From assembly GCA_965215505.1 (NCBI GenBank), contig OZ244065.1, forward strand, positions 1,984,001-2,048,000: a stretch of 64,000 nucleotides of DNA, read 5' to 3'. Source of the DNA: Capsulimonadaceae bacterium (lineage in GTDB: Bacteria; Armatimonadota; Armatimonadia; Armatimonadales; Capsulimonadaceae). Under the pieces are notes generated by a model that did no database searches, was not told the DNA's origin, and saw only the letters and a list, made by a program, of their open reading frames with translations. Both the position numbers and the translations under genes were made by a program. How positions within the stretch are numbered: the first letter of the stretch is position 1; the number at the start of each line of letters is the position of its first letter. This document shows positions 1 through 64,000 of the stretch, piece by piece.

Positions 1-225
1 GGTGAAGGCGTTGATCTTCTTGCCCTTCGTCTGCTCCATGATGGTGACGGTGACGCTGGCCCCTTCAACGGTCGGCTTGCCCCACTGCGGGTTGTCGCCG
101 CCGATGTAAAGCACTTCGCCCAGGGTCGTCGTCGCGCCCGCCTCGCCCTCGAACTTATCCACGGTGAGGATGTTCTTCTCTTCGACTCGGTATTGCTTGC
201 CGCCGGCCCGAACGATTGCGTACAT
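1..225 (-). CDS. rplU: 50S ribosomal protein L21 (3' end runs off the window)
   Basis: Manual translation MYAIVRAGGKQYRVEEKNILTVDKFEGEAG...; not in the ORF track. Confidence 0.95.
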   Translation of the reverse strand, partial: MYAIVRAGGKQYRVEEKNILTVDKFEGEAGATTTLGEVLYIGGDNPQWGKPTVEGASVTVTIMEQTKGKKINAFT

Positions 226-299
226 GAAAATGCGTATCCTTTCGCGTGTGCGAACTTCTTCAAGATTTTTAAAGCATTTGCCCGAAGACAACGGGAGTT

Positions 300-329
300 A
301 GTATGACACAACGGCGGGCGGTTTGTCAA
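300..329 (-). promoter_or_regulatory. sigma70-type promoter of rplU
   Basis: TTGACA-N18-CATACT on the minus strand. Confidence 0.6.
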
Positions 330-366
330 GGGTAGTATTGACAGTAGAACCGGGGATACGGCGGGC

Positions 367-882
367 CTACAGAGTCCTCACCAAGTCCACGATCGTCTCG
401 TCACCCTGGTGGTGACTGCCGTCGGAGGATGTGAACTGCCAATGCTTCAGGTGGGGTTCGGATTGGAGTTGTCGGTAGCCTAATCTGAGGTAGAGCGCCT
501 GTGCCTCAGCATTGCCGGGAACATCCACGGCGATGTACAGGCTGTCACTGCCGCCGTCCTTCGCGATCGTCTCCATGCCACGGATGAAGAACGAGCCGTA
601 ACCCTTACGTCGCTGTTCCGGCAGGACGAGGAGGTCAACGATCTGCGGCAGGTGCAGCGTGTCCCCTGCATCCGACCAGTGGGAAGGGCGCGAAAAGACC
701 AGGCAGGCGAAGCCGATGACCGCTTCCGCTTTGGTCAGCACAAGGTATCGGAAGCCGCGCGGAGTGGCGGCGTCCCGGAGGCGGTCGCGGTGAATCGCCT
801 CGGGGGATTTGAGTACCGTAAGGATCGGTAGGTCCTCAGCCCGCGCATCGCGGACGGCAAGAGTGTCACTCGGGTGCTGCAT
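367..882 (-). CDS. GNAT family N-acetyltransferase
   Basis: Motif A (LLVLPEQRRKGYGS) and motif B (NAEAQALYLRLGY); start moved to the ATG just after the upstream stop. Confidence 0.85.
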   Translation of the reverse strand: MQHPSDTLAVRDARAEDLPILTVLKSPEAIHRDRLRDAATPRGFRYLVLTKAEAVIGFACLVFSRPSHWSDAGDTLHLPQIVDLLVLPEQRRKGYGSFFIRGMETIAKDGGSDSLYIAVDVPGNAEAQALYLRLGYRQLQSEPHLKHWQFTSSDGSHHQGDETIVDLVRTL

Positions 883-883
883 T

Positions 884-2203
884 TTAGCGCAGCACAAGCC
901 GGGCAGGAAGGTCTTTCCCAATGCCCGCATCCTGGCCGATCACGGAGACGGCATCGCCGGGCTTTAGGGAGGTCTGCGAGAAGCCCGCCGCGTCCGACTC
1001 CAGGAGCGCGCGGTAGCTGGTCTGGGCGTCCAGGCGGATGACCTTGGGGCGGGCCTGCGGCAGCGTCACGACCTTGCCGTCGGGCTGGACGATCTGGCGG
1101 GCCAGCAGGGTGAAGCCGGTCGGGCCGAAGCCGTCCGGCGCGATGACGCCTTCGATGCGGAGTTCGCCGACGCGGGGCAGCAGGAGCGGCACGTCGGGGG
1201 CCGCCGGGGCGGGGGCTGGAGGGGCCTCAGTGTCCGTGCCCGCATCGTCCGAAGAGGTGACGCGGAGATGGTCAATCCAGACGGTGCCGGTCTGTTTGCC
1301 GAGCAGGAACTGCGGGAAGCCGACCGGATGGCCGGTGGAGCCGTGGGGGATGATGCGGAAGGCGTAGTCACGCCAGGAGGTGTTCAGGGCGACATACTGC
1401 TGGTCGCAGATCGGGTGGTAGTCGCCGTCCGAGACGCCCCCCATGAGCATCATGTCGCGCGGCGCGTTCGCCTTCGCGCGGAACCGGACGGTGATGGGGA
1501 CGCCGTCTTTGACTGAGGCGTTCAGCCGGCCGAGCTGGACGTGCCACGCTTCGCCGTCCGTCCTCGTGATCGTCGTCACCTGCGCCGTGTCCTCGGTCGT
1601 CAGAGTGGCCTCGGCAGGGTCGAAGTGCTGGAGGTTCCAGAAGGGCGGGTCGGAAGGGCGCGTGACGACCGCTCCTTCGGCGGCCCGCGTCAAAGAAACA
1701 TCGGCAAGGTAGGTGGTGCCGACCGCGTTTCCGATGGTGAACTGCGGGCAGATGATCGCGCCGTCGCTTCGGTCGCTGACGAGGAACGTGTATTCGAATG
1801 TGCGCCACTCGGGGCGGAGATCAGCGACCTGACGTAATCCGATGCCGTGGTAGTCGCCGCCCGCCGTCAGGGCATAGACGGGGAGGGTGCGCCGAGCGTC
1901 GGCCTTGGCGCGGAAGCGGAGGGTGTAAAGCTGGCCTTCTTCCAGGGCGGGGCCGGAGTACTGGAACAGGCCGTGATAGGGCACGGAGTCCACGGCGGTC
2001 GTCGTGATGATGTCCGCGCCGCCCGCGCGTTTGAGGGTCGCCTTCGCCTTGCCGCCGACCTTGAGGCGCCAGTGTTTGGCGTCGGCGAGCGGCGTAAGAA
2101 GGTTAGGAGTGGGCGCGGACATGGCCGGGGGCGGCAGGAGAGGCCCGGCGAGGACGGAAAGCAGGCCGAGCAGGGCGGCGGAGGTGCGAACCGAAAAAGA
2201 CAT
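884..2203 (-). CDS. Secreted protein with two carbohydrate-binding (CBM4/9-like) domains
   Basis: Signal peptide; two repeats of (Y/I)T(L/V)RFRAKA...W..(F/Y).(Y/F)...PQF..G...GT.(Y/W); Pro/Ala linker. Confidence 0.6.
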   Translation of the reverse strand: MSFSVRTSAALLGLLSVLAGPLLPPPAMSAPTPNLLTPLADAKHWRLKVGGKAKATLKRAGGADIITTTAVDSVPYHGLFQYSGPALEEGQLYTLRFRAKADARRTLPVYALTAGGDYHGIGLRQVADLRPEWRTFEYTFLVSDRSDGAIICPQFTIGNAVGTTYLADVSLTRAAEGAVVTRPSDPPFWNLQHFDPAEATLTTEDTAQVTTITRTDGEAWHVQLGRLNASVKDGVPITVRFRAKANAPRDMMLMGGVSDGDYHPICDQQYVALNTSWRDYAFRIIPHGSTGHPVGFPQFLLGKQTGTVWIDHLRVTSSDDAGTDTEAPPAPAPAAPDVPLLLPRVGELRIEGVIAPDGFGPTGFTLLARQIVQPDGKVVTLPQARPKVIRLDAQTSYRALLESDAAGFSQTSLKPGDAVSVIGQDAGIGKDLPARLVLR

Positions 2204-2263
2204 GATAATCCCTCATAATCCTTCCGGGCGCAGGCCGCCGCCCTGTTCTGTTGATGTTTGCGG

Positions 2264-4054
2264 TTACGCCGCCGCCCGCTCCCGGCCCCCGCGCCCGTTG
2301 TCGCCGCCCTGGCGCTCCCCGCCCGAGCGGTCGCCGCTAACGGGCTTGCCGCCGCTGGTCGTGACGACCTCGGCGATGGCGACGGAGCGGCGGACGTCGG
2401 TCAGGCGGACCTTGACGATCTGGCCGCCGAAGCGCGCGCCGTTGGACAGCTCCACCTGGAAGGCGCGCTGCGGCAGCAGGTGGGCGGTCGCCCACGGGGC
2501 GCGGTCGCCGTGCGGGTCGTCGCGGCCCACCTGCACCTCGACGGTCTGGCCGCGCCGGGGCGGGGTCAGCGCACCCTCGAACTTCTGGAGGCCGCCCTGG
2601 TCGATGTCGAACTTCTCGATGTGGTGCCAGGACGGGACCGAGCGGACATAGATCGAGCGGCGCAGGGCGCGCTCCAATTCCTCGATGTCTTCGCCCTGCG
2701 CGCCGATGAGGTGGGCGCAGACGTCCGGGTGGGCGCTGACGACGAACGCCTCGTGCGGGGTGGTGGCGGCCAGCTTCCGCAGCTCGCGCTCGATAGACAG
2801 GGAGACAGTCTCGGCGGAGTCGATGCGCCCCAATCCGTGGCAGTAGGGGCAGATCTCGGTCATGGCCGTGTCCACGGTTTCGCCGGTCCGCTTGCGGGTC
2901 ATCTCGATCAGGCCGAGCGCGGAGATGCTGGAGATCTTGGTGCGCGAGCGGTCGTCTTTGAGCGCCTTGACGAAGGCGTCCATGACGGCCTTCTTGTCGC
3001 GGGCGCTGTCCATGTCGATGAAGTCCAGGACGATCATGCCACCCAGGTCGCGCAGGCGGAGCTGGCGGGCGATCTCGTCGGTCGCCTCCAGGTTGGTCTT
3101 CAGGATGGTGTCGGACAGGCCGACGGTGCCGGTGAACTTGCCGGAGTTGACGTCAATGGAAACCAGGGCCTCGGTCTGGTCGATGACGAGCGAGCCGCCC
3201 GAGGGCAGCGGGACCTTGCGCTGCAAGAGTCGCTCGACGTCGGCTTCGATCTTGAAGTGTTCGAAGATGGGCTTGTCGCCGTCATACAGCTCGATCCGGT
3301 CTTGGAGGTCCGGCGACAGACGCGCGATGATCTCGTGCGCCTGCGCGTAGTCGGTCGGCGAGTCAATGACGAGCCGGCTGACGTCGGAGCCGAAGGCGTC
3401 TCGGAGGATCTTCAGGACGAGGCCCATGTCCTGATGGATCAGGGCGGGCGCGGGGGTCGTCTTGGCCTTCTGCTGGATGCCCTTCCAGGTTTCCAAAAGC
3501 ATCAAATAGTCCAGGCGAAGCTCGGCGGCGCTGCGGCCCTCCGACTCGGTGCGGACGATGACGCCCGTGCCCTGCTCCCGGAACTTCTGGACGATCTTTT
3601 TGAGCCGGTCCCGCTCTTTGCCTTCCTCGATCTTGCGCGAGACGCCGAGGTTGTTGGCGTCGGGCATCAGGACCAGGAAGCGGCCGGGCAGGGAGACGCG
3701 CGAGGAGACGCGCGACCCTTTGGTGCTGCGCGGGCCTTTGACGACCTGGACGAGAAGCTGGTCGCCGCGCCGCACCAAGTCGGTGATGTGGAGGTCGCGC
3801 CGGTTGCGGCGCGGGCCGCCGTCCTCGTCGTCTTCGGGCAGAATGTCGGCCACATAGAGGAAGGCGTTGCGCTCCAGGCCGATCTCGACGAAGGCCGCGT
3901 CCATGCCGGGCAGGACATTGTCCACTTTCGCTTTATACAGGTTGCCGACGACGCGCTGTTCGCGCTCGACGTGCAGTTCGGTCAACTGCTTGTCCAGCAG
4001 GACCGCGATGCGCGTCTCCCGGTGGTCCACGTTGACGATGATTTCTTTTGCCAT
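2264..4054 (-). CDS. rng: Rne/Rng family ribonuclease with C-terminal TRAM-like domain
   Basis: GNLYKAKVDNVLPGMDAAFV, IDVNSG, LRLRDLGGMIVLDFIDM, CPYCHG. Confidence 0.93.
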   Translation of the reverse strand: MAKEIIVNVDHRETRIAVLLDKQLTELHVEREQRVVGNLYKAKVDNVLPGMDAAFVEIGLERNAFLYVADILPEDDEDGGPRRNRRDLHITDLVRRGDQLLVQVVKGPRSTKGSRVSSRVSLPGRFLVLMPDANNLGVSRKIEEGKERDRLKKIVQKFREQGTGVIVRTESEGRSAAELRLDYLMLLETWKGIQQKAKTTPAPALIHQDMGLVLKILRDAFGSDVSRLVIDSPTDYAQAHEIIARLSPDLQDRIELYDGDKPIFEHFKIEADVERLLQRKVPLPSGGSLVIDQTEALVSIDVNSGKFTGTVGLSDTILKTNLEATDEIARQLRLRDLGGMIVLDFIDMDSARDKKAVMDAFVKALKDDRSRTKISSISALGLIEMTRKRTGETVDTAMTEICPYCHGLGRIDSAETVSLSIERELRKLAATTPHEAFVVSAHPDVCAHLIGAQGEDIEELERALRRSIYVRSVPSWHHIEKFDIDQGGLQKFEGALTPPRRGQTVEVQVGRDDPHGDRAPWATAHLLPQRAFQVELSNGARFGGQIVKVRLTDVRRSVAIAEVVTTSGGKPVSGDRSGGERQGGDNGRGGRERAAA

Positions 4055-4105
4055 TCCCTTACTCTTTCAGGTTGCTACCGGCGCTTCCAGCGCCGGTTAA
4101 AAATG

Positions 4106-4615
4106 CTAACGCCCGGTCAGGTGGTGCCAGAAGCGTCCTGCCGCGCCGCCACCGTCCCGCGCCGCCGGGGGGGCGGCCTCGGGGGGGGCGGAGGGCGCGA
4201 CGGGGGCGGTCAGGCCCTTCACCATGATGGGGCGCTCGCCGGGGCGGAGGTAGCCGTAGCTGCGGGCTTCGGAGGCGATCCCGTCGGTCGTCTGCAAATA
4301 GCGGATGCGGCGCGTGAGGTCCGCGTTCTGGGCCACGAGCGCGGCGCTCTCGCGCCGCGTGGCGGCGAGCTGGTCGCTCTGGACGCCGACCTCCCGGTAG
4401 GGCCGGGCGGCTTTGGCGACCAGACCGATGGCGAAGAAGACCAGGACCACGATCACTCCCAGCAGCAGGGCCAGGCGAGCCCAGAGGCCGAGGATGCGCC
4501 GGGGCCGTTTCCAGCCGGACTTGCCGCGCCGGGACCGGCGGCGGCTTTCCAGTTCGTCCGCCTCGATATGCGTGTTCCGGCGGGAGGGCCGGGCGTCTTG
4601 CGTGTCGCTGTCCAT
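4106..4615 (-). CDS. Septum formation initiator (FtsB/DivIC family)
   Basis: Single TM, coiled coil, then ARSYGYLRPGE motif. Confidence 0.8.
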   Translation of the reverse strand: MDSDTQDARPSRRNTHIEADELESRRRSRRGKSGWKRPRRILGLWARLALLLGVIVVLVFFAIGLVAKAARPYREVGVQSDQLAATRRESAALVAQNADLTRRIRYLQTTDGIASEARSYGYLRPGERPIMVKGLTAPVAPSAPPEAAPPAARDGGGAAGRFWHHLTGR

Positions 4616-4653
4616 GATGACTTAGAATTACTCCGGGCCACTATTCCGGGTGA

Positions 4654-6090
4654 TTATTCCGGGCGCAGGGGCTGGCCGATGCGGTGGATCTTGATGAAAT
4701 TGGTGCTGCCGGGCCGGCCCACGGGGACGCCGCCGGTCAGGACCACCACGTCGTCGTTTTTGACCAGTCCGGTCTGCTCGGCGGCATCAATGCTGGCCTG
4801 CATCATGCTGTCCGAGTCGTCGGCGATCTCGACCAGGACCGGATGGACGCCCCAGACGAGGGCCAGCCGCTGGTACGTCTCGGGCAGGTTCGTGGCGCAG
4901 ATGATGGGCGCGCGGGGCCGGTAGCGCGAGACGACGCGGGCCGTCCTCCCGGTGGCCGAGGCGGTCAGGATGGCCGTACAGTTCAGGTCGTGCGCGATGT
5001 CGCAGGTGGCCTGTCCGACCGCGCCGGTGATGGACTGCCCGGTCTCGAGGTGCGTCTTCTCGTCGAGTATCTTGCCGTAGTCCAGCGACCCCTCGGTGTG
5101 GGTGGCGATCTTCGCCATCATGCGGACGGCCTCGAACGGGTACAGGCCGACCGCCGTCTCGCCCGAGAGCATGACGGCGTCGGTGCCGTCGAAGATGGCA
5201 TTCGCCACGTCGGACACCTCGGCGCGGGTCGGGCGGGGGTTGCGGATCATCGAGTCCAGCATCTGGGTGGCCGTGATGACCGGCTTGCCGGCCCGGTTGG
5301 CCTTGCGGATCAGCATCTTCTGGATGACCGGCACCTCGTCAATCGGCACCTCGACGCCGAGGTCGCCGCGCGCCACCATGATGCCGTCCACGGCCTCCAT
5401 GATGGCGTCAATGTTCTGGACCGCCTCATGCTTCTCGATCTTGGCGATCAGCGGGATCTTGGCGCGGGCGGCCTCGCAGACCCCGCGCAGCACGGCGATG
5501 TCGCTGGCCGTCCGGACGAACGAGGCGGCGACGTAGTCCACCTTCTGCGCGATGCCGAAGCGCAGGTCGTCCAGGTCCTTGTCGGTGACGGCGGCGATGG
5601 GCAGCGAGACGCCCGGCACGTTGACGCCCTTGTTGGACGACAGCAGGCCGCCGACGACCACCTCGCAGACGAGGGCGCTGGACCGCTTGGATTTGACCCG
5701 CAGCTCCAGCAGCCCGTCGTCGAGCATCAGGTGTGTCCCCGGCTTGACCGCCTCGAAGATCTCGGGGATGGGCAGGTTGACCTGGTTCTCGTCTCCCGGC
5801 ACGTCGTCCAGGGTCAGCGTGATCTCCGCGCCGGGCCTCAGCAGGACGCCCTCGCCGGCGATGGTGCCGACGCGCACCTTGGGGCCGGACAGGTCTTGCA
5901 GGAGTGCGAGCGGCGTGTTCAGGTCGCGGGCGATGGTACGGAGGTGGCCGATGACCTCGGCGTGCTGCTCGTGGGAGCCGTGGGAGAAGTTGAGGCGCGC
6001 GACGTTCATCCCCGCTTCCACGAGGTGGCGCAGGTTTTCGGGGCTGCGGGAGGCAGGCCCAATGGTGCAGACAATTTTGGTTCGGCGCAT
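4654..6090 (-). CDS. pyk: Pyruvate kinase
   Basis: MRRTKIVCTIGPAS, ARLNFSHG, IMVARGDLGVE, DAVMLSGET. Confidence 0.98.
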   Translation of the reverse strand: MRRTKIVCTIGPASRSPENLRHLVEAGMNVARLNFSHGSHEQHAEVIGHLRTIARDLNTPLALLQDLSGPKVRVGTIAGEGVLLRPGAEITLTLDDVPGDENQVNLPIPEIFEAVKPGTHLMLDDGLLELRVKSKRSSALVCEVVVGGLLSSNKGVNVPGVSLPIAAVTDKDLDDLRFGIAQKVDYVAASFVRTASDIAVLRGVCEAARAKIPLIAKIEKHEAVQNIDAIMEAVDGIMVARGDLGVEVPIDEVPVIQKMLIRKANRAGKPVITATQMLDSMIRNPRPTRAEVSDVANAIFDGTDAVMLSGETAVGLYPFEAVRMMAKIATHTEGSLDYGKILDEKTHLETGQSITGAVGQATCDIAHDLNCTAILTASATGRTARVVSRYRPRAPIICATNLPETYQRLALVWGVHPVLVEIADDSDSMMQASIDAAEQTGLVKNDDVVVLTGGVPVGRPGSTNFIKIHRIGQPLRPE

Positions 6091-6138
6091 CAGTGTGGGG
6101 GCCTTCGCGTGGGCGGCGTGTCGGGACGCTGCTTGATT

Positions 6139-6198
6139 ATTATAACCGATTACATCTCGTTCGTCAACATTGACGCGCATTCGGAACTATGTTACCAT
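6139..6198. promoter_or_regulatory. Back-to-back divergent sigma70 promoters (pyk / aspartyl protease)
   Basis: Minus: TTGACG(6162-6167)-N17-TATAAT(6139-6144). Plus: TTGACG(6170-6175)-N17-TACCAT(6193-6198) with an extended TG. Confidence 0.8.
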
Positions 6199-6204
6199 AA
6201 AGGC

Positions 6205-7347
6205 ATGAAAACGCTGCTGCTTCTATGTGTTCTGTGGGCGGCGGGGCTGGGCCGCGTCTGCGCCCAGGACGCTGTGACTGTGCCGTTCCAGTTCACAGGC
6301 GGTCATATTTTCGTACCCATCAGCATCAACGGGCAGGGACCGTTCACGGCGCTCTTTGACACCGGCAGTTCTTTGTTTCTGGTGACGCCCGCTCTCGCGA
6401 AGAGCCTGCATCTGGTGACGAACGGGGCGGCACGTGTGAACGGGCTGGGAGGGAAGACATTCGGAGCGGAAACGGCCGAGGCTGAAACCGTACAGATCGG
6501 CGGCGTCACGCTTCCCCATCCCGCCTTCGTCGTGGTTGACTTGGGGGAGGTCAGGGTCAATGCCGTCATCGGCGCTGAGATGCTGCGCCGTTTCGTCGTC
6601 CGGATAGATTACGACGCGCGCCTCCTGACCCTGACGCGCCCCGACAGGTTCGTCTACCGGGGCGGCGGAGTCGTGCTGCCCCTCCGACTGCACGGCGACA
6701 CTCCCGCCGTAGACGGGGCGGTGGACGGCGTCCGGGGCCGGTTCACCCTGGATACGGGGGCGGTGGGTGCCCTGGACCTGTTCGCCCCGTTCGTCCGGGC
6801 ACATGACCTGCGCCACAAGTACGCGGCGGGCTTCACCGGTACGACGGGGGTGGGCCTCGGCGGGGTCATGCAGGCGCAGTCCGTCCGCGTGGGAACCCTG
6901 ACGCTGGGTGCCGCCGAGGTGCCGGACGTCGCGACGGGCCTGTCTGCCGATCAGGGAGGGGCGTCTTCGGCGGCGGACATCGCGGGGAACATCGGGGAGG
7001 CCGTGCTGCGGCGGTTCAACCTGACCTTTGACTATGCGCACGGGCAGGTGATCTTGGAGAAGAACACCGGCTACGGCAGGCCCGAAGACGGCCACGCGGG
7101 GCTTGGGCTGGAGCCGCAGGGGCGGGCGTGGCGCGTGGTCAGCGTCACCCCGGACGGTGCGGCGGCGCAGGCGGGAATCAGGGAGAGCGACTGGGTTATT
7201 CAGATTGCGGGGAAGGATGCCGGGCAACTGTCCCCCGCCGCGCTCTCGGACGTCTTCCACCGGCCCGTCGGCAGGAAGGTTTGGCTGCTGCTCCAAGGGG
7301 GCGGGCAGAGACGGCTCGTGGCGGTGACGCTGGGGAGAGTGCCGTGA
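6205..7347 (+). CDS. Secreted double-domain aspartyl protease with C-terminal PDZ domain
   Basis: Signal peptide, two DTG motifs (LFDTGS, TLDTGA), GLGL-type PDZ. Confidence 0.85.
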   Translation: MKTLLLLCVLWAAGLGRVCAQDAVTVPFQFTGGHIFVPISINGQGPFTALFDTGSSLFLVTPALAKSLHLVTNGAARVNGLGGKTFGAETAEAETVQIGGVTLPHPAFVVVDLGEVRVNAVIGAEMLRRFVVRIDYDARLLTLTRPDRFVYRGGGVVLPLRLHGDTPAVDGAVDGVRGRFTLDTGAVGALDLFAPFVRAHDLRHKYAAGFTGTTGVGLGGVMQAQSVRVGTLTLGAAEVPDVATGLSADQGGASSAADIAGNIGEAVLRRFNLTFDYAHGQVILEKNTGYGRPEDGHAGLGLEPQGRAWRVVSVTPDGAAAQAGIRESDWVIQIAGKDAGQLSPAALSDVFHRPVGRKVWLLLQGGGQRRLVAVTLGRVP

Positions 7348-7358
7348 TGGGGGCGGGG

Positions 7359-7439
7359 GAGGGCGCGGAGGGGAAAGAGGGCGCGGAGGGGAAAGAGGGC
7401 GCGGAGGGGAAAGAGGGCGCGGAGGGGAAAGAGGGCGCG
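7359..7439 (+). repeat. 18-bp tandem repeat GAGGGCGCGGAGGGGAAA, 4.5 copies
   Basis: Exact units at 7359, 7377, 7395, 7413 and a partial unit at 7431. Confidence 0.95.
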
Positions 7440-7456
7440 ATGAATCGCGCCCCTAC
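7432..7456 (-). repeat. GTAG-type REP palindrome
   Basis: GTAGGGGCGCGATTCATCGCGCCCT; relatives at 37972, 43580, 52277, 52633, 61995, 62036. Confidence 0.8.
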
Positions 7457-7482
7457 ATGGCCCGCATGGGCAGAGAGCGGGA

Positions 7483-7559
7483 TAGCCCATCGGGGATTTG
7501 AACCACCGGTTTCCGCGCCGAGAAGCGCGGCGTCCTGGGCCGGGCTAGACGAATGGGCC
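7483..7559 (-). tRNA. tRNA-Glu(CTC)-like gene with atypical structure (8-nt anticodon loop, bulged T-stem, CCA not encoded)
   Basis: Cloverleaf: acceptor GGCCCAT/ATGGGCT, D-stem GTCT/GGAC, anticodon stem CCGCG/CGCGG, T-loop TTCAAAT; TATACT lies 12 nt upstream. Confidence 0.85.
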
Positions 7560-7603
7560 GTCTCGGGAGGGAGTATACCTGAGAAGATGTCAAGAAGCCG
7601 ATG

Positions 7604-7718
7604 CGGGCGGTTGAAACCGCGCCAACAAAAGCACAAAGTCTGCCTCCGCAGACTAAGACCGGTCCTGAACCTGCGAAGGCAGGTTTCGTGAACTCGTTGC
7701 CGCGACTTCAGTCGCCCG
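7604..7718. repeat. REPIN/MITE-like element with nested palindromic arms
   Basis: CGGGCGGTTGAAACCGCGCCAAC versus inverted CGGGCGACTGAAGTCGCGGCAAC, plus two inner hairpins. Confidence 0.7.
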
Positions 7719-7736
7719 ATCTACTCTTGATGGTCC

Positions 7737-9074
7737 CTAAGAAAAGCGCGGCAGGAGCAGGGCGAAGAGCGTGTACAGGTTGAGCGCGACAAGGCCCGCC
7801 GCCAGCACGCCGACGAGGATGGGGAACCAGGCGGGGCGGGGCAGCAGGCCGCGCAGGCCGAGGACGAAGAAGAGGGCCAGCGGGAGCAGAGCGGGATACC
7901 AGTAGCGGCCCTGGGCCTGGAAGAAGGTCAGGATGAAGCGCAGGAAGACGAACCCGGTGAGGGCGGTCAGGACGGCGAAGGCGGCCAGTAAAACCCGCTG
8001 GGGCGGCGTCAGCGCCGCGCGACGGCCCAGGGCGCGGAACAGGCCGGAGGCGGCTGCCAGGCACAGCAGGGCGAGGAGGGTGTAGGGGAGGGGGGGCGGG
8101 TGCGCGAGGAACGACATCGCGCCGCGATCACTCGCGTGCCGGTGGGCGCGCGGGTCCTGGCCCCAGAAGAGGAGCAGGGAGTCGAAGCCGCCCCAGAAGG
8201 ACGCGAAGGTCCACTGCGCGACGCCGCCGAGGTAGCTGAAGATGGAGCCGCCGTAGAGCATCCGCGCGATGTAGTCGGCCTGGGCGGTGCTGGAGAAGGC
8301 GGAGAGGAAGATGTGCTGGGCCAGCGGGTCGTGGTAGAGGTGTTGGTTGCGCCCCAGCCAGGGCGAGCCGATCAGGAGGCCCAGCCCACAGGCGATGGCC
8401 GCCGCCCGCCCGGCCTGTGTCCCTGTCGTCAGGCCGCGGGAGGCCAGCAGGTAGCAGGCCAGCAGGACGACCGGGAACAGGAGGAGCGCGCTGGTCTTGG
8501 TCAGGATGCCCGCGCCCAGCGTAATGCCAAGCCAGACCGCCCACCGCTGCCTTTCGCCCGGCTCTGAGGCCACGACGAGTTTTGCCAGCAAACCCAGCCC
8601 GATCACAAGCACGAGGTTCGTCAGGGCGTCGTTCGTGACGGAGGCCGAGAGCGCGACATTGCCGGGCAGCAGGCCAACGGCGGCGGCCGCGCCCAGGGCC
8701 AGCCACGGGGCATCGGGGAACAGCACGCGGATGCACCGGTAGGAGGCCAGGAGGAGCAGAGCGCCGAGCAGGATGGAGACGGCGCGAACCGCCCGCATCG
8801 CCGCCGCCTCCCCGGCCCCGTGCGCCGCGAGGTAGACCGGCGCGGCCAGGACGTAGTACAGGGGAGGCTGGTGGTTCTCGTAGCCGTGCATGGCGTCGGT
8901 GAAGACCGGCAGGTGGCCCGAGGCGATGGTCTGGACGTACTGCATGTGCGCGTTCTCGTCCGGGTTGTGCTGCTCCGGCGTGCCGGCGGGCGTGACGGCG
9001 CAGTAGGCCCCGGCCAGGAGCAGGTAGACGAGGACAAGACCGGCCAGGAGCCGCCGCGAAAGTCGCTCGGTCAT
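7737..9074 (-). CDS. GT-C superfamily membrane glycosyltransferase (ArnT/PMT/DUF2142-like)
   Basis: PDENAH, HQPPLYY, QGRYWYP motifs; many TMs; TGATG overlap with the upstream gene. Confidence 0.75.
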   Translation of the reverse strand: MTERLSRRLLAGLVLVYLLLAGAYCAVTPAGTPEQHNPDENAHMQYVQTIASGHLPVFTDAMHGYENHQPPLYYVLAAPVYLAAHGAGEAAAMRAVRAVSILLGALLLLASYRCIRVLFPDAPWLALGAAAAVGLLPGNVALSASVTNDALTNLVLVIGLGLLAKLVVASEPGERQRWAVWLGITLGAGILTKTSALLLFPVVLLACYLLASRGLTTGTQAGRAAAIACGLGLLIGSPWLGRNQHLYHDPLAQHIFLSAFSSTAQADYIARMLYGGSIFSYLGGVAQWTFASFWGGFDSLLLFWGQDPRAHRHASDRGAMSFLAHPPPLPYTLLALLCLAAASGLFRALGRRAALTPPQRVLLAAFAVLTALTGFVFLRFILTFFQAQGRYWYPALLPLALFFVLGLRGLLPRPAWFPILVGVLAAGLVALNLYTLFALLLPRFS

Positions 9075-10996
9075 CACGGCTTCGCCTCCGGCAAGGCGAA
9101 AACGGCCACGCCATGTGCCTCGAAGAGCGGCGGCCCGGCCCCGTCGGTCAGCGCGAAGACCCATTGGGTGTAGCCGGGCGCGTCCGGGGGGGGCAGGTTG
9201 CGGCGGTTGATGAGGATGTGCGTCACGCCGATCTTTTGCAGGCACGCGCGCAGGTCTTCGGCATTGTGGAACGTGTCATAGGGAATGAACGTGCTGTGCT
9301 GGGCGTCGCCCCACAGGTAGGCGCGGTCGCAGTAGAAGCCGAACGGGTGGCCGTAGAAAACCACCTTCGCGTCGGCGGGGAGATGCGCGTTGATGAACTG
9401 CATGACCGGGTAGCCGGACTGGTCATGCTCAAGGAACTGGGCGCGGGACTGTCCCCCGAAGACGACCGGCGCTTGCAGCCGTATCAGGGACGCGCCGATG
9501 AAAAGCGTGAAGGCCACTGAGCCGGCCCCTAGCCCGGCAAAGGCATAGCGCGAACGCCAGCGCCCCTCCCAGGCACTCACGACGACCCACGCGGCCAGTA
9601 GGCACAGGACAGGCAGGGTCGGCAGCAGGTAGCGGACGTACTCCACGGTCGCGAACCACAGGCCGAGGGAACACAGCGCGTACAGCGCGAGTGCCCTGGC
9701 CGCCGCCGGTGCGCGCCCCAGAAAGGCGGGGAAGAACAGCGCGGCCAGCAGCAGCGGCGACAGCGTTTCCAAAGGCGTCTGGAACTCGTTGAACGGGTGC
9801 GGGCTTGTCGTCGGGTGGCCAGGCAGCAGGTACATCGTCAGGTTCCACGGTGCCAGGACGGCCTGGGTGGGGCTGTGGATCTCCTTGGAGGTCTGGCCCA
9901 CCCCGAAGCCCGCGTTGGAGGCGTCGTAAGCGTCGCCAAGGCCCGTGTTCCAGTACCGGCTCGGGAAGAGGTGGGAGTAGAAGGGGTAGACGGGGTTGCC
10001 CGTGTAGGCCGCCGACTTGATGTACCAGGGCGAGCCGACGGCCAGGGCGAGCAGGCACCACACGGCGACCTTCCCAATTGCCCTCGGCAGCGTCCGCCCT
10101 TGCACGCGCACCCACCAGAACAGCAGGCCGAGGGCCAGCAGGGCGACCGTCCCCAGTGCGGTCGCTTTCGTGCTGAGGGTCAGGCCCATCAGGACCGCAC
10201 CGAGCCGCAGCCAGCGTCCATCCCGGCTCGCCATGCCGTTTGCTACCGCCAGCAGCGTCAGGGTGGCGAAGAAGGTCCCGGCGAGGTCCGCGTAAGCCGT
10301 CCCCGCCTCCCACAGCACGAGGGGCGTTGAGGCCAGGATGCCCGCAGCGGTCAGCCCGACGCGCGGCGACAGGTGGCGCGCGCCGAAGGCGTGGACCGCC
10401 AGGCAGGCCCCGACGCCGCAGGTGAAGTGGAACAGCTTTGCGAGCGGGATGCCGCCCTCCATCAGCCCGAAAAGATACCACATCTCGGCGGTGAAGGCGA
10501 AGTTGGAATGGCTCTCCCAGGGGATGTAATGGATGCGGTGGACTTGCAGGTACATCTTCGGGTCGGCCAGGTGGTAGGAAAGGCTGTCCCATTCGGTGTC
10601 GCCGATGCCGCCCAGCCCAACGACCGGCGGGGTCCAAACGCCGACGAGGGGGATCAAGGCCAGCAGGAGGAAAACAACGGCCACGGCCCAGACCCAGGGC
10701 GACAGCCGGAGGCCACGCCGGAGAGTGTCTTGGAGTTCCCACGCCATTACCTGATGCTGCTGGGACCCGGCGGCAACGAGAAGAAGCAGAAGGCCAATGC
10801 CCACCGGGCGGTACAGGCCACCCAGCAGCCCCAGGGCGAGCATGGCGTAGGCGAGCATCCCCAGACCGAGTGCCAGGCCGAACAGGCTGCGCTCAAGCCG
10901 CGTGGGGCCGTCGTCGAGGCGCAGGAGGCGCAGGACGTTCCGGCCCGCCGCCGCCGCTGCCCAGGCCGTTATCAGAAATAGCAAAAGGTCCAGCAC
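9074..10996 (-). CDS. GT-C superfamily membrane glycosyltransferase (family 39-like)
   Basis: WDSLSYHL, PWY...TGNPVYPF, RYLLP motifs; multi-TM; GTG start with AAGGA RBS. Confidence 0.75.
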   Translation of the reverse strand: MLDLLLFLITAWAAAAAGRNVLRLLRLDDGPTRLERSLFGLALGLGMLAYAMLALGLLGGLYRPVGIGLLLLLVAAGSQQHQVMAWELQDTLRRGLRLSPWVWAVAVVFLLLALIPLVGVWTPPVVGLGGIGDTEWDSLSYHLADPKMYLQVHRIHYIPWESHSNFAFTAEMWYLFGLMEGGIPLAKLFHFTCGVGACLAVHAFGARHLSPRVGLTAAGILASTPLVLWEAGTAYADLAGTFFATLTLLAVANGMASRDGRWLRLGAVLMGLTLSTKATALGTVALLALGLLFWWVRVQGRTLPRAIGKVAVWCLLALAVGSPWYIKSAAYTGNPVYPFYSHLFPSRYWNTGLGDAYDASNAGFGVGQTSKEIHSPTQAVLAPWNLTMYLLPGHPTTSPHPFNEFQTPLETLSPLLLAALFFPAFLGRAPAAARALALYALCSLGLWFATVEYVRYLLPTLPVLCLLAAWVVVSAWEGRWRSRYAFAGLGAGSVAFTLFIGASLIRLQAPVVFGGQSRAQFLEHDQSGYPVMQFINAHLPADAKVVFYGHPFGFYCDRAYLWGDAQHSTFIPYDTFHNAEDLRACLQKIGVTHILINRRNLPPPDAPGYTQWVFALTDGAGPPLFEAHGVAVFALPEAKP

Positions 10997-11005
10997 GCAT
11001 CATCC

Positions 11006-11773
11006 TTACCGTCGGGCAGGCTCCGCTCCCGGAAGGTCCACCAGCCGCCCGGTCACGCGGGGCCGGGTGCCGGGCGCGTCCCAGGCCATCTCAGTCTCGC
11101 CCAGCAAGTGCCCGAACCAGCCCGCCTGCACGATGGGCACGCCGCCCACGATCTTCGGTTCTCCCAGCTTGTTGTGGCTGTGGCCGCCGACAATGAGGTC
11201 TATTTCGGGGCAGGCGGCGGCCAGCCGCTCGTCTTCGCGCAGGCCGATGTGGGTCAGGGCGACCAGGGCATCCACCGAAGGCCGCAGCGTCTCGATTTGC
11301 CGCCGGGCCACGACGACGGGGTCGTCAAAGACGAACGCGCTGACCAGTCGGGCCGTCATGCGGGGCGTCACCATCGGCACCGTCAGGCCGAAGACGCCGA
11401 CCCTCAGGCCGTTCGGCAGCGTCTTCGTGAAAGACGGGACGACGGGCAGCGTCTCGCCCTGATCCTCGCGCCAGCGGATGTTGGCACAGAGGATGGGGAA
11501 GGCGGCCTTACCGATCTTGAGTCGTAGCAGGGCGTCGGCGACGTGGAACTCGCGGTTGCCCAGCGTCATGGCGTCGTAACCGGTCTCAGACATCAGGGTC
11601 AGGATCGGCTCGCCGCCGGGCCGGACGCCGACATTGCCCGCCGAAACCGCATCCCCGGCGTCCAGCAGCAGGACATTGGCCCGCGTGGCCTTGGCCTGCT
11701 GGATGAACTCGGCCTGGCGCGCGCTCAGGTGGTTATGGAAGTCGTTCGTGTGCAGCAGGGCGAATTGGGGCAT
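11006..11773 (-). CDS. Metallophosphoesterase (5'-nucleotidase N-terminal-type domain only)
   Basis: LHTNDFH, DAGD, LGNREF, LTHIG, GGHSH. Confidence 0.88.
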   Translation of the reverse strand: MPQFALLHTNDFHNHLSARQAEFIQQAKATRANVLLLDAGDAVSAGNVGVRPGGEPILTLMSETGYDAMTLGNREFHVADALLRLKIGKAAFPILCANIRWREDQGETLPVVPSFTKTLPNGLRVGVFGLTVPMVTPRMTARLVSAFVFDDPVVVARRQIETLRPSVDALVALTHIGLREDERLAAACPEIDLIVGGHSHNKLGEPKIVGGVPIVQAGWFGHLLGETEMAWDAPGTRPRVTGRLVDLPGAEPARR

Positions 11774-11789
11774 GGGTTATTATTCCGGG

Positions 11790-12005
11790 GGAGGCCCCCC
11801 GCCCCCAATTCTGGGGGTGTCAGAGGGGAACCCCTCCCATCTCGTTCCTCGCCACCCTCCCCGAAACGGAGAGGGGAAGAGTTTGGGGAGAAAAGGCCCG
11901 CCCTGCTGTCCGAGACTCCTCGCCCACCCGTTGTACCCGCTGCCGAAGCTCTGTGAGCAGGGGCGGGAGGGCCGCCGCTTGTGGCGGGGTGGGTTCCGGG
12001 GGTGC
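11790..12005. repeat. Intergenic mosaic of G/C-rich hairpin repeats
   Basis: CCCCCAATTCTGGGGG and CCCTCCCCGAAACGGAGAGGGG hairpins; similar motifs near 17150-17290 and 56100-56124. Confidence 0.5.
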
Positions 12006-12011
12006 GCTGAT

Positions 12012-12548
12012 CTATTGCCGCGCCGTCGCCTCCGCCGGTTTGATATGCGCGAGGTAGGCGGCGACCGCCTCGTCCAGCCGCCCCTGCCGCCGCAGGATCT
12101 CCTCGATGGCGTCCCGCACGGCCCCCGCCCCGCCCGCGCGGGGCGTCACCCAGTCCGCCCGCGCCTTCAGGTGCGCGGAGGCGTCGGCGACCGCGATCTT
12201 GACCCCGGCGGCCTCGAAGGCGGGCAGATCGTTGATGTCGTCGCCGACGTAAGCGGCTTCCTTGGACCGCAGGTGGTACTTCTCCAGCAGCCCGTTCAGT
12301 GCCTCCGCCTTGTCGCCGCAGTTCTGGATCACGTCCTCGACGCCGAGTTCCGCCATGCGCGTCTCGACCACGCGGCTGGTCCGGCCCGACAGGACGGCCA
12401 CGCGCAGGCCGACCGCCTGCGCCATGACGATGCCCAGCCCGTCGGCCACATGGAAGGCTTTGGACTGCCCGCCGCCGTCGCCGTAGAGCAAGGTGCCGTC
12501 GGTGAGCGTGCCGTCTACGTCAAGGACGATGAGTTTGACGTTCTGCAC
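12012..12548 (-). CDS. kdsC: KDO 8-phosphate phosphatase (HAD family)
   Basis: LDVDGTLTDG, YVGDDINDLP, GGAGAVRD. Confidence 0.92.
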   Translation of the reverse strand: MQNVKLIVLDVDGTLTDGTLLYGDGGGQSKAFHVADGLGIVMAQAVGLRVAVLSGRTSRVVETRMAELGVEDVIQNCGDKAEALNGLLEKYHLRSKEAAYVGDDINDLPAFEAAGVKIAVADASAHLKARADWVTPRAGGAGAVRDAIEEILRRQGRLDEAVAAYLAHIKPAEATARQ

Positions 12549-12899
12549 TCAGGCCACCCCCTCATCGGGGGATTTCGCTCTGCTGCTTCTCCACCAGCCA
12601 TAGATACCGCTTGCGATTCCAACTGCCATCACGGCAAGGCTAGGCATTTGCCATGACTCAGGCCCGAGGCCGATCAAATGACCTACGAGAACCAAAACCG
12701 CAGGTATAAAAAGGTTGCTGCCCAAAAAAATGAGAGCGAGGCCGGCGAATACGAGAGCACTATCTACGCCATGTGGTAACAAATGGCGCAGTGTGGTGAC
12801 CTGTAGTACGACCCCGCTTGCCACCAGCAACAACGCAAGTCCGTCTTTGACGCGAGACATGGGCGACAACTTCTCAGACATGGGTTTGCCAATTTTCAT
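12549..12899 (-). CDS. Hypothetical membrane protein, lower GC
   Basis: 3-4 hydrophobic segments; ATGA overlap with kdsD; abuts the kdsC start. Confidence 0.65.
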   Translation of the reverse strand: MKIGKPMSEKLSPMSRVKDGLALLLVASGVVLQVTTLRHLLPHGVDSALVFAGLALIFLGSNLFIPAVLVLVGHLIGLGPESWQMPSLAVMAVGIASGIYGWWRSSRAKSPDEGVA

Positions 12900-13912
12900 A
12901 CTATCCCCGCCTTCACTAAGTCCTTCAGCATCAGCATCCCGACGGGGCGGCCTTCGGCGTCCACGACGGGGGCGTCGCCGGCCTTCTGGCCGGGGAGGGG
13001 GTGAAAGTCATCCAGGCGGCGCAGGCCCTCGGTCGCGAGAAGATTAGCGGTGACGAGGCCGGGGCGGCGGGTCATCGCCTCCGAGGCGGGGCGGGTGAGG
13101 AGCTGCGGGTCATCCAAGAGGTGCCGGCGGATGTCGCCGTCGGTGATGAGGCCCGACACGCGGCCCTCGGCGTCGGTGACGATGGCCGCGCCGGCATTGG
13201 CACGGGTGATAGCGAACATGGCATTCAGGACGGTGCCCGACTCGGGGACGATGGCGACGGCCTCGCCGGTCCGCATGAGGTCGGAGACGCGCAGGGTCAG
13301 GCGGCGGCCCAGGGTGCCCGCCGGGTGCAGGCGGCTGTACTGCTCGGGGGTGAACCGGCGCGCGCCCATGACGGCCACGGCCAGGGCGTCCCCCAGGGCG
13401 ATCATCGCCGTCGTGCTGGTGGTCGGGGCGAGGTTCATGGTGCAGGCTTCTTTCTCCACCGACACGTCCAGGACGACCGAGGCCGCCCGGCCCAGGCTGG
13501 AGCGCGGGCTGCTGGTGAGGGCGATGAGCGGGGTCTGGAGTTGGCTGATGGCGGGCAGGATGGCCTTGACCTCGTCCGTCTCGCCGCTGTAGGAGAGGGC
13601 GACGACCACGTCGCCCGGTTGGATCATGCCCAGGTCGCCGTGGACGCCCTCGGCGGGGTGCAGGAACAATGCGGGCGTGCCGGTGCTGGCAAGGGTGACG
13701 GCCAGCTTGTCGGCGACCTTGCCGCTCTTGCCCATGCCGGTCACGACGACGCGGCCCTTCGTTTCTAAAAGCAGCCGGATGGCCTCGGCCCAGGCCGCGC
13801 CGTCCAGGGTTTCAGCCAGCCGGTCCAGGGCGCGGGCCGCCTCGGACAGCACCCGCCGCCCCTCGGACAGCCATTCCGCTCGTTCGGCCTCAGTTGGTTG
13901 GTCGTCCATCAT
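12896..13912 (-). CDS. kdsD: Arabinose-5-phosphate isomerase KpsF/GutQ (SIS + 2 CBS)
   Basis: VTGMGKSG, HPAEGVHGDLG, APTTSTT, HPAGTLG; start placed 7 nt downstream of TATAAT. Confidence 0.93.
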   Translation of the reverse strand: MMDDQPTEAERAEWLSEGRRVLSEAARALDRLAETLDGAAWAEAIRLLLETKGRVVVTGMGKSGKVADKLAVTLASTGTPALFLHPAEGVHGDLGMIQPGDVVVALSYSGETDEVKAILPAISQLQTPLIALTSSPRSSLGRAASVVLDVSVEKEACTMNLAPTTSTTAMIALGDALAVAVMGARRFTPEQYSRLHPAGTLGRRLTLRVSDLMRTGEAVAIVPESGTVLNAMFAITRANAGAAIVTDAEGRVSGLITDGDIRRHLLDDPQLLTRPASEAMTRRPGLVTANLLATEGLRRLDDFHPLPGQKAGDAPVVDAEGRPVGMLMLKDLVKAGIV

Positions 13913-14040
13913 TGCGCTCATTATACAGAGTCATGCGCGGATTATGCAAGCGGGCGGCTCGGCCTAAGCAGGAAAACCGGCTCGCGGTCGCCAACTATTG
14001 CGTGTCGGTTCGCTTCCGAAAGGTCAACGGTCATCGTCCT

Positions 14041-15381
14041 ATGAAGAGAAGTCTCTATCCTCTTGCCCTCCTGCTGTCCGCTTCGCTGCTCCCGGTACGC
14101 GCGTGGGCGCAGACATCGGCACCCGATCCGGCTACGGCCCAGTTCCGGGCGGGGGTCGCGGCGTTCCAGCAGCATCAATATGAGGCGTCCATCGCCGACT
14201 TCCGGGAGGCGGTCCGGCTCCGGCCCGAGTACGCGGACGCGCACAACGCCCTTGCCATCGCGCTGGAAGCGCGGGGCCAGCACGCGGACTCGCTGAAAGA
14301 GTTCCAGGAGACGGTCCGCCTGAAACCGGACAATCCGGACGCGCGCTACAACCTGGGAATCGCGCTGGACCGTCAGGGGCAGACCGGGCCGGCCGTGAAC
14401 CAGCTCCAGGCGGCGGTCAAGCTGCGGCCCGCCTTCGCGGCGGCGCACTACATGCTGGGGCGTCTGCTGGAGAAGCAGGGGACGCGCGAGGAGGCCATCG
14501 CCGAGTACCGGGAGGCCATCCGCCTCCGCCCCGACGGGGCCGCGCCGCACTACAGCCTCGCCAATGCGCTGGACGACAGCGGGCGGCACGACGACGCCAT
14601 CGCCGAGTATCACGAGGCGATCCGCCTGGACCCGGCCAACGCGGACGCGCACAACGCCTTGGGGAACGTGCTGGATGTCCAGGGCAAGCACGCGGAGGCG
14701 ATCACGGAGTACCGCGAGGCCCTGCGGCTGAACCCGGACCTCGCGCTGGCCCACTACAACCTCGGCCTGGCCCTGGACGCGCTTGGGCACACGGGGGAGG
14801 CAGTTTCGGAATACCGGGCGGCGCTGAAGAACAAGCCGAACCTCGTAATCGCGCGGCAGTACCTCGCGAAAGCACTGGCCCGACAGAAGAGAGTGGCGCA
14901 AGTCGCCCGGACCGACCGGGCGGCGGCGAAGGCGCAAGCCGACCAGGCGGCCCGAGCCGCGCGCGTCGCCGAGATGACGGCCGCCACCCAGACCCCGCCG
15001 CCGGCACCGACCCCCGCCCCGCCCCGCCCTGCGACGGCCGTGCTGCTCCAGCGCGGCAAGGCGCTTTACAATCAGGGCAGCCTCGTCGGTGCGATCACGG
15101 TGCTGAGGCAGGCGGTCGGTGCCGATCCCGGCAGCGCCGAGGGGCATTACCGCCTGGCGGTGGCCCTGGACGACCGGGGGGACCACACCGCCGCCGTCCA
15201 GGAGTACAGGAGGGCACTCCGCTTGAAGCCAGACTACGCGGCGGCATATTCCGGCCTCGGCACGTCGCTGTATCTTGCCGGCGACCGCGCCGAGGCCCGG
15301 CGCGCGTGGCACCAGGCCATCAGTCAGGGGGACCCGCAGGAAGCGCAGAATGCCGCAGGGCTGCTGAAGGCGTATCCGTAG
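14041..15381 (+). CDS. Secreted tetratricopeptide repeat protein
   Basis: Signal peptide and about 10 TPR units (A.YNLG.AL...G...EAI.EYREA.RL.P). Confidence 0.88.
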   Translation: MKRSLYPLALLLSASLLPVRAWAQTSAPDPATAQFRAGVAAFQQHQYEASIADFREAVRLRPEYADAHNALAIALEARGQHADSLKEFQETVRLKPDNPDARYNLGIALDRQGQTGPAVNQLQAAVKLRPAFAAAHYMLGRLLEKQGTREEAIAEYREAIRLRPDGAAPHYSLANALDDSGRHDDAIAEYHEAIRLDPANADAHNALGNVLDVQGKHAEAITEYREALRLNPDLALAHYNLGLALDALGHTGEAVSEYRAALKNKPNLVIARQYLAKALARQKRVAQVARTDRAAAKAQADQAARAARVAEMTAATQTPPPAPTPAPPRPATAVLLQRGKALYNQGSLVGAITVLRQAVGADPGSAEGHYRLAVALDDRGDHTAAVQEYRRALRLKPDYAAAYSGLGTSLYLAGDRAEARRAWHQAISQGDPQEAQNAAGLLKAYP

Positions 15382-15389
15382 GCGCGTCC

Positions 15390-15596
15390 CTAATGGGTGA
15401 ACAGCAGGTAGAAGCCCATCACGATGAAGAGGGCATCAATGACAAGCGCCCGCTGCTTGCGCCCGGCAAACACGCGGCGGGCCTTCGGATCGTCCGGCAG
15501 CGTCTTGGCGCGCAGGTTGAAGTAGGCGAGGCTGATCGCGCGGAAGATGAAGCCGAGAGCGACCAGTACGCCGCCGATGATCTTGAACGGGTCCAA
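15390..15596 (-). CDS. Small two-TM hypothetical protein
   Basis: 68-aa ORF, two hydrophobic helices, directly after yajQ; TTG start uncertain. Confidence 0.55.
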   Translation of the reverse strand: MDPFKIIGGVLVALGFIFRAISLAYFNLRAKTLPDDPKARRVFAGRKQRALVIDALFIVMGFYLLFTH

Positions 15597-15610
15597 AGGC
15601 TGTCTCGCGC

Positions 15611-16105
15611 TTACCGGTAATTCGTGAACTGGAGCGGGACGTCCAGGTCCTCGCCCTTGAGCATCGCCATCACCGCCTGCAAATCGTCCTTGGCTTTGGC
15701 CGTGACGCGCACCTGCTGGTCCTGGATCTGCGCCGTCACTTTCAGCCCCTTGTCTTTAATGAGCTTGGTGATCTTCTTGGCGGTCTCGGTCGGCAGGCCG
15801 CTCTTGATGGTCACCACCTGCCGGAGCGTCCCCTTACTGGCTTGCTCCATCTTGCCGTATTCCAGAAACTTGACGTCCACGCCGCGCTTGATCAGCTTGG
15901 ACTGGAGTACGTCGGTGAGCGCACTCATCCGCGCCTCGTCGTCCGAATGGAGCGTCAGCTTGTCCTTGTCGTCGTGCTCGATGGCGCTGATGCTGCCCCG
16001 GAAATCGAAGCGCGTCTCGATCTCGCGCTGCGCCTGCCCGACGGCGTTCTTGACCTCCTGCGGGTCCGCCTTCGAGACGATGTCGAAACTGTATTCCGTT
16101 GCCAT
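15611..16105 (-). CDS. yajQ: YajQ family nucleotide/c-di-GMP-binding protein
   Basis: SFDIVS, RFDFRGS, QIQDQQVRVT.K.KDDLQ, LQFTNYR. Confidence 0.95.
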   Translation of the reverse strand: MATEYSFDIVSKADPQEVKNAVGQAQREIETRFDFRGSISAIEHDDKDKLTLHSDDEARMSALTDVLQSKLIKRGVDVKFLEYGKMEQASKGTLRQVVTIKSGLPTETAKKITKLIKDKGLKVTAQIQDQQVRVTAKAKDDLQAVMAMLKGEDLDVPLQFTNYR

Positions 16106-16153
16106 GATGTGAGTCCCCTATCCTTACGCCGGTGTCAGTGGCCTATGTGCCCT

Positions 16154-17110
16154 CTATGATACCCGCCCCGCTCCCGATTCCCACCCGATCCGCTCCGCCG
16201 CACTCGGGGCGGCGACGCCCGGATTGCGCCCCAGCCCCGCCACGGCGGCCAGCAGCAAGGCGAGGCCGAGCCATTGTCCGAGCAGGACGGGCGTGTGCAG
16301 GACGACTAGCCCGATGAAGAGGGAGGTCAGCGGGTAGCAGAGTTCGGCCAGTGTCGCCACCGAGGCCGGCGTCCCACGCAGGCCGAGGTAATACAGGCCC
16401 ATGCCGGCGAGGTCCGGCAGCAGGACGATGAGCAGCAGGAACAGACCCGCGTAGTGCGCCGAGTGGGTGGGAGGCGCGGCCGTCCCGGTCGGGACCAGCG
16501 TCAGCAGGGCGAGGACCGGGACGGCCAGCGCGAACCGCGCCCCGGCCAGCAGGCCGGGCGAGAGGGCGGCGGTCAGCGACCGGCCCGCCACCGTCGCCGC
16601 GCCCCAGAGGGCGGCAGCGCCCAGGGCGAGCAGGGCCTGCTGCGCGTGGATGTCGCCTATAGACGGCGGCTGTTGGAAGCCGATGAGCAGGTACGCGCCC
16701 GTCATGGCCGCCGCGCCCCAGCCCCAGAACAGCCAGGACCGCCGCTCCCCCAGCAGCCAGCCCGCCAGCAGGATGGCGACCAGCGGCTGCGTCTTCTGGA
16801 GCAGCACGACAGTCAGGGCGTGCGAAAAGTCGAGGGTGAAAGCCTTGGTGTAAATCCAGGTTGCAAGAGCGGACCCGCCCCAGCCGACGAACAGCAGCGC
16901 CCCCCACTGCCGCCGGGCCAGCCAGGAGAGCTGACGGCGCTCGCGCCACAGGATAGGCGCGAACAGGAGGGAGAGGGCGAGGTGTTCCCCCAGCACGACG
17001 CGGGCCGGGGACCAGCCCGCGCTGAGGGCGGCGGGGCGCAGCAGCAGGTCCGCCCCCCAGAGCATGGCGGCGAGGGCAATCAGGAGCGGGGACAGGAGGC
17101 GTGACGGCAT
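16154..17110 (-). CDS. DMT/EamA family transporter
   Basis: About 10 TMs in two repeats; LLQKTQP, ATLAELCYP. Confidence 0.88.
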   Translation of the reverse strand: MPSRLLSPLLIALAAMLWGADLLLRPAALSAGWSPARVVLGEHLALSLLFAPILWRERRQLSWLARRQWGALLFVGWGGSALATWIYTKAFTLDFSHALTVVLLQKTQPLVAILLAGWLLGERRSWLFWGWGAAAMTGAYLLIGFQQPPSIGDIHAQQALLALGAAALWGAATVAGRSLTAALSPGLLAGARFALAVPVLALLTLVPTGTAAPPTHSAHYAGLFLLLIVLLPDLAGMGLYYLGLRGTPASVATLAELCYPLTSLFIGLVVLHTPVLLGQWLGLALLLAAVAGLGRNPGVAAPSAAERIGWESGAGRVS

Positions 17111-17127
17111 GACGGGTATGATACCCG

Positions 17128-17310
17128 ATCCTCTCCCCCGGCGCTGCGCGCCGACCCCTCCCCTCGGAGGGAAGGGGGTGTGAATAGAGGTTAATCTGTA
17201 TTCTTGGGTGGTTTTTCGGTCACGGTTAGCCTCCAAGAAGAGGCACCCTAGCACCATTCACCCGCCCTTCCCTCCGAGGGGAGGGTCGGCGCTTGCGCCG
17301 GGGAGAGGAT
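17128..17310. repeat. Long inverted repeat (about 55-59-bp arms), REPIN-like
   Basis: 17128-17186 is nearly the reverse complement of 17256-17310 (CCTCTCCCC...CCGACCC(C)TCCCCTCGGAGGGAAGGG...TGAAT). Confidence 0.8.
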
Positions 17311-17355
17311 AATCCTCCACTTATCTGTTATAATAGTGGACAGGAGAACATCTGT

Positions 17356-19758
17356 ATGGCCGTCAAGACGCCGCCCAACAAGCCCGCCGCGCGGCAGCCG
17401 CGCGCCTCGCAGCCCTCGCGGGCGAAAGATAGCCGCCCGGCGCGGAACAACGAACGCTTCGCCCAGGACATCTGGGGGCTGACTCTGGTCGCCCTGGGAC
17501 TGATCCTGCTGGTCAGCCTGATCGTCGGCGCGCGGGCGGGGCTGCTCGGCGGGGCGCTGGTCCACGGCCTGCGGTCGCTGGTCGGGGTCGGGGCGTGGCT
17601 GTTCCCGTTCTTCCTGAGCGCCATCGGGCTGATGCTGATTCAGGGCCGGGCGCAGCACACGCGGACGAACTTCGCGGGCGGGGCGGCCCTGCTGTTCGTC
17701 ATCGGCATCGCCTGGTGGCACCTGGCCCATACGCCGGACGGCAAGCCGCTGTTTAACGACCTGGAAATGGGCGGCGGGCTGGTCGGGGCGGTCGTCTCGG
17801 CGGGCCTGCGGCGGCTGGTGGGCGACGTGTCCAGCCACATCCTTTTGTTCCTCTTCACCTTGGGTGCGGTCGTCTGGGCCACGGACATGCGCCTGCTGCA
17901 CCTGTTCGACCATGCGGTCGAGGGCGGGCGGCGCGTCGCCGCGCCGGTGACGCAGGGCGCGAAGGCCGGGGCTGCTGCGGCGAAGCAGGGCGCGGCGGCC
18001 TTCCGGGAGCGGTCGGACAGCCGCCGGGAGGAGAAATTAGCCGCCGCAGAGCGCGTCTTCACCCGCCCCACCCTGCCCGCCGAGGCTACCCCCGCTGAGA
18101 CGGCCAAGCTGACGACCAAGGCGAAGCCCGCCGCACTCCCCGCGCCGCTGAAGCCGTTCAAGCCGCTCGTCCCGGCCCTGGACGACGACATGCCGACGGT
18201 GCCGAAGGCGATGCCGCCGCTGGTGACGATGACGGTCCTGCCCGCCGAGAAGCCGAAGGCACCGGAAGGGCCGCTGGTCATCCCGCCATCGCTGGCCGAT
18301 GACGGCACCAAGCATGAGTACATCCTGCCGCCCCTGGAACTGCTGAACGAGGCACCGCCCAAGCCCATCCACCACGAGTCCGCCGCGCTGGAAAAACAGG
18401 CCATCCTGATGCAGACCTTGAACGACTTCAAGATCGGCGCGAACGTCGCCCAGGTCGCGATGGGGCCGACCGTCACGCGCTACGAGGTCCAACTAGAGCC
18501 GGGCATCCTGGTCAAGAAGATCGTCGCGCTGGCCGACAACCTCGCCATGTCGCTCGCCGCCATTGATGTCCGCGTCGAGGCTCCCATCCCCGGCAAAGCG
18601 GCCATCGGCATCGAGGTCCCGAATGATGTCTGCCAGATGGTGTCCCTGCGCGAGTGCCTGGCGACAAACGAGTTCATGTCCGCGCCGTCCAAACTGACCT
18701 TTGCTCTGGGCAAGGACGTGTCCGGGGAGTTCAAGTACGCCGACCTGACCCGGATGCCGCACCTGCTGGTCGGCGGCAGCACCAACAGTGGCAAGAGCGT
18801 CTGCCTGAACACCATCATCAGCTCCATCCTGTACCGCGCAACACCCCGCGAAGTCAAGTTCGTGATGATTGATCCCAAGCGGGTCGAGCTGTCGCTGTAC
18901 GACGGCATCCCGCACCTGCTGGCCCCGGTCATCAAGGACGTCAAGCAGGCGGCGGGCATTTTCCGTTCTGTCCTGAAGGAGATGGAGGAGCGCTACGACC
19001 GCTTCGCCCGCATCGGGACGCGCAACATTGACGGCTTCAACGGCCGCGTCCCGCCCGACGAGCGCCTGCCCTACATCGTGGTCGTCGTGGACGAATTGGC
19101 CGACCTGATGATGCAGCAGGGGCCGGAAGTGGAAACGTCTATCTGCCGCCTCGCCCAGCTCGCCCGCGCAACGGGAATCCATCTGGTCATCGCCACCCAA
19201 AGGCCCTCCGTGGACGTCATCACAGGAACAATCAAAGCCAACATCTCCAGCCGCATCGCCTTCGCCGTGGCGACCCAGGTGGACAGCCGGACCATCATTG
19301 ACATGCCCGGCGCGGACCGCCTGATCGGGCGTGGCGACATGCTGTTCATGCCGATTGACGCCGCCAAACCCGTCCGCGTCCAGGGCTGCTACGTCGGCGA
19401 GCGGGAGACAGAGGAACTGGTCAAGTACCTGCGCGAGCAGGAAGAGGCCGTCTACACCATGATCCCGAGTGAGACCAGCAGCGGCGGCTACGGCGCGGAC
19501 GGGGACGACGACGGCTCCTCAGACGAACTGTTCGAACCCTGCGTCCGCTGGCTCGTCTTGCAGGGCCAGTGCTCCACATCCAGCTTGCAGCGCAAGTTCA
19601 AGATCGGCTACACCCGCGCCGCCCGCCTGGTGGAAGTGATGGAGGCCAAAGGCATCGTCGGCTCCCAGGACGGCGTCAAGCCCCGCGAGATCATGTTGCA
19701 ACGCGAGAACGTGGAAGCGTTCTTTGCGGGGGTGGGGCAGGGCGATGTGGGGCAGTGA
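17356..19758 (+). CDS. ftsK: DNA translocase FtsK/SpoIIIE
   Basis: N-terminal TMs, MPHLLVGGSTNSGKS, VVDELADLMM, ATQRPSVDV, gamma domain LQRKFKIGYTRAAR; TGtTATAAT and AGGAG upstream. Confidence 0.97.
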   Translation: MAVKTPPNKPAARQPRASQPSRAKDSRPARNNERFAQDIWGLTLVALGLILLVSLIVGARAGLLGGALVHGLRSLVGVGAWLFPFFLSAIGLMLIQGRAQHTRTNFAGGAALLFVIGIAWWHLAHTPDGKPLFNDLEMGGGLVGAVVSAGLRRLVGDVSSHILLFLFTLGAVVWATDMRLLHLFDHAVEGGRRVAAPVTQGAKAGAAAAKQGAAAFRERSDSRREEKLAAAERVFTRPTLPAEATPAETAKLTTKAKPAALPAPLKPFKPLVPALDDDMPTVPKAMPPLVTMTVLPAEKPKAPEGPLVIPPSLADDGTKHEYILPPLELLNEAPPKPIHHESAALEKQAILMQTLNDFKIGANVAQVAMGPTVTRYEVQLEPGILVKKIVALADNLAMSLAAIDVRVEAPIPGKAAIGIEVPNDVCQMVSLRECLATNEFMSAPSKLTFALGKDVSGEFKYADLTRMPHLLVGGSTNSGKSVCLNTIISSILYRATPREVKFVMIDPKRVELSLYDGIPHLLAPVIKDVKQAAGIFRSVLKEMEERYDRFARIGTRNIDGFNGRVPPDERLPYIVVVVDELADLMMQQGPEVETSICRLAQLARATGIHLVIATQRPSVDVITGTIKANISSRIAFAVATQVDSRTIIDMPGADRLIGRGDMLFMPIDAAKPVRVQGCYVGERETEELVKYLREQEEAVYTMIPSETSSGGYGADGDDDGSSDELFEPCVRWLVLQGQCSTSSLQRKFKIGYTRAARLVEVMEAKGIVGSQDGVKPREIMLQRENVEAFFAGVGQGDVGQ

Positions 19759-19979
19759 AGACAACCGCCTACTTCGAGGAGCAGGTTCTCCGCAAGCGCC
19801 CCTACATCAAGCCGGAGTGGTGTGAGCAGGCTCTAAAGACACCGGAACGCCTTGAAGTTCAGGAGGATGGCCGTTACCGCTACTGGATATACATCGCCGA
19901 ACAAGACAAGCATCTTCGCGTGGTGACATTGGCAGATGGTGAAACCATCCATAATGCCTTTTTCGACCGCGATTTCTGA
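19755..19979 (+). CDS. Putative toxin (DUF4258/RelE-like), 74 aa
   Basis: GTGA overlap with the ftsK stop; QEDGRYRYW...LRVVTLADGETIHNAFFDR; paired with a DUF2283-like gene. Confidence 0.6.
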   Translation: MKTTAYFEEQVLRKRPYIKPEWCEQALKTPERLEVQEDGRYRYWIYIAEQDKHLRVVTLADGETIHNAFFDRDF

Positions 19980-19992
19980 GGGAACAATCAAG

Positions 19993-20214
19993 ATGAAGCT
20001 TCACTATTATGCCGACACCGACTCACTTTATATTGATCTCAGTGAGAAAACAAGTGTAGAGTCGCGGGAAGTTTCTCCAGGCGTCGTTCTGGACTTCGAC
20101 GACGCGGGCCATCTCTGCGGCATTGATGTTGACCATGCCAGCCAGAACCTTGATCTGTCTCGTCTCGAAGCTGTCTCTCTGCCCGTCGAGATGACCCGAA
20201 TGGTTCATGCCTGA
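19993..20214 (+). CDS. DUF2283 family protein (putative antitoxin)
   Basis: MKLHYYADTDSLYIDL...GVVLDFDDAGHLCGIDV. Confidence 0.8.
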   Translation: MKLHYYADTDSLYIDLSEKTSVESREVSPGVVLDFDDAGHLCGIDVDHASQNLDLSRLEAVSLPVEMTRMVHA

Positions 20215-20410
20215 CCACGGAGCACCGTTAGCAAGCAGAGTGGCATAAGCCCCGCGAGACCATGTTGCAGCGCAAGAATGCGGAAGCGTTCTTCGCGGGG
20301 GTGGGGCAAGGAGATTTAGGACAGTAAATAGGGTATATTATGCCAGCGCCGAGCGGCAAGGGAAGAGAGTCAAAGAAACATAGGGCGGTAAAACCCAGAA
20401 AGAAGGATGT

Positions 20411-20602
20411 ATGAAAAAAGGCAGAAGAGGAATTGACCATCCGCTAGCGAAACTGGATGACGATAAAGTAAGAATGATTAGGAGAGATCATGTTCGCAGT
20501 GGAGGCGGAAAAACTTCCGCTCAGTTTGCTGAAGATTACGACGTGACACAGGGTACGATAGATTCGGCATTTAGCGGTCGGACTTGGAAACATGTGATCT
20601 AG
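20411..20602 (+). CDS. Stand-alone HTH-like tail of phage HNH endonucleases (probable remnant)
   Basis: KGRRGIDHPLAKLDDDKVRMIR...YDVTQGTI...GRTWKHV. Confidence 0.6.
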   Translation: MKKGRRGIDHPLAKLDDDKVRMIRRDHVRSGGGKTSAQFAEDYDVTQGTIDSAFSGRTWKHVI

Positions 20603-20622
20603 GGATCTAAGCCTTGGAGTGC

Positions 20623-20690
20623 AAACCCCGCCCTTGCAGGCGAAGAACCGTTCGGCACGTTCTTCTTCGATTTGCAAAGGTGGGGTTTTC
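20623..20690. terminator. Long imperfect hairpin between convergent genes
   Basis: AAACCCCGCCCTTGCA...TGCAAAGGTGGGGTTTT. Confidence 0.55.
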
Positions 20691-20795
20691 TCTTGTTTAG
20701 CCCAGCCGTTTAGGGTGAGGTACTGAAGTGAAAAGTTTCTGCTCGTCCTACAGCCACTCTCCACTCACTTCATTGGGGCTTGTATCTTATTGCCA

Positions 20796-21182
20796 TCACC
20801 TTTCGGTGATGGCAATGTCATCAAGATGGAAAGAATTCTTGTCAACGTTATCCCTATGCATCTTGATTGTCCAATTCGACCGAATCAAAGCGCCAAAATT
20901 GTTCTGCGAGTCAACGAAGCTAGTGACTGAGTAGTTGTTTGCTGAAGTGATTGTTACGAAAGAGGCGTCAAAATCCGGGTATTTAGCACTTCCTGGTGAC
21001 TTTAAATGGTCATTCACCATTTCTTGTGCTGCTCCGAACACATCATCTTTCTCCTTCTTTTCATTAGCAGCGGCAGCATCTGCTGTCTCCTTTGCCTGCT
21101 CTTCGGGAGAATTGTCCGAACATCCGGTTACAGCAATGGAGAAAGCCGTTAGCAAAAACAGTCGGCGTGTGATAGATAACAT
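20796..21182 (-). CDS. Low-GC lipoprotein of a mobile-element-associated type
   Basis: Lipobox VTGC; LKSPGSAKYP...VDSQNNFGALIRS; GGAG RBS. Confidence 0.65.
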   Translation of the reverse strand: MLSITRRLFLLTAFSIAVTGCSDNSPEEQAKETADAAAANEKKEKDDVFGAAQEMVNDHLKSPGSAKYPDFDASFVTITSANNYSVTSFVDSQNNFGALIRSNWTIKMHRDNVDKNSFHLDDIAITER

Positions 21183-21302
21183 ATAAAGCTCCCAGGTGAA
21201 TTTTCTGTATATTCGCCTATCTCTATGCAGAATCCTTCCACAACTGACGCACAGTGGGAGCTCACTCGCAAAGCATCGAAAGATTTGAACAGGAGCAATA
21301 AC

Positions 21303-21611
21303 ATGACCGTGACGCTCAACCTGAAACCCGAAGTGGAAGCACAGATCGCGCAAAAGGCCGCCGCCGAGGGAACGGAAGTCTCCGACTACTTGGAGAAGAT
21401 GATAGAGCATACCATCAAGCCGGGGCCTCGAGTCGTCTACTCACAGGAACAGCTTGCTAAGAACCAGGCGGCTTTGGCAATGCTGGAGGAGTGGGACAAG
21501 GAAGATAAGACGGACGATCCCGAAGAGATCGCCCGCCGCCAGGCGGACTGGGAGGAGTTCAAGAAGGGCATGAACGAGAACCACACATCCGATAGGATTA
21601 TCTATCCATGA
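21303..21611 (+). CDS. Putative antitoxin (ribbon-helix-helix-like N-terminus)
   Basis: MTVTLNLKPEVEAQIAQKAAAEG...; AGGAG RBS; ATGA overlap with the PIN gene. Confidence 0.65.
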   Translation: MTVTLNLKPEVEAQIAQKAAAEGTEVSDYLEKMIEHTIKPGPRVVYSQEQLAKNQAALAMLEEWDKEDKTDDPEEIARRQADWEEFKKGMNENHTSDRIIYP

Positions 21612-22054
21612 GCGCCGTCGTCATTCTGGATAGCGGCCCAGTGGGGCTGCTGGCACAGCGCAGAGGTGTCGCGCCTGCGTAGGCTTGCCGTCAGTGGCAG
21701 AAGGATTTGCTTGCTGCCGGCGTCCGCGTCATTCTGCCCGAAATTACCGACTATGAGGTGCGCCGGGAGCTTCTGCGGATCAATAGCTTATCCGGCATCA
21801 TGCGCTTGGATCGTCTAGCGGCAGCCGTTGAGTATTTGCCGCTCACCACGGCAGCGATGCGGAAGGCGGCGGAGTTGTGGGCGCTGGTTCGGCAGCAGGG
21901 TAAGCCGACAGCAGACCCGAAAGAGCTTGACGGGGACGTGATTCTAGCGGCTCAGGCCATACTGCTCGGCGCACCGGATTTGGTTGTGGCAACAACAAAC
22001 GTCGGGCATCTATCGCGGTATGTCAACGCGAAGAACTGGCAGGATGTGACATGA
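21608..22054 (+). pseudogene. PIN/VapC-family toxin interrupted by an in-frame TAG at codon 25
   Basis: MSAVVILDSGPVGLL...PA*ACRQW...PEITDYEVRRELLR...LDGDVILAAQA...ATTNVGHL; TAG at 21680-21682. Confidence 0.8.
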
Positions 22055-22353
22055 ATGAAGGTGACAGCGGCGAGGCGACAACCCCGCCTTCTGACGACAG
22101 GGTGCCCGAAGGTTTAGAGACTTACCTACTGAGCGAGTCGGCTCTTGCCAAAGACTGGCTTTCTCCTGAAGAAGACGAGGCGTGGGAACATTTGCAGGAG
22201 CAGGAAGCCGGGACGGGAGAAGGCTCGGCTTACGATCTGTTCAAGGGACTCATCGGGCGCTTTCGGAGCGGCGGTGACGGTGACTGGTCCCAGGATACCG
22301 GCCGTAAGTCCGCCGAGGGAATGGCGGAGAAGCGGCGGCAGGGCCACCTCTAA
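22051..22353 (+). CDS. Antitoxin-like chimeric hypothetical protein
   Basis: LLSESALAKDWLSPEEDEAWEHL followed by a second antitoxin-like tail. Confidence 0.45.
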   Translation: MNEGDSGEATTPPSDDRVPEGLETYLLSESALAKDWLSPEEDEAWEHLQEQEAGTGEGSAYDLFKGLIGRFRSGGDGDWSQDTGRKSAEGMAEKRRQGHL

Positions 22354-22367
22354 AGAGCGGCGAGAAC

Positions 22368-22398
22368 GGGAGGCGAATACCAATCGCCTCCCATTTTT
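22368..22398 (+). terminator. Rho-independent terminator
   Basis: GGGAGGCGA-N7-TCGCCTCCC-ATTTTT. Confidence 0.7.
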
Positions 22399-22422
22399 GA
22401 TTCTGAACGTACACGGCAAGCC

Positions 22423-22450
22423 TAATGCCCCTCGCCGCGCCTGCCGATAA
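22423..22450 (+). promoter_or_regulatory. sigma28/SigD-like promoter upstream of pilC
   Basis: TAAT-N16-GCCGATAA. Confidence 0.55.
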
Positions 22451-22497
22451 TGACACGGAAGAGTAGTGAGTGCGGGCAGAGCGCAGGAGGTAACGCC

Positions 22498-23709
22498 GTG
22501 GCGACATTCGTGTATGAGGCCGTTGATCCGTCGGGCCGGATCGTGAAAAACAAGGTGGAAGGGGACAACGAGCAGGCGGTACTCGCCAGGCTCCACGACC
22601 AGCAGTTCCACATCGTCTCGCTGTCCGAGTCTAAGGGCGGCGTGAAGATGCGGATGGCAGCCGGCAAAGGGCAAAAGATCAAGCTGCAAACGCTGGTCGT
22701 CTTCTCGCGGCAGTTCGCGACGATGATTGACGCGGGCATCCCCATCATCAAGTGCCTGGACATTTTGGAGAGCCAGACCAAAGAAGACGCCATGAAGGCG
22801 GTCATCAACGCCACCCGCAAGGACGTCAAAGGCGGGCTGTCGCTGACCGACGCCATCGCGAAGCACCCGAACGCTTTTTCCAAGCTGTACGTCAACATGA
22901 TCCGGGCGGCGGAGATCGGCGGAATCCTGGACGTGATTTTGGACCGGCTTGCAGGATTCTTGGAGAAGGAAATGGAAATACGCGGCAAGATCAAGTCGGC
23001 GATGATGTACCCCATCATCGTCCTGAACTTCGCCGGCGTCATGGTCCTGGCCTTGTTCATGTTCGTGCTGCCGCGTTTCAAGGAGATATTCCTCTCAATG
23101 AACGTGGAGATGCCGGTCGTGACGCTGGCGCTGTTCTCAATCGGCGACTGGCTGCAAAAGTTTTGGTGGGTCGTCCTGATCCTGGGCGTCGCGGGCTACA
23201 TCGGGTTCAAGCAGTACGACAAGACGACCAAGGGCCACTACAACATTGACAAACTGAAGCTGCGTATCCCGATCTTCGGCGACCTGTCGCTGAAGATGAG
23301 CGTCGCGCGCTTCTGCCGCACCTTCGGCACCCTGATCGCCTCGGGCGTTCCGATGATGCGTTCGCTGGAGATCATCGGCGAGACATCCGGCAACGCGGTC
23401 CTGGCCGAGTCCATCGTCAACGCGCGGGCCTCGATCCGGGAGGGCGCGAAGATCAGCTCGCCGCTGGCGGCCTCGGGCCTGTTCCCTTCCATGGTCACGC
23501 ACATGATCGACGTGGGCGAGGAGACGGGGCGGCTGTCCGAGATGCTGTGCAAGGTCGCCGACTTCTATGACGACGAGGTGGACTCGCTGGTGAAGGGGCT
23601 GACGTCGCTCATTGAGCCGATGCTGATCGTGTTCATGGGCGTCCTGGTCGGCTTCATCGCGGTCTCGGTCATGTCGCCGATCTTCAAACTGGTCAGCTCG
23701 ATTCACTAA
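22498..23709 (+). CDS. pilC: Type IV pilus / T2SS platform protein PilC/GspF
   Basis: FSRQFATMIDAG, MIRAAEIGGIL, KSAMMYP, VGEETGRL, LIEPMLI; AGGAGG + GTG start. Confidence 0.93.
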   Translation: MATFVYEAVDPSGRIVKNKVEGDNEQAVLARLHDQQFHIVSLSESKGGVKMRMAAGKGQKIKLQTLVVFSRQFATMIDAGIPIIKCLDILESQTKEDAMKAVINATRKDVKGGLSLTDAIAKHPNAFSKLYVNMIRAAEIGGILDVILDRLAGFLEKEMEIRGKIKSAMMYPIIVLNFAGVMVLALFMFVLPRFKEIFLSMNVEMPVVTLALFSIGDWLQKFWWVVLILGVAGYIGFKQYDKTTKGHYNIDKLKLRIPIFGDLSLKMSVARFCRTFGTLIASGVPMMRSLEIIGETSGNAVLAESIVNARASIREGAKISSPLAASGLFPSMVTHMIDVGEETGRLSEMLCKVADFYDDEVDSLVKGLTSLIEPMLIVFMGVLVGFIAVSVMSPIFKLVSSIH

Positions 23710-23770
23710 GAGACCCCGCCCCGTCCGCCCACGCAATGGGGCGGCGGACGGGGCGCGGGGTTCTTCAGGC

Positions 23771-25111
23771 ATGGCAGACACAACGAGTTCCGGCACAACA
23801 AGTTCCGGAGAGAAGTCGGGCTGGGACGGGCGCGACCGGCGCGGGCCGAGCCGGCAGGACGACGAGACGCGGGCGCGCAAACTGCTCACCGAGTACAAGG
23901 CCGGCGGGGCGGGCGCGCAGGCCGCCCGCCAGGCGCTCGTCCTCCAATTCCGGCCCCTGGTCCAGAAGCAGGCGCGGCAGTTCCTTTCACCCTCCATTCC
24001 ACTGGAGGACTTGATCCAGGAAGGCTTTTTGGGCTTGATCCACGGCATCGACCAGTACGACCCGACGCGCGGGGTCAAGCTGATCACCTATGCCACCCAC
24101 CACATTGACGGGCACTTGCGCCACTTCCTGCGCGACCGGACCCAGATCATTAAGGAGCCGGCGTGGCTCCAGGAGATGGCCCAGAAGGTGCGGCGCGAGG
24201 CCGAGACGCTGACGCAGGAGATGGGGCGCGAGCCGACCGACGGGGAACTGGCGACGGCTTTGGGGCTGGCCGAGGCGGAGATCGCCCGCATCCGGGCGAC
24301 GCGGGTCATCTTCAACCCGGAGTCACTCGACCAGATGCAGGAGAGCGGGGCGGCTCGCATCCAGGTCGCCGAGAGCAACATGCAGGCCGCCCGGACCGAG
24401 CTGCCCATCGAGGACAAGGTCGTCCTGACGGAAGCCCTGAAGCGGCTGAAGGAGATCGAGCAGAAGGTGCTGTACTCGTTCTACTACGAGGACCGCAGCC
24501 AGACGGACATCGCCAAGTCCCTCGGCGTCTCCAACAACTACGTCTCCCACATCCTCAAAAACTCCGCCCGCAAGTTGCAGCAGATGTTCCGCAGCGACGC
24601 CGTCCGCGAGGCCGCCTTGCAGCACGAGCGCAAGCGCCGCCGTCTAGCCGCGCACGGCCCGGCCGCCCTTGCCGAGGAGGCGGCGGACGACACGCCGCCG
24701 ACCGTCGTTGACCCAGTGACCGGGCTGTACACCCGCCCGTACTTCGAGAGCCGCCTGGACGAAGAGCTGTCCCGCGCCATCCGGCACCAACTGGAGCTGA
24801 CCGTGATCCGCGTCCGGGTCGAGGGCGAGCTGCCCGAGGCAGTCCTGTTCGCCCAGATCGCCCAGACCGTCAAGGACTGCATGCGCCGCTCGGACCTCGT
24901 GGCCCGCTACGAGGAGCGCGAGCTGATCGCGCTGCTGCCGCACACCGGGGCGACGCGCGAGACGGTCGTCGGCCGCCTGCACACCCGGCTGGGCGCGCTG
25001 ACGGCCGGTTTCCCCCACCCCTGTCTTGTCAGCCTGGGTCGGGCCTCCTACCCCGCCCAGCGCCAGCGCGCCGCCCTGCTGACGGCGGCGGCCCCGGAGG
25101 AGCGGGTGTAG
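23771..25111 (+). CDS. SigB/F/G-type sigma factor fused to a degenerate GGDEF domain
   Basis: Regions 2-4 (EDLIQEGFLGL..DQYDPTRG, GREPT..ELA, SQTDIAKSLGVS) followed by DPVTGLYTRPYF..RL.EEL.RA.R and RRSDLVARYEEREL. Confidence 0.85.
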   Translation: MADTTSSGTTSSGEKSGWDGRDRRGPSRQDDETRARKLLTEYKAGGAGAQAARQALVLQFRPLVQKQARQFLSPSIPLEDLIQEGFLGLIHGIDQYDPTRGVKLITYATHHIDGHLRHFLRDRTQIIKEPAWLQEMAQKVRREAETLTQEMGREPTDGELATALGLAEAEIARIRATRVIFNPESLDQMQESGAARIQVAESNMQAARTELPIEDKVVLTEALKRLKEIEQKVLYSFYYEDRSQTDIAKSLGVSNNYVSHILKNSARKLQQMFRSDAVREAALQHERKRRRLAAHGPAALAEEAADDTPPTVVDPVTGLYTRPYFESRLDEELSRAIRHQLELTVIRVRVEGELPEAVLFAQIAQTVKDCMRRSDLVARYEERELIALLPHTGATRETVVGRLHTRLGALTAGFPHPCLVSLGRASYPAQRQRAALLTAAAPEERV

Positions 25112-25221
25112 CCGCGCCCCCAATTTCAAGACACAGAAGCGCCTGCCGCACCAGATGGTGCGGCGGGCGCTTTCGGCTGGCCGGTCCGTCAAAGCCTTCG
25201 TCCACGGCTTGGCCCTCTGCC

Positions 25222-25929
25222 TTATCCCTGATTGGATCGTGACCGCCCGCCGGGAAGCCTCAGCGCAAAGTCGGCCCGGCGAGGACAATACCACTGACGC
25301 CGCCGATGTGCGCTTGCGAGGTAGGCCGCGCCGCAGCCCAGCGTCAGCCAGGAAGCAGGCCAAAGCATGACCGAGAACAGGTCGGGGATGTTCAGCCGGG
25401 TCATGGACACTGCACAGGCAGCCATCAGGGGGAGAAGGGGCCAAGCAGCAGCGGCGTAGAACAGGCCCGTGAGCGCCCGGTCTGGGAACCTCCTGCCGAC
25501 GGCGGCCCCCACGAGGGTCGGCACGACGACGAGGTATTCCAGCATGAACGTGGTCCCGGAGTTGTCGTATAGTCGGAAGGCCGCCATCACCAGGATGGTG
25601 CAGAAGATCAGGGCGGAGGCGATGACGATGTGTATCCCCAACCCGTACAGCACGGCGGCCATGTCCGGGCTGATCCGGCTCTGGCCACGCCGCCACTCCC
25701 AGGCCAGCCGCCGCCCGATGCGGGTGGGGTCGCCGAACTGCACCAGGGCGAGTTCCCACGCCTCCTGCGGCGAACTGCCTAGCTCCTCGTTCGCCGCCAC
25801 AAGGCTTTCTAGGTGTTGCCGGACCTCCTGATGCAGTTGCACGCGCTCCTCGACAGGGAGACGCTTCAGGGGCGCATTGAAGCGCTGGAACCACTGTTCC
25901 ATCCGGGGATCATCAAGCGGGCCGAGCAT
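25222..25929 (-). CDS. Membrane protein with N-terminal HAAS/permease-prefix-like domain
   Basis: LP.EER...QEVRQHLE...AL.QFGDP..IGR followed by 4 TMs; paralog of 26792-27541. Confidence 0.75.
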   Translation of the reverse strand: MLGPLDDPRMEQWFQRFNAPLKRLPVEERVQLHQEVRQHLESLVAANEELGSSPQEAWELALVQFGDPTRIGRRLAWEWRRGQSRISPDMAAVLYGLGIHIVIASALIFCTILVMAAFRLYDNSGTTFMLEYLVVVPTLVGAAVGRRFPDRALTGLFYAAAAWPLLPLMAACAVSMTRLNIPDLFSVMLWPASWLTLGCGAAYLASAHRRRQWYCPRRADFALRLPGGRSRSNQG

Positions 25930-25964
25930 GGTGAACGTGTCCTCTCTTGGGCGCTCCCGCCTAA

Positions 25965-26768
25965 TCAGTCGCGCATCAGTTTCGCGTAGAAGTCTTTGAA
26001 GCTGACTGTGCCTGGCGGAAGTCCGGCTTGTCCTGGGAAGCCCAGCCGTGTGGAGAGAACCGGTGTGCCGGGGCCAAGGTGATATTTCGCCCTCGTCCGC
26101 GACACTGTGGGATCGTTGACGGGCACTTGCAGCGTCTTGTCATAGGGGATTTTCTCGACACTGCCGTCGTCCCACAGCACTTCGTAGAACCCGACCGGCT
26201 TCATCGTGAAGGGTTTATTCGGATAGATGACCTGGTTCTGGTGGTAATACAGGCTGGTCTGACCGAGAACGTCTCGGGTCCCGGCGGCTCGCTGGGTGCC
26301 TATCTTTGTACCGTCGGAACGGGTGAGGGAGAAGCTGTAGGGGATCGCCCCCGGCGCGCGGCGCAGCCCCTCGAAGTCAGAAAAGCGGCTGTCGGGGTTG
26401 TTCATCTTTGCGAGAAAATCCTTGACGTCCCGGAAGCCGTATCCCTGCGGGGCGCGGACGATGTCCATGAACAGCGCCGTCTCATCCGCAGGATAGTGGC
26501 CGCCGTGTTTGCGGCGATATCCCAGCATGAGTTGATACATCCGTTTCAAGCCGTCCACCCCGTTTTGGGGGTCGCCGGGCACCTGCCCGTGCGTGTCATA
26601 CAACGCCAGCCCTGTCGGCGGCGCGGCCCGCGCGACGGAGATAATGCTGCTCATCGGCGCGGGAAGGCCATGCGACCGTAGGTACTGCCTGCTGATGCCG
26701 AGCGCCAGCAGCATTAGGATAAGGACGACCGCCGCTTGTCTGAAGCCGCGCTGTTGTGCGAGTTTCAC
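25965..26768 (-). CDS. Exported hypothetical protein, possibly a divergent pilin-like (DUF1559/H-X9-DG-type) protein
   Basis: QQRG|F then a hydrophobic helix; LKRMYQLMLGYRRKHGGHYP; EVLWDDGSVE. Confidence 0.5.
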   Translation of the reverse strand: MKLAQQRGFRQAAVVLILMLLALGISRQYLRSHGLPAPMSSIISVARAAPPTGLALYDTHGQVPGDPQNGVDGLKRMYQLMLGYRRKHGGHYPADETALFMDIVRAPQGYGFRDVKDFLAKMNNPDSRFSDFEGLRRAPGAIPYSFSLTRSDGTKIGTQRAAGTRDVLGQTSLYYHQNQVIYPNKPFTMKPVGFYEVLWDDGSVEKIPYDKTLQVPVNDPTVSRTRAKYHLGPGTPVLSTRLGFPGQAGLPPGTVSFKDFYAKLMRD

Positions 26769-26791
26769 GGTCTGCTCCGATCAAAGGAGTG

Positions 26792-27541
26792 TCACCGGCT
26801 GATTTGCGGTCGTCGGCGCGGCAGGTTTAGCTTGAAGTCGGCCAACGAGGGCTTGTACCAGCCGCGCTTGGTCACGCTGGCAAGGTAGGCGATGAGCGAG
26901 TGACCCAGTGCCCAAAGGGGCAGCCACAATTGGCTACGCAGGATCATATACAGCACGGGCTGCGAAAGAGTCATTCTCGGATTGAAGACCTCCATGGCGA
27001 CTATCTCCAGGAACCCAATGAGACTCCACAAGAGGCTTGAGTAGAATGCCCCCTTGATGGCTTGAAGAGGATATTTGCGGCCAATGGCGAGACAGACTAA
27101 GAGTGTTCCGCCGAAGGCGAGGGATTGACAAACGGCAACAGGGAATGGGTGCGCGCTTCCGTCAAAATTGGCTCGGACGTGGGAGTCTCTCAGGAATTGC
27201 CAGGCAAGCAGGTAGAGGGGGGCGATAAGATTTTGGAGCCAGGCAAGTCCTATGCCAAAGAAGACGGCTCTTATGTCGGCACGGAAGCCGGTCCGGCCCT
27301 GTTGCCACTCCTGGTACATCTTCCGCCCGATTTGTGTGGGATCGCCGAACTGCGTCAAGGCGGACTTCCAGGCGACCTCGGCCGGCTGTCCCTGAGCCAC
27401 TTTCGCGGCGGCAAGCCCTTCGAGGTGCTGCCGGATCTCTTCGCGCTGGGCGGTGCGCTCCTCGGCGGGCAGGCGGCGGGAGGCGGCGTCGAAGCGCCGG
27501 AACCAGTCGTTGACGGCGGGACTGTCATGCGGGCTGAACAT
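26792..27541 (-). CDS. Membrane protein with N-terminal HAAS/permease-prefix-like domain
   Basis: LPAEERTAQREEIRQHLE...ALTQFGDPTQIGR followed by TMs; GGAGG RBS. Confidence 0.75.
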   Translation of the reverse strand: MFSPHDSPAVNDWFRRFDAASRRLPAEERTAQREEIRQHLEGLAAAKVAQGQPAEVAWKSALTQFGDPTQIGRKMYQEWQQGRTGFRADIRAVFFGIGLAWLQNLIAPLYLLAWQFLRDSHVRANFDGSAHPFPVAVCQSLAFGGTLLVCLAIGRKYPLQAIKGAFYSSLLWSLIGFLEIVAMEVFNPRMTLSQPVLYMILRSQLWLPLWALGHSLIAYLASVTKRGWYKPSLADFKLNLPRRRPQISR

Positions 27542-27884
27542 GGGGGGTTCCTCCATTGATGTCGCCGAGGATGTCGTTGACGGCTCGGGAGAAGCGGCTC
27601 CAGGCGCGCACCTGGGAGGCCAATTTGGCGTGGCCGACGTCGGTCAGGGTGTAGACGCGGCGGGCGGGGCCGCTGGGCTGGGTCTGCCACTCGCTTTGAA
27701 CTAGTTCCTCGCGTTCCAGGGCGCGCAGGGCGGGGTAGAGGGCACCCTCGCCGACGGAGAGGGCTTCGCGGCTGCGGCGCTCGATCTCGCGGGCGATGGC
27801 GTAGCCGTGGAGCGGGCCGCCGGACAGGACGGCAAGGATCAAGATCGGGGTGCTGCCTTTTTTTAGTTCCTGCTCTTCACTCAT
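27525..27884 (-). CDS. PadR family transcriptional regulator
   Basis: ILAVL..GPLHGYAI, EGALYPALRALE, RRVYTLT..G. Confidence 0.93.
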   Translation of the reverse strand: MSEEQELKKGSTPILILAVLSGGPLHGYAIAREIERRSREALSVGEGALYPALRALEREELVQSEWQTQPSGPARRVYTLTDVGHAKLASQVRAWSRFSRAVNDILGDINGGTPHVQPA

Positions 27885-27890
27885 GTTTCA

Positions 27891-27919
27891 ATTATACATC
27901 GCAATCTAATGTATGTCAA
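27891..27919 (-). promoter_or_regulatory. Consensus leaderless promoter of padR with overlapping palindromic operator
   Basis: TTGACA-N17-TATAAT-N6-ATG; ATACAT-N9-ATGTAT at 27894-27914. Confidence 0.85.
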
Positions 27920-27923
27920 GTGA

Positions 27924-28493
27924 TTATTTTTCAAGGCCGAGGTATCGGACGGCGCGGGCCAAGCCGATAATGGAAACGCCGTCGGTGATGCCTCCGTCCA
28001 TCGCCATGGCGTGGGCCTCCAGGAGCGGCAGGCGGCGAAGGGCGAGGACCTCATCGCCTTCGGGGGCGGCTTCGCCGAATGTCAGGTCTTGGGCCAGGAA
28101 TATCTGGCCGGCCTCATTGGTGACGGAGTTGGACAGGTGGAACGAGCTGAGGTCGGTCCAGGTGGCGGCCGTCAGGCCCGTCTCCTCGGCCAGCTCGCGT
28201 CTGGCACTGTCCAGGAGTGGGATGTGGAGGGGGCCGCCGCCTTCGGGGATCTCCCAGGAGTAGAGGCCGAGCGGGTAGCGCCACTGACCGATGAGGAACG
28301 TGTCGCCGTCGCCCGTGACCGGGACGATGCCCAGGGCATGGTTCTGGAACTCGACGACGCCGTAAATGCCGTCGCGGCCGTCGGCGCGGATGACGTGATC
28401 CTCGCGGACCCGTATCCAGGGGTTGACGTAGACCTCGCGGCTGCCGCGCGTGCGCCAGGGGTTGAGGGGACCGGAAGATAGTTCGTCTGCCAT
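27924..28493 (-). CDS. NUDIX hydrolase (ADP-ribose pyrophosphatase-like)
   Basis: WEIPEGG...SARRELAEETGL Nudix box; TTGACA-N18-TATGAT-N6-ATG. Confidence 0.9.
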   Translation of the reverse strand: MADELSSGPLNPWRTRGSREVYVNPWIRVREDHVIRADGRDGIYGVVEFQNHALGIVPVTGDGDTFLIGQWRYPLGLYSWEIPEGGGPLHIPLLDSARRELAEETGLTAATWTDLSSFHLSNSVTNEAGQIFLAQDLTFGEAAPEGDEVLALRRLPLLEAHAMAMDGGITDGVSIIGLARAVRYLGLEK

Positions 28494-28540
28494 GCCGTTA
28501 TCATAGGGGCGCGGGCGGTATTTTGTCAAGAGGCGCGACC

Positions 28541-28558
28541 TTGTGATTTTTTTCACGA
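28541..28558. promoter_or_regulatory. Rex-type (or CRP-family) operator upstream of ndh
   Basis: TTGTGATTTTTTTCACGA versus the Rex consensus TTGTGAnnnnnnTCACAA; TAGAAT at 28569-28574. Confidence 0.65.
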
Positions 28559-28604
28559 ACAAAGTGGGTAGAATGCACCGGGACACACAGAAGGAACTCA
28601 AGCC

Positions 28605-29933
28605 ATGCCTAACACCCATATCGTCATCGTCGGCGGCGGCTTCGGCGGCCTCAAGGTGGCACAAACCTTAGAGAAACTGATCAAGCTCGGCGACGCGGTG
28701 GAAGTGACGCTGATCAGCCGTGACAACTTCCTGCTGTTCACGCCGTTTCTGACCGAGGCGCTGGGCGGGATGCTGGACGAGGCGGACGTCATCTCGCCAT
28801 TGCGGGCCTTCCTGAAGAAGACGCGCTTCGTCATGGGCGAAGTGACAGCGATAGACATGCGTGCAAAGTCTGTCACCTTCCGTCGGCCGCTGACGGACGA
28901 GACAGAGACGGTGCAGGCGGACCAGCTCGTCCTGAGCCTGGGCAGCACGACCTCGTTCCACGGGCAGGAGGATTTGGAGAAGCTGGCCTTCACGCTGAAG
29001 TCGCTGGACGACGCCACATTGCTGCGGAACCACCTGATGGCCTGCTTGGAGCAGGCGAACGAGGAGAGTGACGGGGTGGCCCGCCAGTCCTTCCTGACCG
29101 TCGCCGTGGTCGGCGCGGGCTATACAGGCGTCGAGGCGGCGGGGGCGATCCGTGACCTGATGAAAGACGCCGCCCGCGACTACCCGCACGTCCGGCCCGA
29201 CGAGATCCGGGTCGTCCTGATGGACATGGCTGAGGAGATCCTGCCGTCGATTGACCCGTCGCTCGCCAAGTACGCCCTGCGGCAGATCCAGAAGCGCGGG
29301 ATCGAGATACGGCTGGGCCAGAAGATCAAGCAGGCCGACGACCACTCGGTCACCCTGAGCAAAGGCGAATACATCCCCACCCGCACCCTGCTCTGGTCGG
29401 CGGGCGTCGTGCCCTCGCCGCTGACCCAGACCTTGCTCTGCGAGAAGGACAAAAAGGGTGCTATCATGACCGAGCCGACGATGGCTGTCAAGGGCATGGA
29501 CGGCGTCTGGGCGATGGGCGACGGCGCACACATCCCCAACCTGCTGGAAGAGGGCCGGCCCTACACGGGCACCGCGCAGAACGCCGAGCGGGAGGCCAAG
29601 CAGCTCGCGCAGAACGTCATGGCCACCCTACGGGGGCGGCAGCCCAAGCCGTTCCTGTTCCGCACCCTGGGCGAGTTCGTCAACCTCGGGCACCATGTGG
29701 CGGTGGCGCAGATCAAGTGGTTCAAGTTCTCCGGGTTCGTCGCCTGGTTCCTGTGGCGGGGCGTCTATCTGGTCAAGATCCCCCATTGGGGCCGCAAGGC
29801 GCGCGTCGTGTCCGGCTGGACTCTGGACCTGCTGTTCGGGCGCAACTCCGTGGAGAGCGAGACGCCTCGCCTGCTGCGGAACAACACGGAGCAGAAGCGG
29901 CGCACCGACGAAGCGGCGCGGGCGGTGAAGTAG
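28605..29933 (+). CDS. ndh: Type II NADH dehydrogenase family flavoprotein
   Basis: IVGGGFGG, VVGAGYTGVE.AG, WSAGV, WAMGDGA, GFVAWFLWR.VYL. Confidence 0.88.
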   Translation: MPNTHIVIVGGGFGGLKVAQTLEKLIKLGDAVEVTLISRDNFLLFTPFLTEALGGMLDEADVISPLRAFLKKTRFVMGEVTAIDMRAKSVTFRRPLTDETETVQADQLVLSLGSTTSFHGQEDLEKLAFTLKSLDDATLLRNHLMACLEQANEESDGVARQSFLTVAVVGAGYTGVEAAGAIRDLMKDAARDYPHVRPDEIRVVLMDMAEEILPSIDPSLAKYALRQIQKRGIEIRLGQKIKQADDHSVTLSKGEYIPTRTLLWSAGVVPSPLTQTLLCEKDKKGAIMTEPTMAVKGMDGVWAMGDGAHIPNLLEEGRPYTGTAQNAEREAKQLAQNVMATLRGRQPKPFLFRTLGEFVNLGHHVAVAQIKWFKFSGFVAWFLWRGVYLVKIPHWGRKARVVSGWTLDLLFGRNSVESETPRLLRNNTEQKRRTDEAARAVK

Positions 29934-29943
29934 GGAAAGCAAG

Positions 29944-29980
29944 AAGGGGCGGGAGCATGATGCTCCCGCCCCTTTTGTTT
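29944..29980. terminator. Bidirectional terminator
   Basis: AAGGGGCGGGAGCAT-G-ATGCTCCCGCCCCTT-TTGTTT between convergent genes. Confidence 0.85.
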
Positions 29981-29990
29981 GCTGCATAGC

Positions 29991-30593
29991 CTAAGCCGCC
30001 AGCCGCTGCTCCTCGCCCTGTCCCGCCGGTTCCGTATCGGCGGCGGGCGTGAAGGTCACGGTGCGGGCGTCCTGGCGCTTGCGGAAGTGGATCATCTCCC
30101 ACTGGTGGACATAATCCAGCACGGTCAGGGCCAACTTGCGCGCCTCGAACTCGGGCATCTGGATGGTCAGGCTATCAGTCGCCTTGACCATTTTCACTTG
30201 TCCCTGCCCGTAGACCTCGCCCTGGCCGTTGTCCACGCGCAGGACGTAGGGCTGGCGGTACTTGGCTTCCTTCTTGAAAGACAGCACGCGCGCCTCCGTG
30301 TAGTCGTCGTGTGCGCTGCCCTTCTGGTCCTCGAAGCTCGTGAAGGTGCCGGCCAGCAGGTCATGGCAGACCAGCTTCATGTCGTCCGCGTCCACATAGT
30401 GCCGGACGCGCTGGGTGGCCTTGTTGTGTTCGTCGAACTCGACGAGGGTGAAGGCGACCTTGCTGCGCTTCGGGTCGAAGGCGAGCAGGTCGGTGATGTC
30501 CAGGATCTTGTCTTTGGCGACGAACCGGAAGATCTGGATCTTCGTCACTTCGCGCCCGGCGCCGTCCGTGCCGTTCTTCTCATAGGTGTTCAT
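29991..30593 (-). CDS. Hypothetical cytoplasmic protein, 200 aa
   Basis: AAGGAG RBS, host-like codon usage, no recognised motif; ends in RLAA. Confidence 0.8.
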   Translation of the reverse strand: MNTYEKNGTDGAGREVTKIQIFRFVAKDKILDITDLLAFDPKRSKVAFTLVEFDEHNKATQRVRHYVDADDMKLVCHDLLAGTFTSFEDQKGSAHDDYTEARVLSFKKEAKYRQPYVLRVDNGQGEVYGQGQVKMVKATDSLTIQMPEFEARKLALTVLDYVHQWEMIHFRKRQDARTVTFTPAADTEPAGQGEEQRLAA

Positions 30594-30632
30594 GGTCAGT
30601 TCTCCTTAAACCAGGTCCAGTCTCGAAACTTG

Positions 30633-30746
30633 TTACTGGCCTGAGCGGTGGTCGGACCACCGCTCGGCTATATCAACGGAACTGCCGATGTATGTCTCGG
30701 CAGTCACCGTGTTCGTGATGATGTAAATGCCCTGCGTCCGTGGCAT
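30633..30746 (-). CDS. 37-aa GIY-YIG nuclease fragment (mini-protein or pseudogene)
   Basis: MPRTQGIYIITNTVTAETYIGSSVDIAERWSDHRSGQ*; AAGGATGAGG RBS; below the ORF-track cutoff. Confidence 0.7.
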   Translation of the reverse strand: MPRTQGIYIITNTVTAETYIGSSVDIAERWSDHRSGQ

Positions 30747-30771
30747 GGTGCCTCATCCTTGCTTCTGGTGA

Positions 30772-30999
30772 CTAAAGCACCTTGCGATAGCTACAATTGG
30801 GATTGTCTTGTAATGAGGCCCAACAGTCCCATATTACAACATAACCCCTCCCGCCAACATAATAACAGTTCGAGACGAGCTGCTCCCCGCATTGCGGGCA
30901 TGTGCCGCGCACCCACTCGGGCCGGGGGCGGTCGGATTTGCCGTCGTATGCCTGCCGGACGCTCTCGACGGCGGCGTTGGTTTCAAGTATCGTGTCCAT
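30772..30999 (-). CDS. Small Cys-rich (zinc-ribbon-like) protein
   Basis: CPQCG...DCW...NCSY; GAGGAG RBS. Confidence 0.7.
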   Translation of the reverse strand: MDTILETNAAVESVRQAYDGKSDRPRPEWVRGTCPQCGEQLVSNCYYVGGRGYVVIWDCWASLQDNPNCSYRKVL

Positions 31000-31039
31000 C
31001 TCGCGTTCTCCTCTCACTAAACCAGATCAGTCTTCGCGG

Positions 31040-31077
31040 TACAGATATATTATACTGTAAATGGCAGTGAGTATCAG
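31040..31077 (-). promoter_or_regulatory. Promoter with a palindromic operator over the -10 box
   Basis: CTGATA-N17-TATAAT; TACAG-N10-CTGTA at 31040-31059. Confidence 0.6.
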
Positions 31078-31226
31078 CGAACGGGCATAAGAGGGCAGAA
31101 CGATCTATGGAAATTCTCATCAAGTGAGAATTTCGGGGGCTGTTTTGGGGGAGAAAAACACGGCAATTGTACCGTAACTAAAGGGGCAGAATGCGCCGAT
31201 AATACACTCAAAGGAGAGTGACACCC

Positions 31227-31388
31227 ATGTTCCTATGGATCGCAGCGGGCTATGTGCTGTCCGCCATCGTATTCTATTCGTATATCGTCAAGACCGCCCA
31301 GGAAGACCCGCATGAGGCGCTGGCGACCCTTGCAGAGACGACCGACCGGCAGTGGTCGCGTGACCAGAGCAGCCGCAGGGCGGCGTGA
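31227..31388 (+). CDS. 53-aa single-TM small protein
   Basis: MFLWIAAGYVLSAIVFYSYIVKTAQEDPHE...RRAA*; AAGGAG RBS; GCCGATAA upstream; terminator downstream. Confidence 0.7.
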   Translation: MFLWIAAGYVLSAIVFYSYIVKTAQEDPHEALATLAETTDRQWSRDQSSRRAA

Positions 31389-31410
31389 GGCGACTCCAGA
31401 GATAGGTTAG

Positions 31411-31462
31411 AAAGGCAGACGGCCCACCGATGATCTAGATCACCGGCGGGCCGTCTGCCTTT
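31411..31462. terminator. Bidirectional terminator hairpin
   Basis: AAAGGCAGACGGCCC...GGGCCGTCTGCCTTT. Confidence 0.8.
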
Positions 31463-31469
31463 GTTTCTG

Positions 31470-31718
31470 TTACCCGGTGTAGTTGCGGAAGGCGATGCCG
31501 ACCAGGATGCTGACGAGGAACCAAGCGACCCCAAGGTAGCGGGTGTAGGTTTGCAGCATCTCCTCGAAGCCCGGCTTGCCCTTGAAGTTGGCGCTGACGT
31601 TGCCGCCGATGGTGCCAGTCAGGCCCTCGTTCTTGGTCGTCTGGGACATGACGATGGCAACGAGGGCGATGCTGATGAGGCCCTGAAATACGAGGAGGAT
31701 GATCTGGAGGGCATTCAT
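31470..31718 (-). CDS. secG: Preprotein translocase subunit SecG
   Basis: Two TMs with a Q..K.EGL.G.IGG loop. Confidence 0.85.
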   Translation of the reverse strand: MNALQIILLVFQGLISIALVAIVMSQTTKNEGLTGTIGGNVSANFKGKPGFEEMLQTYTRYLGVAWFLVSILVGIAFRNYTG

Positions 31719-31719
31719 G

Positions 31720-31980
31720 CTACAGCCTCTCCTCGGTCTTCGCGCCGACGGCCACGGGCGTTTCCTGAGTCGGGGCGGCAGGCGAAGCGCCGTAGACGGC
31801 CGCGCCGGTCGGCTGTTCCGGCTTGTCGTCCTCGGCGGTCGCCTTCTTGAATTCTTTAATGCCCTGGCCCATTGACTTGCCGAAGCCCGCAAGCTTGGAG
31901 CCGCCGAAGAGCAGGATGACCACGCCGGCGATGATCGCGATCTCCGTGGGGTTACCGAAGCCAAATGCTAGTGGAAGCAT
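31720..31980 (-). CDS. tatA: Twin-arginine translocase TatA
   Basis: EIAIIAGVVILLFGGSKL..FGKSMGQGIKEFKKA. Confidence 0.9.
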   Translation of the reverse strand: MLPLAFGFGNPTEIAIIAGVVILLFGGSKLAGFGKSMGQGIKEFKKATAEDDKPEQPTGAAVYGASPAAPTQETPVAVGAKTEERL

Positions 31981-31981
31981 G

Positions 31982-32410
31982 TCAATGTCCTTTCACGTCT
32001 TGGGTGTCCGGCAAGGCCGGTGCAGGGTGTAGTTCGGCCTGCGGGTTCGTTTCGACAGAATGCGCGTCAACAGGATGTTTGGGAACGATTGGCAGCATCA
32101 GATCTTCCGGTGCCTGGTCATAGGGGCGGTGCCCGATGGCCTTCTCGACCGTCGCGCTGCTGGTCGAAGAGTACGGGTTTCCGTAGTCATACGGCGGTGA
32201 CAGGACCGGCTTGTAGACCGATTCGACTTCATTGTGGACCGAGTGCGCCGCCCCGGTCACTTCTTCAGTGATCTTCCGCAGCTCACGCATCGCCTGACCA
32301 AGCTGCTTGCCGACCTCGGGTAGCTTCTTTGGCCCGAAGACCAGCAGAGCCAGGCCAAGAATGATTGCGATGTCCGGCGGACTGAACCCAAATGCAAGCG
32401 GAAGCATCAT
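31982..32410 (-). CDS. TatA/TatB family subunit (TatB-like)
   Basis: ALLVFGPKKLPEVGKQLGQAMRELRK plus a long tail. Confidence 0.85.
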   Translation of the reverse strand: MMLPLAFGFSPPDIAIILGLALLVFGPKKLPEVGKQLGQAMRELRKITEEVTGAAHSVHNEVESVYKPVLSPPYDYGNPYSSTSSATVEKAIGHRPYDQAPEDLMLPIVPKHPVDAHSVETNPQAELHPAPALPDTQDVKGH

Positions 32411-32432
32411 ATCTCCTCAACCCACAGAGTCA

Positions 32433-32564
32433 TCAGCGGCGGCCGATGATATCGCGCAGCTCACGCAACGCTTGGCCAAGCTGCTCGCCAACATCGGGCA
32501 GCTTTTTCGGCCAGAAGACCAGCAGAGCCACGACCATGATAATGGCAACATCCACAGGCTGCAT
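32433..32564 (-). CDS. 43-aa TatA/B-like paralog with an FG-to-FW hinge change
   Basis: MQPVDVAIIMVVALLVFWPKKLPDVGEQLGQALRELRDIIGRR*; not in the ORF track. Confidence 0.65.
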   Translation of the reverse strand: MQPVDVAIIMVVALLVFWPKKLPDVGEQLGQALRELRDIIGRR

Positions 32565-32603
32565 GGGTTCCTGCCTCTTCAGACCGCAAAAGCCCGGCTT
32601 TGT

Positions 32604-33530
32604 TCAGGCGATTTTGTTCACCGTCGTTCGCGCGGCGGCTTGGAAGATCTGGGTGCGGGTGCAGAAGCCGGAGCCATACACTGCCGCATTAGCCGCACCG
32701 GCTGCCACGCCCAGCTTTAGTGCTTCCGCATGGCCCAAACCCTGCTCCCAAGCCCAGACGAAGCCCGCAGTCAGCGAGTCGCCGGAGCCGAGCGCGCTTA
32801 CGACCTCTACGACGGGCGGGATAGCCTCCCAAGTGCCTTCCGCACTCGCAAGGACTGCCCCGCGCACCCCACCAGTCACGAGGGCCAGTGTCACGCCGTA
32901 CTTATCCCGCAAAGCCTGTGCCGAGCCGCCCCAGCCGTCACCACCGACAGACAACGCTTCCAGCTCATGCACGTTCGGCTTGACCAGGAACGGCTTCGCT
33001 TCAACGCCGAGCCGCAGAGCCTCGCCGCTGGTGTCCAGAACAGCCTTGACACCCAGCACATGGGCCAGCCGGATGATGGCGACGTAGATCTCCGGCGGCA
33101 CACCGGGCGGAAGGCTGCCTGATAGGATTACGGCATCATGCCCCGGTAATAGTTCCCGCAGCCGTCTGAGCAGGGCGTCGCATTCCGCCGACGTGACTTC
33201 CGGGCCGGCCTCGTTCAGTACGGTTTCGGTCCGCCCGACCGGGTCCAGAATGGCGGTACAGACACGCGACTCCTGCATGACCGTCACGAAATGGGTATCG
33301 ATGCCCTCGCCGTTCAGGCCGGCCCTGATATATTCCCCGGTCGGCCCGCCTGAAAACCCGGTCGCCGTGACGACGCCGCCCAGTGTCCGGTAGACTCGGG
33401 CGACGTTGATGCCTTTGCCACCAGCGTAGACGCGCGTTTCCGTGGGTCGCTGCACCCGGTCCACGGCGAAGCCGGGGATGGTGTACAGTTTGTCAACCGC
33501 AGCATTGAGCGTGACGGTGAGGACGGACAA
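32604..33530 (-). CDS. 1-phosphofructokinase / tagatose-6-P kinase family (PfkB)
   Basis: TVTLNAAVD, GGKGINVA, SGSLPPG, KPNVHE, GSGDS; probable TTG start after the rpsI stop. Confidence 0.9.
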   Translation of the reverse strand: MSVLTVTLNAAVDKLYTIPGFAVDRVQRPTETRVYAGGKGINVARVYRTLGGVVTATGFSGGPTGEYIRAGLNGEGIDTHFVTVMQESRVCTAILDPVGRTETVLNEAGPEVTSAECDALLRRLRELLPGHDAVILSGSLPPGVPPEIYVAIIRLAHVLGVKAVLDTSGEALRLGVEAKPFLVKPNVHELEALSVGGDGWGGSAQALRDKYGVTLALVTGGVRGAVLASAEGTWEAIPPVVEVVSALGSGDSLTAGFVWAWEQGLGHAEALKLGVAAGAANAAVYGSGFCTRTQIFQAAARTTVNKIA

Positions 33531-33535
33531 AGCGT

Positions 33536-33931
33536 TTAACGCTTGCTGAACTGGAAGCCGCGGCGGGCGCGCTTGCGTCCGGCCTTCTTGCGCTCTTTGA
33601 CGCGCGGGTCGCGGGTCAGGTAGCCCAACTTGCGGAGGACGGGCCGCATGTCGGGATCGGACTCGACGAGCGCCTTGGCGATGCCGTGGCGGACCGCGCC
33701 GGCCTGGCCGGAGATGCCGCCGCCGAGGGCGCGCACGAAGACGTCGAACTTGCCGACGGTTTCGGTCACTTCGAACGGCTGCATGATGAGGGCTTCGAGC
33801 GAGGCCCGCCCGAAGTAGTTGCTCGTCGTCCGGTTGTTGACCGTGATGTTGCCCTGGCCGTTGGACAGCCAGACCTTGGCGATGGCGTTCTTGCGTTTGC
33901 CGGTGCCGTAGTAGCGAGTGGTTTCTGCCAT
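33536..33931 (-). CDS. rpsI: 30S ribosomal protein S9
   Basis: YGTGKRK...[10 protein letters not shown]...QFSKR. Confidence 0.98.
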
Positions 33932-33966
33932 GTTTGTTCCTTAGAGTATACCCAGGCGGATGCGGA

Positions 33967-34398
33967 CTAGGCGATGTCCTGCGGCTTCTGCGCCTGATGC
34001 GGATGGTCTGCACCGCCGTAGATGCGGAGCTTCTTGAGGGTCTGCGCTCCCAAAGTGTTGTGGGGCAGCATGCCCTTGACGACGCGCATGAGGGCGGCGA
34101 CCGAGTCCTTCTCGATCTCCCGGCCGCGCGTGACGCTTCGGATGCCGCCGGGGTACAGGGTGTGCCGGTAGACAGGCTCGTCCTTCTTGTTGTTGCCGGT
34201 CAGCAGGACCTTGTCGGCGTTGATGATGATGACGTGATCGCCGCAGTCCACATGCGGGGTCCATTCCGGCTTGTTCTTGCCGCGCAGGATCTTCGCCACC
34301 TCGACGGCGAGCCGGCCCATAGACTGGCCCGTGGCATCAATCGTGATCCACTTCCGGTTCTGCTCCATCTCCAGCGGCTTTGCGCTATAGGTTGCCAT
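33967..34398 (-). CDS. rplM: 50S ribosomal protein L13
   Basis: GKNKPEWTPHVDCGD, HPHQAQKP. Confidence 0.98.
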   Translation of the reverse strand: MATYSAKPLEMEQNRKWITIDATGQSMGRLAVEVAKILRGKNKPEWTPHVDCGDHVIIINADKVLLTGNNKKDEPVYRHTLYPGGIRSVTRGREIEKDSVAALMRVVKGMLPHNTLGAQTLKKLRIYGGADHPHQAQKPQDIA

Positions 34399-34432
34399 TT
34401 TGTTTCTCCAAGTGTCGCTTCACAATGTCTGT

Positions 34433-35179
34433 TCAGTAGTCCACACGCAGTAGGCACAGGCCCTGCGGCGCGGCGGGCGGGATCGGGTTCAGGGCGCGAT
34501 CACGCCGCGCGAGTATTTCTTCCAAGATCGTCGGCGGCAGCTCGCCCGCCCCAACGGCGACCAGGCCGCCCACCAGATTACGGACCATTGAGCGCAGGAA
34601 GCCATTCGCGGTGACAGTCACCAGCAGGCCGTTCTGCATCCGTCGCACGGAGAGCCGGGACAGGTCCCGTGTCGTCGTCCGGCCCGGATTGCCCCCGGCG
34701 CGGGCGAAAGAGGCGAAGTCGTGCGCCCCGACCAGAGGGGCCGCCGCCTGCCGCATCAGCGCGACATCCAGAGGGCGGCGGTAGTGCAGGCTGTAGCGGC
34801 CCCAGATCGCCGAGCGGGTGCGCCGCGTCCAGATCAAATAGCCGTAGGTGCGTTGCCGGGCCGAGAACCGGGCGTGAAAGTCGGGCACGGCTTCCTCTGC
34901 CCGCGCGACGGCCATGTCGGGCGGGAGCAGGCTGTTCAGGGCGATAGCCCAGCGGTCAGTCGGCAGTGCGCTCTCCGTCTCGAACGACACGACCTGGCCT
35001 AAAGCATGGACGCCGACGTCGGTCCGACCTGCGCCGTGCAGGGTAATCTCCTCGCGCGGCACGAGTGTCGCCACTGCCTTCGCCAGAACCGATTGTACAG
35101 TGCGCTCACCCTTGCCTTGCACCTGGTAGCCCCGGAAGTCGGTGCCGTCGTACTCTAGGGTCAGCTTGAGCCTACGCAC
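34433..35179 (-). CDS. truA: tRNA pseudouridine(38-40) synthase
   Basis: EYDGT.F.GYQ, GRTDVGVHA, FHARF, FLRSMVR. Confidence 0.96.
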   Translation of the reverse strand: MRRLKLTLEYDGTDFRGYQVQGKGERTVQSVLAKAVATLVPREEITLHGAGRTDVGVHALGQVVSFETESALPTDRWAIALNSLLPPDMAVARAEEAVPDFHARFSARQRTYGYLIWTRRTRSAIWGRYSLHYRRPLDVALMRQAAAPLVGAHDFASFARAGGNPGRTTTRDLSRLSVRRMQNGLLVTVTANGFLRSMVRNLVGGLVAVGAGELPPTILEEILARRDRALNPIPPAAPQGLCLLRVDY

Positions 35180-35191
35180 AGTCCCTCGGGC

Positions 35192-35605
35192 CTAACGGGC
35201 GTGACCGGGCTGGCCGGTCTTCTCGGGCGCGGTCGGCATCCCGAACTCGCGGTCCGTGATGAGCGAGAGCTGCACGATGGTGGCCGCATCGCCCCGGCGC
35301 TGGCCGATCTTGACGGTGCGGGTGTAGCCGCCCGGCCCGGTCTTGAACTCGGGCGCGATCTGCGTGAACAGGTGATGCACCAGAGTCTCGTCGCCGAGGA
35401 AACGGCGAGCCTCACGGCGCGTGTGGACAGTGTCCACACGGGCGCTCGTGATCATCTTCTCGGCGATGGAGCGCACGTCTTTGGCGCGCGTCTCGGTCGT
35501 CTTGATGGTCTGGTAGGTAAACAGGGCGCGGACAAGCCCTTTGAGCAGGGCGCGGCGCTGGTCGCTGGGCAGGCCGAACTTACGGCCGCCGATCCGGTGA
35601 TTCAT
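35192..35605 (-). CDS. rplQ: 50S ribosomal protein L17
   Basis: IKTTETRAK, GGYTR...RRGDAA. Confidence 0.97.
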   Translation of the reverse strand: MNHRIGGRKFGLPSDQRRALLKGLVRALFTYQTIKTTETRAKDVRSIAEKMITSARVDTVHTRREARRFLGDETLVHHLFTQIAPEFKTGPGGYTRTVKIGQRRGDAATIVQLSLITDREFGMPTAPEKTGQPGHAR

Positions 35606-35617
35606 GGGTGGTTCCTT

Positions 35618-36685
35618 TTACTCTTCGTCCGTCCCGGCCACAGCCGCGTCGTCTTCCTCTTCGGCGTCGTCCTCGTCGGCGTAGGCGGTGTCGTCGTCCG
35701 TCGCGCCCAGGATGCTCAGGCCGAGCGAGGAGAGCTTTTCCTTGACCTCGGTCAGCGACTTCTTGCCGAAGTTGCGAATCTGCATCAGCTCGCTCTCGGA
35801 GATCTGGAGCAGGTCGCCGATGGTCAGGACGTTCGCCTTCTTCAAGCAGTTGTAGGTGCGGACCGAGAAGTCAAGCTCCTCGATGCGCGCATCCGGTGCG
35901 CCGCCCGCGCCGACTGGGAAGCTGACACCGTTCAGGCCGCCGGGTCGCCCGCCAAGCCCCTGCGGGAACTCGACGAACCGGTGGAAGAACGTCTCCAGCA
36001 GGTAGGCCGCCTGGCTGAGAGCGTCGCCCGGCGCCATGGTGCCGTTGCTCCAGATCTCCAGAGTCAGCCGCTCGAAGTCGGTCTTGAAGCCGACGCGGGT
36101 GGCCTCCACGTTGAACGACACTTTGCGGACGGGCGTGAAGGATGCCCCGATGGGGATCACGCCGATGACCTGCTTGCTCTTGTCCTGCTTCTCCGGGAGG
36201 ACGTACCCCTTGCCCTCATCCACGGTCAATTCCATGGACAGGTGGGTCTTGTCATCGGCCAGTGTCGCCAGATGCACTTCAGGGTTCACGATCTCGACAT
36301 CGCTGGGGCACTGGATGTCCGCGCCGGTCACATGGCCCGGCCCGGTGACATCAATCTTGATGACGTGCGGGTCCGGCTTGACGCCGTTGGACAGGACGCC
36401 GTTGCGGCCGTGGACCTTGACGAACAGGTCCTTCAGGTTCAGGATCAGCTCCGTGGTGTCTTCTTTGACGCCCGGAATGGTCGAGAACTCGTGCAGCACG
36501 CCGTCAATCTTGATGGACGTGACGGCCGCGCCGGGGATGGACGACAGCAGGACGCGGCGCAGGGAGTTCCCCAGCGTCACGCCGTAGCCGCGCTCCAGCG
36601 GTTCCACCACGAACTTGCCGTAGGTGTCGGTCTGCTCCAGCGTCTCGATGCGCGGGGCAGCCGGGTCCATTGTCATCTCTGGCAT
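35618..36685 (-). CDS. rpoA: RNA polymerase alpha subunit
   Basis: EPLERGYGVTLGNSLRRVLL, SVRTYNCLK, NFGKKSL. Confidence 0.99.
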   Translation of the reverse strand: MPEMTMDPAAPRIETLEQTDTYGKFVVEPLERGYGVTLGNSLRRVLLSSIPGAAVTSIKIDGVLHEFSTIPGVKEDTTELILNLKDLFVKVHGRNGVLSNGVKPDPHVIKIDVTGPGHVTGADIQCPSDVEIVNPEVHLATLADDKTHLSMELTVDEGKGYVLPEKQDKSKQVIGVIPIGASFTPVRKVSFNVEATRVGFKTDFERLTLEIWSNGTMAPGDALSQAAYLLETFFHRFVEFPQGLGGRPGGLNGVSFPVGAGGAPDARIEELDFSVRTYNCLKKANVLTIGDLLQISESELMQIRNFGKKSLTEVKEKLSSLGLSILGATDDDTAYADEDDAEEEDDAAVAGTDEE

Positions 36686-36815
36686 CGTATTTGCGTTTCA
36701 CTCCTCCAGGTCATCCCACGGGAAGCGGCCTTTGGGCGTACAGGCGAAAACCCGCCGTTTCAGTGCGGCGGGTTTCAGTCCCGGCGTCAGGCCGTCCAAT
36801 GCGGGGCCTGATCCA

Positions 36816-37466
36816 TTATCGCGAGTAGTACTCGACGATCAACTGCTCGGCGACATCGGTGTCGATCATGTCGCGGGTGGGCACGGCGATGACCTTGCCG
36901 ACCAGGGAGTTGGCGTCGAAGGTCAGCCACTCCGGGATGCGCCGGCCCATGCCCCGCAGCGAGTCCAGCATGGGCTGGAGCTTGCGGCTGTTGTCATGGA
37001 CGGTGATCACATCGCCGACGCGCACCTGGTACGAGGGGATGTCCACGCGCTTGCCGTTGATCAGGAAGTGGCGGTGCGAGACGAACTGGCGGGCCTGGGC
37101 GCGCGACGCGCCGAGGTTGAGCCGGTAAATCACGTTGTCCAGCCGGGTTTCCAGCAGGGACAGGATGTTCTCGCCGGTGACTCCCTTGCGCCGCAGAGCC
37201 TCATCCACATAGTTGCGGAACGGACGCTCCAGGACGCGGTAGGTCCGCTTCATCTTCTGCTTCTCGCGGAGCTGATGGGCGTACTCGGTGGTCTTCTTCT
37301 GCATCCCCTGGCCGTGCATGCCCGGCGGGTAGTTGCGGCGCTCAATGGCGCACTTCTTGCTGTAGCAGCGGGTGCCCTTCAGGTAGAGCTTCACGCCTTC
37401 GCGGCGGCACTGCCGGCAGCGGGCGTCACCCGACTTGCTGACGGGTCCTTTTTTAACGGCGGTCAT
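36816..37466 (-). CDS. rpsD: 30S ribosomal protein S4 (Zn-binding C+ type)
   Basis: CRQCRREG...C...C, LREKQK, LETRLDN, IVEYYSR. Confidence 0.98.
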
Positions 37467-37513
37467 CGGTTCTCATTTCTCCAAAAGCGAGGCGTAGGCA
37501 CGAGGCGCGGCGG

Positions 37514-37909
37514 TTAGACGCGGCGGCGCTTGGGGGGGCGGCAGCCGTTGTGCGGGATCGGGGTCACATCCTTGATGATGCTCACCTCAATGCCGACCGC
37601 CTGCAAGGCGCGAATGGCCGTCTCGCGGCCCGAGCCAGGCCCCTTGACGTGAACGTCAACCCGGCGCAGGCCGTGTTCCTGCGCCTTGCGGGCGGCGTTC
37701 TCTGCCGCGAGCTGTGCGCCGAACGGGGTGCCCTTGCGCGAGCCTTTGAAGCCGACGGAGCCGGCGCTGGCCCAGGAAATCAGGTCTCCCCGCGTGTCGG
37801 TAATCGAGACGATGGTGTTGTTAAAGGTACTCTGAATATGCACAAGTCCCTGTGCGATATTCTTCTTCTCTTTCGGCTTCTGCCGCTGCGTGGTTTTCTT
37901 CTGTGCCAT
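37514..37909 (-). CDS. rpsK: 30S ribosomal protein S11
   Basis: [26 protein letters not shown]. Confidence 0.98.
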
Positions 37910-37999
37910 TCGGTCTGTGCTGTCTCCTATCATCCCGTCCCAACACCGGGCAAGGCGAGGGGCGGTACAGGAGGGCGTAACGATTTACGCCCCTGTTAT

Positions 38000-38377
38000 T
38001 TACTTCTTGACTTTCTTCTTGCCAGCGACGGCGCGGCGCGGGCCACGGCGGGTGCGGGCATTGCTCTTGGTCTTCTGACCACGCACGGGGAGGCCCTTAC
38101 GGTGGCGGATGCCCCGGTAGCAGCCGATCTCGGACAGCCGCCGGATGTTGATCTGGATCTGCCGCTTCAGGTCGCCTTCGACCCGGTAGTCGCGCTCGAT
38201 AGTCTCGCGCAGCTTGTTCGTCTCGACCTCGGTGAGATCGCGGACGCGCGTATCAACGCTGACGCCGTTCTTCTCAAGGATGTCGCGGCTGCTAGTCAGG
38301 CCGATGCCGAAAATGGAAAGGAGCGCGTACTCTACCCGCTTGTCGCGCGGCAAGTCGACGCCTGCAATACGTGCCAA
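38000..38377 (-). CDS. rpsM: 30S ribosomal protein S13
   Basis: [25 protein letters not shown] start. Confidence 0.98.
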
Positions 38378-38403
38378 AAGAGCCTCCTAAATGGTCGGGG
38401 CGA

Positions 38404-38517
38404 TCAGCCCTGTCGCTGCTTGTGCTTCTTGATGACGCAGATGACGCGCACGACGCCGTCGCGCTTGATCACCTTGCACTTGTCACAAATCTTCTTGACG
38501 GAAGGCCGTACTTTCAT
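38404..38517 (-). CDS. rpmJ: 50S ribosomal protein L36 (C+ type)
   Basis: [37 protein letters not shown]; manual translation. Confidence 0.97.
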
Positions 38518-38526
38518 CGTCGTCTC

Positions 38527-38811
38527 CTACTTGTAGCGGTACAGGATGCGGCCACGGGTCGGGTCATAGGGAGACAGCTCCACTTTGACGCGGTCGCCGG
38601 GCAGAATCTTGATGAAGTTCATGCGGATCTTGCCGCTGACCTGGGCCAGCACTTGATGTCCGCCCTCTAGGTTGACACGAAACATCGCGTTCGGAAGCGT
38701 CTCGGCGATGGCACCCTCGACTTCGAGGGCCTTCTCCTTCGCATACGTTTCCGACTCTTCGGCGCGGCGCTCATCGCGCGCGACATGCTGCTTGCGTGGT
38801 CTTCGAGCCAT
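38527..38811 (-). CDS. infA: Translation initiation factor IF-1 with N-terminal extension
   Basis: [31 protein letters not shown]. Confidence 0.96.
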
Positions 38812-38819
38812 AGATTAAG

Positions 38820-39608
38820 TTATTTCTCCTGCGAGGGCGGCAGGGTCAGGATGTCCGGGCCGTCCTCAGTGATCGCAACGGTGTGTTCGAAGTGTGCCGA
38901 CAAAGAGTTGTCTGCGGTGAAGATGGTCCAGACATCGCCCTTGTGGTGGCCGACGTCCGATCTGCCGATGTTGACCATCGGCTCGATGCAGATGGTCATG
39001 CCCGCTTGCAGCCGGTCCCCACGGCCCGGCTTGCCGTAGTTCGTGACCTGCGGGTCCTCATGCGGGGTCTGCCCGATGCCGTGTCCGACCAGATCACGCA
39101 CCACATTGTAGCGGCTGCGCTCAACATGGCGCTGGATCGCGCCGCCGATGTCCCCGAGCGTGTTGCCGACGCGTGCCTGCGAAATGCCCTTGAATAGCGC
39201 CTCGCGCGAGACCGTCAGCAGGTTCTTGGCCGAGGCGGAAACCACGCCCACGGGTACAGTCAGAGCAGCATCCGCGCACCAGCCGTCCACGGAAGCGTCT
39301 AAGTCGAGGCTGACGATGTCGCCGACCTTCAGCACACGCTTTGGGCTTGGCACCCCATGAACGACCTCGTTGTTGACCGAGACGCAGGTGTTGTGCTTAT
39401 AAGGCACACGGCTGAAGCTAGGCTTGTAGCCCAGCAGTGCCGCCTTCGCGCCCCGGCGCTTCAGGACCTCTGCGGCCACTTCGTCCAGGTCCTGCGTCGT
39501 CGTCACGCCTGGAACGATGGCATCGCGCATGGCTGCCAGGGCTTCCGCGACGACACGCCCGGCCCGGCGCATCATCTCGATCTCTTCCGCAGTCTTGAGC
39601 CGAATCAT
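38820..39608 (-). CDS. map: Methionine aminopeptidase type I
   Basis: SVNNEVVHGVP, GHGIG..PHEDP, IEPM, SAHFEHT. Confidence 0.97.
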   Translation of the reverse strand: MIRLKTAEEIEMMRRAGRVVAEALAAMRDAIVPGVTTTQDLDEVAAEVLKRRGAKAALLGYKPSFSRVPYKHNTCVSVNNEVVHGVPSPKRVLKVGDIVSLDLDASVDGWCADAALTVPVGVVSASAKNLLTVSREALFKGISQARVGNTLGDIGGAIQRHVERSRYNVVRDLVGHGIGQTPHEDPQVTNYGKPGRGDRLQAGMTICIEPMVNIGRSDVGHHKGDVWTIFTADNSLSAHFEHTVAITEDGPDILTLPPSQEK

Positions 39609-39614
39609 CCGCGT

Positions 39615-39643
39615 AGTATACCCTTAAAATCCACGATTTGCAA
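39615..39643 (-). promoter_or_regulatory. Internal leaderless promoter for map
   Basis: TTGCAA-N17-TATACT-N6-ATG, overlapping the end of adk. Confidence 0.7.
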
Positions 39644-40271
39644 GCGCCCAATCAGGTAACGCGCTCAAAATACGAGCAGTGACCGTCGCAGGCACTCCCA
39701 GAGCGTCTATACGGATCAGCAAACCGCGACGCCCATAGTAAGCTTGAAGCGGTTCCGTGACCCGGTGGTATAGCTCCAGGCGATGCCGTACCGCCTCGGG
39801 GCCATCGTCGGGTCGGCGCACAAGGCGCGTCCCATCCCGATCGCAGACGCCGGGAAGCTTCGGCGGGTGGGTCTCAAGATGGTATGTGGTCTTGCAGTGT
39901 GGGCAGAGCAGCCTGCCTGAAAGCCTCTCGATGAGGGCTTCATCTGCCACAATCAAATCAACGACTACATCAAGAGGCGCTTCAAACGCTTCGGCCTGAG
40001 CCGTGTCACGTGGGAAGCCGTCTAAGATAAACCCACCATCGGCGTCAGGTTCGGCGAGCCGCTTCCTGACCCAATACAGAACATCAGTGTCCGACGCGAA
40101 GTTCCCGGCAGCGATCTGCGCCTCGACCCTCCGCCCGAACTCAGTGCCCCGAGCGATCTGGTCACGGATGATCTCCCCAGTCGCGACATGCGGCACACCA
40201 AAATTCCGTGCCAGTGCGGGACCCTGAGTTCCCTTGCCCGCGCCCGGCGGACCGAGCAAAACCATACGCAC
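39624..40271 (-). CDS. adk: Adenylate kinase (Zn-type LID)
   Basis: GPPGAGKGTQ, LDGFPR, CPHC...CDRD. Confidence 0.95.
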   Translation of the reverse strand: MRMVLLGPPGAGKGTQGPALARNFGVPHVATGEIIRDQIARGTEFGRRVEAQIAAGNFASDTDVLYWVRKRLAEPDADGGFILDGFPRDTAQAEAFEAPLDVVVDLIVADEALIERLSGRLLCPHCKTTYHLETHPPKLPGVCDRDGTRLVRRPDDGPEAVRHRLELYHRVTEPLQAYYGRRGLLIRIDALGVPATVTARILSALPDWALANRGF

Positions 40272-41662
40272 TAGCGGATGAAGCCCTCGTAGTTCCGCAT
40301 GAGAAGCTGTGCCTCAATCGCCCGCATCGTGTCGAGCGCGACGCCGACTACGATCAGGAGCGAGGTGCCACCGACCAGAGTGAACTGGTTGGCCCCGTTT
40401 GTCCCCGTGAGTGCGGGAATCCAGTATTGCAGCAGCGCGATGAAAGCCAGGAACAACGCACCGGCCAGAGTGATGCGGGTCATCACGCGGTCTAGATATT
40501 CCATCGTCGGCTTGCCCGGCCGGATGCCGGGGATGAAAGACCCGTACTTCTTGAGATCGTCCGTGATCTGCTCGACGTTCATCGTGACCGCCGTATAGAA
40601 GTATGTAAAGAACACGATGATGGCCGCATAGATCAGGGCGGCAATCGGGCTATAACCAGGCTGCATGATCGCCGAGGCTTTAGTCAGGAACGGCGATAGG
40701 GCCGACGTCTTCGGGACAAATGTCGCGAACGTCTGCGGCAAAAGCTGGATGGACAGCGCGAAGATAATCGGGATGACGCCCGCTTGTGCGACCTTAAAGG
40801 GCAGGTAAGACGTGCCGCCCTGGGACATCTTGTTGCCGACGATCTTGCGGACATGCTGGATCGGGATCTTGCGCTCACCCAGGGTGACGAAGACGACGCC
40901 GATGACCGTTGCGAAGAACGCGATGACGAGGATAAGCACCTGCCAGGGCTTGATCGTCCCGGCGATGACGCCTTCCCCCACGCCGACAAGCTGGCTCGGC
41001 AGCCGAACCATGATGCCGCAGAAAATAATCAGCGAGACGCCGTTGCCAATGCCCTTATCCGTGATCTGCTCGCCGAGCCACATCAGGAACGAGGTGCCGG
41101 CAATCATCGTCAGGATGATCTCGAAGCTCATGGGCAGCGAGCTGCTCAGGACGTGGTTGCTGCGGAGGTACAGGACAAACCCGGTCGCCTGCGCCAGTGC
41201 CAGCCCCATCGTCAGGTAGCGCGTGTACTGCGCGATACGCTTGCGGCCCGACTCGCCTTCCTTGGACATCTCCTGCCAGGAGGGGATGGCGAAGGTCAGG
41301 AGCTGCATGATGATCGAGGCATTGATGTATGGCACGATCCCCATGGCGAAGATCGTGAACTTTTTCAAGGCACCGCCTGAGAAGACGTCCACCAGGTTCA
41401 GGATGCCGCCGCCGGATCTGTTGAACAGCGTCGCCATCGCGTCCGAACTGATGCCCGGCAGGGGGATGTGCAGGCCGATCACATAGACGCCGAACATGGC
41501 GAACACGAACAGCAGCCGACGCCGCAGCTCCGGGATCGCCCAGGCCGCCACCATCGCCTCGATGAAAGGCGTGTTTGACGTCCGGGGCGGGGCGGGCGGC
41601 CTTCGCCCGCCCCCGCCTCCGGGGGCAGGGGCGGCATTAGCGGTAGGTCTTTTTACAGCCAT
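40271..41662 (-). CDS. secY: Preprotein translocase SecY
   Basis: FAMGIVPYINASII, GIGNGVSLIIF, FIPGIRPG, GGTSLLIVVGV. Confidence 0.99.
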   Translation of the reverse strand: MAVKRPTANAAPAPGGGGGRRPPAPPRTSNTPFIEAMVAAWAIPELRRRLLFVFAMFGVYVIGLHIPLPGISSDAMATLFNRSGGGILNLVDVFSGGALKKFTIFAMGIVPYINASIIMQLLTFAIPSWQEMSKEGESGRKRIAQYTRYLTMGLALAQATGFVLYLRSNHVLSSSLPMSFEIILTMIAGTSFLMWLGEQITDKGIGNGVSLIIFCGIMVRLPSQLVGVGEGVIAGTIKPWQVLILVIAFFATVIGVVFVTLGERKIPIQHVRKIVGNKMSQGGTSYLPFKVAQAGVIPIIFALSIQLLPQTFATFVPKTSALSPFLTKASAIMQPGYSPIAALIYAAIIVFFTYFYTAVTMNVEQITDDLKKYGSFIPGIRPGKPTMEYLDRVMTRITLAGALFLAFIALLQYWIPALTGTNGANQFTLVGGTSLLIVVGVALDTMRAIEAQLLMRNYEGFIR

Positions 41663-41674
41663 CGGTCTGCCTCG

Positions 41675-42130
41675 TTAGACAATCTCGGTCGTGCCGCCCA
41701 GGGCGGCGATCTTTTCCTGGGCGCTCTTGGAAAACTGGGTCGCGCGGACGGTCAGCTTCTTGGTCAGCTCACCGTTGCCCAAAATCTTGACGCCGTCTTC
41801 CAGGTCGCCGATCAGGCCGGCTTCAAACAGGGTTTCTATGGTCACAGTCGCGCCGTCTTCAAAGCGCTCCAGTGCGCTGAGGTTGACGACGGAGTAGCCG
41901 ACCTTGGGGGGGGCGTTGAAGCCTCCCTTGCCTGGGATGCCCCGGAGCTGGGGGAGGCGGCGGTGCAGCGGCGTCTGACCGCCCTCAAAGCCAGGCTTGG
42001 TGTTGCCGCGCGCCTTGTCGCCCTTGTGGCCGCCGCCGGACGTCTTGCCCGTGCCGGAGCCGGGGCCGCGCCCGATGCGCTTGCGTTCTTTGCGCGCGCC
42101 CTCATTAGGTTTTAGTTCAGAGAGATTCAT
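41675..42130 (-). CDS. rplO: 50S ribosomal protein L15
   Basis: [19 protein letters not shown]. Confidence 0.98.
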
Positions 42131-42390
42131 TGTCCAACTCCAAGCCCTTCATGGGGGCCAAAATGTTTCTTGCGCCCGATCTTCGGCGCGGGCTTAGACA
42201 CCAACTCACCTTCCGCCGTCTCGACAGTGAGGACGTGCGTGATCTTCTTGATCATGCCGCGGATGGGTGCGGTGTTGGGCTGGCTGACGCTGGACCCGAC
42301 TTTGTTCAGGCCCAGGGCGCGTGCGGTGAGCCGCTGGCTCTTCTCGTAGCCGATCAGGCTGCGGGTAAGGGTGATCTTCAAATCGGCCAT
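42127..42390 (-). CDS. rpmD: 50S ribosomal protein L30
   Basis: [11 protein letters not shown]...ALGL...IRGMI; C-terminal extension. Confidence 0.95.
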
Positions 42391-42393
42391 GGG

Positions 42394-43113
42394 TTAAGCT
42401 CCTTCAGCCGGAGAGGCCGTGGGTGAGGACTGCGCGACATCGGCGGCGTCCACAGGCTGTGCGACCGCGCCGGGCGTTTCCATCGTCAAGGCTTCGGCGG
42501 GGGGCGTCTCGGCGGCAGTGGACTGGATCACGGTCGGCTCATCGGAAACGACGCTGGCGATGCCCTGCGCCGAGTCTTCCTGCTCCGCCTCACGGGAGGC
42601 GTCGGCGACGGCCTTGGAAACCAGGTCGTTGACGTTCAGGCCGCGCAGGCGGGCGACGTCGGTCGCCCGCTTGAGCTGCTTCAGGGCGGCGATGGTCGCC
42701 CAGGCCGTGTTGACCTTGTTGGACGACCCGAGCGACTTCGCCAGGACGTCCTTAATGCCGGCCGCTTCCAGGATGGCGCGGACCGAGCCGCCCGCGACGA
42801 CGCCCGTACCGGGCGAGGCGGGCTTCATCAGGACTTCCGCACCGCCCTGCCGGAGCAGGACATCATGCGGGATCGTCGTGCCGACCATCGGCACATGGAT
42901 GAGGCTGCGGCGGGCCGCTTCCACACCCTTGCGGATGGCGTCCGGGATGGCGCGCGCCTTGCCCAGCCCGGCACCGACGTAGCCGTTGCCGTCACCGACA
43001 ACGACGAGGATGCTCCAGGACATGGTCCGGCCACCCTTGTGGGTCTTCTGGACTTTATTCGTTTGGATGACGCGCTCTTCCAGGTTGAGCGTGTCCGGGT
43101 TGATCAGTGCCAT
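42394..43113 (-). CDS. rpsE: 30S ribosomal protein S5
   Basis: [24 protein letters not shown]; acidic tail. Confidence 0.98.
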
Positions 43114-43116
43114 AGG

Positions 43117-43491
43117 TTAGAAATCCAGTCCATTCTCGCGCGCCGCGTCGGCCAGAGCCTGAACGCGCCCGTGATAGAGGTAGCCGCCGCGGTCGAAGAC
43201 GACCTTGGTGACACCCGCCGTCTTCGCGCGCTCCGCGATGAGAGTGCCCACGGACTTGGCCGCGTCGATGTTGCCGCCCGCGCTCTTCGCGGGCTTGTCG
43301 CCGCGCAGCGAAGCGTCGAGCGAGGAGGCCGCCGCCAGGGTCCGCCCGGCGAGGTCATCAATGACCTGTGCGTAGATGTTGTTGGAGGAGCGGTAGATGT
43401 TCAGCCGGGGCCGCTCGGTCGTGCCGTTGACGCGCTTCCGAACCCGTGTGTGACGCTTCTGCCGCGTCTCGTTTTTGTTGATCTGTGCCAT
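43117..43491 (-). CDS. rplR: 50S ribosomal protein L18
   Basis: RPRL...[18 protein letters not shown]. Confidence 0.98.
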
Positions 43492-43600
43492 AGTATTCGA
43501 GTTTCCTCTTGGCCCACCGTGTCACGGACGCAGCAGCGTCCGCGTTATGAGCCGGATGATCCGCATGATGCCAGATAAGAGGGCGTGATGAATCACGTCC

Positions 43601-44191
43601 CTACTTCTTGCCGCCCTTGCTGCCGCCTTTGCCGCCCGCCTTGCCGCTCTTGCCGGCCTTGCGGCGGACGATCTCGCCCTGATAGCGGATGCCCTTGCCC
43701 TTGTACGGCTCCGGCGGCTTCAGCTTGCGGATGAAGGCGGCCTGCTGGCCGACCGCCTCTTTGTCAATGCCGAGGATGGTGATGAACGGACGCCGCGTAG
43801 CGGCATCCTGGCCGACCTCGAAGGTGACGCCGCCGAGCGGCTCGATGGGGACCTGGTGCGAGAAGCCCAGGTTCAGGAGCAGGCGCTGGCCGTCTTTGGC
43901 GGCACGGTAGCCGACGCCCTCGATCTCCAGCACACGCCTGTATCCCGCCGAGACGCCGACGACCATGTTGTTGACGAGGGACCGGGTCAGCCCGTGCAGG
44001 GCGCGGTCTTCCTGACCGTCGGTGGGGCGCTTGACCAGCAGGGTGCCGTCCGCCTGCTCGACGCTCATGCGCGGGTGGATCTGGCGGGACAGCGAGCCTT
44101 TCGGCCCCTTCACCGTCAGCGTGCCGTCTTTGGCAGCCTGGACTTCCACACCCTGCGGCAGCGGAATCGGGAGTTTTCCGATACGAGACAT
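43601..44191 (-). CDS. rplF: 50S ribosomal protein L6
   Basis: MSRIGK, PEPYKGKGIRY. Confidence 0.98.
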   Translation of the reverse strand: MSRIGKLPIPLPQGVEVQAAKDGTLTVKGPKGSLSRQIHPRMSVEQADGTLLVKRPTDGQEDRALHGLTRSLVNNMVVGVSAGYRRVLEIEGVGYRAAKDGQRLLLNLGFSHQVPIEPLGGVTFEVGQDAATRRPFITILGIDKEAVGQQAAFIRKLKPPEPYKGKGIRYQGEIVRRKAGKSGKAGGKGGSKGGKK

Positions 44192-44201
44192 GGGGGACTC
44201 C

Positions 44202-44603
44202 TTAAGAAACGTAGGCCATGACTTCGCCGCCGATGCCCAGCTTGCGGGCCTTCTTGGCGGTCATGACGCCCTGCGAGGTGCTGACGATGGCGATGCCCAG
44301 GCCGCGAAGGACCGTCGGCAGCTTGTCGTGCGGCCGGTAGATCCGCAGGCCGGGCTTGGAAACGCGCTTGATGGTGGTGATGACCTTCTCGCGGTTGCGC
44401 GCCCCGTACTTGAGGGTGACTTTGATCTTGTCCTGCACGGGCTGCGAGATGACCTCGTAGGACTTGATGTAGCCCTCTTCGTGCAGGATGCGGACGACTT
44501 CGATTTTGAGCTTGGACGAATCGACTTCCAGCGACTCGTGGTTCGCCGAGTTGGCGTTACGAATGCGCGTGAGAAGATCGGCGACTGGATCACTGACCGG
44601 CAT
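44202..44603 (-). CDS. rpsH: 30S ribosomal protein S8
   Basis: DPVADLLTRIRNA, SKPGLRIY, STSQGVM. Confidence 0.98.
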   Translation of the reverse strand: MPVSDPVADLLTRIRNANSANHESLEVDSSKLKIEVVRILHEEGYIKSYEVISQPVQDKIKVTLKYGARNREKVITTIKRVSKPGLRIYRPHDKLPTVLRGLGIAIVSTSQGVMTAKKARKLGIGGEVMAYVS

Positions 44604-44668
44604 GTGTTAATTCTCCCATCAGACGGACGGCGGACCGGGCCGCCGTCTCGATATGGTTCGTTGATGTT

Positions 44669-44854
44669 CTACCAGGACGACTTGGTCACGCCAGGGATCA
44701 ACCCCTGGTGCGCCAGCTCGCGGAAGCAGATACGGCAGATGCTGAACTTACGCATGTATCCATGCGCGCGCCCGCAGAGCTGGCAGCGATTGTAAGCGCG
44801 AACCGAAAACTTCGGCTTGAGCTTGGCTTTCTGAATCAGGCACTCTTTGGCCAT
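44669..44854 (-). CDS. rpsN: 30S ribosomal protein S14 type Z (C+)
   Basis: 61 aa, RCQLCGR...CRICFRE. Confidence 0.97.
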
Positions 44855-44946
44855 TGGTATCCTCGGGTGTCTCGTGAATGTTTTGTGCGTGGAAACAGGC
44901 GTTAGTATACCCTAAATCCCCATGCTTTCGACTCTCGGCGGGCGTC

Positions 44947-45552
44947 CTACTGAAGACGCTCGCCCTGCTTCTCGCCCCGGAAGGGGACACCGACCGCTTT
45001 CAGCAGTGAACGCGCCTCGGCATCGGACTTGGCCGACGTGACGATGATGATGTCCATGCCCCGCACCTGGTCCACCTTGTCGTAGACGATCTCGGGGAAG
45101 GTCAACTGCTCTTTGAGGCCCATGGCGAAGTTGCCGCGGCCGTCAAAGGAGTTCGGGTTGATGCCGCCGAAGTCGCGGACGCGCGGCAGGGCGATGTTCA
45201 GCAGGCGGTCCAGGAACTCATACATCCGCGCGCCGCGCAGGGTCACCTTTGCGCCGATGCGCGCGCCCTGCCGCAGCCGGAAGTTCGCGATGGACTTCTT
45301 GGCCCGCGTCACGGCCGGCTTCTGGCCGGTGATCGTCGCGAGATCCGCCACCGCACCGTCGAGCTTCTTGGCGTCGCCGCCGGTCTGGCCCGCCGCGCCG
45401 ACGCCCATGTTCAGGACGACCTTCTCGATGCGCGGCACCTGCATGACGTTCTTGTAGCCGAACTCCTTCTGCAAGGCGGGAACGACCTCGTCCTGGTACT
45501 TCTTCTTCAGGGTCGGCTGCGGCGCGTTCCCGTTCTCGATCTCATCAGCCAT
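44947..45552 (-). CDS. rplE: 50S ribosomal protein L5
   Basis: ITGQKP, LPRVRDF, FDGRGN. Confidence 0.98.
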
Positions 45553-45949
45553 TGGAAATCACTCCTCCCGACTTCTTGGCGAAGCGCACGCGCTCCCCGT
45601 TCTCGCCCGTCCTGGCCCCGATGCGGGTCAGCGTCTTGCCGTCAGCGGGGTCCACGAGCTGGACCTTGGCGACGTGCATCGGCGATGACTGCTCGATGCG
45701 CCCGCCCTGCGGCGACTGGCCGCTGATGGTGGGGGCGCCCTGCGGGCGCGGCTTCTGGTGCTTGATGACGATGTTAATGCCTTCAACGATCACCTTGCCC
45801 TCGGAGCGCAGGATCTGGGTCACTTTGCCTTCTTTGCCCTTGTCCTTGCCGGCGATGGCGCGCACGGTGTCGCCCACCCGCAGGAGGATCTTGCCCGTGA
45901 ACTGTGCCTCGCTGCGGCGCGGGCCACTCTTTCTTTGCGGCTTGTACAT
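45545..45949 (-). CDS. rplX: 50S ribosomal protein L24
   Basis: [17 protein letters not shown] motif. Confidence 0.97.
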
Positions 45950-45951
45950 TG

Positions 45952-46329
45952 TTACAGCACCTCCGGGGCGAGGGAGATGATCTTCATCGCGCCCTCAAAC
46001 TTGGAATCGCGCAGCTCGCGGGCGACCGGCCCGAAGACGCGGGTGCCGCGCGGCGCGAGGTTGTTGGTCAGTACGACGGCGGCGTTCTCGTCGAAGCGCA
46101 GGACGGAGCCGTCCTGCCGCCGGATCGCCTGCCGGGTGCGGACGACGACGGCCTTGACCACGTCGCCCTTCTTGACCTGCGCGCCCGGCGTCGCCGACTT
46201 CACGGCGGCGACGATGATGTCGCCGATGTGCGCGTACTTGGCGTTGGAGCCTTTCAAGACGCGGATGGTCAATAGCTCCCGCGCCCCGCTGTTGTCTGCC
46301 GCCCGGAGGCGGCTGTAATCCTGAATCAT
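45952..46329 (-). CDS. rplN: 50S ribosomal protein L14
   Basis: [22 protein letters not shown]. Confidence 0.98.
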
Positions 46330-46424
46330 CTGTTTTCCTTTGCGCTGCCGGCCCAGGTCCGGACGCCCTGATTTTTGGGGCACCCGGCTTTGTGGCCGAC
46401 CCTAGCAGCCCGCAATGCGGGTGT

Positions 46425-46703
46425 TTACTTGGCGCGCTCGACGATGCGAGTGACGCGCCAGCACTTGTCTTTGCTCAGTGGACGGGTTTCCATGATCTCC
46501 ACCGTGTCACCAGTGTGGGCGTCATTGGTCTCGTCGTGGGCCTTCAGCTTCTTGTTCTGCTTCTGGATGCGCCCGTAGACCGGGTGCCGCACCAGATTCG
46601 CGATGGTCACGACCACCGTCTTCTGCATCTTGTCGCTCGACACGACGCCGGTGCGGACCTTGCGGCGGGAGCGGGTTTCCACTGTTTGAGTCTCTTCTGC
46701 CAT
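46425..46703 (-). CDS. rpsQ: 30S ribosomal protein S17
   Basis: [18 protein letters not shown]. Confidence 0.98.
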
Positions 46704-46706
46704 TCT

Positions 46707-46931
46707 TTACCCCTTGCTCTCCTGGCTCAGTTCCCGCTCGCGCCGGATGGTCAGGATGCGCGCGATCTCCTTGCGGGCCGTGCGGACCACCTTGACGTTC
46801 TCCTGCGGCTTGCTCAGGCGGTCCTTGCGGAACTGATAGATGCGCTTGTGGGCGTCGGTGATGGCGGCGGCCATGCCCGCCTCGTCCATACCGCGCAGCG
46901 CCTCACGGCGATTCTTGATCTTCTCGGCCAT
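46707..46931 (-). CDS. rpmC: 50S ribosomal protein L29
   Basis: Position in the operon; RKEIARILT. Confidence 0.9.
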
Positions 46932-46932
46932 T

Positions 46933-47427
46933 TTATTCCTCAGTCACTTCTTCGGCTTCGACTTCCATCTCGGCGGCGTCTTCGCTGGTCAGCGCGTGTG
47001 CCGCGATCTGCAAGGCCGTCTCGTGCCGCGTGATGAACTTGGTGGCGATGGGCAGCTTGTGCTGTGCGAGCCGCATGGCCTCGCGCGCCAGTTCCTCACC
47101 CACGCCGGACATCTCGAACAGGACGCGGCCCGGCTTGACGACCGCGACCCAGCCCTCGGGAGCGCCCTTGCCCTTGCCCATGCGGGTTTCGGCAGGCTTC
47201 TTGGTGAACGGCTTGTCCGGGAAGACGCGGATCCAGATCTTACCGCCGCGCTTGATCTTGCGGGTCATGGCGATACGGGCCGCCTCGATCTGCCGGTTCG
47301 TCATCCAGCAGGCTTCCAGGGCTTGCAGCGCGTACTCGCCGAAGTCCACCTTGTTGCCGCCCGAGGCGGGACCGGTGCGCCGCCCGCGATGGACGCGGCG
47401 GTACTTGACTTTCTTTGGCATCAACAT
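46933..47427 (-). CDS. rplP: 50S ribosomal protein L16
   Basis: [19 protein letters not shown]. Confidence 0.98.
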
Positions 47428-47489
47428 GATGATTGTTTTCCTTAGCCGCCCGGACTCCGGCGACTGCCGGGATCCGGGCGGTGATTGTC

Positions 47490-48440
47490 TTAGCGACCGC
47501 CGCCGCCGGGGCGTCCGCCGCCACCGCCGAAGCCGCCACCGCCGCCAGGCCGACCGCCGCCGAAGCCGCCGCCACCGCCCGGCCCGCGCCCGCCGCCGGG
47601 GCCGCCGCGACCGCCGCCGCCGAAGCCTCCACCGCCGCCGCGCCCGCCGCCGGCACCGCCGCGACCACCGCCGCCACGACTGCCGCCCGCACCGCCGCGT
47701 CCGCCGCGTCCGGCGCTCGGGCCGCGATCACCGAAGCCCTCTTCGGCGTTCAGGCGGCGCTGCTGCTGCTGCTGCAAGGCGATGTCCGCCGTCGTCAGCC
47801 GCTTCTGGCCGGGCAGGATGTCGCCCTTGTAGATCCATACCTTGACGCCGATGTTGCCATAGGTCGTCGGCGCTTCCGCGAAACCGTAGTCAATGTCCGC
47901 CCGCAAGGTGTGCAGGGGGATCTTGCCCAGACGGTCGCCCTCTTTGCGGGCCATCTCACTGCCGTTCAGCCGGCCCGAGCTGAGGATGCGAATGCCCTTC
48001 GCCCCCAGCTTCATGGCGCGCGTGACGGCCTGACGCATGGCGCGCTTGTAAGAGACGCGCTTGGTGATCTGCTGCGCGATGCTCTCCGCCACAAGCTGGG
48101 CGTCCAGCTCGGGGTGCCGGATCTCATTGACATTGGCCTGGAACGACTTCTTGAACTTGTCTTCCAGGACCGCGCGCAGATCGTCCACGCCCTTGCCGCC
48201 GCGCCCGATGATAATGCCGGGCTTGGCGGTGTGCAGAGTCACCTTGACGCGGTTCGCCGCCCGCTCGATCTCGACGCGCGCGATGGAGGCGTTCGCCAAG
48301 GTCTTGCTATTCTTGATGAAGGCGCGGATGTGGAAGTCTTCCACCAGGGCCTTGGCGTAGCCCTTATCCAGATACCACTTGCTCTCCCAGTCGCGGTTCA
48401 CGCCGACGCGGAACCCGACGGGATGGATCTTCTGTCCCAT
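47490..48440 (-). CDS. rpsC: 30S ribosomal protein S3 with Gly/Arg-rich tail
   Basis: [27 protein letters not shown]. Confidence 0.98.
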
Positions 48441-48443
48441 GCG

Positions 48444-49394
48444 TTATTCTCCCTCTTCCCGCTTCTGATCGGCGCCTTCGCTCGGGTCGGGCGCGCGGTC
48501 GGACACTTCGATCTCCGGCGAGTCCGAGGCCGTCACCGGGGTGGCCTCGTGCGGCACCTCGGAGGTCTCCGCCATCGCCTTCGGTGCCTTGGCCTGCCCG
48601 CTGTCGGACGTGTTGGCCGTGTCACCGGTCCCGCCCTCGCCCTGCTCCGAACCCGGAACCTGCCGGGTTTCCTCGGCGGGGGCCACGACCGGCGTGTCCA
48701 GGGCGACTTCCGCCCCGGCCTGCTCGGTCGTACTCTGGTTGGCGAGCGTGACGTTCTCCGCCTTCGGCGCGGCCGGTGCCTGGGTCGCCTTCGGCTTGGC
48801 CGGCGTCGCCGCAGCGCGGCGCGGGCGCGGCGCGACGGCGGGGGCGTCGGTCAGGATGACGGTCAGGTGGCTGGTCCGCTTCAGGATGCGGTAGGCGCGG
48901 CCCTGGGCGCGGGCGCGGACCCGCTTCAGGGTCGGGCCGCCGTCGGCCAGGATGTTCTGGACCTTCAGCTCCTCGACGCCCGCCCCCCAGCCATCCTGGG
49001 CGTTCGCGGCGGCGGAGATGACGACCTTGGTGATCAGCTCGGCGGCGTGGTTCGGGATGAAGCGCAGCATGGCGAGCGCCTCGGAGACGCGCTTGCCCTT
49101 GATGGCGTCAATGACCAGGCGGGCCTTGCGCGGCGAGGTGCGGACCCACTTGGCGACGGCGCGGGCTTCGGCCACGACCTCGACGGTCACGGTGCGGCTG
49201 TTGCCGATCTGCTCCGTCAGGGCTTCCGTCAGGGCCTGCGCCTCCATCCGCACGTTGTTCGGGCGGCTGGTATGGAGCAGGACCTTGAGGCTGCCGTCCT
49301 TTTCCTTGGTTAGTTTCAGCTTAGAAACCGGCGTCCGCCCCAGCACGTCTTTGACGGTGGGGAGCAGGGCGCGGTCCCGTGCAGCGGTGTTCAT
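48444..49394 (-). CDS. rplV: 50S ribosomal protein L22 with N- and C-terminal extensions
   Basis: Core SPRKARLV...RARAQGRA..I.KRTSH; AAGGA RBS at the extended start. Confidence 0.95.
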   Translation of the reverse strand: MNTAARDRALLPTVKDVLGRTPVSKLKLTKEKDGSLKVLLHTSRPNNVRMEAQALTEALTEQIGNSRTVTVEVVAEARAVAKWVRTSPRKARLVIDAIKGKRVSEALAMLRFIPNHAAELITKVVISAAANAQDGWGAGVEELKVQNILADGGPTLKRVRARAQGRAYRILKRTSHLTVILTDAPAVAPRPRRAAATPAKPKATQAPAAPKAENVTLANQSTTEQAGAEVALDTPVVAPAEETRQVPGSEQGEGGTGDTANTSDSGQAKAPKAMAETSEVPHEATPVTASDSPEIEVSDRAPDPSEGADQKREEGE

Positions 49395-49406
49395 TGTGTG
49401 TTTTCC

Positions 49407-49694
49407 TTATCGGCCCCGCGTCGTCCGCGTGTCCTTCGAGCCGGCGTGGCCCTTGAAGGTGCGGGTCAGCGCGAACTCGCCGAGCTTGTGGCCGACCATG
49501 TTCTCCGTGACGAAGACGGGGATATGCTTGCGCCCGTCATGCACGGCCAGGGTGTGGCCGATCATCTGCGGGAAGATGGTGGACCGGCGCGACCAGGTCT
49601 TGATGATGCGCTTCTCGTTGCGCGCGTTCATGTCATCGATGCGCTTGAGCAGCTTGACGTCCGCGAACGGACCTTTTTTTAGTGAGCGTCCCAT
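49407..49694 (-). CDS. rpsS: 30S ribosomal protein S19
   Basis: [22 protein letters not shown]. Confidence 0.98.
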
Positions 49695-49720
49695 AGAATG
49701 CCTTCAGAGTCCCTTCCCGG

Positions 49721-50554
49721 TTACTTGCTGCCTCGGCGGCGAACGATAAACTTCTGCGTATTCTTGTTGCGGCGGGTGCGGAAGCCCAGGGCGCGCACGC
49801 CGGTCGCCGAAACCGGACCCTTCTTGCGTCCGACCGGAGACTTGGCCTCGCCGCCGCCGTGCGGGTGGTCACGCGGGGACATGACGACGCCACGGTTGTG
49901 CATATAGACGCCCAGCCAGCGCTTCTTGCCGGCCTTGCCGTGCTTGATGTTCTCGTGTTCGATGTTGCCGATCTGGCCCACCGTCGCGCGGCACTCGGCG
50001 AGGATCATCCGCATCTCGCCCGAGGCCAGGCGGATGGTGACGTACTTGCCTTCCTTGCCCATGAGCTGAGACGCGCCGCCCGCCGTCCGGGTGATCTGGC
50101 CGCCCTTGCCGGGCATCATCTCGATGTTGTGGACGAGGGTACCGACGGGGATGGCGCGCAACGGGAGCGCGTTGCCGGGCTTGATGTCCGCCGTCTCGCT
50201 CGACACGATGGCGTCGCCGACCTTCAGGCCGACCGGCCACAGGATGTACCGCTTCTCGCCGTCGGCGTAATGCACCAGGGCGATGCGGGCGGACCGGTTC
50301 GGGTCGTACTCGATGGTCGCGACCTTGCCGGGGACGTTGTTCTTGTCCCGCTTGAAGTCAATCAGACGGTACATCGTCTTGTTGCCGCCGGCGACGTTGA
50401 CTGCGGTGCGGCGGCCCTTGTTGTTGCGGCCCCCGCTGTGCTTGTTGGGCCGCAGCAGGGACTTCTCGGGCTTGGAGGCCGTCAGCTCGGAGTAGTCCGA
50501 GGCGGTCCGGAACCGCTGCGACGGGGTCGTAGGCTTGTAGCGTTTGATTCCCAT
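49721..50554 (-). CDS. rplB: 50S ribosomal protein L2
   Basis: [20 protein letters not shown]. Confidence 0.99.
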
Positions 50555-50558
50555 ATAG

Positions 50559-50885
50559 TTAAACCCCCTCGACCAGCTCGATGGACTGGCCGGCCTGCAA
50601 GGTCACGATCGCCTTCTTCCAGTCGGAGGTCTTGCCCCGGTTGGCGCGCTTGAAGAAGCGGCCCTGCCGGGTCTTGCCCTTCACGACCATGGTGTTGACG
50701 GCGACGACGTTGATCACGTTTTTGGAGTCGGCCTGAATCTGCTGAATGGCTTCGGCGATCTCGTACTTGTTAGCGGTACGGGACACGACGAACGTGTACT
50801 GGTTCCGGCTGCCGCCGTCCACGCTCTTTTCGGTGACGATGGGCCGGACGATGATCTGGTAGGGACTCTTAGTGGTTGCGCTCAT
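50559..50885 (-). CDS. rplW: 50S ribosomal protein L23
   Basis: [22 protein letters not shown]. Confidence 0.96.
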
Positions 50886-50886
50886 G

Positions 50887-51555
50887 TTAAACAGTCGCCT
50901 CCTCGGCGGGCTGCTCCTGGACGGCAGCGTTCGTGCCGTAAACGGCATCCAGCTTGTCCAGAGCGCCCTGGGTCATCACGATCCGCGTGGCGTCCAAAAC
51001 GTCCCGCACCGAAAAGGCGGGGGCGACCCGGACGGTGACGCCGGGGATGTTACGGAACGACTTGTAGATCGTCAGGTTGGTTTCGGGCAGCACGACCAAG
51101 GTCTTGCCGGTGACGCCCAGTGTCTTCAGCAGGGCGGCGGCCGTCTTGGTCGAGTGCGTCTCCATCTCGATGGCATCCACGACGAGGATCGCGTCATCAG
51201 TGGCCTTGGTGGAGAGGGCGGAGGCCAGGGCAGCGCGGCGTGCCTTCTTGGGCAGCTTTGCCGACAGGTCACGCGGGTGCGGCCCGAACACGATGCCGCC
51301 GTGGCGGTAGTGCGGCGCGGAGATCGTACCCTGGCGCGCACGGCCCGTGCCCTTCTGGCGGTACGGCTTGCGTCCGCCGCCGGCCACTTCCGCGCGCGTC
51401 TTGGTGTCGCGGGTGTCCTGGCGGCTGTTGGTCGCCTCGTTGACGACGGCCTGGTGCATCAGGCCCGGATTGATCTTGGCGCTGAACAGCTTGTCGCTGA
51501 GGGAGACATTTCCCCCGCTGCTGCCATCTGCTTTTCTGAGAATGGTTTCCGGCAT
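50887..51555 (-). CDS. rplD: 50S ribosomal protein L4
   Basis: KPYRQKGTGRARQG. Confidence 0.98.
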   Translation of the reverse strand: MPETILRKADGSSGGNVSLSDKLFSAKINPGLMHQAVVNEATNSRQDTRDTKTRAEVAGGGRKPYRQKGTGRARQGTISAPHYRHGGIVFGPHPRDLSAKLPKKARRAALASALSTKATDDAILVVDAIEMETHSTKTAAALLKTLGVTGKTLVVLPETNLTIYKSFRNIPGVTVRVAPAFSVRDVLDATRIVMTQGALDKLDAVYGTNAAVQEQPAEEATV

Positions 51556-51569
51556 GGGTTATGTTCCTC

Positions 51570-52196
51570 CTAGCGTATGAATTTCTTGATCATGACCAGC
51601 CCGCCGTTCGCGCCGGGGATGGCGCCTTTGACGAGCAGCAGGTTCTTCTCGGTGTCCACGCGGACCACGCGGAGGCCCTGCTGGGTCACTTGGACGTCGC
51701 CCATGTGGCCCGGCTTGCCGGAACCCTTGAAGGTGTGAGCGGCATCGGTGCCGCCGCCGGAGGCTGGCTTGCGGTGGGACGTGGAAGCGCCGTGCGTGGC
51801 CTTGTTGCCGCGCCAGCCGTAGCGCTTCATGACACCCGCGAAGCCCTTACCCTTGGAGATGCCCGTGACGGCGACCTTGTCGCCCGCCGCGAAGATGTCG
51901 GCCGCGAACTCATGGCCTTCGGCCAGAGTCTCGCCTTCGTCAATGGGGATCTCGCGCAGGGTCCGTTTCGGCTTGACCTCGTGGGCCGCGAAGTGGCCCT
52001 TCTGCGGCATATTCAGGCGATGCTCTTTCACATCTTCAAACCCGATCTGCACGGCAGAATAACCGTCTTTGGTGATAGTCTTTAGTTGTGTAACGACACA
52101 GGGACCGGCAGCGATCACGGTGACCGGAGTCACGCGACCGTTTTCCTCGAAGATCTGGGTCATGCCCAGCTTCTTGCCCAAGATTGAACTTGGCAT
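51570..52196 (-). CDS. rplC: 50S ribosomal protein L3
   Basis: GKKLGMTQ, SKGKGFAG, KGAIPG. Confidence 0.98.
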   Translation of the reverse strand: MPSSILGKKLGMTQIFEENGRVTPVTVIAAGPCVVTQLKTITKDGYSAVQIGFEDVKEHRLNMPQKGHFAAHEVKPKRTLREIPIDEGETLAEGHEFAADIFAAGDKVAVTGISKGKGFAGVMKRYGWRGNKATHGASTSHRKPASGGGTDAAHTFKGSGKPGHMGDVQVTQQGLRVVRVDTEKNLLLVKGAIPGANGGLVMIKKFIR

Positions 52197-52296
52197 TGGT
52201 TTCCTCCACGGCGCACCTCATGAGCGTGGATCAGCTCACTACGTGTCGCGGTTTTGATTTTGATATCGAGAACGGCGGGCGCGAATGATCGCGCCC

Positions 52297-52605
52297 TTAC
52301 AGCTTGATTTCGATGTCCACGCCCGAGGGCAAGTCCAGCCGCATCAAAGCATCAATGGTCTTCGGGCCGGGATCGAGGATGTCGATCAGGCGCTTGTGCG
52401 TCCGCATCTCGAAGTGCTCGAACGACTCTTTATCCACGAAGGTGCTGCGCTGCATCGGCAGGATGTTCTTCTCGGTCGGCAGCAGGACCGGACCGGAGAT
52501 GCGGGCACCCGTGCGCTTCACAGTGTCCACGATCTTCTCGGCGCTCTGGTCCAGCACGCGATGATCGAACGCGCGCAGACGAATACGGACTTTATCACGA
52601 CGCAT
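52297..52605 (-). CDS. rpsJ: 30S ribosomal protein S10
   Basis: [21 protein letters not shown]. Confidence 0.97.
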
Positions 52606-52672
52606 AGTAGAAAAGTACTCCCGGCACAAAAAGTAGGGGCGTGAATGTTCTCACGCCCCTACAGGCATAGTC

Positions 52673-53866
<1,194 letters not shown>

Positions 53867-53927
53867 AGAAATACTCCAGATATCTTATCGTATGGCCCCT
53901 CCCGTTCAGGAAGGGGCCGAAAAGTCG

Positions 53928-56081
<2,154 letters not shown>

Positions 56082-56131
56082 AATTTGCTGCTTCCACTAC
56101 CCCCGGTATTGGGGGCCGGGGGGCCTTGTCG

Positions 56132-56620
<489 letters not shown>

Positions 56621-57043
56621 TTATCGCTTCTTGCCGGTCGCGGCGGGAGCGCCCGGCTTGGGCCGCTTGGTGCCGTACTTGGAGCGGCTGCTCTTGCGGT
56701 CCTTGGTGCCCTGTGTGTCCAGCGTGCCACGCACGATGTGGTAGCGGACGCCCGGCAGGTCCTTGACGCGGCCCCCACGGATCAGCACGACGCTGTGTTC
56801 CTGAAGGTTGTGCCCGATGCCCGGAATGTAGGCCGTCACCTCGGTGCCGGGGTTGTGCCGGCCCGAGGAGGTCAGCCGGACGCGGGCGATCTTGCGGAGC
56901 GCCGAGTTCGGCTTCTTCGGCGAAACCGTCCGGACCACGAGGCAGACGCCGCGCTTCTGCGGGTTGCCCTTCATGGCCGGCGCTTTGCTCTTCTTCAGGG
57001 TGCGCTTGCGGCCCTTGCGTACTAGTTGGCTGATCGTCGGCAT
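56621..57043 (-). CDS. rpsL: 30S ribosomal protein S12
   Basis: [26 protein letters not shown]. Confidence 0.99.
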
Positions 57044-57332
57044 GGCGACTTGGGTCCTTTCGGTTTCAATCCTCACCGACAGCGGAGGCCGGTGCTACAG
57101 AAGGAGGCACAAAAACACCCCGTTTGCCGCAGGGATCGCACGGGCGAATCACACAAGGCGGCGGCACGGGGCACGGCGACATCACAAGTGACTGTTGTGT
57201 TTCTATTCCAGCTCAGACCCCGCACGGGAACGAGTCCCAACGGATAAAATGAGAAGCTGGCCGATGCCCCCTTGCTCGCGATCTATTCGTGCGCCGCGCG
57301 GCGCATCGAATTTCTCTGAAAACAACCTCCCT

Positions 57333-57361
57333 ATTATACTGCCGCATCGCCCCAATGTCAA
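57333..57361 (-). promoter_or_regulatory. Consensus promoter of the str/S10 operon
   Basis: TTGACA-N17-TATAAT. Confidence 0.88.
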
Positions 57362-57425
57362 GTGTTTGGCTGTTGAGTGTAAATAATCTTACCGCCGGCC
57401 GGAACAAGACGCTGTCAGGCCGGGC

Positions 57426-57465
57426 AAGAAGAAGCCCCCGCAGCCACCAAAGTGACTGCGGGGGC
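57426..57465 (-). terminator. Terminator after rpoC
   Basis: GCCCCCGCAG...CTGCGGGGGC followed by TTCTTCTT on the minus strand. Confidence 0.75.
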
Positions 57466-57475
57466 ATTGCTGCGA

Positions 57476-60400
57476 TCAGATCGCCGACGCGGATTCGCTG
57501 TCAATCGTCGGCTCGTCCACGCCGCCGACGAGATGCTCACGCTCGGCCAGCAGGGAAAGGCTCTCGCCCGCCGTGCCGGTGGCCTCGCGGATGACGGCCA
57601 GGTCCTCGTCGTCCAGGTCGCGGTCCAGGGTGGCCGTGCCGTTCCCATTCCCGTTCGTCCGGCCCGCGCCGACCTGGGCGTACCGGTTCGCGGAGTCGAT
57701 GCCTTCCAGCTTCGGCTCCAGGTTGCGGTACTGCGGCAGGCCCGTCCCAGCCGGGATGAGACGCCCGATGATGACGTTCTCCTTCAGGCCGATCAGCGAG
57801 TCCTTCTTGCCGCGCACGGCGGCCTCGGTCAGCACGCGCGTCGTCTTCTGGAACGAAGCCGCCGACAGGAACGAGTCGGTCGCGAGGCTCGCCTCGGTGA
57901 TGCCGAGCAGCAGCCAGTCTGCCGTGGACTCGGTGCCCGGCGGGTCCATCTCCGAGACGCGCTTGTTGGCGTCAATGAACTCGAACTTGTCTACCATCTG
58001 GCCCGGCAGGAACTCCGAGTCCCCCGCGTTCTTGATGCGGCGCTTCCGCAGCATCTGCCGCGCGATAACCTCAATGTGCTTGTCGTTGATGTCCACGCCC
58101 TGCGACTTGTACACGGCCTGGATCTCGCGGACGACGTAGTTCTGCACGCCCCGGATGCCCTGGAGGTCCAGAACCTTCTGTGGGTCGAGCGGGCCTTCCG
58201 TCAGGCGATCGCCCGCCTCGACGATGTCGCCCTGCTTCACCTGGAGCTGGCCGCGGTACGGGACCAGGATGGCCTTGCGGATCTTGATCTCCGCGATCCC
58301 GACTTCCTTGATCTTCTTGATGTGCTTGTCGGTGATCTCCGTCCCCGCCGTCAGCGTCTCGGGAATCTCCGTAGCCCGCTTGGCCGCCGAGGGCGTCATG
58401 CCTTCGGTGTCGGCGTGCGGCCCGAGGTACAGGTCCTCGGCCAATGTCTCCCCGCTCAGGGCGGAGCCGGTGGACTCCTCAATGGGATACGGTGTGTGGA
58501 TGATGACGCGCCGCAGACCCTTCTGCTCGATCTCGGCCACGGTCCCGGAGAACTCGGTGACGATGGCCTGGCCCTTCGGCTTGCGCGCCTCGAACAGCTC
58601 GACGACCCGCAACAGGCCGCCGACCTGGTCTTCCAGCACCTTCAGGACGGCCTGCACGGCACGGACGCGCTCGCGGTCAACGCCGGTCGCGGTCGTCGCC
58701 GCCGACGGCTCTTCCTGCGAGTCCAGCGACACCAACCCGCGCGAGATGTCGTTGTGCAGCTCCTTCAGCGCTTCCTGCTTCCGGGCGCGGACGTTCGCGA
58801 CGCCCGTGAGCTGCTTCTGCGCGATGCCTCCCGAGTGGAAGGTACGCATCGTGAGCTGCGTCCCCGGCTCCCCGATAGACTGGGCGGCGATGATGCCCAC
58901 GGCGACGCCCGGCTCGACCAGCTTGGAGTTCGCCAGGTCCAGCCCATAGCAGCGCGCGCAGATGCCCATGCGAAGCTCGCAGGTGAACGGGCTGCGGACG
59001 CCGACGCGCTTCAGCTTCGCGCCGAACTCGATCTCTTTGGACAGGTCCTGCGTGATCAGCTCGCCCTTGGCGACGACGGTTTCGCCGGCCTTCGGGTGGC
59101 CCTCCGGGTAGAGGATGTCCTCCAAAGCGAAGCGGCCATAGATCCGCAGGTTCAGCGGCTCGACCACCTCGTTGCCGTCCCGGATCTCCTCCTGGTAGAT
59201 GCCAAGCTCCGTGCCGCAGTCGTCGGCACGGACGATGACCTCCTGGGAGACGTCCACCAAACGCCGCGTCAGATAGCCGGCGTCCGCCGTTCGGAGGGCG
59301 GTGTCGGCCAGCCCCTTCCGGGCACCGTGCGTCGAGACGAAGTATTCCAGGACGCTCAGGCCCTCGTGGAAGTTGGACTTCACTGGGAGGTCTTCGATCA
59401 TGTTGCCGAACGGGTCGGACATGACGCCGCGCATCCCCGAGAGCTGCGTGATCTGGCCCCGCGTGCCGCGCGCATTGGAGTCGGTGAACATGAAGATCGG
59501 GTTGGTCGGCTTGATCGTCTCGAAGATCGCCTCGCCGACGTCCTTTGCCGCCTTCTGCCACTGCTCCAGGACGCGCTCCTTGCGCTCGCCGCCCGTGATC
59601 AGGCCGCGCTGGTAGTTCTTGTTCAGGTCCCGCACCGACTTCTCGGTCCGCTCCAGGATCTGGTTGCGTTCTTCAGGCACCTCCATGTCGGTGATCGCGA
59701 CGGTCATGCCTGCCTTGGTCGCCTCCTGGAAGCCCAGCGCCTTCATCTCGTCCAAGAGCTGGATCGTGCGCGAGTCACCGTTCATGCGGTGGCACTGCGC
59801 GATGATCGCGCCCAGGTCCTTCTTGCCGAACCCGTTGCCCTTGAACTCCTTCTTGGCGAACGTATCGTCCAGCATCTTGTAGATGAACGGGTGCATGTTG
59901 TCCGGCATGATGTCCGTGAACAGCATCCGCCCCGCCGTCGTGCGCCGGACCGTCTTGGTGCCGTCCCCATTCGGGAAGGCGACATCCAGCCCTTCCTGCA
60001 AGTCGAGCTGACCGGTCGCGTAGGCGAGCTGTGCGTCGTTCTTGCTGCCGAAGGCATCGAAGCGCGGCTCACCGGGCTTCATCACGGTCAGGAAGTACGC
60101 GCCCAGCACCATGTCCTGGGCCGGTGCCACGATGGGGCGGCCGTCGGCGGGCGAGAACAGGTTGTGCGTGGACAGCATCAGGATGCGCGCCTCGGCCTGC
60201 GCCGAAGCCGACAGCGGCACATGGACCGCCATCTGGTCGCCGTCGAAGTCCGCGTTGAAGGCGGTGCAGACCAGCGGGTGGACTTGAATGGCTTTACCGT
60301 CCACCAGCACCGGCTCGAAGGCCTGGATGCCCAGGCGGTGCAGGGTCGGGGCGCGGTTCAGCAGGACCGGGTGTTCCCGGATGACCTCTTCCAGAGCGTC

Positions 60401-61951
60401 CCAGACTTCCGGCTTGAGCTTGTCGATCATGCGCTTGGCCGTCTTGATGTTGCTCGTGTAGCCGCGCTCGACCAGGGCCTTCATGACGAACGGCTTGAAC
60501 AGCTCGATGGCCATCTCTTTGGGCAGGCCGCACTGGTGCAGCAACAGGCGCGGGCCGACCACGATGACCGACCGGCCCGAGTAGTCCACGCGCTTGCCGA
60601 GCAGGTTCTTGCGGAACCGGCCTTCCTTGCCCTTGAGCATGTCCGACAGCGACTTCAGCGGCCGGTTGTTGGACCCGACCACGGGCCGCGTCCGCCGCCC
60701 GTTGTCAATCAGGGCGTCAACCGCTTCCTGGAGTAGCCGCTTCTCGTGGTTGACGATGCTCTCCGGGGCGCGGATCTCGGTGATCTTCTTCAGCCGGTTG
60801 TTGCGGTTGATGATGCGCCGGTACAGGTCGTTCAGGTCGGACGTGGCGAAGCGCCCGCCGTCGAGCTGCACCATCGGGCGCAGTTCCGGCGAGATCACGG
60901 GCACGGCATCCAGGATCATCCACTCGGGACGAGACTTGGAGTTGATGAACGCCTCGGACACTTCCAGCCGCTTGATGGCCCGCGCCCGGCGCGGCCCCTG
61001 CGTGATCGCGATCTCGGACCGCAGATCGGAAGCCAGCTTCTCCAGGTCAATCTCCTGGAGCAGTTCCTTGACAGCGGCACCACCCAGCCCGGCCCGGACG
61101 ATCTCGCCCTCGGGGTCGTTGAGCCGCAGGTTGCGGTCCAGCTTGTCCGAGAGCATGTCCATCAGCGATTCGAGCTTGCGGTAGTCGTCCTCGGCCAGAA
61201 GCATCCGCTTCTCGACCTTCTCGTCCAGGAGCAGCAGGGCATCGCGCAGGGACTGAATCTGTTCCAGCGAGTCCTTCTCGATGTCCTTGATCTCCTCCTC
61301 CATGTGACGGTTGCGGTCCACGATCCGCGCTTCGTCCCAGGGCGCCCAATCTTCAAGGGGGGCTTCCTCGCCATCTTCCGGCGCATCCGGTGGGGTCTGG
61401 CCCGCCTTGATGTCCGCGCCGGCCTCGACGCGGGCCTGCTCGATGTCTTCTTCCTTCTGGTCTTCCAGCTCGCGGACGCGCTCGTCCAGGGCGACCTTAA
61501 AGGATTCCATCTCGTTGTTGATCCGGCCGCGGTCCACATACGTCACGATATAGGACGCGAAGTACAGTACCTTCTCCAGCGGCCGGGGCGAGATGTCCAG
61601 CAGCAGGGACAGCGGCGAGGGGACGCCCTTCAGATACCAGATGTGGCAGACGGGCGCGGCCAGCTCGATGTGGCCCATGCGCTCGCGCCGGACCTTGGAC
61701 CGCGTGACCTCGACGCCGCAGCGGTCGCAGATGATGCCCTTGAACTTGACCTTCTTATAGCGCCCGCAGTGGCACTCCCAGTCCTTGACCGGGCCGAAGA
61801 TGCGCTCGCAGAACAGGCCGTCGCGCTCCGGCTTGAAGGTTCGGTAGTTGATGGTTTCCGGCTTCTTGACCTCACCGTAAGACCAGTTGCGGATCTCGCC
61901 GGGCGCGGCGATTCCGATGCGAATTTTGTCAAATGCGCTTGCATCCGTCAT
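57476..61951 (-). CDS. rpoC: RNA polymerase beta' subunit
   Basis: [12 protein letters not shown], Zn finger CHCG...[13 protein letters not shown]. Confidence 0.99.
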
Positions 61952-61994
61952 GTTTGCTTTGCTCCCTAAACACAATCAGCAGAAAAACCCGATC

Positions 61995-62060
61995 AGGGCA
62001 AACACGAGGTTCGCCCCTACGGGATTGTGTCGGCGGTAGGGGCGAACCTCGTGTCCGCCC
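61995..62060. repeat. Inverted REP doublet (REPIN) between rpoB and rpoC
   Basis: Two inverted copies of GTAGGGGCGAACCTCGTGT(T/C)(T/C)GCCC. Confidence 0.85.
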
Positions 62061-62077
62061 CCCTCTTCAGGCTCATG

Positions 62078-64000
<1,923 letters not shown>

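Follow-up and report, generated by a model that had tools for sequence, protein, structure and literature searches.

To our knowledge, a 7-nt anticodon loop and an unbroken T-stem are almost universal in bacterial elongator tRNAs. A tRNA-Glu-like gene of a Capsulimonadaceae bacterium (Armatimonadota), located in the stretch of 64,000 nucleotides analysed here (the window), departs from both. Is this a real gene and, if so, what is it used for? The first-pass annotation of this DNA offered two uses: a natural frameshifting or quadruplet-reading tRNA, or a tRNA withdrawn from translation to serve as a glutamate donor. The odd tRNA is a real, strongly conserved gene in one bacterial lineage, and it probably has a specialised job. 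Both departures are fixed across the family while the canonical tRNA-Glu genes of the same genomes evolve freely. The gene and its unusual parts are as follows.

7483..7559, minus strand: odd tRNA-Glu-like gene, 77 nt, supported by ARAGORN, Rfam RF00005 and conservation in homologues; acceptor stem 7 bp, D stem 4 bp, anticodon stem 5 bp, T-stem 5 bp plus one bulge.
7536..7546, minus strand: enlarged D-loop AGCCCGGCCCA, 11 nt; A14 and the elbow-contact GG are kept.
7518..7525, minus strand: anticodon loop CTTCTCGG, 8 nt, reading C7525 T T C T C G G7518.
7505, minus strand: bulged T at position 51a, which separates pairs 51-63 and 52-62 on the 5' side of the T-stem.

The earlier minus-strand reading of the gene matches letter for letter on re-reading, and both structural anomalies that it described are present. 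The discriminator base is A; CCA is absent from the gene. The presumed anticodon CTC occupies loop positions 4-6 (7520-7522), and the extra loop base precedes U33. A pair could form between the C and the G at the two ends of the loop. The D-loop is 10 nt long in some versions of the odd tRNA and 9 nt in canonical relatives.

ARAGORN and Infernal had been proposed as checks; ARAGORN and the Rfam covariance model both find the tRNA. ARAGORN reports it as the single tRNA of the window, at the same coordinates, and leaves its type as 'tRNA-???'; among 63 predictions in the 6.18-Mb genome (G000), it is the sole unnamed one. RF00005 matches it over the full model (positions 1-71) with 39.8 bits (gathering score 29, E 4.5e-7) when the search region is restricted to 451 bases. 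When the entire 64-kb window is searched at the gathering threshold, no RF00005 match is listed. In practice, default tRNA or Rfam scans miss this tRNA or give it no name. In the Rfam alignment, the additional base of the T-stem appears as an insertion, and four loop positions stand where the model has three. The cloverleaf with the bulged T-stem has an energy of -26.1 kcal/mol; the alternative fold given by ARAGORN, with a 5-nt variable loop and two T-stem mismatches, has -20.4 kcal/mol.

The odd tRNA with both anomalies is found in 32 of 39 Capsulimonadaceae genomes at 91-100% identity; this family-wide presence indicates purifying selection. The 32 genomes and 41 metagenome contigs provide 41 distinct versions. 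All 41 keep both anomalies, and none has the 7-nt anticodon loop and uninterrupted 5-bp T-stem of a standard tRNA. No intermediate with one anomaly only is present among 52 metagenome matches.

Conservation of the two insertions together with compensatory stem changes was a further proposed check, and both are seen. Stem pairing holds in 99.7% of 902 stem cells across the 41 sequences. Double-sided stem changes occur in 24 cells, compared with 6.3 in shuffles; 0 of 500 shuffles reach 24. In the T-stem, pair 49-65 (beside the variable loop) is C-G in 31 sequences and A-U in 10 with no mismatch, and the four G-C pairs flanking the bulge are invariant. The bulged base itself is U in 24 and C in 17. 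Since the double anomaly recurs in every homologue and pair 49-65 covaries, it is beyond chance. Standard tRNA tertiary contacts involve U8, A14, the D-loop GG, and the T-loop TTC with purines; here T8, A14, G19G20 (alignment columns) and T58, T59 and C60 are invariant in all 41 sequences. The elbow nucleotides (D-loop GG, T-loop TTCAAAT) are kept.

The anticodon is CTC in 34 versions and TTC in seven; both are glutamate anticodons. The tRNA-Glu identity set known from E. coli work comprises an augmented D-helix (U11-A24, and 13-22 with A46) and the lack of residue 47. The claim that U11-A24, U13-G22 and a short variable loop are all retained holds in part. U11-A24 is invariant (41/41), as is A46 within the variable loop A(A/G)AC, whose count of 4 nt presupposes the bulge model. 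Pair 13-22, by contrast, is U-G in 28 versions and C-G in 13. The odd tRNA has the augmented D-helix of a tRNA-Glu.

The nearest canonical tRNAs are tRNA-Glu(CUC), with up to 81% identity. The weaker matches that were examined include ten loci at 73-77% identity and two at 81%, all of them canonical tRNA-Glu (11 with anticodon CTC, one with TTC); locus L037, at 91%, is the odd tRNA itself. The YUC anticodon, U11-A24, A46, the 4-nt variable loop and the tRNA-Glu(CUC) relatives together strengthen the glutamate character of the gene. The glutamate anticodon has been retained through several CUC/UUC changes, which is most simply read as recognition by GluRS, i.e. charging.

Canonical glutamate decoders are also present. 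A count of these genes had been called for; G000 has both types, with Glu(CUC) at 32741 and Glu(UUC) at 4993122. In a second genome (G024), the odd tRNA has UUC and both canonical types are again present; the canonical UUC gene was examined in these two genomes. Among 61 relatives, 31 carry the odd tRNA, and 30 of these also have canonical tRNA-Glu(CUC). The odd tRNA is an extra, lineage-restricted paralogue beside a full canonical set, as a non-proteinogenic tRNA is expected to be.

The constraint on the odd tRNA is inverted relative to canonical tRNA-Glu(CUC). Its acceptor stem is frozen and its anticodon loop varies: across 31 genomes, variable columns number 0 of 14 in the acceptor stem, 2 of 10 in the T-stem and 4 of 8 in the anticodon loop, versus 12 of 14, 8 of 10 and 0 of 7 in the canonical tRNA across 32 genomes. 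When similarity to the G000 copy is compared, the odd tRNA is the more similar of the two in 27 of 30 genomes, equal in two and less similar in one. Position 37 is A in 32 of 32 canonical copies, versus G in 39 of 41 odd versions; it is a purine in all 41. The loop is CTTCTCGG in 32 versions, CTTTTCGG in five, and CTGCTCGG, CGTCTCGG, TCTTTCAG and CCCTTCAG in one each. The loop-closing pair is C-G in 40 and U-G in one. The base 5' of the anticodon (U33) is U in 39 of 41, with G or C in two versions.

Two further elements flank the gene.

7572..7580, minus strand: -10-type box AGGTATACT, 12 nt before the start of the mature tRNA.
7433..7452, minus strand: GC-rich hairpin GGGCGCGA-TTCA-TCGCGCCC, 31 nt downstream of the tRNA.

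Within the 50 nt upstream of the odd tRNA, 29 of 31 genomes have a TA[TC]A[AC]T box, 6-13 nt away in 24 of those; the box is GGGTATACT in 18 genomes. The flanks around it are unalignable. It resembles the boxes of other tRNA genes in G000, and a terminator-like hairpin precedes it in this genome. The first-pass annotation had pointed to TATACT (7572-7577) as a promoter box and to TTGACA (7588-7593) upstream of it across a 10-nt spacer. The former is a conserved -10 element. The latter is rejected as a -35 element, since it is not conserved even in L007, the closest relative sharing this arrangement. A sigma-70 scan of the locus passes no -35/-10 pair. Separate transcription of the odd tRNA is a tentative reading of these sequences. 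The downstream hairpin may act as a terminator and is tentatively included in the tRNA unit; it is a dispersed repeat with 67 further matches in the genome, and a terminator scan does not call it.

The explanation that accounts best for these observations, with a probability of roughly 45%, is that the odd tRNA is a functional, separately transcribed paralogue of glutamate identity whose acceptor and T-arm would be read by a dedicated partner. After processing, it would be charged with glutamate by the single GluRS; the YUC anticodon, U11-A24, A46 and 4-nt variable loop on which charging would depend are all kept. GAG and GAA would be decoded routinely by the separate canonical tRNAs. A partner that uses or senses Glu-tRNA would read the invariant acceptor and T-arm, and the 8-nt loop and 51a bulge would lower use by EF-Tu and the ribosome. 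Of the two uses first proposed, withdrawal from routine translation is favoured indirectly over frameshifting; it gains from the canonical tRNA-Glu(CUC) in carriers and from the frozen acceptor stem with a varying anticodon loop, while frameshifting or quadruplet reading gains no support.

The most concrete candidate partner is glutamyl-tRNA reductase (GluTR), which catalyses the first step of haem synthesis; another Glu-tRNA-dependent enzyme is about equally possible. G000 has a GluTR gene, as do 57 of 61 relatives. Non-carriers possess GluTR too and get by on their canonical tRNAs, so there is no obvious need for a tRNA set aside for haem. FemAB is present in 41 of 61 relatives and LPG_synthase_C in 45 of 61, the latter not being found in two genera that carry the odd tRNA. 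GluTR, FemAB, LPG_synthase_C and the adjacent GT-C gene were each rejected as partners that track the tRNA, because each also occurs in relatives without it; this counts against partner models. None of the families tried for co-occurrence tracks the tRNA.

A dedicated second GluRS, EF-Tu or SelB-like factor was likewise rejected: G000 has one GluRS-type gene (PF00749), two equal-scoring tuf copies and one SelB-like gene, which lies near tRNA-Sec. The LanB N and C domains, which stand for LanB-type glutamylation, have no match in G000, and the control genomes are also without any match, which leaves the absence of these domains from G000 provisional. Cyclodipeptide synthase (CDPS) has no match in G000 and one in the control genomes.

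A division of Glu-tRNA between consumers is known. In Acidithiobacillus ferrooxidans and the Euglena chloroplast there are, as here, several tRNA-Glu and one GluTR, and the available parts of the reports (PMC4284751, PMC5654406) describe translation and GluTR as reading different tRNA-Glu features and competing. EF-Tu is a competitor of GluTR for Glu-tRNA, and one of the tRNA-Glu of Acidithiobacillus does not serve GluTR as a substrate (PMC4284751). According to the accessible text of PMC5654406, a point mutant of Euglena tRNA-Glu supports translation and has lost GluTR recognition. The tRNAs singled out in these excerpts serve translation and not GluTR; the reverse is proposed for the odd tRNA. 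No description of a tRNA-Glu used by GluTR but not by translation was found in the available portions of the Glu-tRNA partition literature.

The Staphylococcus tRNA-Gly NP1-NP3, donors for the pentaglycine of peptidoglycan, resemble the odd tRNA in being lineage-restricted paralogues beside canonical isoacceptors and in having unusual D/T-arm and anticodon-arm features. In the portion of their description that is available (PMC7826273), a single synthetase charges them, partner enzymes read their D and T arms, and the non-proteogenic paralogues bind EF-Tu weakly. The odd tRNA differs, on the same partial account, in carrying glutamate identity and in having an inserted loop base and a bulge, not base substitutions. 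In addition, FemAB is present here yet does not track the odd tRNA.

One extended version of the preferred reading proposes split use, with fast-evolving canonical tRNA-Glu serving the ribosome and the frozen odd tRNA-Glu, held away from the ribosome by its 8-nt loop and 51a bulge, serving a non-ribosomal consumer (GluTR for haem, or an undiscovered Glu-tRNA-dependent enzyme). This version is somewhat doubtful. If it is true, the odd tRNA would be without precedent as a non-proteinogenic tRNA-Glu, and such tRNAs would for the first time extend beyond staphylococci. A dedicated non-ribosomal Glu-tRNA would also provide a natural system for the partition of one aminoacyl-tRNA between translation and metabolism. 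No work on such a tRNA in Armatimonadetes was found, and among the listed papers that name Capsulimonas none has a title on tRNA; supplementary tRNA lists (e.g. PMC5389517) might include similar ones. The available sections of a tRNA review and a survey contain no mention of such a tRNA-Glu.

Some features of the odd tRNA are those of working decoders and count against a specialised job. A U precedes the anticodon in 39 of 41 versions. Strong T-stem pairs at 50-64 and 51-63 favour EF-Tu binding; G50-C64 and G51-C63, beside the bulge, never vary and belong to the strong pairs usual in tRNA-Glu, so EF-Tu avoidance is not evident from the sequence. In addition, the 8-nt loop and the 51a bulge are each known in translating tRNAs, within the available text of the sources cited below.

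These features lead to a serious rival, in which the odd tRNA is an ordinary elongator that reads GAG (or GAA/GAG) in frame as extra capacity for a frequent codon, with the loop and bulge tolerated and perhaps mutually compensating. Such a role is consistent with the constant glutamate anticodon and the purine that always follows it, with the elbow nucleotides and strong T-stem pairs, and with a -10 box like those of other tRNA genes in G000. It is rather unlikely, however. Canonical tRNA-Glu(CUC) is already present in all but one of the carriers, and a redundant decoder is not expected to evolve more slowly than the canonical gene. Ordinary decoding also fits poorly with an acceptor stem that is frozen while loop positions 32-33 and 37 vary, a G at position 37 where canonical copies all have A, or the replacement of U33 in two versions. 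If the odd tRNA does decode, it shows a tolerance of the bacterial ribosome and EF-Tu that is relevant to tRNA engineering.

Published cases of each anomaly support in-frame translation. Yeast mitochondrial tRNA-Thr(UAG) has a natural 8-nt anticodon loop that is conserved and functional; the consulted parts of its description (PMC7609411, PMC4267643) present it as an organellar tRNA and the sole decoder of the reassigned CUN codons. Unlike it, the odd tRNA belongs to a free-living bacterium, stands beside canonical decoders and has an additional T-stem bulge. A 51a bulge at the same place in the T-stem is found in selC* tRNA-Cys and in a minor group of (8/4) tRNA-Sec, and in selC* tRNA-Cys, which does translate, it is dispensable, according to the accessible portions of PMC5389517 and PMC7609411. 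These tRNAs are described there with an 8-bp acceptor, a 4-bp T-stem, a UCA anticodon and Sec/Cys identity. The odd tRNA, with its 7-bp acceptor, five T-stem pairs plus bulge and CTC/TTC anticodon, is not of this type.

A tRNA-shaped regulatory or decoy RNA with no role as amino-acid donor is unlikely. Possible roles would be sensing the activity of GluRS, soaking up a nuclease that targets tRNA-Glu, or helping to process or stabilise neighbouring transcripts. A frozen acceptor and T-arm with a varying loop would suit a protein partner that reads sequence, and the position of the gene is stable, with the GT-C gene(s) on one side and pyruvate kinase on the other in 28 of 30 loci. In L071, L049 and L052 the kinase alignment begins about 10-25 nt past the tRNA. 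The first-pass annotation had drawn attention to the neighbouring GT-C genes; the synteny is stable and no further link to the odd tRNA was found. Against a regulatory element for the kinase gene, a separate TTGACG-N17-TATAAT promoter lies between the tRNA and that gene in many loci. Regulation by tRNA sensing is used in this lineage, since G000 contains three T-box-like leaders, all below the Rfam gathering score. Their specifiers, as read from the alignment, are CUC, AUG and GUC; none is for glutamate, and T-box control via a glutamate specifier was therefore rejected. The glutamate anticodon kept through CUC/UUC changes also argues for charging as the simplest reading, against an RNA with no donor role.

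Classical frameshift suppressors are known by their 8-nt anticodon loop, and the odd tRNA could in principle be a natural +1 frameshifting or quadruplet tRNA (GAG-N) for programmed recoding of particular genes. The sequence UCUC, common to 33 of 41 versions (32 with CTTCTCGG and one with CGTCTCGG), is in keeping with such a role. However, the fourth base varies with lineage (UCUC, GCUC, UUUC, CUUC), no frameshifted gene was noticed nearby by the earlier reader, and the frozen acceptor stem is left unexplained. In addition, a constitutive-looking promoter and a very common codon in a 66.5% G+C genome would be expected to make such a tRNA harmful. Programmed recoding is thus very improbable. SufB2-type +1 suppressors share the 8-nt loop; in the available part of their description (bioRxiv 10.1101/2020.12.31.424971), they are laboratory-selected mutants of proline and glycine tRNAs, and the odd tRNA is wild-type, is found family-wide and has its extra base 5' of U33.

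That the gene is an artefact of assembly or sequencing, or a pseudo-tRNA in decay, as the missing ARAGORN type and the default Rfam miss might suggest, is scarcely credible given both anomalies in every version without one-anomaly intermediates, compensatory stem changes, a conserved promoter box, and independent contigs that cover the tRNA without insertions or deletions. The relaxed constraint, broken stems and patchy presence of a pseudogene are not seen. The first-pass annotation considered two sequencing indels in 77 nt unlikely and named assembly error and decay as the outcomes that would overturn it; contigs from an independent run list no insertion or deletion at the tRNA, and conservation with covariation excludes both outcomes. 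Contigs of metatranscriptome X21 cover the odd tRNA, and DNA carry-over in the library is possible. Those of X20 are without cover at the tRNA, and X23 has one record only, located elsewhere.

The specialised glutamate tRNA would have arisen once, in an ancestor of most Capsulimonadaceae, with both anomalies fixed since; this single origin is a provisional part of the preferred reading. Its possible source is the ordinary tRNA-Glu(CUC) type of the order. The odd tRNA was considered as a positional orthologue of the canonical tRNA-Glu(CUC) of relatives and rejected as such, as the pyruvate-kinase loci of five non-carriers are without a tRNA. Canonical CUC of the G000 type is present in 31 of 36 genomes of group f1 and 0 of 24 of f2, and in none of g6, g9 and g10. 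It turned up in no genera beyond those with the odd tRNA and g3, which is one genome, 68% complete, in which the odd tRNA is not seen.

Replacement of GluRS by transfer was also rejected as a cause of tRNA turnover, since GluRS identity declines smoothly (64-95% in carriers, 54-57% in non-carrier members of the family and 41-48% in the sister family). In G032, the canonical tRNA is flanked by a gene whose best homologue (44% identity) adjoins the canonical CUC gene of G000, a link given by one flank in one genome.

The minus-strand sequence reported for 7483-7559 in the first-pass annotation matches the window, and its observation of an eight-base anticodon loop and a bulged T-stem is confirmed. 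The features of this 77-nt gene (the odd tRNA) are as follows:

Window 7483-7559 (-), odd tRNA gene
Acceptor stem: 7 bp, first pair G1-U72
D arm: 4-bp D-stem, 11-nt D-loop
Anticodon arm: 5-bp stem, 8-nt loop CTTCTCGG
Variable loop: 4 nt, AAAC
T arm: T-stem CGG[T]GG/CCCCG, T-loop TTCAAAT; discriminator A

ARAGORN finds a single tRNA in the 64-kb window, at 7483-7559, and outputs it as 'tRNA-???'; it is the sole unnamed one among 63 predictions for the window's own genome, G000 (a single contig of 6.18 Mb, 66.5% G+C). A default Rfam search of the whole window returns no listing; a search of 7300-7750 matches RF00005 at 39.8 bits (gathering score 29; E 4.5e-7), with the extra T-stem base aligned as an insertion and four loop positions versus three in the model. 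With the other helices held equal, the bulged T-stem gives a folding energy of -26.1 kcal/mol versus -20.4 kcal/mol for the ARAGORN version, which has two T-stem mismatches. In the unconstrained minimum fold (-33.0 kcal/mol) the bulged T-stem stays and the anticodon stem is extended by further pairing.

Of the 41 distinct sequences available, genomes supply 24 and metagenomes a further 17; their alignment has gaps in the D-loop only. Standard pairs fill 99.7% of 902 cells of the bulged cloverleaf; when partners are shifted by one to three columns, pairing falls to 30-56%. Two-sided changes occur at five pairs and amount to 24 cells, versus 6.3 in shuffles, and none of 500 shuffles reaches 24. 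The T-stem pair adjoining the variable loop is C-G in 31 sequences and A-U in 10; since it is never mismatched, the bulge is favoured over the mismatches drawn by ARAGORN. The bulged base is U in 24 sequences and C in 17. Judged from the alignment, the structure is under selection.

Loop positions 4-6 form the presumed anticodon, with CTC in 34 sequences and TTC in seven; the loop itself is CTTCTCGG in 32 and CTTTTCGG in five, with CTGCTCGG, CGTCTCGG, TCTTTCAG and CCCTTCAG found once each. In E. coli, U11-A24, pair 13-22, A46 and a 4-nt variable loop are GluRS identity elements. Across the 41 sequences, U11-A24, A46 and the 4-nt length of the variable loop do not vary. Pair 13-22 is U-G in 28 and C-G in 13, so that of the GluRS features listed earlier as retained, U13-G22 is not invariant. 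Among canonical sequences, tRNA-Glu(CUC) genes come closest, at 81% identity in a neighbouring family and 73-77% in the sister genera and sister family. Relative to these, the odd tRNA has two more bases in the D-loop, one more in the anticodon loop, one fewer in the variable loop and one more in the 5' strand of the T-stem. By its sequence features it is a glutamate-type tRNA. It is also a non-canonical bacterial tRNA, of which a literature search (supplementary files outside it) found no published description.

The full 77 (or 76) bases are found at 91-100% identity in 31 of 61 related genomes, G000 included, and a whole-family search finds the gene in 32 of 39 genomes. The seven family genomes that do not carry it are one of the same genus (84% complete), the sole genome of another genus (68% complete) and five from three other genera. 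Four of those five were inspected (G028, G031, G032 and G036), and these contain an ordinary 74-nt tRNA-Glu(CUC) with 73-75% identity to the odd tRNA. Across a phylum sample of 401 genomes, strong matches are confined to Capsulimonadaceae (24 genomes) apart from one 1368-base contig (G381:C629, locus L187) in a fragmented MAG of another Armatimonadota family. This copy has one mismatch in the acceptor stem; the contig is probably mis-binned, since it also encodes a homologue, at 76% identity, of the protease gene next to the odd tRNA in the window. An exact-pattern scan for the bulged T-arm plus acceptor end, with one genome for each of 185,579 species, gives 30 loci, of which 29 are titled Capsulimonadaceae, Capsulimonas, Armatimonadales or Armatimonadota. 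The remaining locus (L053) is in a MAG titled Janthinobacterium lividum and is flanked by the same genes (56-93% identity); it and G381:C629 are probably binning contamination. A metagenome scan using the 5' half alone, with loop and T-arm left free, gives 52 loci: 41 of the odd type (one truncated at a contig end) and 11 canonical tRNA-Glu from other organisms. None of the 52 is an intermediate with just one of the two anomalies.

At 28 of 30 loci the gene is co-stranded with one or two PMT-like (GT-C) membrane transferase genes upstream and/or pyruvate kinase and RNase E/G genes downstream, which indicates that it has been inherited vertically at a single site. Synteny apart, no functional tie to these neighbours is seen, because five family genomes have the kinase-RNase pair with no tRNA there, and GT-C homologues likewise occur in relatives that do not carry it. 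In the one genome with loop CCCTTCAG (anticodon UUC), G024 (locus L058, G024:C4:1617752-1620476), the odd tRNA is not upstream of pyruvate kinase; instead, the GluRS gene follows it on the same strand at a distance of ~1.2 kb. In G000 and G026 the odd tRNA and GluRS genes are widely separated.

G000 also has two canonical tRNA-Glu genes:

G000 32741-32812, tRNA-Glu(CUC)
G000 4993122-4993193, tRNA-Glu(UUC)

The G000-type canonical CUC gene occurs in 31 of 36 further family genomes and in no sister-family genome of the 24 compared; its genera are exactly those with the odd tRNA plus one genus of a single incomplete genome. The UUC gene of G000 is detected (E 1e-5) in just five of 23 same-genus genomes. 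Both canonical types are present in G024, where the odd tRNA has UUC. Canonical CUC sequences were fetched from 31 relatives (32 genomes with G000) and compared with the odd tRNA in 31 genomes. Each pattern used for collection fixed one acceptor-stem strand, so acceptor invariance is to be read from this similarity-based genome set only.

Variable alignment columns in canonical tRNA-Glu(CUC) and in the odd tRNA
Acceptor stem: canonical 12/14 (7 versions); odd tRNA 0/14
T-stem: canonical 8/10; odd tRNA 2/10
Anticodon stem: canonical 4/10; odd tRNA 8/10
Anticodon loop: canonical 0/7; odd tRNA 4/8

When each is compared with its G000 copy, the odd tRNA is more conserved than canonical CUC, in terms of identity, in 27 of 30 genomes, equal in two and less in one. 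Canonical tRNA-Glu genes evolve unusually fast in Capsulimonadaceae (seven acceptor-stem CUC versions in 32 genomes). The canonical CUC gene of G000 divergently adjoins a 548-aa gene (G000:C1:31044-32812), whose best G032 homologue (44% identity) flanks the differently typed canonical tRNA-Glu(CUC) of that genome; there are hints that the tRNA gene at an ancestral locus was replaced or remodelled in carriers.

The odd tRNA may be a specialised, partner-bound Glu-tRNA (a tentative reading, with a probability of roughly 45%), whose partner would read the acceptor and T-arm. It is preferred mainly because constraint exceeds that on the canonical decoder and sits in the acceptor and T-arm, not in the anticodon loop. 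An ordinary in-frame decoder is the less probable alternative. It would fit the retained strong T-stem pairs and the U that 39 of 41 versions have before the anticodon; moreover, an 8-nt loop and an unpaired base between pairs 51-63 and 52-62 (51a) are each described for translating tRNAs in passages of PMC7609411 and PMC5389517. However, mere added capacity should not be more constrained than an essential decoder, and constraint would be expected in the anticodon loop rather than the acceptor and T-arm. A regulatory or decoy RNA is improbable. Two points make quadruplet (+1 frameshift) decoding very unlikely: conservation of the anticodon does not extend to the fourth base, and GAG is a common codon. 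Artefact or pseudogene can practically be dismissed: family-wide conservation and contigs of an independent run, which span the gene with no indel listed, bear out the initial view that sequencing indels are unlikely. The first-pass annotation had proposed either a frameshift-prone tRNA or a glutamate donor withdrawn from translation, and is partly supported; of the two, the donor reading gains support, indirectly.

For a specialised Glu-tRNA, the closest working likeness would be the non-proteogenic tRNA-Gly of staphylococci, or a reversed version of the tRNA-Glu partition in Acidithiobacillus and Euglena. Parts of PMC7826273 describe tRNA-Gly paralogues retained by staphylococci for non-ribosomal use, and parts of PMC4284751 and PMC5654406 describe tRNA-Glu species able to serve one pathway (translation) and not the other (GluTR). 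EF-Tu and GluTR are described as competitors for Glu-tRNA in PMC4284751. The 8-nt loop is common to yeast mitochondrial tRNA-Thr, the 51a bulge to selC* tRNA-Cys and (8/4) tRNA-Sec, and the loop size to frameshift suppressors; the odd tRNA fails defining features of each of these systems.

G000 encodes one GluRS-type gene, two tuf, one SelB-like, one GluTR, one FemAB-family and one LPG_synthase_C gene, and no GlnRS. Cyclodipeptide synthase and LanB domains have no match in G000; the LanB control genomes are also devoid of any match. GluTR is the only known Glu-tRNA consumer present and the most concrete candidate partner. Of the 61 relatives, 57 have GluTR, 41 have FemAB (every family genome included) and 45 have LPG_synthase_C, which two carrier genera lack. 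None of the three tracks the odd tRNA; a point against a role in haem synthesis through GluTR is that relatives that do not carry the odd tRNA also possess GluTR. GluRS replacement is ruled out because identity falls smoothly with distance. Three full-length T-box-like leaders are found in G000:

G000:C1:1902198-1902490 (-), T-box-like leader
G000:C1:5384033-5384356 (+), T-box-like leader
G000:C1:3286676-3286910 (+), T-box-like leader

They score 77.7, 55.1 and 49.1 bits, below the Rfam gathering score of 93. Their specifier triplets, read from alignments, are CUC, AUG and GUC; by this reading none of the three has a glutamate specifier.

Across genomes, the only alignable part of the odd tRNA's flanks is a box located 6-13 nt before the mature 5' end. 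In 29 of 31 genomes the 50 nt upstream contain a TA[TC]A[AC]T hexamer, which falls at 6-13 nt in 24 genomes and is GGGTATACT in 18; the other two genomes have GATACT and TATACA. The gene is predicted to have its own promoter box. Other G000 tRNA genes have similar -10 boxes, mostly with TTGACA 17 nt upstream. The TTGACA noted earlier 10 nt upstream of the -10 box is missing in the closest relative sharing the arrangement (L007), and no -35/-10 pair passes a sigma-70 scan upstream of the gene. The following repeat and hairpin features flank it:

Window 7603-7720, dispersed repeat of ~115 bp inserted between the GT-C gene and the promoter box
Window 7654-7637 (-), terminator-like hairpin inside that repeat
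Window 7430-7460, GC-rich hairpin GGGCGCGA-TTCA-TCGCGCCC, dispersed REP-like element
Window 7359-7439, perfect 18-nt tandem repeat GAGGGCGCGGAGGGGAAA, 4.5 copies, 100% match

The ~115-bp repeat has 24 other copies in G000 (77-90% identity) and weak CRISPR-DR28 matches in Rfam; in contigs of relatives that lack it here, 7559/7563 is joined straight to 7735. A 135-base query over the 7430-7460 hairpin has 68 matches in G000 including itself, almost all on the hairpin, and summed depth there is very high in metagenome and metatranscriptome contigs. The tandem repeat sits between the convergent ends of the odd tRNA and an aspartyl-protease/PDZ gene. The 3' arm and tail of the neighbouring hairpin repeat run on into its 18-nt unit.

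Two further observations lie outside the window. One is another odd tRNA-like gene, G000:C1:4660474-4660547 (-), which ARAGORN types as Glu(ttc): its acceptor stem has 8 bp and its T-stem 5 bp, the base preceding the anticodon is C rather than U, and there is a tRNA-Cys 20 nt downstream of it. Being sporadic (three of 61 related genomes, 80-81% identity), it may be carried by a mobile element. At G000:C1:2219562-2221409, a tight group of six ARAGORN tRNAs (Arg, Asn, Met, Gly, Phe, Lys) lacks the TTGACA/TATAAT promoters of most other tRNA genes and is possibly a tRNA array belonging to a phage or island.

Follow-up and report, generated by a model that had tools for sequence, protein, structure and literature searches.

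An N-terminal extension of ribosomal protein uL22 in one bacterial family is predicted to form a degenerate KH-like domain, probably descended from that of S3

Few proteins are as conserved as those of the ribosome, and the additions that single lineages make to them are usually disordered tails. The rplV gene described here, which encodes uL22, raises the question of what to make of an addition of another kind: a long N-terminal segment that precedes the canonical core, and whose sequence recalls a domain of the small-subunit protein encoded next door. Is this segment a folded domain, where does it come from, and does it belong to the mature protein at all? The gene lies on the minus strand of a stretch of DNA of 64,000 nucleotides, which was analysed as a whole and is called the window below. 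The features on which the analysis turns are the following.

48444–49394, minus strand: rplV (uL22), an open reading frame of 316 amino acids with its ATG at 49394.
49170–49394, minus strand: N-terminal extension of rplV, codons 1–75, predicted to be type II KH-like without GxxG (open reading frame, conservation, AF2, Foldseek and hhalign).
48849–49169, minus strand: canonical uL22 core, residues 76–182 (Pfam Ribosomal_L22).
48447–48848, minus strand: C-terminal extension of L22, residues 183–316, 134 amino acids (translation and alignment).
49404–49408, minus strand: AAGGA, a Shine-Dalgarno-like sequence upstream of rplV (sequence read).
49407–49694, minus strand: rpsS (S19), the gene upstream of rplV (ORF list and tblastn synteny).
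48129–48338, minus strand: rpsC codons 35–104, the S3 KH domain, putative source or paralogue of the extension (Pfam KH_2 and hhalign).

The S10-operon genes of the window are ordered L23-L2-S19-L22-S3 along the minus strand. The order L2-S19-L22-S3 is kept at the loci examined by tblastn in the window's family (f1) and in its sister family (f2), a few of these loci being cut by a contig end; close relatives are labelled Armatimonadota or Armatimonadetes, by two source names. The Pfam model Ribosomal_L22 (PF00237) aligns over its whole length (1–104 of 104) with residues 79–182 of the product, with an E-value of 1.2e-33 and 115.8 bits against a cut-off of 28. This complete match above the curated cut-off, together with the site between rpsS and rpsC, identifies the protein as uL22. 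Residues 1–75 of the window's L22 match no Pfam family. A sequence-only reading of this DNA had flagged about 75 extra residues ahead of the L22 core, and it was right: the extension is 75 residues long, the Pfam core starts at residue 79, and the span flagged, 49170–49394, is exactly codons 1–75. It had also placed the start at an ATG served by an AAGGA ribosome-binding site just after the rpsS stop, which a reading of the sequence confirms. The stop codon of rpsS occupies 49407–49409, 12 nt from the rplV ATG, and AAGGA overlaps this stop, with 9 nt between its end and the ATG.

At the other end of the protein, the C-terminal tail is rich in Pro, Ala and Lys and then becomes strongly acidic. 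Among relatives its length and sequence vary; the final ~40 residues are conserved (…EATPVTASD…SDRAPDPSEGADQKREEGE) and end in EEGE. S3 has a tail as well, of ~95 residues (S3 residues ~218–316; 47493–47790, minus strand), which is rich in Gly and Arg with GGRGG and GGGF runs; its charge is opposite to that of the acidic tail of L22, whose gene lies immediately upstream.

The elements of a type II KH domain follow the order α-β-β-α-α-β, and this topology is found in both AF2 predictions that include the extension. Modelled alone (pLDDT 77.6), the extension has helices at residues 3–18, 45–50 and 52–63 and strands at residues 23–30, 36–42 and 69–74. When residues 1–185 are modelled together (pLDDT 85.1, pTM 0.76) the secondary-structure elements are unchanged, and a single strand, 69–84, links the last strand of the extension to strand 1 of L22. 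The inputs were two different 22-row alignments, the second more diverse, both of them shallow and drawn from one family. Comparison of the 75-residue model with the PDB by Foldseek gives the highest query-normalised TM-scores for bacterial uS3 (0.75–0.76, with an rmsd of 2.1–2.2 Å and 17–20% identity over 75 columns; chains 8buu_c, 8qcq_c and 9fy1_c), followed by yeast Rps3 (0.73), the human S3 KH domain (0.61) and the KH domain of archaeal NusA (0.59). The identity of 8qcq_c, 9fy1_c and the entries 8buu and 8cdu as uS3 was taken from the PDB profile search described below. The Foldseek E-values are marginal, the best being 6.1e-4, and the lowest two belong to a eukaryotic ribosome chain and to the C-terminal domain of a zinc transporter, not to uS3. 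With the 185-residue model, the best 50 Foldseek matches are ribosomal or L22 chains over about 108–119 columns (136 in one case), none of which covers residues 1–75; a look-up of residues 1–75 in the ESM Atlas gave no usable match. A KH-like fold for the extension, on which the sequence-only reading had staked its proposal in advance, is what the predictions deliver, as α-β-β-α-α-β with uS3 as the best match by TM-score.

The likeness to S3 is also seen in the sequences. The extension contains KVLLHTSRP and S3 contains KVTLHTAKP, so the shared string KV.LHT..P reported earlier is present in both. In S3, Pfam KH_2 matches residues 46–111 (E = 5.9e-15), with GRGG at residues 79–82. No G-x-x-G occurs in the extension, again as reported: HMMER and hhalign both put a four-residue gap opposite the GRGG of S3, and the central helices are joined by R-M-E rather than by a GxxG loop of the KH_2 kind.

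Profiles were compared with hhalign using an alignment of 31 distinct extensions, including those of divergent genera, and one of 34 distinct S3 N-domains taken from four families, among them f1 and f2. Residues 7–73 of the extension are paired with residues 35–104 of S3, with a score of 38.0, a probability of 90.2% and a P-value of 1.5e-6 over 65 columns, at an identity of about 17%. The reversed S3 alignment scores 9.1, and among 30 column shuffles the highest score is 17.3 and the median 10.3. Each of the 34 S3 N-domains has a positive, in-register score against the extension profile. An earlier hhalign comparison with shallow alignments, which returned a probability of 16.5% in the register that had been proposed by eye, is superseded by these broader alignments. 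A six-frame search of 401 genomes with the extension profile yields only two matches outside the window's family (E = 4.1e-4 and 6.2e-4 per genome), both of them on S3 residues ~35–104. When the profile is run against the PDB sequences no match reaches significance, the best being Nup54 (E = 0.065); uS3 accounts for 9 of the 15 matches at E ≤ 10, aligned across the KH domain, and is the only KH protein recovered. Common ancestry with the S3 KH domain is detectable in the hhalign comparison and its controls and in the two genome matches.

An independent origin for the extension, either de novo or from an unrelated small α/β family, would make the likeness to S3 a matter of fold convergence and a chance motif. 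Several results are as expected from such an origin. Pfam KH_2 (PF07650) matches neither the window segment (E ≤ 1) nor any of 14 members (E ≤ 10), nor does it find the extension in a six-frame search of the genome (E ≤ 1), and the extension falls short of the KH_2 gathering score. In the window pair, BLASTP finds no in-register match, only one of 21 residues out of register (E = 0.071), and in an HMMER search of the six-frame ORFs of the genome the genome's own S3 is not significant (E = 14). Identity to S3 is only about 17%, the Foldseek E-values are about 1e-3 to 1e-2, and Foldseek also returns other α-β-β-α-β folds, namely the C-terminal domain of CzcD/ZnT1 and a domain of PrgK. However, chance and convergence do not readily account for a P-value of 1.5e-6 across the full domain with reversed and shuffled controls that score far lower, nor for in-register S3 KH domains being the sole matches outside the family in 401 genomes; uS3 moreover supplies 9 of the 15 weak PDB profile matches and the highest TM-scores. 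We therefore consider an independent origin unlikely. Other Pfam matches to the extension (best E = 0.031) were to unrelated families in one or two of the 14 members and were dismissed.

The reading that we prefer, and regard as probable, is that of a three-part uL22 whose N-terminal part derives from the KH domain of S3 and is itself a type II KH domain in degenerate form. The profile comparisons support the view that the extension is a degenerate KH-like domain derived from S3; it is not filed as a member of the KH_2 family, because Pfam KH_2 never matches it and the GxxG loop is absent. The domain would have retained the α-β-β-α-α-β fold and a strand-to-helix motif, h-[HYF]-T/S-S-[RK]-P, and would have lost the four residues of the GxxG loop.

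It may be asked whether the donor was the neighbouring rpsC. The extension could instead be a type II KH derivative of another KH protein (Era-, KhpA-, NusA- or RbfA-like), or of a foreign S3. With the extension profile, the S3 of a distant family reaches 26.5 bits, against 8.5–14.5 bits for S3 of the sister family and 6.8–10.5 bits for S3 of the window's own family, a ranking that would suit a foreign donor. In single-sequence hhalign comparisons, however, the genome's own S3 scores 24.4 in register, whereas eight other ORFs of the same genome that match KH or RbfA models score 18.5 or less, none of them at the KH domain; uS3 is also alone among KH proteins in the PDB profile search, and the adjacency of the two genes would make local duplication the simplest route. 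A donor other than the neighbouring rpsC is accordingly judged very unlikely. Because S3 of the window's own family scores below that of a distant family, the resident rpsC is not singled out as the donor. The sequence-only reading had proposed a partial duplication of rpsC fused to rplV: homology to the S3 KH domain is upheld by the hhalign probability of 90.2%, and the resident rpsC would be the putative donor.

We infer that the neighbouring rpsC was nevertheless the donor and that the route was one of duplication and fusion. Under the preferred reading, a local duplication in the S10 operon at the base of the window's family would have fused a fragment of rpsC (about codons 29–106) in frame with the opening codons of rplV. 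A possible route would be that rplV and the 5′ portion of rpsC were duplicated in tandem and that the upstream rplV copy was later lost. In S3 numbering the domain runs from about residue 29 to the end of the KH fold (~106), and no linker stands between it and the L22 core; this is exactly the junction that such a tandem duplication would produce.

The distribution of the extension is sharply bounded. With residues 1–78 as query, 138 L22 proteins are found at E ≤ 0.001 among 555 candidates; among the 120 matches listed, all have the L22 Pfam domain, and identity over the extension is 69–96%. When the whole protein is the query, the match begins at residue 1 in all 24 other genomes of the window's family and at residues 71–91 in 15 of the 16 genomes of the sister family. 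At the loci of the sister family the L22 match starts only about 45–60 nt after the S19 match ends, a gap too short to hold the domain. In a sample of 401 genomes of the phylum, the extension profile detects the window's own genome and 28 of 28 further genomes of its family, spread over 9 genera, and none of 24 genomes of the sister family; no L22 outside the window's family is matched in this sample, the two other genomes with a match being matched on S3. A search of 1.84 billion representative proteins gives 10 matches, of which 7 carry the extension. Five of these are L22 proteins with a readable core after the extension (P0101, P0075, P0124, P0126 and P0127), three of which are more divergent, with F or Y replacing the H of HTSRP; the other two (P0122 and P0123) lose the frame after the extension. 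The remaining three matches (P0125, P0128 and P0129) are giant repeat proteins with P_proprotein, Calx-beta and other domains, and were rejected as relatives because their profile scores sum many weak stretches.

The duplication had been called old, and from these searches that word can be given a scale: the extension appears to be old at the level of the family, being present in the 9 genera sampled and not found in the sister family. It makes a clean sequence marker for the family. Two proteins that are 87–95% identical over the extension come from metagenome-assembled genomes with the source labels Pseudomonadota bacterium and Janthinobacterium lividum (P0021 and P0048); these are likely to be mis-binned contigs, since the domain is otherwise restricted to one family. 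In three genomes rplV is interrupted: in one record (G020) two TGA codons fall within the tail region and the ORF measures 181 amino acids, and two others (G036 and G037) have one TAA each. These interruptions are probably assembly errors. In G037 a match that seemed to enter L22 at residue 27 was rejected, as it consists of unrelated sequence before a stop at the contig end.

Whether translation begins at the upstream ATG or inside the frame was examined across the family. At all 25 loci of the window's family that were compared, the ATG and a Shine-Dalgarno sequence (an AGGA, GGAG or GAGG stretch) are kept, and residues 1–12, MNTAARDRALLP, are invariant across 18 sampled homologues. In pairwise Nei-Gojobori estimates over 33 distinct genes of the family, at a dS of about 1.0, the median dN/dS of the extension is 0.18; that of the core is 0.09 and that of the tail, whose alignment is gappy, 0.22. 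The frame is open in all 29 matching genomes of the family. Codon 74 is GTG in 7 of 34 distinct junction sequences and GTC, GTT, GTA, ATC or ATT in the rest; by manual count, GTG stands at codon 73 or 74 in 17 of the 34. Absence of the extension from the mature protein, with a start at an internal GTG or ATN near codons 73–74 and an upstream frame that is open by chance or serves as an RNA leader, is hardly credible: codon 74 of the window gene is indeed GTG with GAGG 2 nt upstream, and GC-rich DNA gives many long spurious ORFs (for instance one of 626 amino acids on the plus strand, 47433–49313), but the low dN/dS, the invariant N-terminus with its conserved start signals, the open frame in every matching genome, the presence of GTG at codon 74 in only 7 of the 34 junctions, and the confident AF2 prediction of a fold all stand against it.

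The plus-strand frame just mentioned runs antisense to S3 and L22 and is rich in Ala, Arg and Gly, of the spurious type found in GC-rich DNA. Because the start site is conserved, the N-terminus invariant, dN/dS low and the codon-74 GTG rarely kept, the extension is, as far as comparison of genes can tell, part of the L22 protein and under purifying selection. The upstream start, which the sequence-only reading had set against the internal GTG as one of its two tests, prevails on these counts (25 of 25 loci, dN/dS 0.18, codon-74 GTG in 7 of 34 junctions).

The globular domain of uL22 lies on the solvent face of the 50S subunit, beside the peptide exit. In the predicted arrangement, the last strand of the new domain continues into strand 1 of L22, which would hold the domain rigidly on the L22 globular body. 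Extra mass at this protein has been placed near the exit in other ribosomes. According to the section of the mycobacterial report that deals with it, L22 of M. smegmatis is 43 amino acids longer, at both termini, and extra density at the tunnel exit was assigned to L4, L17, L22 and L29 (PMC3286452); in the corresponding part of the chloroplast work, the 60-residue C-terminal extension of spinach cpL22 lies at the back of the large subunit, adjoining the tunnel exit (PMC5389730). From the position of uL22, these mycobacterial and chloroplast extensions, and the predicted strand-to-strand join, the domain is expected to be a fixed surface module near the tunnel exit.

What such a module might do can be approached through the site of the lost loop. 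KH domains hold single-stranded nucleic acid by their GxxG loop, and because this loop is absent, classical KH binding of single-stranded RNA by the extension is unlikely. The residues at the site of the lost loop are nevertheless conserved, S43 and P45 without exception and R44, R49 and E51 almost so; this conservation, with the net basic charge, suggests that the extension contacts rRNA or protein. The domain may serve as an extra structural module that touches rRNA or neighbouring proteins through the basic residues R6, K30, R44 and R49, and it could offer a docking surface for exit-site factors. A bolder proposal, which we think quite unlikely, is that a small-subunit domain recruited by duplication within the operon provides an S3-like site for handling RNA or factors at the 50S exit and rewires factor or membrane docking there, or that it mediates autoregulation of L22 through the S10-operon mRNA.

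Related changes in other parts of the ribosome were also looked for. A correlated change in 23S rRNA was sought by comparing the window's family, the sister family and E. coli, and no link to the L22 extension was established. The 23S rRNA of the window's family has an insertion of ~44 nt at E. coli positions ~275–283, which is absent from three genomes of the sister family and from E. coli; in the window's own genome (23S rRNA locus L082, G000:C1:4115069–4118001) the insertion region spans positions ~275–361 of the molecule. By helix numbering, we take this insertion to lie in the same area as the mycobacterial H15/H16a insertions. The latter, at H14/H16, are located near the L1 stalk and bL9, not near L22, in the passages that describe them (PMC3286452, PMC5737476). 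The 23S rRNA of the sister family lacks ~45 nt at E. coli positions 1461–1516. A role for the extension as a replacement for a lost neighbour, bL32, is unsupported, because bL32 is present in both families (24 of 24 genomes of the window's family and 16 of 16 of its sister). The bL32 matches, over ~53 model positions, measure 171–195 nt in the window's family (in its own genome G000:C1:5653287–5653478) and 150–165 nt in the sister family, which suggests a small insertion in bL32 of the former.

A universal large-subunit protein appears here to have gained a folded, strongly conserved domain whose closest relative is a domain of a small-subunit protein, the product of the gene next to it. Should this be correct, the family, which belongs to a poorly studied phylum, offers a dated, family-level example of ribosomes gaining structured surface modules through local duplication of gene fragments, and the surface of its ribosome would be remodelled, probably close to the peptide exit. 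In the main texts of a literature collection that includes few subscription journals, we found no description of a KH-like domain on L22 or of the L22 of this family.

Among known systems the KH domain of uS3 (KH_2, PF07650) stands closest. The order of elements is predicted to be identical, the TM-score is 0.75–0.76 at an rmsd of about 2.1 Å, the profile match covers the whole domain, and the motif [LIV]-H-T-[AS]-[KR]-P is common to both. In contrast to uS3, the extension has no GxxG loop (GRGG in the window's S3) and no Pfam KH_2 match, it lacks the first ~28 residues of S3, and it is joined to a protein of the large subunit, not to the S3 C-domain. Retention of a KH fold with an altered signature has been met before. 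RbfA is a KH-like domain without the canonical GxxG loop, and hhalign detects no resemblance between the genome's own RbfA and the extension profile (score 11.9, P = 0.24). FILIA, as the part of the report concerned presents it, is an atypical KH protein (PMC3261892). In both, as in the extension, the KH-type fold appears to be kept with the signature loop altered or lost; as far as those accounts go, RbfA and FILIA are free-standing factors, whereas the extension is fused to a ribosomal protein. The mycobacterial and chloroplast uL22 extensions resemble that of the present family in being lineage-restricted extra mass at the termini of uL22, but the portions of those reports that treat them describe terminal extensions or extra density and not a recognisable folded copy of a ribosomal protein. 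Lineage-specific extensions of ribosomal proteins are thus already known; what is unusual here, and is supported by the comparisons with S3, is a folded domain that appears to have been copied from the gene of an adjacent small-subunit protein.
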